A stretch of DNA of 32,000 bases from Candidatus Pacearchaeota archaeon (GTDB lineage Archaea > Nanobdellota > Nanobdellia > Pacearchaeales > UBA284). The translations under genes and the position numbers were made by a program. The notes beneath the pieces were generated by a model, which saw only the letters and a program-made list of their open reading frames with translations, was not told the origin of the DNA and made no database searches. This document shows, piece after piece, positions 1 to 32,000 of this stretch. Numbering within the stretch: position 1 is the first letter of the stretch; the number at the start of each line of letters is the position of its first letter. The stretch lies in the NCBI GenBank assembly GCA_026016245.1, contig CP061211.1, forward strand, positions 300,001-332,000, in the 5' to 3' direction.

Positions 1-1035
1 AGGAGCAATCAAGATTAATTTCTTTATCCTTTTCTTTGTTTCTCCTAACCACCTAATCAAAAAACCTCCTCCCCCGCTATGTCCAATTAAAACACTATTT
101 TCATTAATATTCAAATTTTTAAATTCTTTCTTCCAATCATTATATTTTGGATTCCAGTTATTAGGCATTAATGGAGCTTCTGTTTTAATTCCTTTTTTTT
201 CAAGTTGTTTCTTAATCCAAGGAATCCAATGTCTTTCATTTTGCGGAGGTTCTCCTCTAGCTAACTTTTCTTTATCTTTTTTATTTACTCCATGAACAAC
301 CACGCAGTTAATATCCTTATCCTCAATCTCAAAATCAATATCAACACCATGACTCTTGCCTATCCAATATTTTTGCATTAACTTAATATCTTCTGGCCAA
401 TCCTTTAGTTTGTCAATTTTATCATAAAGCTCTGAAGCATATTTTGTAATTTTGAAAAACCACTGCTCTAATTGCTTTATCTCAACTTCTGTATCTTCAT
501 GACGCCAACATTTTCCATTAATAACTTGCTCGTTTGCCAGAACAGTTTTACATCTTGGACAGTAATTAACAGGAGCTTTCTTTCTGTAAGCTATTCCCTT
601 CTTAAACATCTGCAAGAAAATCCATTGATCCCACTTGTAATAACTAAGATCATGAGTCATAACTAAGCGAGACCAATCATAACTTATGCCAAGACCTTTC
701 TGTTGTTTGATAAAGTTGGAAATTGCTCTATCTGTATATTTTTTAGGATGAATTTTTTCTTTGATAGCTGCATTTTCTGCTGGTAATCCTAAAGAATCAT
801 AGCCCATTGGATAAAGAACATTATAGCCTTGCATTCTCATAAATCTAGCATAAATATCCCCAATAGTATAATTAAAAGCATGACCCATATGCAAGCCATA
901 AGCAGAAGGATATGGAAACATCTCTAATACATAGAATTTCTTCTTTCCCTTCTTCTCACTAACAACAAAGATTTTTTTCTTTTCCCACTCTTGCTGCCAC
1001 TTTTTTTCGATGGCTTGGAAGTTAAATCTTGCCAT
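1..1035 (-). CDS. leuS: Leucyl-tRNA synthetase, bacterial type, N-terminal part only (runs off the left edge). Residues ~244-345 form an in-frame YdeN/RBBP9-like serine-hydrolase domain.
   Basis: Absent from the ORF track because it is open at the window edge. Manual reverse translation from ATG (1035-1033) gives [17 protein letters not shown], then [57 protein letters not shown] and [11 protein letters not shown]. It continues CVVVHGVN...[15 protein letters not shown]...[10 protein letters not shown]...LILIAP. Checked codon by codon: no in-frame stop down to position 1. Confidence 0.8.
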
Positions 1036-1092
1036 ATGGAACTAAAGAATAAGATATTTTTAAATCTTAAGAAAAATTAAGAATATTAAAAA

Positions 1093-2007
1093 TCAGGAAG
1101 TCACATATAAATTTGAATTTTTATCAATCAAGCTAGCTCCCATACCTTTTCCAAACCAATAAGAATTTTGTGATTGCATACTGAATAATAAGTCAAATAA
1201 ACCTATCTCTCTTTGGTATTCCTTTATATTTACCTTTATTTCTAATTGTTCTTCAATATAATTTATTGCCTCTTCTTTTGTTCCTAACTGATCAACTAAA
1301 CCAAGATCTTTAGCTTCCTTGCCTAGATAAAACATTCCGTCAGCTAATTCTCTAACTTGTTCTTCTGTCATTCCCCTATTTTGAGCAACTTCTTTTACAA
1401 AGTCTTCATAAATAATATCAAGTTTTTTCAGGATCATTTCCCTCTCTTCATCTGTAAGTTCTCTGAAAGGGCTCATGACATCTTTATGTTCTCCAGAAGT
1501 AAGTTTTTCATAAGTTACATTATATCTTTCAAGCATGCCAGAAATTTCTAAATATGAAGCTATGACTCCTATTGAGCCTGTGAAACTTAGAGGATGTGCT
1601 ATTATATGGTCACAAGCACTTGCAACCCAATATGCTCCTGAAGTTCCTTGTTCTCTTATTAATGCTATGGTCAATTTTTCTTGTCTTGCTTTTTTTATTG
1701 CTTCTGCTATTTCACTTGAAGCAACAGCTGAACCGCCAGGACTGTTGATTTCAAAAATTATTGCCTTGATTTTTGAATCTTTTGTTGCATCTTCAATATA
1801 GGAAACAATCTCATCTGAACTTGCTGCCCTCTGAAGCATAAAATTAAAGCCTCCTGTTGTTGTGATTGTACCTTCTACAGGAATTAAAGCAACATTTTTT
1901 CCAAAATCTCCTTTACCAGCAAAAAGAACAACTATTACAACAAGAGCAATAACAGCGATAATAATTCCTATAACAATATTTCTTCCTTTTCCTCTGCCTC
2001 TTTTCAT
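1093..2007 (-). CDS. sppA: Signal peptide peptidase SppA (S49 family, 36K type), N-terminal membrane anchor
   Basis: N-terminal TM helix, EINSPGGSAVAS (Ser nucleophile region) and GTSGAYWVASACDHIIAHPLSFTGSIGV, typical of the S49/ClpP fold. Confidence 0.85.
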   Translation of the reverse strand: MKRGRGKGRNIVIGIIIAVIALVVIVVLFAGKGDFGKNVALIPVEGTITTTGGFNFMLQRAASSDEIVSYIEDATKDSKIKAIIFEINSPGGSAVASSEIAEAIKKARQEKLTIALIREQGTSGAYWVASACDHIIAHPLSFTGSIGVIASYLEISGMLERYNVTYEKLTSGEHKDVMSPFRELTDEEREMILKKLDIIYEDFVKEVAQNRGMTEEQVRELADGMFYLGKEAKDLGLVDQLGTKEEAINYIEEQLEIKVNIKEYQREIGLFDLLFSMQSQNSYWFGKGMGASLIDKNSNLYVTS

Positions 2008-2108
2008 AACAGCTGAAAGAAAATTGTTTTTATAAATGTGATGATTATTTCTTTTAACAATAATGTTTATAATCTATTTTTGATTTGAAATTCTGGCTAA
2101 GGTGAAAA

Positions 2109-2492
2109 ATGGATATAAAAGAACAAGTAAAAACATATGTTGGTGGGCAAATAGAAATTCAGAATTCATTTGAGGAGTATATTTATAGAGGAGAAATTGA
2201 GAGAATTTCTATTGAAAAAGGAAGTTGTGGCGATGAACTTCATGTTGGATTGGCATGGTTAGCAAAAGGTAAGGGATTTCCTCCGCAAGGATGGGTTAAA
2301 GATGATAAACAAGATTATTATCGTGCAAGTCTATTAATATATTCTATCTTTCCTATAAGTGATGGAAGAATATGTTGTAATTCATCTATTAATCACGAAA
2401 CTGTTGTTTTATTTCCAAAAAATGGAAGTAAATTAGATCCTTCTAAAGTTGAAGGTTTAGAGGCAAAATTTGAAGAAACAGGAACTAAATGA
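2109..2492 (+). CDS. Hypothetical protein (127 aa)
   Basis: Intact ORF directly followed by the next + strand ORF; no recognisable motif. Confidence 0.5.
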   Translation: MDIKEQVKTYVGGQIEIQNSFEEYIYRGEIERISIEKGSCGDELHVGLAWLAKGKGFPPQGWVKDDKQDYYRASLLIYSIFPISDGRICCNSSINHETVVLFPKNGSKLDPSKVEGLEAKFEETGTK

Positions 2493-2493
2493 A

Positions 2494-3057
2494 ATGGGAA
2501 AGACCAGATATATTTCTAAAAATAAGTTAAAAGAAATTCTTGAAGAGCTTTCGCAAATTCCTATGGCTAATCCTCTTATTGAACTTTTTGCACGTGAAAT
2601 AGATCTACAAACCATAATGTACAAAGAGGGAAGTTGTTATTATACAAATAATCCTAATTATAAAGATCATGAAATCTTTGGTAAAGTAAAAGAAAAGAAT
2701 TTAGATATTGAAGTCGCACTAGCCCTTCGTCAACAAAATAACAAATTAAATTTGGATTTTTATTCTGGAGATATTAAAGAAGTGATGTCTACAGGTGATT
2801 CAGATTCAGCTTTCTGTAATTATTTTTGTTATATTTCAGCTGGTTCTAAAGATACAGGAGTTTGGGCATATGGAAAAGGAGATCAAAAAACTCTTGGAAT
2901 CTCAGTTCATTTTTATAGTGATATTAATTTACCTACAAAAAAAGGACGATGGTTTTTTAACCTGATGAAATGGTTTTCTCTAATAGCTACTGAATTTCAT
3001 CTTGATATTCATGAACAACCTATTTTTTGGGGTGGAGATAAAGAAAATCCCCCTTAA
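2494..3057 (+). CDS. Hypothetical protein (~187 aa)
   Basis: ORF-track start is 2470. ATG at 2494 sits 1 nt after the upstream stop (2490-2492), suggesting coupled expression. No recognisable motif. Confidence 0.5.
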   Translation: MGKTRYISKNKLKEILEELSQIPMANPLIELFAREIDLQTIMYKEGSCYYTNNPNYKDHEIFGKVKEKNLDIEVALALRQQNNKLNLDFYSGDIKEVMSTGDSDSAFCNYFCYISAGSKDTGVWAYGKGDQKTLGISVHFYSDINLPTKKGRWFFNLMKWFSLIATEFHLDIHEQPIFWGGDKENPP

Positions 3058-3133
3058 TTTCTAATTTTTTTATTTATCGAAACATTTAAATAGTATACAT
3101 TTGTGTGTATACACAGGAAATATATATAACAAA

Positions 3134-3514
3134 ATGAAAATGCCAGATTTTTTTGATGAAATAGTATCTTGTAGTAATTGCGGAAAAAAGATGACTAAAA
3201 GCAAGATTAGTAAAAATGGATTTTTTATTAGAGTTCTTGAATGTAAAAAGTGTAATAAGAAAATCTATCATCCTGCTGATGTTGAAGAATATAAAAGATT
3301 TTCTAGATTAAAACAAAGACCTTTTTCTGTAAAGTTGAGAATGGTTGGTAACAGCTATACTGTAAGCATTCCTAGAGAGATAATTAATTTTCAAAAAGAG
3401 ATGCATAAGGAAATGGAAAAGCATATGGATGAGATGAATAAATTTGTTCGTTTGTGTATGGATGGTCCTAGAAAAATTTCTTTAATGTTTGATGAAGAAG
3501 AGGAGGAAGAATAA
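3134..3514 (+). CDS. Small C4 zinc-ribbon plus SpoVT/AbrB-like (swapped-hairpin) DNA-binding protein with an acidic tail
   Basis: CSNCGKK...CKKCNKK zinc ribbon; VKLRMVGNSYTVSIPREI resembles the AbrB/MazE/SpoVT motif; C-terminal EEEEEE. Start chosen at MKMPDFF (the track ORF starts at 3101). Confidence 0.55.
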   Translation: MKMPDFFDEIVSCSNCGKKMTKSKISKNGFFIRVLECKKCNKKIYHPADVEEYKRFSRLKQRPFSVKLRMVGNSYTVSIPREIINFQKEMHKEMEKHMDEMNKFVRLCMDGPRKISLMFDEEEEEE

Positions 3515-3515
3515 A

Positions 3516-5825
3516 ATGATAACAAAAGCTAATGATAAGTTTGTGAAGTTGAAGGTAATGGAAGCATTGCAAGAAGATGCTTATAAAGGAATTGCTCGGA
3601 TAGACACTGTAACTATGAAAGCTCTTAGTGTAAGGCCAGGAGATGTTATTTTAATTTCTGGCTCAAGAGAGAGTATTGCTATAGTTGATAGAGCTTATCC
3701 TTCAGATGTTGGTGAAAAAATAATTAGGGTTGATGGTATAATTAGAAGGAATGCTAAAACTGGTATTGGAGAGATAGTTACTGTCACAAAAGCTGATGTA
3801 AAAGAGGCTAAAAAAGTTACTATAGCACCAGCACAAAAAGGTATAATGATTAGAGCTGGACCAGGGGCAGTAGAAAATTTCAAAAGAGGATTGTTAGGAA
3901 GAGCTGTTATGACTGGTGATTTAGTTGTTATAGGCGGGGCCAAGAGAAGACAAGAACTTATGGCTTCTAGTTTTGAAGATTTATTTGATATTTTTGGAGA
4001 AGCTTTTGGTGGCATGGGTAGTTTTGGTTTCCCTGGCTTTGAATCAAAATTTGTTGTAGCTAACACTAATCCAAAGCAGCCAGTTATTATAACTGAAACA
4101 ACGGAACTTATTCTAAATCCTAAAGCTGTTGAAATTATTGAAGAGAGAGTTCCTGAAGTTACTTATGAGGATATAGGTGGTTTAAAAGGAGAGGTTGAAA
4201 AGGTTAGAGAAATGGTTGAGTTGCCTTTGAAACATCCAGAAATTTTCTCAAGGTTAGGAATTGAGCCACCTAAAGGTGTTCTTTTGTTTGGACCTCCTGG
4301 ATGTGGTAAAACTTTGTTAGCTAAGGCTGTTGCAACTGAAAGTGAGGCTAATTTTATCTTATTAAACGGACCAGAAATCATGAGCAAGTTTTATGGAGAG
4401 AGTGAGAAAAGAATTAGAGATTTGTTTGATCAAGCTGAGAAAAATGCCCCAAGTATTATTTTTATAGATGAAATTGATGCTATTGCTCCAAAAAGAGAAG
4501 ATTCTTTTGGTGAAGTTGAGAGAAGAGTTGTTTCTCAATTATTAACTTGTATGGATGGTTTGAAGACTAGAGGTAGAGTAGTTGTTATTGGCGCAACTAA
4601 CATACCAAATTCACTTGATCCTGCTTTACGTAGACCAGGAAGGTTTGACAGAGAAGTTGGTATTGGTGTTCCTGACAAAAAAGGGAGGTTAGAGATATTA
4701 AAAATTCATACTAGAAATATGCCCCTCACTAAGGATGTTGATTTAAAAGACTTGGCTAGAATAACTCATGGTTTTGTTGGAGCAGATTTATCTGCTTTGA
4801 GTAAGGAAGCTGCTATGACTGTTTTAAGAAGATTGCTTCCTAGAATAAAACTTAAGGAAGATGAGCCAATCCCACGAGATCTACTTGATAAATTAAAAGT
4901 TACAAAAAAAGATTTTAGGGAAGCATTAAAATTTGTTCAGCCATCTGCTATGAGAGAAGTTTTAGTTGAAAGTCCTAATATTAAATGGGAAGATATTGGT
5001 GGCATGGAAAATGTTAAACAAGAATTAAAAGAAGCAGTAGAATGGCCACTAAAATATCCTGATTCATTCAAAAAGATAGGAATAAATCCTCCTCAAGGAA
5101 TCCTCCTTTATGGGCCCCCAGGAACTGGTAAAACTTTGTTAGCTAAAGCTGTTGCAACTGAAAGTGAGGCAAATTTTATACAGGTGAAGGGCCCTTCACT
5201 CCTTAGTATGTGGGTGGGTAAGTCTGAGGAGGGAGTCAGAAAGATTTTCGAGAGAGCTAAGCAGGTAGCTCCTTGTATAATTTTCTTTGATGAAATTGAT
5301 TCACTAGCAGGCAGAAGAGGGGTAGAGATGGGAACAAGAGTAACTGAAAGGGTTTTAAATCAACTTCTGGCTGAAATGGATGGAATTGAGAATTTGCATG
5401 ATGTTGTTGTTATAGGAGCAACTAACAGGCCAGATATGTTAGATCCTGCATTGCTAAGGCCAGGAAGATTTGACAGGCTTATCTATACAAATGCTCCAAA
5501 TGCTGAAGAAAGATTAGAAATTTTCAAAGTTCATACAAAAAACATGCCTATAGCTAAAGATGTCAATATTAAGTTATTGGCACAGAAAACCAATAGCCAT
5601 AGTGGAGCTGATATTGAAGCAGTATGTAGAGAGGCTGGAATGCTGGCATTAAGAGAAAATATTAATGCTAAAGAAGTAAAGAAAAAACATTTTGAGCAAG
5701 CAATGAAAAAATTCAGTGGAAGTGTAACAGAAGATACAGTTAAAAGATATAAAGAGATAGAAAGAACTTATCTCAGAAATGCTGGCTCAAATCTTGAAAA
5801 TCCTATCCAGAGATATACTGGTTAA
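3516..5825 (+). CDS. cdc48: Cdc48/VAT-like AAA+ ATPase (N-domain plus D1 and D2 AAA modules)
   Basis: Two Walker A motifs ([30 protein letters not shown]), two Walker B motifs ([16 protein letters not shown]) and two SRH regions ([40 protein letters not shown]). ATG at 3516 is preceded by AGGAGG (3501-3506) and lies 1 nt after the upstream stop. Confidence 0.93.
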
Positions 5826-5828
5826 AAT

Positions 5829-6020
5829 TTAAAGATTTTGGTATTTTCTTATTTGATCTTTGGGAATATATAGATTATTAAAATCTTTTTTAATATCCTC
5901 AATTTTTATTTCAGTATTTTCATCTTTCCTTTTTATATCTTTCTCATAAAAAATACTATAAAACTTGAAAAGTATTTTTTCTACCCATTTTGTAATTTTA
6001 TATGAAATTTTTTCTTCCAT
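5829..6020 (-). CDS. Small hypothetical protein (63 aa), doubtful
   Basis: Fills the gap between cdc48 and map and abuts the map stop; lysine-rich low complexity. Confidence 0.3.
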   Translation of the reverse strand: MEEKISYKITKWVEKILFKFYSIFYEKDIKRKDENTEIKIEDIKKDFNNLYIPKDQIRKYQNL

Positions 6021-6021
6021 T

Positions 6022-6918
6022 TCATTCCCCTTTTGTCAAAACTTCACAACCATCAGCTGTCACAAGAACAGTATGCTCAGCTTGACTTACTGGTGATTTT
6101 GTCTTCTCAATAAGTTGTTTAAAATGGTGTAAGGCATTAGCTTGTTCTAAGAGTCTTAGAGAAAATAATGCACGAGTTCCAAACTTCTTTACTAGCCATC
6201 TTGATGAGAAAGGCAGTTCTTTATATTCTTTCTCTATAAATTCAAGAATTTTCCTAGCATTTATATCTCTTGTTGGTTCATAACTTGTAAATTTATAAAT
6301 TCCACTCTGTCTTCCATCTTGAACAATACCTTCTCCTGTTGTTGCAAAAGGTTCTATTGCAAGAATCATTCCTTCTTTTAATTTTGTTGTATTCCCATTA
6401 TCATAGTTTGGAACAGTAAGGCCAGAATGAAGTTTCCAAGGTTTAAGTTCATGACCACTTAAGTTTCTGACAGAAGCAAAATTATAAGTTGCTATTGTAT
6501 CCTGGATTATTTTACCAACTTCCATTAACATTATCCCTGGTCTGATTATCTTGATTGCTTCTTTAAGAGCATATTCTGATGCAAGAATAAGATCTTTGTA
6601 TTTTTGTTCAGGTGTCAGATCAAGACTACAAGCTAAATCAGAAATATAACCATTAATATTAATTCCTAAATCCACCTTGAGCAGACCAGAAGCTTTAGTC
6701 CCATCATTATGTAAGGGACTTGAATGAGCTGCTATTTCATTAATACTTAAATTAATTGGAAAAGCACTTGTTGCTCCTAAACTTTTGATTTTTTTCTCTA
6801 TTTGTTCAGCTATTTCTAGCAAAGGCATTTCTGGCTTGATAATTTTCTTAGCATAAGCCATAACTTCTGCGCCAAGTTTACCTGCTTTCTTCCACTTCTC
6901 TATCTCTTTTTCTTCCAT
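6022..6918 (-). CDS. map: Methionine aminopeptidase, type 2 (archaeal type)
   Basis: About 298 aa with the pita-bread fold metal-ligand context (AFPINLSINEIAAHSSP, VDLGININGYISDLA, SGHELKPWKLHSG, ILAIEPFATTGEG, AQAEHTVLVT). Confidence 0.9.
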   Translation of the reverse strand: MEEKEIEKWKKAGKLGAEVMAYAKKIIKPEMPLLEIAEQIEKKIKSLGATSAFPINLSINEIAAHSSPLHNDGTKASGLLKVDLGININGYISDLACSLDLTPEQKYKDLILASEYALKEAIKIIRPGIMLMEVGKIIQDTIATYNFASVRNLSGHELKPWKLHSGLTVPNYDNGNTTKLKEGMILAIEPFATTGEGIVQDGRQSGIYKFTSYEPTRDINARKILEFIEKEYKELPFSSRWLVKKFGTRALFSLRLLEQANALHHFKQLIEKTKSPVSQAEHTVLVTADGCEVLTKGE

Positions 6919-6983
6919 AAATACTAAAGAAAAATTAGATTTATAAAATTATAGAATTATTTTTTCTTCTGAACATAGTCTTT

Positions 6984-7388
6984 CTATCTTGGCCAATTTT
7001 TAGATCTAATAAATCCTGCTCTAGGAAAAAAATTGCCCCAAGGGTCGTAATAACCGTCTTCTGTGAAATAAAAAGGACATCCATCTTGTATTTTTATCTT
7101 GGCTTTCTTAAATCTTCCATCTTTCTGACCAATCAACGCAAAATATTGTTTATTTTTTCCATCGTACGCAACTATATCTTCTACACCATCCCCTGTTGCG
7201 TCAAAATAATTTATAGAAGATTGTGATTCTTGTATTTTGTTCATAACATATCCCCCGCCTTTGTAAAGTGTTGCTAAAGTTAGTGCTATAATCATAGGCC
7301 ATTTTAAAGGTTTTATCACTTCTTCGACAAATGAACTACCTACAACCTTTTCCCAAAGATTTTTTTTCTTTAAGTTTATCTTCATCAT
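6984..7388 (-). CDS. Membrane-anchored hypothetical protein with one FG-GAP/VCBS-like Ca-binding motif
   Basis: N-terminal hydrophobic helix; DATGDGVEDIVAYDG motif. Confidence 0.45.
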   Translation of the reverse strand: MMKINLKKKNLWEKVVGSSFVEEVIKPLKWPMIIALTLATLYKGGGYVMNKIQESQSSINYFDATGDGVEDIVAYDGKNKQYFALIGQKDGRFKKAKIKIQDGCPFYFTEDGYYDPWGNFFPRAGFIRSKNWPR

Positions 7389-7648
7389 TTTTTAACCTCC
7401 TGAATTTTATTTCCATTAGTATTATATAATTTATCTGCTATACAACCAAGCAAAAAGCAGGCTCCGGCAGCAACAGTCTGTCCAGCATCTCCCCTAGCGA
7501 AATGATAACCTGAGAAAAATAAACCACCATATTTATATAATGGGATAAGTTTTGGTGCGAATTCTTCAAAAACTCTACCAGGAACTTTTGCTAAATCTTC
7601 TAAATCTTTTTTCATTTTTTCTTTTAGATTTATTTTATTTTCTTTCAT
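7385..7648 (-). CDS. Small hypothetical membrane protein
   Basis: Start moved to ATG 7648-7646 (MKENKINL), 1 nt after the upstream stop. The longer track ORF (to 7735) would overlap the previous gene. Confidence 0.45.
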   Translation of the reverse strand: MKENKINLKEKMKKDLEDLAKVPGRVFEEFAPKLIPLYKYGGLFFSGYHFARGDAGQTVAAGACFLLGCIADKLYNTNGNKIQEVKK

Positions 7649-7649
7649 T

Positions 7650-8258
7650 TTATTTTTTCTCTCCAACAAGACGCGCACCGTCTTCGAGGTCGTAGAAGTC
7701 ACTAGCACCAGCTCCGTGGCTGCCGTAGAGCCCACAGAGGTGCAAGGCGCGCATGTCTGGAACTTCCTGGGTATTTCTTAAATAAAAACCCATAGCTTCT
7801 TTTTCACCATATCTATTTTTAACTTCCTTGAAAACATGCTCAACAATTTTCTCAAGCAATTCTTTATTTCCATTTAAAGCATTTAACCATCCTAAATGTT
7901 TTAAAGCTTCTTTTTCAGTTAATCTTTCACCAAGAATCATATCTTTTCTTTTAAACTCGCTTGCTTTTGCATTTTCATACTCTTCTTGAGTTTTCTTTAT
8001 TCCACCGTTATAAAGCTCGGTTTCTTGAGTTACATTTGCTAAATCTTGTGAATACGGAATAATCTTGAATTTGTCTTGATTGTTTCCTGTATAGAAAATT
8101 CCTGTTGCAGTGTCATAATAACTATCAAAAGAAAGTTGATTCTCTAGTCTTAGCTTTTGTATTTCCTCTGCTGTTGCAGGCTTAAAGCCTTTTTTTCTTA
8201 ATGAAGGCATTATTTCATTGTATGTTCCTTCAAAGATTTTGATTAGTTTTTTTTCCAT
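7650..8258 (-). CDS. Hypothetical protein (202 aa)
   Basis: Intact ORF in a co-directional gene string. The C-terminal ~35 codons are unusually GC-rich (see findings). Confidence 0.55.
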   Translation of the reverse strand: MEKKLIKIFEGTYNEIMPSLRKKGFKPATAEEIQKLRLENQLSFDSYYDTATGIFYTGNNQDKFKIIPYSQDLANVTQETELYNGGIKKTQEEYENAKASEFKRKDMILGERLTEKEALKHLGWLNALNGNKELLEKIVEHVFKEVKNRYGEKEAMGFYLRNTQEVPDMRALHLCGLYGSHGAGASDFYDLEDGARLVGEKK

Positions 8259-8267
8259 TTTTCCTCC

Positions 8268-9299
8268 TTAAGCAGTCCAAACAGTATTTCTACCCATTTC
8301 TTTGGCTTTGTAAAGAGCTGCATCGACTCTCTTGACAAATTGTTCTCTTTTTTCTCTCCTCTTTCTCTGACCAACGCCAAATGAAGCTGTGATTGTTCTT
8401 TTTGCTTTGTCTGGATAGAATGATTCAATTTCCTTTCTAATGGATTCAGCTAATTTTACAGCATCTTCAAAACTTGAGCTGACAAGTATGGCAAACTCTT
8501 CTCCACCATAACGGCATGCTTTTGCTTTCTTTGCCTTCTTCTGTAGAGTTTTTCCTAAATTAGCTAGAAGCTTATCTCCTTCAACATGTCCATAGGTATC
8601 ATTATAACTCTTGAAAAAGTCAAGGTCTAGGATTATCAAATTTACACGTTTTCTTTTTTCGATTTCTTTTTCCAGCATTGTTATGAAGTATCTTTTGTTG
8701 TATAGGCTTGTAAGTTCATCAACTATGGCTCTCTTAGCTTCTTTTCCATAAAGTTTGCTGTAAAGTTTAACTATCTTTTTTTCTTTTTCATCTACTGTCT
8801 GTTTTAATCTTGCATGTTGTATTGCTGAAGCTGTCTGAACAGCAATGGCATTTAAGATTTTTAAAGTTATGACATGGAAATTTCTATATTGGGCCATTAT
8901 GATCATTGTTCCTATCGGCCCGCTATAAGACATAAGAGGAGCAGAAATCAAGCTTCTTATTCTAAAATTTCTAAGTTTTGTATTAGGACGGGTTTGTTTT
9001 AAAAAAATAGGAGAAGCATTTTTGATAGTGTCTTCAGAAATAACTTTTAAAAGTTCCTCAAATTCAGGATGTAAGTTATCTTTTAATGAGCCTTTAATCT
9101 CAATTTGTCCTTTATTTTCAAGAGCTATGAAAACAAGAGAAACACGGAGCTCTTTATTAATAATTCTTAATACTTTTGTGACAAGTACATCTAAATTATC
9201 TGTAGAATGCACAGCTTTATTTATTGTTTTTAAAACTCTTAGCTCTTTAGTTGTATGAACCAGTTTTCTAACTACTTCTTCGTTTGCCATAAAAATCAT
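8268..9299 (-). CDS. GAF-like sensor plus GGDEF diguanylate cyclase
   Basis: C-terminal DELTSLYNKRYF...DLDFFKSYNDTYGHVEGD...RYGGEEFAIL...ASFGV...ALYKAKEMGRN is a canonical GGDEF domain with an intact GGEEF active site. Confidence 0.85.
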   Translation of the reverse strand: MIFMANEEVVRKLVHTTKELRVLKTINKAVHSTDNLDVLVTKVLRIINKELRVSLVFIALENKGQIEIKGSLKDNLHPEFEELLKVISEDTIKNASPIFLKQTRPNTKLRNFRIRSLISAPLMSYSGPIGTMIIMAQYRNFHVITLKILNAIAVQTASAIQHARLKQTVDEKEKKIVKLYSKLYGKEAKRAIVDELTSLYNKRYFITMLEKEIEKRKRVNLIILDLDFFKSYNDTYGHVEGDKLLANLGKTLQKKAKKAKACRYGGEEFAILVSSSFEDAVKLAESIRKEIESFYPDKAKRTITASFGVGQRKRREKREQFVKRVDAALYKAKEMGRNTVWTA

Positions 9300-9348
9300 A
9301 AGAAAAAAGAGTTTTTAAATCTTACTATTTGTCACTATTGTATAGTTA

Positions 9349-9798
9349 TTACAATATCCTTCTTTCTTTTGGGACAAAATTAAGTATCTTCTTGCCAGTA
9401 GATTTACCGCAACCCAGGATATTAGAATCATATCTGAGAAGAATATAGCCTCTAATTCCTATATCTTTGTCTAAATCCTGGCCTTTAAGCCATTTCCTAG
9501 CTTCAATATCACTCAGATCAATAATATTCTTAGCTGCTTTTCCAAAAATAGTGGTAGAATCAAAACTTAATCTCAGTTTCTGATCTTTAAAAAATGCAAA
9601 ATACATGCCAATAATATCTATAGTAAGAAGCTTATTCATAATTCTTAAATCCTGCGCAGGTAGATTCCCTGTAAAAATCCTTATCTTATCTTTGCCTGCC
9701 TTGATTAGATGATATTTGAATGGAATCTTGATGCCATAATTCTTCTCAAGCAGATTTTCTATCTCAATTCTTTTGTTTCTTTTTAATATCTCTAACAT
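9349..9798 (-). CDS. NIP7-like PUA-domain RNA-binding protein (tentative)
   Basis: About 150 aa. The C-terminal GYILLRYDSNILGCGKSTGKKILNFVPKERR resembles a PUA domain end. Start chosen at MLEILK (9798). Confidence 0.4.
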   Translation of the reverse strand: MLEILKRNKRIEIENLLEKNYGIKIPFKYHLIKAGKDKIRIFTGNLPAQDLRIMNKLLTIDIIGMYFAFFKDQKLRLSFDSTTIFGKAAKNIIDLSDIEARKWLKGQDLDKDIGIRGYILLRYDSNILGCGKSTGKKILNFVPKERRIL

Positions 9799-10454
9799 TT
9801 TCTTTTCATTTTTATAATTTTTTCTTTTCTTCTGTTTAATATAAACCAATATATCATATCCATCAATCTGATATCTGATAATTCTTTTATTCTAAAAAAT
9901 TCAGATTCCTTGTCAGATAAAACTTCTTTAATTAATTTAATCTTTTCCTTATTTTTTGAAATAAATATCAAATATCCATTTCTGATTATTTTTTCACACC
10001 ACAAATGATGGTCAGAGTTAAAATTTTTTAATTTAAAATGATTTCTTATAGGGTTATCTAATGGTATAAATTCATTTGGTAAAAAAGTATGAAAAAGTTT
10101 ACAACAAAATGATTTATTCCTCCTTCCAGATTTGTCAATTCCAAATTTTTTATAGAATAAATAAATATTTTTTTTATTTAATATTTCCTTTTTTAATAAT
10201 TTATAATTTTTATCAAGATAGTCTATATGACTTTTTCTTAAATGTAATGCCCATTTATTACTAAACATACCAAAATTAATTTTTTCTTTGTCTAATACTG
10301 TTTTATTATAATATTTAACAAAATCTATTGATCTTTTATCTTTAAAATACTCTCTAAATAATTTAATTAGTTTTTCTTTATCATATTCTTTAAAATCCTC
10401 TTCAATTATCTTACTCACTTGCATAGAATATATCTTATTTCCTTTTTCTTTCAT
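9792..10454 (-). CDS. Hypothetical protein (220 aa), very K/N/I-rich
   Basis: Intact ORF with 4-nt overlaps to its neighbours (operon-like). Confidence 0.45.
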   Translation of the reverse strand: MKEKGNKIYSMQVSKIIEEDFKEYDKEKLIKLFREYFKDKRSIDFVKYYNKTVLDKEKINFGMFSNKWALHLRKSHIDYLDKNYKLLKKEILNKKNIYLFYKKFGIDKSGRRNKSFCCKLFHTFLPNEFIPLDNPIRNHFKLKNFNSDHHLWCEKIIRNGYLIFISKNKEKIKLIKEVLSDKESEFFRIKELSDIRLMDMIYWFILNRRKEKIIKMKRKC

Positions 10455-11086
10455 TTTGTTTTTTCTAGAACCATTATAGTGTTTTTTATTTTATTTTTTT
10501 CTTTTGTTACAATGTCATCCATTTGAACTTTTGTTTGTTTTATTAAGATTTTAAAATTAGCTTTCCTAAATTCAGATTTGGTGAATATTGTTCCTTTATC
10601 ATCCTGCAATATTAGTTTGCCTTTTTTCTTTAGTAGAAGATTAAGATTTTTTAGGATGAGATTTTTATTCTGGAATTTGTTATATTTTCTTTGGTATTCT
10701 TTTGAAAAAATTAATCTCGCAATTATCACATCAAAATTATTTTTATATTCCTTTATTAAATCTTGTGGTATCTTTTCAATATCGACTTTTATTAATTTAA
10801 TTCCTTTAATTTTTATTGGTTTAATAATATCAATACCATAAACTAGAGTTTTTTTAGATTTAAGAAATTTTAAGAAATAAGGTCTTCCATAACCAATCTC
10901 TAAAATTTTTTTATTTTTTAGGATTTTTAGATATTTTTTTAACATATAATAAAGAGGATTATAAAATTGTAAATATCCAAGAGGAGTTTCAGAATTTAAT
11001 TCACGTTTATATTTAGAAATTATTTTTGATGAAGCATGTTTCAATTCTAAAAAACATTTCTTATATAAATTATTATACATTTTCAT
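10451..11086 (-). CDS. Class I SAM-dependent methyltransferase (tentative)
   Basis: Motif I-like KILEIGYGRPYF followed by VYGIDI (motif II-like acidic residue). Confidence 0.5.
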   Translation of the reverse strand: MKMYNNLYKKCFLELKHASSKIISKYKRELNSETPLGYLQFYNPLYYMLKKYLKILKNKKILEIGYGRPYFLKFLKSKKTLVYGIDIIKPIKIKGIKLIKVDIEKIPQDLIKEYKNNFDVIIARLIFSKEYQRKYNKFQNKNLILKNLNLLLKKKGKLILQDDKGTIFTKSEFRKANFKILIKQTKVQMDDIVTKEKNKIKNTIMVLEKTK

Positions 11087-12018
11087 CTTATCTTCCTCAA
11101 CTTAGCTATAAAAAATCCTTCTGTGTTATTATCTTGGGGCCATATTCTATGACAATTTTTTACTTGCTCATTAAAAGTCTGGCCTTGCCATTTCACAATA
11201 CCTGGCCTTGTCTTTAATGGCAGCTTGATTTTTTCAACTCTAACATTAAAATTTTTCAGGGCAAAGTCTATTACTGATTCATTTTCTTCTGGAGTAAGAG
11301 TACAAGTGCTGTACACAAGAGTGCCTTGGGGTTTTAGACATTCTATTGCAGATGAGATAAGTTTCTTTTGAAGTGCTGAGAGTCTTTTAATCATGTTTAT
11401 ATTCCACATTTTCAGTATTGTTGAATCACCTCTTATTGTTCCTTCACCAGAACATGGAGCATCAACAAGAATTTTATCAAAAAAGAATCCTGATTTAGCT
11501 AGTTTTTTACATATTGTGAGAGCATTCATTCTTGTAACTATAGTATTCATAACCCCACATCTTTCTAAATTTGATACTAGGGCTTTAAGCCTGTCTATTT
11601 TAACATCATTTGCTATTATTGTTCCTTGGTTTTTCATCATCATAGCTATTTGTGTTGTTTTTGATCCAGGAGCAGCGCAACAATCAAGTATAATTTCTCC
11701 TGCTTTTGGTTCAAGAATAAGAGGGGGCATCATGCTAGCAAGTTCCTGAATGTAATAATAGCCAAGATGGTGTTCTAAAGCCTTGCCTAATTGTCCTGGC
11801 AATAGTTTTGATTTGATTTCTAAAGCATCTCTATATGCTGTATTTTGAATTTCCCATCCTTTATTTTTTAATTTTTCTATTAAATCTTGTCTAGAGATTT
11901 TAAGCAGATTAACACGGATTATTTTTTTAAGTAGTTTTTTCGTATAATCAAAAAAAATATTTGATTCTTCTCCAAGCAGAGCATTAATTCTCTCAACAAA
12001 AAGTTTTTTGGGCTCCAT
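11083..12018 (-). CDS. NOL1/NOP2/Sun (RsmB/RsmF/Trm4-like) RNA cytosine-C5 methyltransferase
   Basis: ILDCCAAPGSKTTQIA (SAM motif), ILVDAPCSGEGTIR (PC motif) and LVYSTCTLTPEENE (TC motif). Start moved to MEPKK (12018) to avoid overlapping the upstream gene. Confidence 0.85.
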   Translation of the reverse strand: MEPKKLFVERINALLGEESNIFFDYTKKLLKKIIRVNLLKISRQDLIEKLKNKGWEIQNTAYRDALEIKSKLLPGQLGKALEHHLGYYYIQELASMMPPLILEPKAGEIILDCCAAPGSKTTQIAMMMKNQGTIIANDVKIDRLKALVSNLERCGVMNTIVTRMNALTICKKLAKSGFFFDKILVDAPCSGEGTIRGDSTILKMWNINMIKRLSALQKKLISSAIECLKPQGTLVYSTCTLTPEENESVIDFALKNFNVRVEKIKLPLKTRPGIVKWQGQTFNEQVKNCHRIWPQDNNTEGFFIAKLRKIR

Positions 12019-12019
12019 A

Positions 12020-12358
12020 TTATTTAAAAATATATATTTTAAAAAAATTCTTAATTCCTTTGAATATATTTCCTGTGAAAGCTGTTTTGAACATTCCAAT
12101 AGGGTCTCTAAGACCACAATAAAAAGTTGCCCTTGTCTCTGCTCCAAGTGTTCCTCCCCATTTTCCTTTGTCTTTTACATGATAGATTTCATGAGCTAAA
12201 ACATATCTTTTAACAGAAGGACTACGAGATTTATTTATTTTAATTATTCTTTTTTTTGTATCCACCAAGCCAGATATAGAACAACCCTTGTGTTTTATAG
12301 AATTTAAATATAATAACTTATAAGTTTTCCCATCAATTTTTATTTGCTTTGCTTTCAT
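12020..12358 (-). CDS. Small HExxH protein (putative metallopeptidase-like), 112 aa
   Basis: AHEIYHV motif; intact ORF adjacent to the methyltransferase. Confidence 0.45.
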   Translation of the reverse strand: MKAKQIKIDGKTYKLLYLNSIKHKGCSISGLVDTKKRIIKINKSRSPSVKRYVLAHEIYHVKDKGKWGGTLGAETRATFYCGLRDPIGMFKTAFTGNIFKGIKNFFKIYIFK

Positions 12359-12371
12359 TTTTCATTCTTTT

Positions 12372-12611
12372 TTATTCTTTCTTAATTTTTTGTTTTCTTT
12401 TCATCTCATTCAAGTCAATTTCAGGAAAAGCATGACTTCTATAGCCACAATTTTTGCATCTATAAACAGTTGGCAAGCCAAGAGCTGTTAAACCACTTAA
12501 GCCTCCCTGATGGCTTATTTGGATATCAATGCTATGACATCTAGGACAGATCTTTACATAATGAGGCTTGATCTCTTTTTCTTTCTTTTTTTTCTTTTTA
12601 AAAGGCCACAT
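12372..12611 (-). CDS. Small zinc-ribbon protein (79 aa)
   Basis: CPRCHS...CKNCGY, with lysine-rich termini. Confidence 0.5.
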   Translation of the reverse strand: MWPFKKKKKKEKEIKPHYVKICPRCHSIDIQISHQGGLSGLTALGLPTVYRCKNCGYRSHAFPEIDLNEMKRKQKIKKE

Positions 12612-12661
12612 GAAAGTATAAGATAAGAGAGATTTAATAACTTTTTTACTTAATGTTTCAG

Positions 12662-12729
12662 AACATAATAAATTTTAAATAACCTTGTTGTTTTGAATTA
12701 TCGACGAAAACAAGAAAAAATTCCTGTTA
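12662..12729 (+). repeat. attC-like structured site A (short form, left boundary of the array)
   Basis: AACAT 12662-12666 and CTGTTA 12724-12729. 12664-12708 is identical to 21052-21096 in site H. Followed by the conserved double hairpin 12730-12774. Confidence 0.65.
12664..12708 (+). repeat. 45-bp perfect direct repeat, copy 1 (left half of site A)
   Basis: CATAATAAATTTTAAATAACCTTGTTGTTTTGAATTATCGACGAA, identical to 21052-21096; contains a TTTTAAATA TATA-like box. Confidence 0.9.
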
Positions 12730-12847
12730 AATACTTTTACCCTACGTAGTGGGGTAAAATTGCGTCCGCAAAGTTAAATTTCCATTTCTATCAATCCTGC
12801 CAAAGGCAGACTAAATGTCCGAAGGACTAAGAGGCAAGAACCCTTAA

Positions 12848-13195
12848 TTATTGTTTAGTACCAATAATTATTTCTGTTGCTTCTGGATTAATTGTTTGAC
12901 CAATTACAGGTTTATTATAGACTGCTTGATCAACACCACTTACTTTCCAACCTTCAGATTCAAGATACTCTTTTATTTGATCGGCAAATTGAAAAGCTTC
13001 CCCATCACCCATTACTGCAGTAATCCTAATTTCTCTATTTTTATTAATTTGAAGTACTTGGTCTAATCGTGTCTTTAGCTCGGGAGTTAGAGTTCTTGGT
13101 TGATTGCCTATGTTAACTTGATTTGCAGTTATTCCACCACTTTGATCATAGCTAGTTACATGAATATTCTTTTCATCTTTATTTTCTTTTTCCAT
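12848..13195 (-). CDS. Hypothetical protein (cassette 1)
   Basis: Start chosen at MEKENK (13195). The N-terminal SYDQSGGITANQVNIGN motif is shared with the upstream small ORF. Confidence 0.5.
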   Translation of the reverse strand: MEKENKDEKNIHVTSYDQSGGITANQVNIGNQPRTLTPELKTRLDQVLQINKNREIRITAVMGDGEAFQFADQIKEYLESEGWKVSGVDQAVYNKPVIGQTINPEATEIIIGTKQ

Positions 13196-13197
13196 TG

Positions 13198-13401
13198 TTA
13201 CACCCCAATACCCCAAATTATTAGACCAGCAATTATTGCCACAGCTAAAGGAATTAAAAAATATTTAAACCAAGGATTTTTCCATAATCTTTGCCTTTTT
13301 GGACTCTGGTCTGCTTCTTGTGATGATTTGTGGCTATTTATATTTACTTTATTTGCAGTTATACCTCCTTTCTGATCATGACTTTCTATTTTTACCATCA
13401 T
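13198..13401 (-). CDS. Small C-terminally membrane-anchored protein (cassette 1)
   Basis: SHDQKGGITANKVNINS motif plus the C-terminal hydrophobic helix FLIPLAVAIIAGLIIWGIGV. Confidence 0.45.
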   Translation of the reverse strand: MMVKIESHDQKGGITANKVNINSHKSSQEADQSPKRQRLWKNPWFKYFLIPLAVAIIAGLIIWGIGV

Positions 13402-13502
13402 AATTACATGGAATAACTTTAAACTTAAATAACTATCGATGATGTTACTGAAAGGGTTCTCGCCTCTTTTTTATTCTAAGAAATGGAAATTTTATTGGAC
13501 TT

Positions 13503-13634
13503 AACATATGCGATTAAGAGAAGTCCGAAGCCCTCGAAAAAATTTCCCTCGTGAAATAGAGCTGGAAATTTTTTCAGAGATGGCGAGGATTTGGGAAAAT
13601 TCTGCAAGAAAGCGAAACCGTTAAATCGCTGTTA
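13503..13634 (+). repeat. attC-like structured site B
   Basis: cTTAACA[TAT]GCGATTAAGAGAAGT ... CGTTAAATCGC-TGTTAT. Internal perfect 12-bp stem GAAAAAATTTCC/GGAAATTTTTTC. ATTTGGGA at 13589-13596 and CTGTTA at 13629-13634. Confidence 0.7.
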
Positions 13635-13687
13635 TATCCCCCGCTAGGGTCCGAGCGAAAGCGAGGAAGTCGACCTCGGCGAGCCAT

Positions 13688-14128
13688 TTATAACTTAAAC
13701 TTATAGACTCTCAAAACTCCTTTTGTATAATCAGTAAACATTATCTCTTTTAATTCTATTTTCAAAACAGTGTCAACAAGCTCTGGTTCATGATGAGATA
13801 AATCTCTCTTTTTAGAATAAAATTCTTTAGCTTGTTTTGCTTCTGTTCCGCTCAAAATTTCGGCGATCCCTTCTGCCTGTAAACAAGCTCTTTCTTTTTT
13901 TCCTTGATCATCAATAGCTACACTTACATTTGGATTTATTTTAATATTCTTAACTTTAATACTTTTTCCAGAAGTTACAACATATAATGTAAAACCATCA
14001 ACTATATAGTTTACTGTTGAAGCTCTAGATTCATTCTCAGAACAGGTCGCAATAACACAAACATTCTTGTTTTCAATAAATTGTTTTATTTTTTGTTTCA
14101 TAAATTCGTTTGTTTCTGTCATAATCAT
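13688..14128 (-). CDS. Pyridoxamine 5'-phosphate oxidase-like FMN-binding split-barrel protein (cassette 2)
   Basis: About 146 aa. The pattern VCVIATCSENESRASTVNY..DGFTLYVVTSGKSIKVKNIKINPNVSVAIDD is typical of the PNPOx-like / general stress protein 26 family. Confidence 0.6.
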   Translation of the reverse strand: MIMTETNEFMKQKIKQFIENKNVCVIATCSENESRASTVNYIVDGFTLYVVTSGKSIKVKNIKINPNVSVAIDDQGKKERACLQAEGIAEILSGTEAKQAKEFYSKKRDLSHHEPELVDTVLKIELKEIMFTDYTKGVLRVYKFKL

Positions 14129-14188
14129 AAGTTAAATCAAAACATTTAATAAACTTTTTCTTTCTGCGAGCCGACGCCGATTAAATAT

Positions 14189-14247
14189 AACATCAGGATT
14201 ATGAGAAGTGCAACGTTCCGTAGCGAAGCGAAGGAAAAATTCAAAGT
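14189..14247 (+). repeat. Truncated site C (left arm only, no CTGTTA right arm)
   Basis: TATAACATCAGGATTATGAGAAGT then GTGCAACGTTCCG..., running straight into the outer repeat of the next unit at 14248. The GTGCAACGTTCCG segment is shared with the region downstream of site G (20346-20358). Confidence 0.6.
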
Positions 14248-14340
14248 AATTTCAGGGGCGTTCTATCAAGCGAACACAGTGAGCAATCAAGAACAAGTAT
14301 TAAGGGGGTAATTTTAGTTTGACATTAGTGAGGGGGGCAA

Positions 14341-14769
14341 TTAAGTAAAACCAACATATCCAGAACTATCTTTAATAATTTCGTGTGGAAATTTTTCTTT
14401 TAATACCTTATATGTCCAATCAAATGCAAAAGAAATTAATTCGGACAATCTATACTTCTCTTCAAGTTTTTGATGCCGACTAAAATCATCTTTATGGAAG
14501 TGTAAATATCCAACAGATTCGTTATCAACTCTAAACCAGGGTTCTTGTCCGTTCTTCCAGAAATTTAAACTGAACACAATCTCATTTGTTTTTACAATAG
14601 AATGATTTGAAAGAGGTTTTTTTGCAAAATTATTTATTCGCACACTGACAGAGTGATTATTTCCTAGATCAAATTTTTTCTGTACTTGAGAATTTTGTCT
14701 CATTCCAGAAGCATCAATCCAAGCATACAAAAAACTCTCAACACCCCAAATATCTAGTGAAGAACCCAT
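14341..14769 (-). CDS. Hypothetical protein (cassette 3, distal gene)
   Basis: Intact 142-aa ORF, 4 nt downstream of the nuclease-like gene. Confidence 0.5.
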   Translation of the reverse strand: MGSSLDIWGVESFLYAWIDASGMRQNSQVQKKFDLGNNHSVSVRINNFAKKPLSNHSIVKTNEIVFSLNFWKNGQEPWFRVDNESVGYLHFHKDDFSRHQKLEEKYRLSELISFAFDWTYKVLKEKFPHEIIKDSSGYVGFT

Positions 14770-14773
14770 CTTA

Positions 14774-15688
14774 TCACTTGTTATAATTATAAGATTGTTT
14801 TATCAATTCAAATAATTTTATTAATTCTTCTTTATTTTTTATCAAAACCTCATAATCTCCATTTCCCCAGTGCCCTACTATTTTTGGCTTGGTTAAATCT
14901 CTAGCTATTCCGAAAGAATCATTTAATTTTCCGCTTGGAACATTCAAAAATGCTTTTATTGCATTTTTTTGAATTACAATATCAACAAAGTTTGTCGTCA
15001 ATTTGTAGGCAATATACTTTGCTTTTGCTTCTTCAATAATAGAATCGTCTAAACTTGTTATCATTTCCTTCAATTGCATAAACAATTCTTTTATTTCTTT
15101 GGAAGCAACCTGCAAATGAGTTTCAAGAGTATAATTTTTCTGTAATTTTGTTAGTATTTCTTTCTCTCTTTTTCCTTTCTTAAAAATTTTGGTTGTGCTA
15201 ATTCTTATGGCTTTTTGAGATTCTGATTCTACAAACAGAATGTCATCTTCATAAATTCTGTATTTTAAAAGTTCTATTTTTATCGGCAAAATTTCTACTG
15301 TATCCAAGTCAAATTTATTATAGCTCTCTGCTACGCAGATAACTCTTGGGGAAGTCCAATCAATCTTAATATCTATCTTCTTATTTCTGCATAGAATCTC
15401 AAAATCAGCTTTATGGTCTAAAAGCCATCTCAAATAAGATAAACTCTGATTTATAACATTATCATTTTGATTTCTTTTGTATTCAATAATTACAGGAGAA
15501 CCGATTTTATCAATTCCAAGAGTGTCGATTCTTCCGCCAAAACTCGTGCTGTATTCTGTTGCGAGAAAATCAACATTTAAGATAGTAAAAAGATTTTGCT
15601 CAAAAAGTGTTTGTATATTTTTTTCTTTCTCTAAATCAATAGTTGATAATTTAGTCACATTTGAATTTTTTATCTTGAATAAAGCCAT
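14774..15688 (-). CDS. PD-(D/E)xK (NucS/DUF91-like) N-terminal nuclease fold plus DUF5655-like C-terminal domain protein (cassette 3)
   Basis: GGRIDTLGIDKIGSPVIIEYKRNQ fits a D...E-x-K nuclease core. The C-terminal half resembles the DUF5655 arrangement often fused to it. By-eye call only. Confidence 0.5.
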   Translation of the reverse strand: MALFKIKNSNVTKLSTIDLEKEKNIQTLFEQNLFTILNVDFLATEYSTSFGGRIDTLGIDKIGSPVIIEYKRNQNDNVINQSLSYLRWLLDHKADFEILCRNKKIDIKIDWTSPRVICVAESYNKFDLDTVEILPIKIELLKYRIYEDDILFVESESQKAIRISTTKIFKKGKREKEILTKLQKNYTLETHLQVASKEIKELFMQLKEMITSLDDSIIEEAKAKYIAYKLTTNFVDIVIQKNAIKAFLNVPSGKLNDSFGIARDLTKPKIVGHWGNGDYEVLIKNKEELIKLFELIKQSYNYNK

Positions 15689-15797
15689 ATTATTAGTAAG
15701 ATATTAACATATTTATAAATCATTCTTTTTCGTTCGCCCCCACCAATCGTTTTCGTTAAAATTGCCCCCTTCCTTAGCCCCTGAAATTATTGAATAG

Positions 15798-15902
15798 AAC
15801 ATCGGAATTTAACGAAGTCGCCGAAGGCGATTTGGGAGAGGAACGAATTTTGCTTGGCAAAATAGCCGAAGGCGGTCGTTTCGAACCGTTAAATTCCTGT
15901 TA
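15798..15902 (+). repeat. attC-like structured site D
   Basis: AGAACA[TC]GGAATTTAACGAAGT - TCGCC GAAG GCGA - TTTGGGAGAG - branched hairpin - CGTTAAATTCC-TGTTAG. The right ~80 nt are near-identical to site K. Confidence 0.75.
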
Positions 15903-16050
15903 GTTTCTTTTCCCATACGTAGTGTGGGAAAATTGCGTCCGCAAAGTCGGGAGAAAGGGCGTTCTATCAAATAAGCGAATGCGATACATCGAGAACAAGA
16001 ATCAAGGGGACAACTTTGTTATTTGTAGGAGTTCCTTTATAAATCAATAA

Positions 16051-16060
16051 TTATATAAAT
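16051..16060 (+). promoter_or_regulatory. TATA-like box for the Mrr-like gene
   Basis: TTATATAAAT ends 22 nt upstream of ATG 16082, consistent with an archaeal leaderless or short-leader promoter. Confidence 0.4.
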
Positions 16061-16081
16061 ATTGAATATTAATCTCATATT

Positions 16082-24185: not shown

Positions 24186-24220
24186 CCTATTTCCCGAAGT
24201 AATATAGCGGGAAATAGTTA
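24182..24220 (+). repeat. Minimal attC-like site L (terminal site, next to the recombinase promoter)
   Basis: CTAA[CAC]CTATTTCCCG - AAGTAATATAG - CGGGAAATAG-TTAG. Perfect 10-bp stem (24187-24196 / 24208-24217), GAAGT at 24196-24200, GTTAG at 24217-24221. Confidence 0.7.
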
Positions 24221-24242
24221 GATATGATGAAAAGACGAAATG

Positions 24243-24250
24243 TTTAAATA
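24243..24250 (+). promoter_or_regulatory. TATA box of the recombinase gene
   Basis: TTTAAATA ends 22 nt upstream of ATG 24272 and begins 22 nt after the GTTAG of site L. Confidence 0.5.
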
Positions 24251-24271
24251 TTTCTTTAAGTAAGAAAAATC

Positions 24272-25093
24272 ATGGAAAAAGAGGGGAGTGAAGAAAAACA
24301 AAGGGGAGAAAACCAAGAACAAGAATATTTGATTGAAAAATTCCTTGAAGAGCTCAGATTAAGAAAATATTCTTCTCAGACAGAAAAATCTTATCTTAGA
24401 ATTATTAAGGAATTTTTAAAATCTGGTAAAACGTTAAGAGAATTTCTATTGGGTTATTCAAATAAAAGTAGATCTTATGTTAGAAGTGTTTATTTTGCCT
24501 TGAAATTTTTTTATGAAAATGCTCTTGATGAAAAATTTCAAGAGAAGATACCTCTTGTTAAAACAAAATTAAAATTACCAATTATTTTATCGAGAGAAGA
24601 AATTAAAAAAATGATAGATGTTACAGAAAATTTAAAACATAAAATTGTTTTAATGCTTCTTTATTATGCTGGTCTTCGTTTAGATGAAACAAGAAATTTA
24701 AGATGGAAAGATACAGATTTTGATAGGAAATTAATTCACGTTAAAAAAACTAAAGGAGAGAATGAAAGAATTGTGTTTTTGCATGATAATTTAAAAAAAT
24801 GTCTTGAAGTATATGGGATAAAATCAGAAGGTTTAATTTTAATCTCAGAAAGAAATAAAAAATATGATAAAAGAAGTATTCAACAGATAGTTAAAAAAGC
24901 TTCTGAGAAAGTAGGGATAAATAAAAAAGTAAGCCCCCATACTCTTAGACATAGTTTTGCTACGCATCTCTTAGAGGCTGGAGCTGATATAAGATATATA
25001 CAACATTTACTTGGTCATAAAAATTTACAGACAACACAAATTTATACACATGTAGCAAATAAAAATATTAAAAGATTAGCTAAACTATTATAA
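24272..25093 (+). CDS. xerA: Tyrosine recombinase, XerA/XerC/XerD type (273 aa)
   Basis: N-terminal SAM-like core-binding domain (YSSQTEKSYLRIIKEFL). Catalytic R136 (AGLRLDE), K (KKTKGENERIV), H223-x-x-R226 (HTLRHSFATHLL), H249 (LLGH) and Y258 (IYTHV). Only 87 residues separate R136 from H223, so there is no IntI-type insertion. Confidence 0.88.
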   Translation: MEKEGSEEKQRGENQEQEYLIEKFLEELRLRKYSSQTEKSYLRIIKEFLKSGKTLREFLLGYSNKSRSYVRSVYFALKFFYENALDEKFQEKIPLVKTKLKLPIILSREEIKKMIDVTENLKHKIVLMLLYYAGLRLDETRNLRWKDTDFDRKLIHVKKTKGENERIVFLHDNLKKCLEVYGIKSEGLILISERNKKYDKRSIQQIVKKASEKVGINKKVSPHTLRHSFATHLLEAGADIRYIQHLLGHKNLQTTQIYTHVANKNIKRLAKLL

Positions 25094-25126
25094 AAAAATA
25101 GAAGGAATAAGAAAAGGGAAAAGAAA

Positions 25127-27532
25127 ATGCCACATATTAAGAAACTTCATCTGCACGGATTCAAATCATTTGCAAAACCAACAGATATTTTATTTGATAA
25201 AGGTATGAATGTTATTGTTGGTCCTAACGGAAGTGGGAAAAGCAACTTGGCAGATGCTGTATGTTTTGTTCTTGGAAGGCTGAAAGTCAAGAGTCTTAGA
25301 GCAAATAAGACAGCTAAACTTATTTATCATGGAGGTAAAGAGGGTAAGCCAGCCCAGAATGCTAAGGTAAGTATGGTGTTTGATAATAGTGATGGTGTTT
25401 TTGCCTTACCAGAACCTTCTGATGAGGTTGAGATTGCAAGAATAGCGAAGAGAGATGGTACTAGCACTTATAAAATTAATAACAAAACTAAAACAAGACA
25501 GGAGATTCTAGAACTTTTGGCACAGGCTGGAGTTGATCCAGAGGGTTTTAATATCATACTCCAGGCAGAAATAAGCACTATAATAAATATGCATACTGAG
25601 GAAAAAAGGGAGATTATTGAGGAAATTGCTGGAATTAAGATTTATGAAGTAAGAAAGGAAAAATCTTTAAGAGAGCTTGAAAAAACTGAATCCAAATTAA
25701 AAGAAGTGAGAATAATACTAGACCAGAGAGCAGCCTATATGAAAAATCTAGAAAAGGAAAAAGAACAGGCAGAGAAGTATGAAAGATTAAGGAGAAATAT
25801 CAGAAGGGATAAAGCAGCTCTTGTTTTTAAAAAAGTCAAGGAAAAGGAAAGTGATAGGAATAAGTTAGAGAAAAAAATTAAGGAGAAAAAAGAGCAGCTA
25901 AGCAAGATACAAGACAAAATAAATTCTACTCAGAGAAAGATAATTGATTTTGATAAGCAGATTAGAGACATTGATGAACATATCAATAAAAGGTCTGGTG
26001 TTGAGCAAGAACAGCTTTATAATGAAATTTCTACGTTAAGATCTGAGACTGCAGTTCTTGGGGTAAGACTTGAAAATTATACAGAGCAGATGGATACCAT
26101 TGATAAAAGAGTTGAACAGTTAAAAATAGATGAAATAAGAATGAATCAGGAACTAAAGCAATTAGAGCAAGAAAAATCAAGGCAGAAAGAGCAAAAATTA
26201 GATATTCATGATTTTAGGGCTGAGGTTGTAAAAGCTGCCACAAGAATTAAAGATGCAAGCAAAAAAGTTGAGATGATTTTTTCTGATTTGTTTGAAAAAA
26301 TTAGACAGAGGAAAACAAGAATAGATGACCTTGTAAGGCAGAACAATATAAAAGGAATCCATGAAGAAGTTAATGCCCTTGTTTATTCTCTTGAAGAAAA
26401 TATCCCAGAATTAGGCAAGATTTCTAAAGAAACTTCAAAAATTGCTAGTGAAATCTCAAAACTTAAGATTAGTGAGGGGGAAAGAAGGAACATTAACATG
26501 GAAATTGAGCTTTTGAAAATAGAACTTGACAGGATGAGGGGAATTGTTAAAAAAAGTTTGCAGGAAAAGAAAGATATAGAACAACTTATAGAGGAATTGA
26601 AAAAAGATGAGGGAAAGAAGAAAAAATATGTGGTAGATAAAGAAAAAATTGAAAAAAAGTTAAGAAGTACTTTTGATAAACTACTACTAAAGAAAAGCCA
26701 GCTTCAAGGAATAGTGAAAAAGCAAGAGGTTATAGTCAAGGCAGAAGAAAGTAAGGCAAGAGAGATTGAAAATGAAACTCAGACAATTAGTTTAATAAAA
26801 GCTAGAATAGATACCACACTCCAAATAGTCCAGTCAGAAATAGAAGAGTATAAAGAATTTAGGGAAGAGCTTGAAAAAGTGAGTCTTGGTACAAAAGAGC
26901 AGATTGAGATAAGAATAGAAAGAAATGAAAGGGTATTGGATGAGATAGGTTATGTGAATTTGAGGGCATTAGAAGTTTATGATAAAATTAAGGCTGATTA
27001 TGAAGAAATTGAGAGCAGAGTGAATAAATTAGAAGAGGAACAAAATGAAATTATGAAAATTATTGAAGAGGTTGATAAGAAAAAAAAACAAGCTTTTATG
27101 CAGACATTTAATGCAATAAATGAATCATTCTCAGAAAATTTCATGGCTTTGAGCAATAAGGGGCAGGCTTTCCTTGATTTAGAGAATAAGCAGAATCCAT
27201 TTGCTGGTGGTTTAGAAATTGTGATAAAATTGGCCAAAGGAAAATACATGGATGCTGATCAGCTTTCAGGAGGAGAAAAAGTTATTATTGCCCTGGCTCT
27301 TATATTTGCTATACAGAAATACAAACCTTATTGCTTCTATATTTTTGACGAGATTGACCCTGCCCTCGACAAAAGAAACAGTGAAAGATTAGCTAATATT
27401 TTAAGAAAGAATGTTCAAAAGAGCCAGTGTATCATTATAACGCACAATGATGCTATAATTAATAATGCTAATGTGTTGTATGGGGCCACAATGCAGGAAG
27501 GTATTAGCAAGATTATTGGTTTGAAGGTTTAA
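25127..27532 (+). CDS. SMC-family ABC-type ATPase, short form (801 aa) with no recognisable hinge domain
   Basis: Walker A GPNGSGKSN near the N-terminus. The C-terminal signature is LSGGEK, Walker B is FYIFDEIDPALD, and the H-loop is IIITHN. About 480 aa of heptad-like K/E-rich coiled coil lie between, with no Gly-rich hinge and no CxxC hook. Confidence 0.75.
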   Translation: MPHIKKLHLHGFKSFAKPTDILFDKGMNVIVGPNGSGKSNLADAVCFVLGRLKVKSLRANKTAKLIYHGGKEGKPAQNAKVSMVFDNSDGVFALPEPSDEVEIARIAKRDGTSTYKINNKTKTRQEILELLAQAGVDPEGFNIILQAEISTIINMHTEEKREIIEEIAGIKIYEVRKEKSLRELEKTESKLKEVRIILDQRAAYMKNLEKEKEQAEKYERLRRNIRRDKAALVFKKVKEKESDRNKLEKKIKEKKEQLSKIQDKINSTQRKIIDFDKQIRDIDEHINKRSGVEQEQLYNEISTLRSETAVLGVRLENYTEQMDTIDKRVEQLKIDEIRMNQELKQLEQEKSRQKEQKLDIHDFRAEVVKAATRIKDASKKVEMIFSDLFEKIRQRKTRIDDLVRQNNIKGIHEEVNALVYSLEENIPELGKISKETSKIASEISKLKISEGERRNINMEIELLKIELDRMRGIVKKSLQEKKDIEQLIEELKKDEGKKKKYVVDKEKIEKKLRSTFDKLLLKKSQLQGIVKKQEVIVKAEESKAREIENETQTISLIKARIDTTLQIVQSEIEEYKEFREELEKVSLGTKEQIEIRIERNERVLDEIGYVNLRALEVYDKIKADYEEIESRVNKLEEEQNEIMKIIEEVDKKKKQAFMQTFNAINESFSENFMALSNKGQAFLDLENKQNPFAGGLEIVIKLAKGKYMDADQLSGGEKVIIALALIFAIQKYKPYCFYIFDEIDPALDKRNSERLANILRKNVQKSQCIIITHNDAIINNANVLYGATMQEGISKIIGLKV

Positions 27533-27879
27533 CCAGGATAATGTTGTCCATCAGGGATCTCTTTTCTTTTTTTAAATATCTCTTCATCTATCATAATTCC
27601 TTGCCTAAAATCTCCTCCCAATACTACAATCACTTTATTTTCTAGATCTTTTTTTGATTTGCATTTCATCTTCTTTAGAAATTTTTCTAGATTATCTGGA
27701 GCAAGATCAACAAAATTCATTAAACCTGGTTCAGGAAGAAATTGTATTCTTAGCACTTCGTTTTCATAAAAATATGTACGAAATATTACAGCATATCTCT
27801 TTTCAAATTCGTGATAATTTTTTGCTATTTCTTTACTACGAAACCATCCACTTACAGGATGTTTATAATATTCAAGCAT
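27529..27879 (-). CDS. Hypothetical protein (116 aa)
   Basis: Intact ORF convergent with the SMC-like gene (4-nt overlap). Confidence 0.4.
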   Translation of the reverse strand: MLEYYKHPVSGWFRSKEIAKNYHEFEKRYAVIFRTYFYENEVLRIQFLPEPGLMNFVDLAPDNLEKFLKKMKCKSKKDLENKVIVVLGGDFRQGIMIDEEIFKKRKEIPDGQHYPG

Positions 27880-27944
27880 TTTTTTCTTAGCTCTTTTTAT
27901 TTCTTTCTGTTGTTTATTTCAACTTCCTCTTCGAAAAAATTAAT

Positions 27945-28379
27945 TTACATATCTTCTGTATTTTTTACATATTCTCTCAGATAGTTTCGAAAACCGTGAT
28001 TAAGTCTGATAGGCTCACTAAAATTATATCTTTTCTTACTGCAAACTATTATACCTTGTTCGATAAGATGATCCAAATCATCTTTAAAATTTCCTTTAGA
28101 ATAACCCTCAGAATATAAAATTTGTATTCTATTGAAATATTCCATCACCCTTTTATGAGATATCCCTTTTCTTGGTTGTTCTTTATTTTTATCTATATCC
28201 TGAAACATTAATTCCAAAATTAATCTTCTACTCCTGTACGCCCAGCACCCTATTTCCTCATGAAAACAACAGTCAATTACATTTTTCCCTAATTCATTTA
28301 GATTTTTGACTATTTTCTTTTCAGTATTTGCAATTAAATTTACTAATCCAAGAAATTGACTATTTATTTTTTCTGCCAT
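27945..28379 (-). CDS. Hypothetical protein (144 aa), possibly winged-helix-like
   Basis: Intact ORF; weak wHTH-like segment ISHKRVMEYFNRIQ...LIEQGIIV. Confidence 0.4.
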   Translation of the reverse strand: MAEKINSQFLGLVNLIANTEKKIVKNLNELGKNVIDCCFHEEIGCWAYRSRRLILELMFQDIDKNKEQPRKGISHKRVMEYFNRIQILYSEGYSKGNFKDDLDHLIEQGIIVCSKKRYNFSEPIRLNHGFRNYLREYVKNTEDM

Positions 28380-28399
28380 CTTTATAAAAATAAGAAAAT

Positions 28400-31057
28400 T
28401 TATTTCTTTCTGTTGTTTACTGGAGCTTCCTCTTCAAAGAATCCTATGATTTTTTTGCCTAGTCCACTAAGAAGAAGGATTATTATAATAAGGATAATTA
28501 TTCCTGCTATGATTAAACCTCTGTATTGTGAGAAAAAATCAACTGTTTCTGGTTTTTCTTCTTCTTCCTCAGCCTCTTCTTCAGTTGGTTCTTCTATTTC
28601 TGGTTCTGGTTCCTCTTCTTCAGGTTCAGCTGCTTCTGTTATTGTTATTGTTACTACATTACTCTGTACAAGTTCTTTGCCATCAGAAGCATAGAAAGTT
28701 ACCTCTCTTTCCTCTCCTTCCATGTCTGGTTGAGGTGTAAGCTTAATAACAGATCCAGTGATTGATACATCGACATTAAGAGGTTTGACAGTAACAAAAG
28801 TCAAATCATCTCCATCTGGATCTTCGAAATAATCAGCAAGATCTATTTCATATGATTGTCCTGCTGGAATTTCTATATCAGGAAATTCTTTAGCAAGTAT
28901 TGGAGCTTGATTTTCACCTTCTACTGGTTCTTCAATTTCTTCTTCTGGCTCTTCTTCAGGAATTTCTTCTTCAAGTTCTTTAAAGGTTAAATCTGCTACT
29001 CCATCAGTTATATTATTTAATGTGATTTCAAGATCAAGATAGCCATTACCATCAGTATCAAACTGTTTAGTTTCTCCGATATTTAAATCAACTATGAATG
29101 GTTCAGATAATATTTGAATTGTTACGCTATCATCTCCAACTTCTTCGATTTCTGCTGTATGTTCTTCATCTTTAATATTAAATTTAAAAGAATCTCCTTC
29201 AGAACCACTAAATTGTTGTTCTACTTCCTCAACTTCCTCTTCTTCCTGTTCCTCTTCCCCAGGCTCAGGTTCTTCTTCAGGTTGTTCTTCTGTAACATTT
29301 TCTTCTTCTGCTTGTTTTGGTGTGAAAATATTGGCAATCCAGTTTATGATTTTTTGGAACCATGATTCTTCCTCTTCTTCAACTGGTTCTGGTATGATAG
29401 GTTCTAATTCTTCAGTTTCAACTACTGAGATTGTAACAGTGTCTGATGCTAGGATTGTTGTGTCTTCTAATCTGACTGTTACTGTAACCTTATAATCTTG
29501 AAGTTGTGTTTCAGGTGGAGGAGCTATGTATAGATAGACTGTTTGTGCCTCACCTGGTTCTATGTCAATTGCTCCAGGATTGATTTGTGAGAAGCTTGTT
29601 CCTGTTCCAGATATTTCAATATTATAGTGAGCTGGTTGTTCACCTTTATTTTCTATTATAAAAATTCCAGTAGCTGTGCTATCTTTTGCTACTCTAATGA
29701 CATCGTCTTTTGCGCTGATTGATGGTTTGTAGCAATCTTCTATTGTCACTGTACTAATACTTATTGTATCTTCAGCTTCAGCACCACTTAAAGGATCTCT
29801 TGCTTTTATTGTGAAGTCATATGCTCCTCCTAGAGTATTGTAAGGAGGATGTATGTCAAGAATAAAGCTTTTTTCTTCACCTGGTGTAAGGGTGAAGTGT
29901 TTCTCAGATATTGTTGCCCATTCCTGGCCTTCTAATGTGATGTCAAAAGTATTATCAAACTTTCCATTATTTCTCACTATGACAGCATAAGTATTGCTTA
30001 AAGCATTACACATCCTATCTTCCTCTTCCTCAATTGTTACAGAAACACCATAGCATTTTTCAACATCAATGCTGACATCATATTTCTTTAAGACTTTACC
30101 ATAATCAGTTAGAATTTCAATATTAACTGAGAAGTTTCCTTCTGTCATATAAGGTGGCCTTGCAATAATATTAAAAGTTTTCTCTTCTCCCTCTGCCACA
30201 TTAAGTGTTTTTTGATCAAGAGTTGTCCAGGATGGACCATACATATTAATTCTATATATATTATCTCTTGTTCCTAAATTCCTGATTTTTATAGGAATAC
30301 TAAGTTCCTCAGCCTCACACATCCTATAATAGATCTTCTCACTACTTAGGGTATAATCATAACAAGAAACAATCTCTATGTTAGCCACTTTGTTTGCCTG
30401 AGCATAAGGACTCTCAGATGTAACAACAAAATTTACCTCATAAGTCCCAGCAACATTACAGGGTGTTAATACATAAACTTCAATATCTGTTTCTGTACAG
30501 CTTGCTAGTGTTACAGATTCTGAAGAAAGACTTATCCAATCTGCAGCTGGTCCTTCAACTATTATGTCATAATTTTCTAGATAATTACCCATATTATTAA
30601 TATTTAATAATATAGTTTCTTCTTCGCAAGCACAAATCATGAGTGTTTCAGGTTCAACACTTAAAATAGTATTATGACAATTTTCTACTATCACATTATG
30701 TTCAACTGTTTTTATGTTTCCATTAGCTTTTTCCACAGTTATTTTAAGCTTGTAATTGCCTGGGGTAACTTGACTGGAAGGAGTAATATAAGAATAAATT
30801 GATTGAGCCTGGCCTCCTTCAAGCCAGAATCCTGTTGGAACACTTGTTGTGAATGTTGCTGCTGTTCCTTCTACTGTTACTGTAAATGCACCTGCTGTTG
30901 ATGCTGTTACAATATCTTCAATAACAATAGTAGAAGAAGGACAGACAGTGTTAGTTGTAATATTAGAGGTTATAGTAAATGCAGATGCTTGTGTTAAAGC
31001 AAATACAAATACAAACAAAAACATCAAAAACAATAATGTTGACCTTAACCTTTCCAT
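28400..31057 (-). CDS. Large secreted, C-terminally anchored surface protein (S-layer/adhesin candidate) with repeated beta-sandwich modules and poly-acidic linkers
   Basis: Signal peptide MERLRSTLLFLMFLFVFVFALTQASA. At least 5 tandem ~95-110 aa modules share the pattern C..Y..S......C..E....I.I.N.G.....Y.I......W (CARDB/NEW3-like). One cadherin-like module (NQAPIL...DPDGDDLTF). Three E/P-rich linkers. C-terminal TM helix GLIIAGIIILIIIILLLSG. Confidence 0.75.
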   Translation of the reverse strand: MERLRSTLLFLMFLFVFVFALTQASAFTITSNITTNTVCPSSTIVIEDIVTASTAGAFTVTVEGTAATFTTSVPTGFWLEGGQAQSIYSYITPSSQVTPGNYKLKITVEKANGNIKTVEHNVIVENCHNTILSVEPETLMICACEEETILLNINNMGNYLENYDIIVEGPAADWISLSSESVTLASCTETDIEVYVLTPCNVAGTYEVNFVVTSESPYAQANKVANIEIVSCYDYTLSSEKIYYRMCEAEELSIPIKIRNLGTRDNIYRINMYGPSWTTLDQKTLNVAEGEEKTFNIIARPPYMTEGNFSVNIEILTDYGKVLKKYDVSIDVEKCYGVSVTIEEEEDRMCNALSNTYAVIVRNNGKFDNTFDITLEGQEWATISEKHFTLTPGEEKSFILDIHPPYNTLGGAYDFTIKARDPLSGAEAEDTISISTVTIEDCYKPSISAKDDVIRVAKDSTATGIFIIENKGEQPAHYNIEISGTGTSFSQINPGAIDIEPGEAQTVYLYIAPPPETQLQDYKVTVTVRLEDTTILASDTVTISVVETEELEPIIPEPVEEEEESWFQKIINWIANIFTPKQAEEENVTEEQPEEEPEPGEEEQEEEEVEEVEQQFSGSEGDSFKFNIKDEEHTAEIEEVGDDSVTIQILSEPFIVDLNIGETKQFDTDGNGYLDLEITLNNITDGVADLTFKELEEEIPEEEPEEEIEEPVEGENQAPILAKEFPDIEIPAGQSYEIDLADYFEDPDGDDLTFVTVKPLNVDVSITGSVIKLTPQPDMEGEEREVTFYASDGKELVQSNVVTITITEAAEPEEEEPEPEIEEPTEEEAEEEEEKPETVDFFSQYRGLIIAGIIILIIIILLLSGLGKKIIGFFEEEAPVNNRKK

Positions 31058-31157
31058 TTTATTGTCGCTATGTTGTTACTTAAAAAGAGAAAGTGAGTAT
31101 ATAAACTTTTTTGTGGTTAAATATAACATTTATAAGATATAAAAAAAGAAAAAAATC

Positions 31158-31898
31158 TTATTTAGCAATTTCCCAAAGCAATTCAAAATAATTTAGAAAG
31201 CTTTTAACTACATCTTTACTTTCTAAAACAAAACCAATTGGATTTATATCCCAAATGATTATAGCAACTTTATTTCCGTAAACTATTGTTGTTGCTGGAA
31301 ATTCAAATTTTTCTGGCAAAAATCTAACTTCAACTAATTTTTGTTCTTTTGTTGGTCTTTTTCCTTTCAACTTAATATTATAAATTATCTTGTAGTTTAT
31401 TTTTGCTTTAATTCTTCTTTTCTGCCAATTATCAAAATACCATTTGAAAATTTCTTTGAACCTGCCCTCAGCTCCAAAAGCAACAAAATCTTTCTTTGTT
31501 TTTAGGATATCTTCAAGAATATTTTTAATTCCCTCTTTACCAATAAATATCCTAACTTCCTGCTTTTCAGTTGCTATTTTTTGTCTTTTAATTAATTCTG
31601 GTAAAATTTTTTTAATTTCTAATTTATCTTCTTTAATTTTATGCTCTTTGCTTTCTAAAATTTGTAAAATTCTTTCTGGATTTTCAGAATTGAAATATTT
31701 CTTGTTGTTTTTTATAATAAAGCTAACTAATCCAAGATCAATAAGCTTGTCAAGAATATCATAAATATAACTTCTATGCAATCCTGTTTTCTTTACAAGA
31801 TCACTTACTGTTGCTGTGCCTATTTCAAGCAAAGTTAGATAGACTTTTCTATCATTTTTCGTTAATCCAATTTTTTCTAATATTTGAATATCTGTCAT
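31158..31898 (-). CDS. TrmB-family transcriptional regulator
   Basis: N-terminal wHTH LEKIGLTKNDRKVYLTLLEIGTATVSDLVKKTGLHRSYIYDILDKLIDLGLVS plus a TrmB-like C-terminal domain. Confidence 0.8.
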   Translation of the reverse strand: MTDIQILEKIGLTKNDRKVYLTLLEIGTATVSDLVKKTGLHRSYIYDILDKLIDLGLVSFIIKNNKKYFNSENPERILQILESKEHKIKEDKLEIKKILPELIKRQKIATEKQEVRIFIGKEGIKNILEDILKTKKDFVAFGAEGRFKEIFKWYFDNWQKRRIKAKINYKIIYNIKLKGKRPTKEQKLVEVRFLPEKFEFPATTIVYGNKVAIIIWDINPIGFVLESKDVVKSFLNYFELLWEIAK

Positions 31899-32000
31899 AT
31901 ATTTATATTATCTTTTGCTTATTTATAAATCTTGCGAAATTGTCGTAAGTAACTATGCTGGCAAATATTTAAATATAAACTATTAATGATATTACTATAA

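Follow-up and report, generated by a model that had tools for sequence, protein, structure and literature searches.

Leucyl-tRNA synthetase (LeuRS), which also serves as a drug target, is among the best-studied synthetases, and the arrangement of its domains is regarded as fixed. In the DNA studied here, a gene for such a synthetase runs directly into the coding sequence of a small serine hydrolase, at the point where the CP1 editing domain should begin. This raises the question of what the additional enzyme is, how it came to lie within LeuRS, and whether it serves the synthetase that carries it. We have found no paper in the searchable literature that describes a hydrolase nested in LeuRS.

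The window, i.e., the whole stretch of DNA analysed, is 32,000 nucleotides long (G000:C1:300001-332000) and comes from a single 710,724-bp contig, with an estimated genome completeness of 92%. The genome is archaeal: its SSU scores 1299 bits with the archaeal model versus 1012 with the bacterial one. The organism is a very small member of the DPANN. The closest homologues are labelled Pacearchaeota, Nanoarchaeota or Woesearchaeota.

A complete bacterial-type LeuRS

The minus-strand frame from window position 1035 down to 1 opens with an ATG and gives 345 residues with zero stops, exactly as quoted in a previous sequence-only reading of this DNA. The window boundary falls at codon 345, inside the hydrolase, which that reading had also recognised. 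The 8 kb to the left of the window (L004) were taken to complete leuS. This leftward extension, a check that the earlier reading had suggested, shows no stop just past the window; CP1 and the rest of LeuRS follow, and the gene runs to L004:6006 (= G000:C1:298006). The complete leuS is therefore a single uninterrupted ORF of 1009 aa (L004:6006-9035, minus strand). The features inside the window are collected in Table 1.

Table 1 Features of leuS and its nested hydrolase inside the window
Feature	Position in window	Strand	Basis
leuS 5' third, codons 1-345 of 1009	1..1035	-	Translation and leftward contig extension
LeuRS N-terminal catalytic part, residues 1-242	310..1035	-	Pfam tRNA-synt_1; aligns to T. 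thermophilus LeuRS 1-241
HIGH signature H49-M-G-H52, class I synthetic site	880..891	-	H49 and G51 invariant, H52 nearly so (47 homologues)
Hydrolase cassette, residues 243-345 (first 103)	1..309	-	Pfam, PDB search, alignment, model
H248-G249, HG oxyanion-hole motif, end of cassette strand 1	289..294	-	His in 123/124 and Gly in 124/124 cassettes
Ser320 codon, nucleophile in G-H-S-G-G	76..78	-	Aligned to RBBP9 Ser75 and the YdeN nucleophile

Pfam finds in the 1009-aa protein, in this order, tRNA-synt_1 (residues 12-225; 100.5 bits on the 345-residue fragment), Ser_hydrolase, the LeuRS editing domain (PF13603, residues 431-597, 205.5 bits on the whole protein), the remaining catalytic core and Anticodon_1 (residues 841-946). 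The NCBIfam profile leuS_bact (TIGR00396) exceeds its cut-off of 548.4 with 889.7 bits, while leuS_arch reaches just 224 bits against 648.5, so the bacterial type that had been proposed is the correct one. Actually, the protein aligns end to end with bacterial-type LeuRSs of known structure (T. thermophilus 1H3N/2BYT, E. coli 4AQ7, N. gonorrhoeae 6Q89), with an E-value of 6.5e-214 to 1H3N, and like them it has the HIGH, KMSKS and CP1 editing motifs and the anticodon-binding domain. It differs from them in two respects: a foreign enzyme of 191 aa stands in place of one hairpin-turn residue (T. thermophilus 242), and the gene is encoded by an archaeon.

The functional signatures are well preserved. 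The KMSKS motif (residues 771-775) is invariant or nearly so in 47 homologues. In the CP1 domain, T438, T439, R440, D442 and T443 as well as H533, D534, R536 and D537 are invariant among the 47 LeuRSs with a cassette at the same pre-CP1 site, i.e., both the TTRxDT and the HDxRD motifs are kept in 47/47. This 1009-aa protein is also the sole LeuRS of the genome. A search with the archaeal LeuRS profile detected no archaeal-type copy in this genome, its other matches being the ValRS, IleRS and MetRS paralogues. As the sole LeuRS of a genome with 92% completeness, the protein probably performs both leucylation and editing.

Several readings of the locus can be judged at this point. That the esterase replaces a lost or defective CP1, or compensates for it as a surrogate editing site, had been suggested by where it lies, at the start of CP1, and its relative RBBP9, which acts on aminoacyl bonds (PMC8866121), has a chemistry that would suit such a role. 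However, CP1 is present and intact downstream with its full score, its threonine-rich motif and its HDxRD aspartates, and we consider this explanation extremely improbable. An artefact, either an assembly chimera or a truncated LeuRS paralogue, was also conceivable from the odd look of the window fragment, which is the one thing in its favour. Against it, the assembly consists of a single contig, the only LeuRS is encoded by one continuous ORF, and the same junction before CP1 recurs in more than 80 independent assemblies. Because an intact CP1 follows the cassette, the locus represents an insertion; the readings as a replacement, as a chimera and as a truncated paralogue all fall away.

The origin of the gene calls for a more divided judgement. 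Horizontal acquisition had been considered on account of a bacterial-type LeuRS in an archaeal genome. Of 121 genomes sampled from the order, however, 110 have a bacterial-type LeuRS above the cut-off, and a few (G021, G055, G083, G109, G110, G115) have an archaeal-type enzyme in its place. Bacterial-type LeuRS is thus old in this order, and any such transfer is an ancient event and nothing specific to this genome.

Boundaries and junctions of the nested module

The cassette comprises residues 243-433 (191 aa) and is inserted in frame in the hairpin turn at the CP1 entry; residue 433 corresponds to L004:7737, left of the window. In the alignment to T. thermophilus LeuRS (1H3N), the part preceding it (residues 1-242, equivalent to 1-241) stops in the first strand of the CP1-entering hairpin, and the sequence from residue 434 onward resumes at T. 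thermophilus 243. The placement of the hydrolase at the start of CP1 in the earlier reading was thus accurate. Moreover, three LeuRSs with an empty site (G036 from the same genus, G117 and G065) read ...EIDFEI-NG-KKWPIFTTR... at this point, and because they have the same two strands without the module, the hairpin turn is confirmed as the insertion point. In the full-length AF2 model (pLDDT 87.7, pTM 0.75), the chain passes from host strand 227-237 to cassette strand 243-248 and comes back through strand 432-438, with no disordered linker at either junction.

The junction DNA contains no direct repeats longer than 7-mers and no target duplication, and the insert (GC 0.295, GC3 0.21) resembles the rest of leuS in composition. 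With repeat-free junctions and a host-like composition, there is no sign of recent insertion. The two ends of the module are conserved over 124 cassettes, which start with N-[CV]-[VI][VI][VI]-HG and finish with FPELLxEI. Free-standing homologues read M(I)NC...FPELLxxILK. As the ends of the free genes match those of the cassettes, the insert corresponds to an entire ORF minus its start and stop codons.

Two classical kinds of intervening sequence were tried and rejected. For an intein, the second residue of the cassette should be considered, which is Cys in just 45 of 124 cases (Val in 73), together with the C-terminus FPELLxEI, which has no His-Asn; the fold of the insert is also that of an alpha/beta hydrolase and not Hint. 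For an intron, Rfam gave no match in the gene at an E-value of 0.1.

The insert is a serine hydrolase of the YdeN/RBBP9 type

On the 345-residue fragment, the Pfam family Ser_hydrolase (PF06821) already scores 26.2 bits, above its cut-off of 22, in agreement with the assignment made beforehand. On the whole protein the score increases to 42.5 bits (E 8.7e-11), covering residues 266-425 and profile positions 11-167 of 172. A phmmer search of PDB sequences retrieves YdeN (1UXO) at 2.7e-10 and RBBP9 (2QS9, 7OEX, 9FCR) at 5.7e-6. We have also modelled the cassette with 69 free-standing homologues (pLDDT 95.7, pTM 0.92). In Foldseek the model finds YdeN and RBBP9 at ranks 1-7 with TM scores of 0.74-0.80 (0.76-0.80 for 1UXO and 7OEX), and the remaining alpha/beta hydrolases reach at most 0.62. 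By this comparison the fold is a small lid-less alpha/beta hydrolase, nearest to 1UXO and 2QS9.

The catalytic residues can be followed through the alignment. Besides the nucleophile and the HG motif (Table 1), His410 aligns to RBBP9 His165, and the triad acid (Asp138 in RBBP9) is Glu383 here; the codons of both lie left of the window. Among the nested cassettes, the serine is kept in 123/124 and the histidine likewise in 123/124, and at the third position 66 have Glu and 52 have Asp, giving an acid in 118/124. Such a nearly invariant triad argues against a dead spacer, and the nested hydrolase is apparently active. Together with the arguments given for the junction above, the view of the locus as an artefact or a catalytically inert insert retains next to no probability. 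Since HIGH and KMSKS, the CP1 residues, and Ser320, His410 and Glu383 with the HG motif are all intact, the protein is most likely a single polypeptide with three active sites, i.e., synthetic, CP1 editing and hydrolase.

The module shares with RBBP9 and YdeN the fold, the nucleophile elbow, the histidine and the HG motif, and its free-standing relatives, at ~190 aa, also match them in size. On the other hand, the identity is just 20-23%, the cassette is nested in another enzyme, and its subfamily uses either Glu or Asp as the acid and has conserved motifs of its own (HWxPW, WKKEF, RWLGE, FPELL) that differ from RBBP9/YdeN. A protein query of this genome found one hydrolase copy only. A six-frame PF06821 search of the same genome gave no match, though the protein itself passes the cut-off in hmmscan.

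An exchangeable cassette found at several sites and in several hosts

We have searched with the insert region and obtained 129 long proteins, with 124 cassettes among the 120 listed. Among these matches, 81 cassettes lie before CP1, as in the present LeuRS, 25 lie within CP1 after the AVPAHDxRD..FAKKY motif, and 5 are found around the SRQRYWG motif; some are tandem duplicates. LeuRS constitutes ~114 of the 120 long hosts listed, with cassettes at no fewer than four of its sites, and the other hosts are UvrB (4), DNA ligase (1) and GatB (1). In the same 120 matches, no cassette was observed in IleRS, ValRS or MetRS. The same lineages frequently encode free-standing proteins of this subfamily as well (~190 aa, 45-58% identity). 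As separate observations on nesting, the LeuRSs of relatives can also contain NUDIX, HAD or HAM1 domains, and the AlaRS of this genome has a nested HAD-like domain.

This distribution bears on the view that LeuRS is simply a carrier, and that the hydrolase is an independent housekeeping aminopeptidase or esterase unrelated to leucylation. LeuRS is large, essential and constantly expressed and has insertion-tolerant loops, so nesting would secure both the expression and the retention of the module in a tiny genome. The same cassette inside UvrB, GatB and DNA ligase is in line with this view, and so are the other domains in the LeuRSs of relatives, which fit LeuRS as a general carrier, and the one in AlaRS. 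What such hitch-hiking does not easily account for is the strong bias towards LeuRS, at separate sites of the same protein, and the absence from the structurally similar IleRS, ValRS and MetRS among the long matches listed.

The histories of cassette and host can be compared directly. In a cassette tree with all 124 rows kept (quick IQ-TREE maximum likelihood with SH-aLRT support), the site labels require at least 7 well-supported changes, and the GatB copy is nested among the LeuRS copies. For the LeuRSs with the cassette at the pre-CP1 site, host identity and cassette identity are uncorrelated (r = 0.12 over 1081 pairs). For example, the pair P0002/P0039 has 81% identity in the host and 50% in the cassette, while P0036/P0045 has 66% in the host and 89% in the cassette. 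Overall, the histories of cassette and host are decoupled, which also suits the carrier view.

Three different states even exist within one genus, namely the cassette of the present LeuRS, a swapped one and an empty site with a free gene. The swapped cassette (G023) is just 49% identical at the same site, with a host that is 80-84% identical, and the genome with the empty site (G036) has a LeuRS 83% identical and the hydrolase as a separate gene. The hydrolase module is thus an optional, exchangeable cassette, common in ultra-small archaea and bacteria.

Such mobility might be taken to mean a selfish gene-in-gene cassette, i.e., a mobile ORF that invades essential genes in frame and persists through the difficulty of its precise removal. 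The whole-ORF boundaries with conserved ends, the repeated switches of site and host including the GatB copy, the uncorrelated identities and the three states in one genus would all be expected of such an element. Nevertheless, it comes without a mobility gene, junction repeats or target duplication, its composition is like that of the host gene, and no RNA or intron family matches it. Its triad is also under strong purifying selection. Finally, where a nested copy and an adjacent free copy share one locus, they are only 40-56% identical, and therefore they are not recent donor-target pairs. Considering these points together, we regard the selfish explanation as quite improbable.

Linkage to leuS in archaea and CPR bacteria

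If the hydrolase has to do with LeuRS, its free copies should be informative as well. In the sample of 121 genomes of the order, a close cassette is nested in 10 genomes and free in 11, and 8 of the 11 free copies are immediate neighbours of leuS with the same orientation. A single base separates the leuS stop from the hydrolase ATG in G036, and in G117 the gene order is the reverse, with the hydrolase stop overlapping the leuS start as ATGA. Judging from these arrangements, the free hydrolase genes appear to be coupled to leuS in translation, whichever of the two comes first. G082 has a broken hydrolase copy just upstream of leuS, one TAA short of being in frame with it. Approximately half of the genomes of the order have no homologue at an E-value of 1e-5, so the function is dispensable.

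A further scan, of species-representative genomes, yielded 402 relatives, and we have analysed 78 of the best 79 loci. For the 48 loci from DPANN-labelled archaea in this set, the hydrolase is nested in bacterial-type LeuRS in 27 (4 of them also with an adjacent free copy), is free and adjoins leuS only in 9, and is free and non-adjacent in 9; the others are one fusion to archaeal-type LeuRS, one copy in GatB and one in UvrB. In 37 of these 48 archaeal species-level loci among the best 79, the hydrolase is linked to a bacterial-type leuS by nesting or by adjacency. The picture is different for the 30 loci from CPR-labelled bacteria in the same set, where 5 are nested in bacterial-type LeuRS (all at the site inside CP1), none is free beside leuS, 23 are free and non-adjacent, and 2 have an unknown N-terminal part. 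The exclusion between nested and free copies, which is strict in the sample of the order, is broken in this wider sample by the 4 loci with both.

One archaeal locus (L063) deserves separate mention. There the hydrolase is fused to the N-terminus of an archaeal-type LeuRS, which reaches 823 bits on TIGR00395; GHSGG and GHF are preserved in the fusion, and ~8 residues link its two parts. It lies on a 7.6-kb contig and is a single example, as no second fusion of hydrolase and archaeal-type LeuRS was found in 401 genomes of the class.

For the 32 loci with free copies away from leuS, no strong recurrent neighbour was detected. A second Ser_hydrolase paralogue is nearby in 5/32, and Fic and HAD in 3 each; over all 79 loci, Fic recurs in just 5. 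One of the 23 free bacterial loci (L062) also has a hydrolase-NUDIX fusion.

On the basis of gene position, the tie to LeuRS is strong and repeated in DPANN archaea, while in CPR bacteria the copies are mostly free and away from leuS, and thus the enzyme clearly works without LeuRS there. The latter, with 23 of the 30 CPR loci free-standing, is further support for a hydrolase that LeuRS merely carries. In contrast, a passenger gene would have little reason for the apparent translational coupling of its free copies to leuS in both orders, or for an independent fusion to an archaeal-type LeuRS. With its evidence on both sides, the carrier explanation, which is the main rival, seems to us rather unlikely.

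A possible partnership with LeuRS

The nearest characterised relative suggests a chemistry for the module. RBBP9 is an experimentally shown aminoacyl-bond hydrolase for hydrophobic amino acids, whose catalytic serine traps a single Leu/Ile, Met, Phe, Tyr or Trp as an acyl-enzyme, and which requires a free alpha-amine (PMC8866121). By analogy, the nested module may hydrolyse the acyl bond of a hydrophobic aminoacyl compound with a free alpha-amino group. This analogy stops short of the substrate pocket. In the phmmer sequence alignment (20-23% identity), the residue of RBBP9 that anchors the alpha-amine (Glu108) and its cage (Tyr99, Leu103, Phe140, Leu141) map to variable gapped loops, and the cassette positions under them are not conserved in the family. 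Because the RBBP9 pocket residues have no conserved counterparts in the alignment, the specificity of RBBP9 cannot be transferred.

Based on the above analyses, the best explanation overall is a co-expressed aminoacyl-bond hydrolase that is nested in LeuRS and partnered with it, which we hold to be reasonably probable. In DPANN archaea, the hydrolase would act side by side with LeuRS and for this reason be maintained in stoichiometric amounts. There it could clear aminoacyl esters, thioesters, adenylates or thiolactone that were mis-made or released, as an additional clean-up beside CP1, which it would not replace. Alternatively, it could free leucine from peptides for an auxotrophic symbiont that is unable to make amino acids. 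The parts of this explanation differ in strength. We are almost certain of the architectural and evolutionary description of the nested cassette, whereas a hydrolase role coupled to LeuRS is about evenly balanced between yes and no, and any particular substrate for the hydrolase is doubtful at best.

In a bolder version of the partnership, the hydrolase would provide LeuRS with a third quality-control site that can be exchanged horizontally, that is, a serine-hydrolase 'sieve' beside CP1 that destroys hydrophobic near-cognate aminoacyl esters, thioesters and adenylates. We consider this version unlikely; if true, the hydrolase would represent a class of editing or clean-up modules new to synthetases, which can be nested, fused or a translationally coupled free subunit.

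Whatever its substrate, a second intact hydrolase at the hinge of the LeuRS editing domain, for which relatives provide a natural split/fused pair, is of general interest. The split/fused pair predicts a protein partnership between LeuRS and the hydrolase. Should aminoacyl compounds prove to be its substrates, the hydrolase would bring a new kind of module for fidelity or salvage to the translation of minimal genomes; otherwise, the locus is still a clear natural case of whole enzymes that become nested in essential proteins, are swapped there and change from one site to another. In this respect the nesting bears on the evolution of DPANN and CPR proteomes, and on protein engineering by domain insertion.

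Comparison with known synthetase modules

AlaX, YbaK/ProXp, DTD and the INS domain of ProRS are free trans-editing factors or editing domains inserted in synthetases. The cassette resembles them in being a hydrolytic module that is either free or inserted in a synthetase, near the region that handles the acceptor end. However, their folds are unrelated to the alpha/beta hydrolase with its Ser-His-acid triad, and Pfam gives no match to any of these families in the present LeuRS.

A second enzyme domain in a class I synthetase has a precedent in NCBIfam NF040702 (isoleucine--tRNA ligase, N-acetyltransferase domain-containing). The nearest precedent is a TyrRS of CPR bacteria, for which B2-TyrRS fusion and swapping have been reported (PMC5370408), a case of fused and exchanged domains among the synthetases of CPR and DPANN. 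Both of them are terminal fusions of other folds, while in the present case a whole hydrolase is nested internally, at one or another of several sites, and gives way to a coupled free gene in some relatives.

Hydrolase cassettes and other inserts in LeuRS

We have found that some LeuRS carry more than one serine-hydrolase cassette of the kind that lies at the CP1 entry of the LeuRS studied here. Two cassettes within one LeuRS, either in tandem or at two sites, were observed in three of the long cassette-bearing proteins (P0008, P0011 and P0012) and in two related loci (L027 and L064), and the paired cassettes are only ~35% identical to each other.

Inserts other than the hydrolase also occur. 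In the sample of the order, many LeuRS carry them inside CP1, the editing domain, at profile position ~360–370 (genomes G003, G007, G013, G019, G020, G034, G057, G063, G077, G079, G080 and G091), and it is because of these inserts that LeuRS reaches a length of 930–1030 aa in many genomes of the order. In addition, the 954-aa LeuRS of G082, another genome of the order, has an insert of ~114 aa at the pre-CP1 site, i.e., where our own cassette lies.

The same genome contains a hydrolase copy outside LeuRS (Table), which is interrupted by stop codons, and a single TAA separates it from an in-frame junction with leuS. In a Woesearchaeota MAG (locus L063), an archaeal-type LeuRS (TIGR00395, 823 bits) carries a hydrolase of the cassette subfamily, joined in frame at its N-terminus. 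This is the sole example found; a search of another 401 genomes from the class detected no second fusion to an archaeal-type LeuRS. A small 'hydrolase island' in a Falkowbacteria MAG (locus L062) consists of a free HAD_2 gene followed by a Ser_hydrolase–NUDIX fusion protein (336 aa), and a free-standing member of the cassette subfamily is encoded nearby.

Table. Features in the window, in L004 (the 8 kb to its left) and in other genomes
Feature	Position	Strand	Remark
alaS (AlaRS, 709 aa)	L004:2860-4989 = G000:C1:294860-296989	+	~4.1 kb left of window start
Fic/DOC-family gene	L004:4978-5874	-	between leuS and alaS, directly downstream of leuS; 85 bits, HPFVDGNGRVGR motif
Peptidase_S49 (SppA-like) gene	window 1093-2007	-	directly upstream of leuS, same strand
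195-aa ORF	window 2470-3057	+	no Pfam family at E 0.001
Protein with GAF and GGDEF (diguanylate cyclase) domains, 343 aa	window 8268-9299	-	GGDEF, 121.7 bits
382-aa ORF	window 18404-19552	+	no Pfam family at E 0.001
Hydrolase–LeuRS fusion	L063:2297-5650	+	contig CAYHEY010000032.1
'Hydrolase island'	L062:6922-8595	+
Stop-broken hydrolase copy	G082:C10:31815-32374	-	directly upstream of leuS

Neighbouring genes

The Peptidase_S49 gene is retained upstream of leuS in the same-genus genomes G023 and G036, and is not kept beside leuS across the wider related loci. Among the 79 related loci (the best 79 of 402 relatives), just 5 have a Fic gene close to the hydrolase or to LeuRS.

The neighbouring AlaRS has a nested segment of its own: ~130 HAD-like residues (~209–339; 26.5 bits on PF13419, for which the cut-off is 23.8) split its catalytic domain into two halves. 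This segment is common to ten other AlaRS. The motif I Asp is retained, and the Asp+2 general-acid position is occupied by Ile, Met or Thr, which, judged from these residues, makes a phosphatase function of the segment doubtful.

Separately, c-di-GMP enzymes are unusual in archaea, and this DPANN genome encodes a protein with GAF and GGDEF (diguanylate cyclase) domains.
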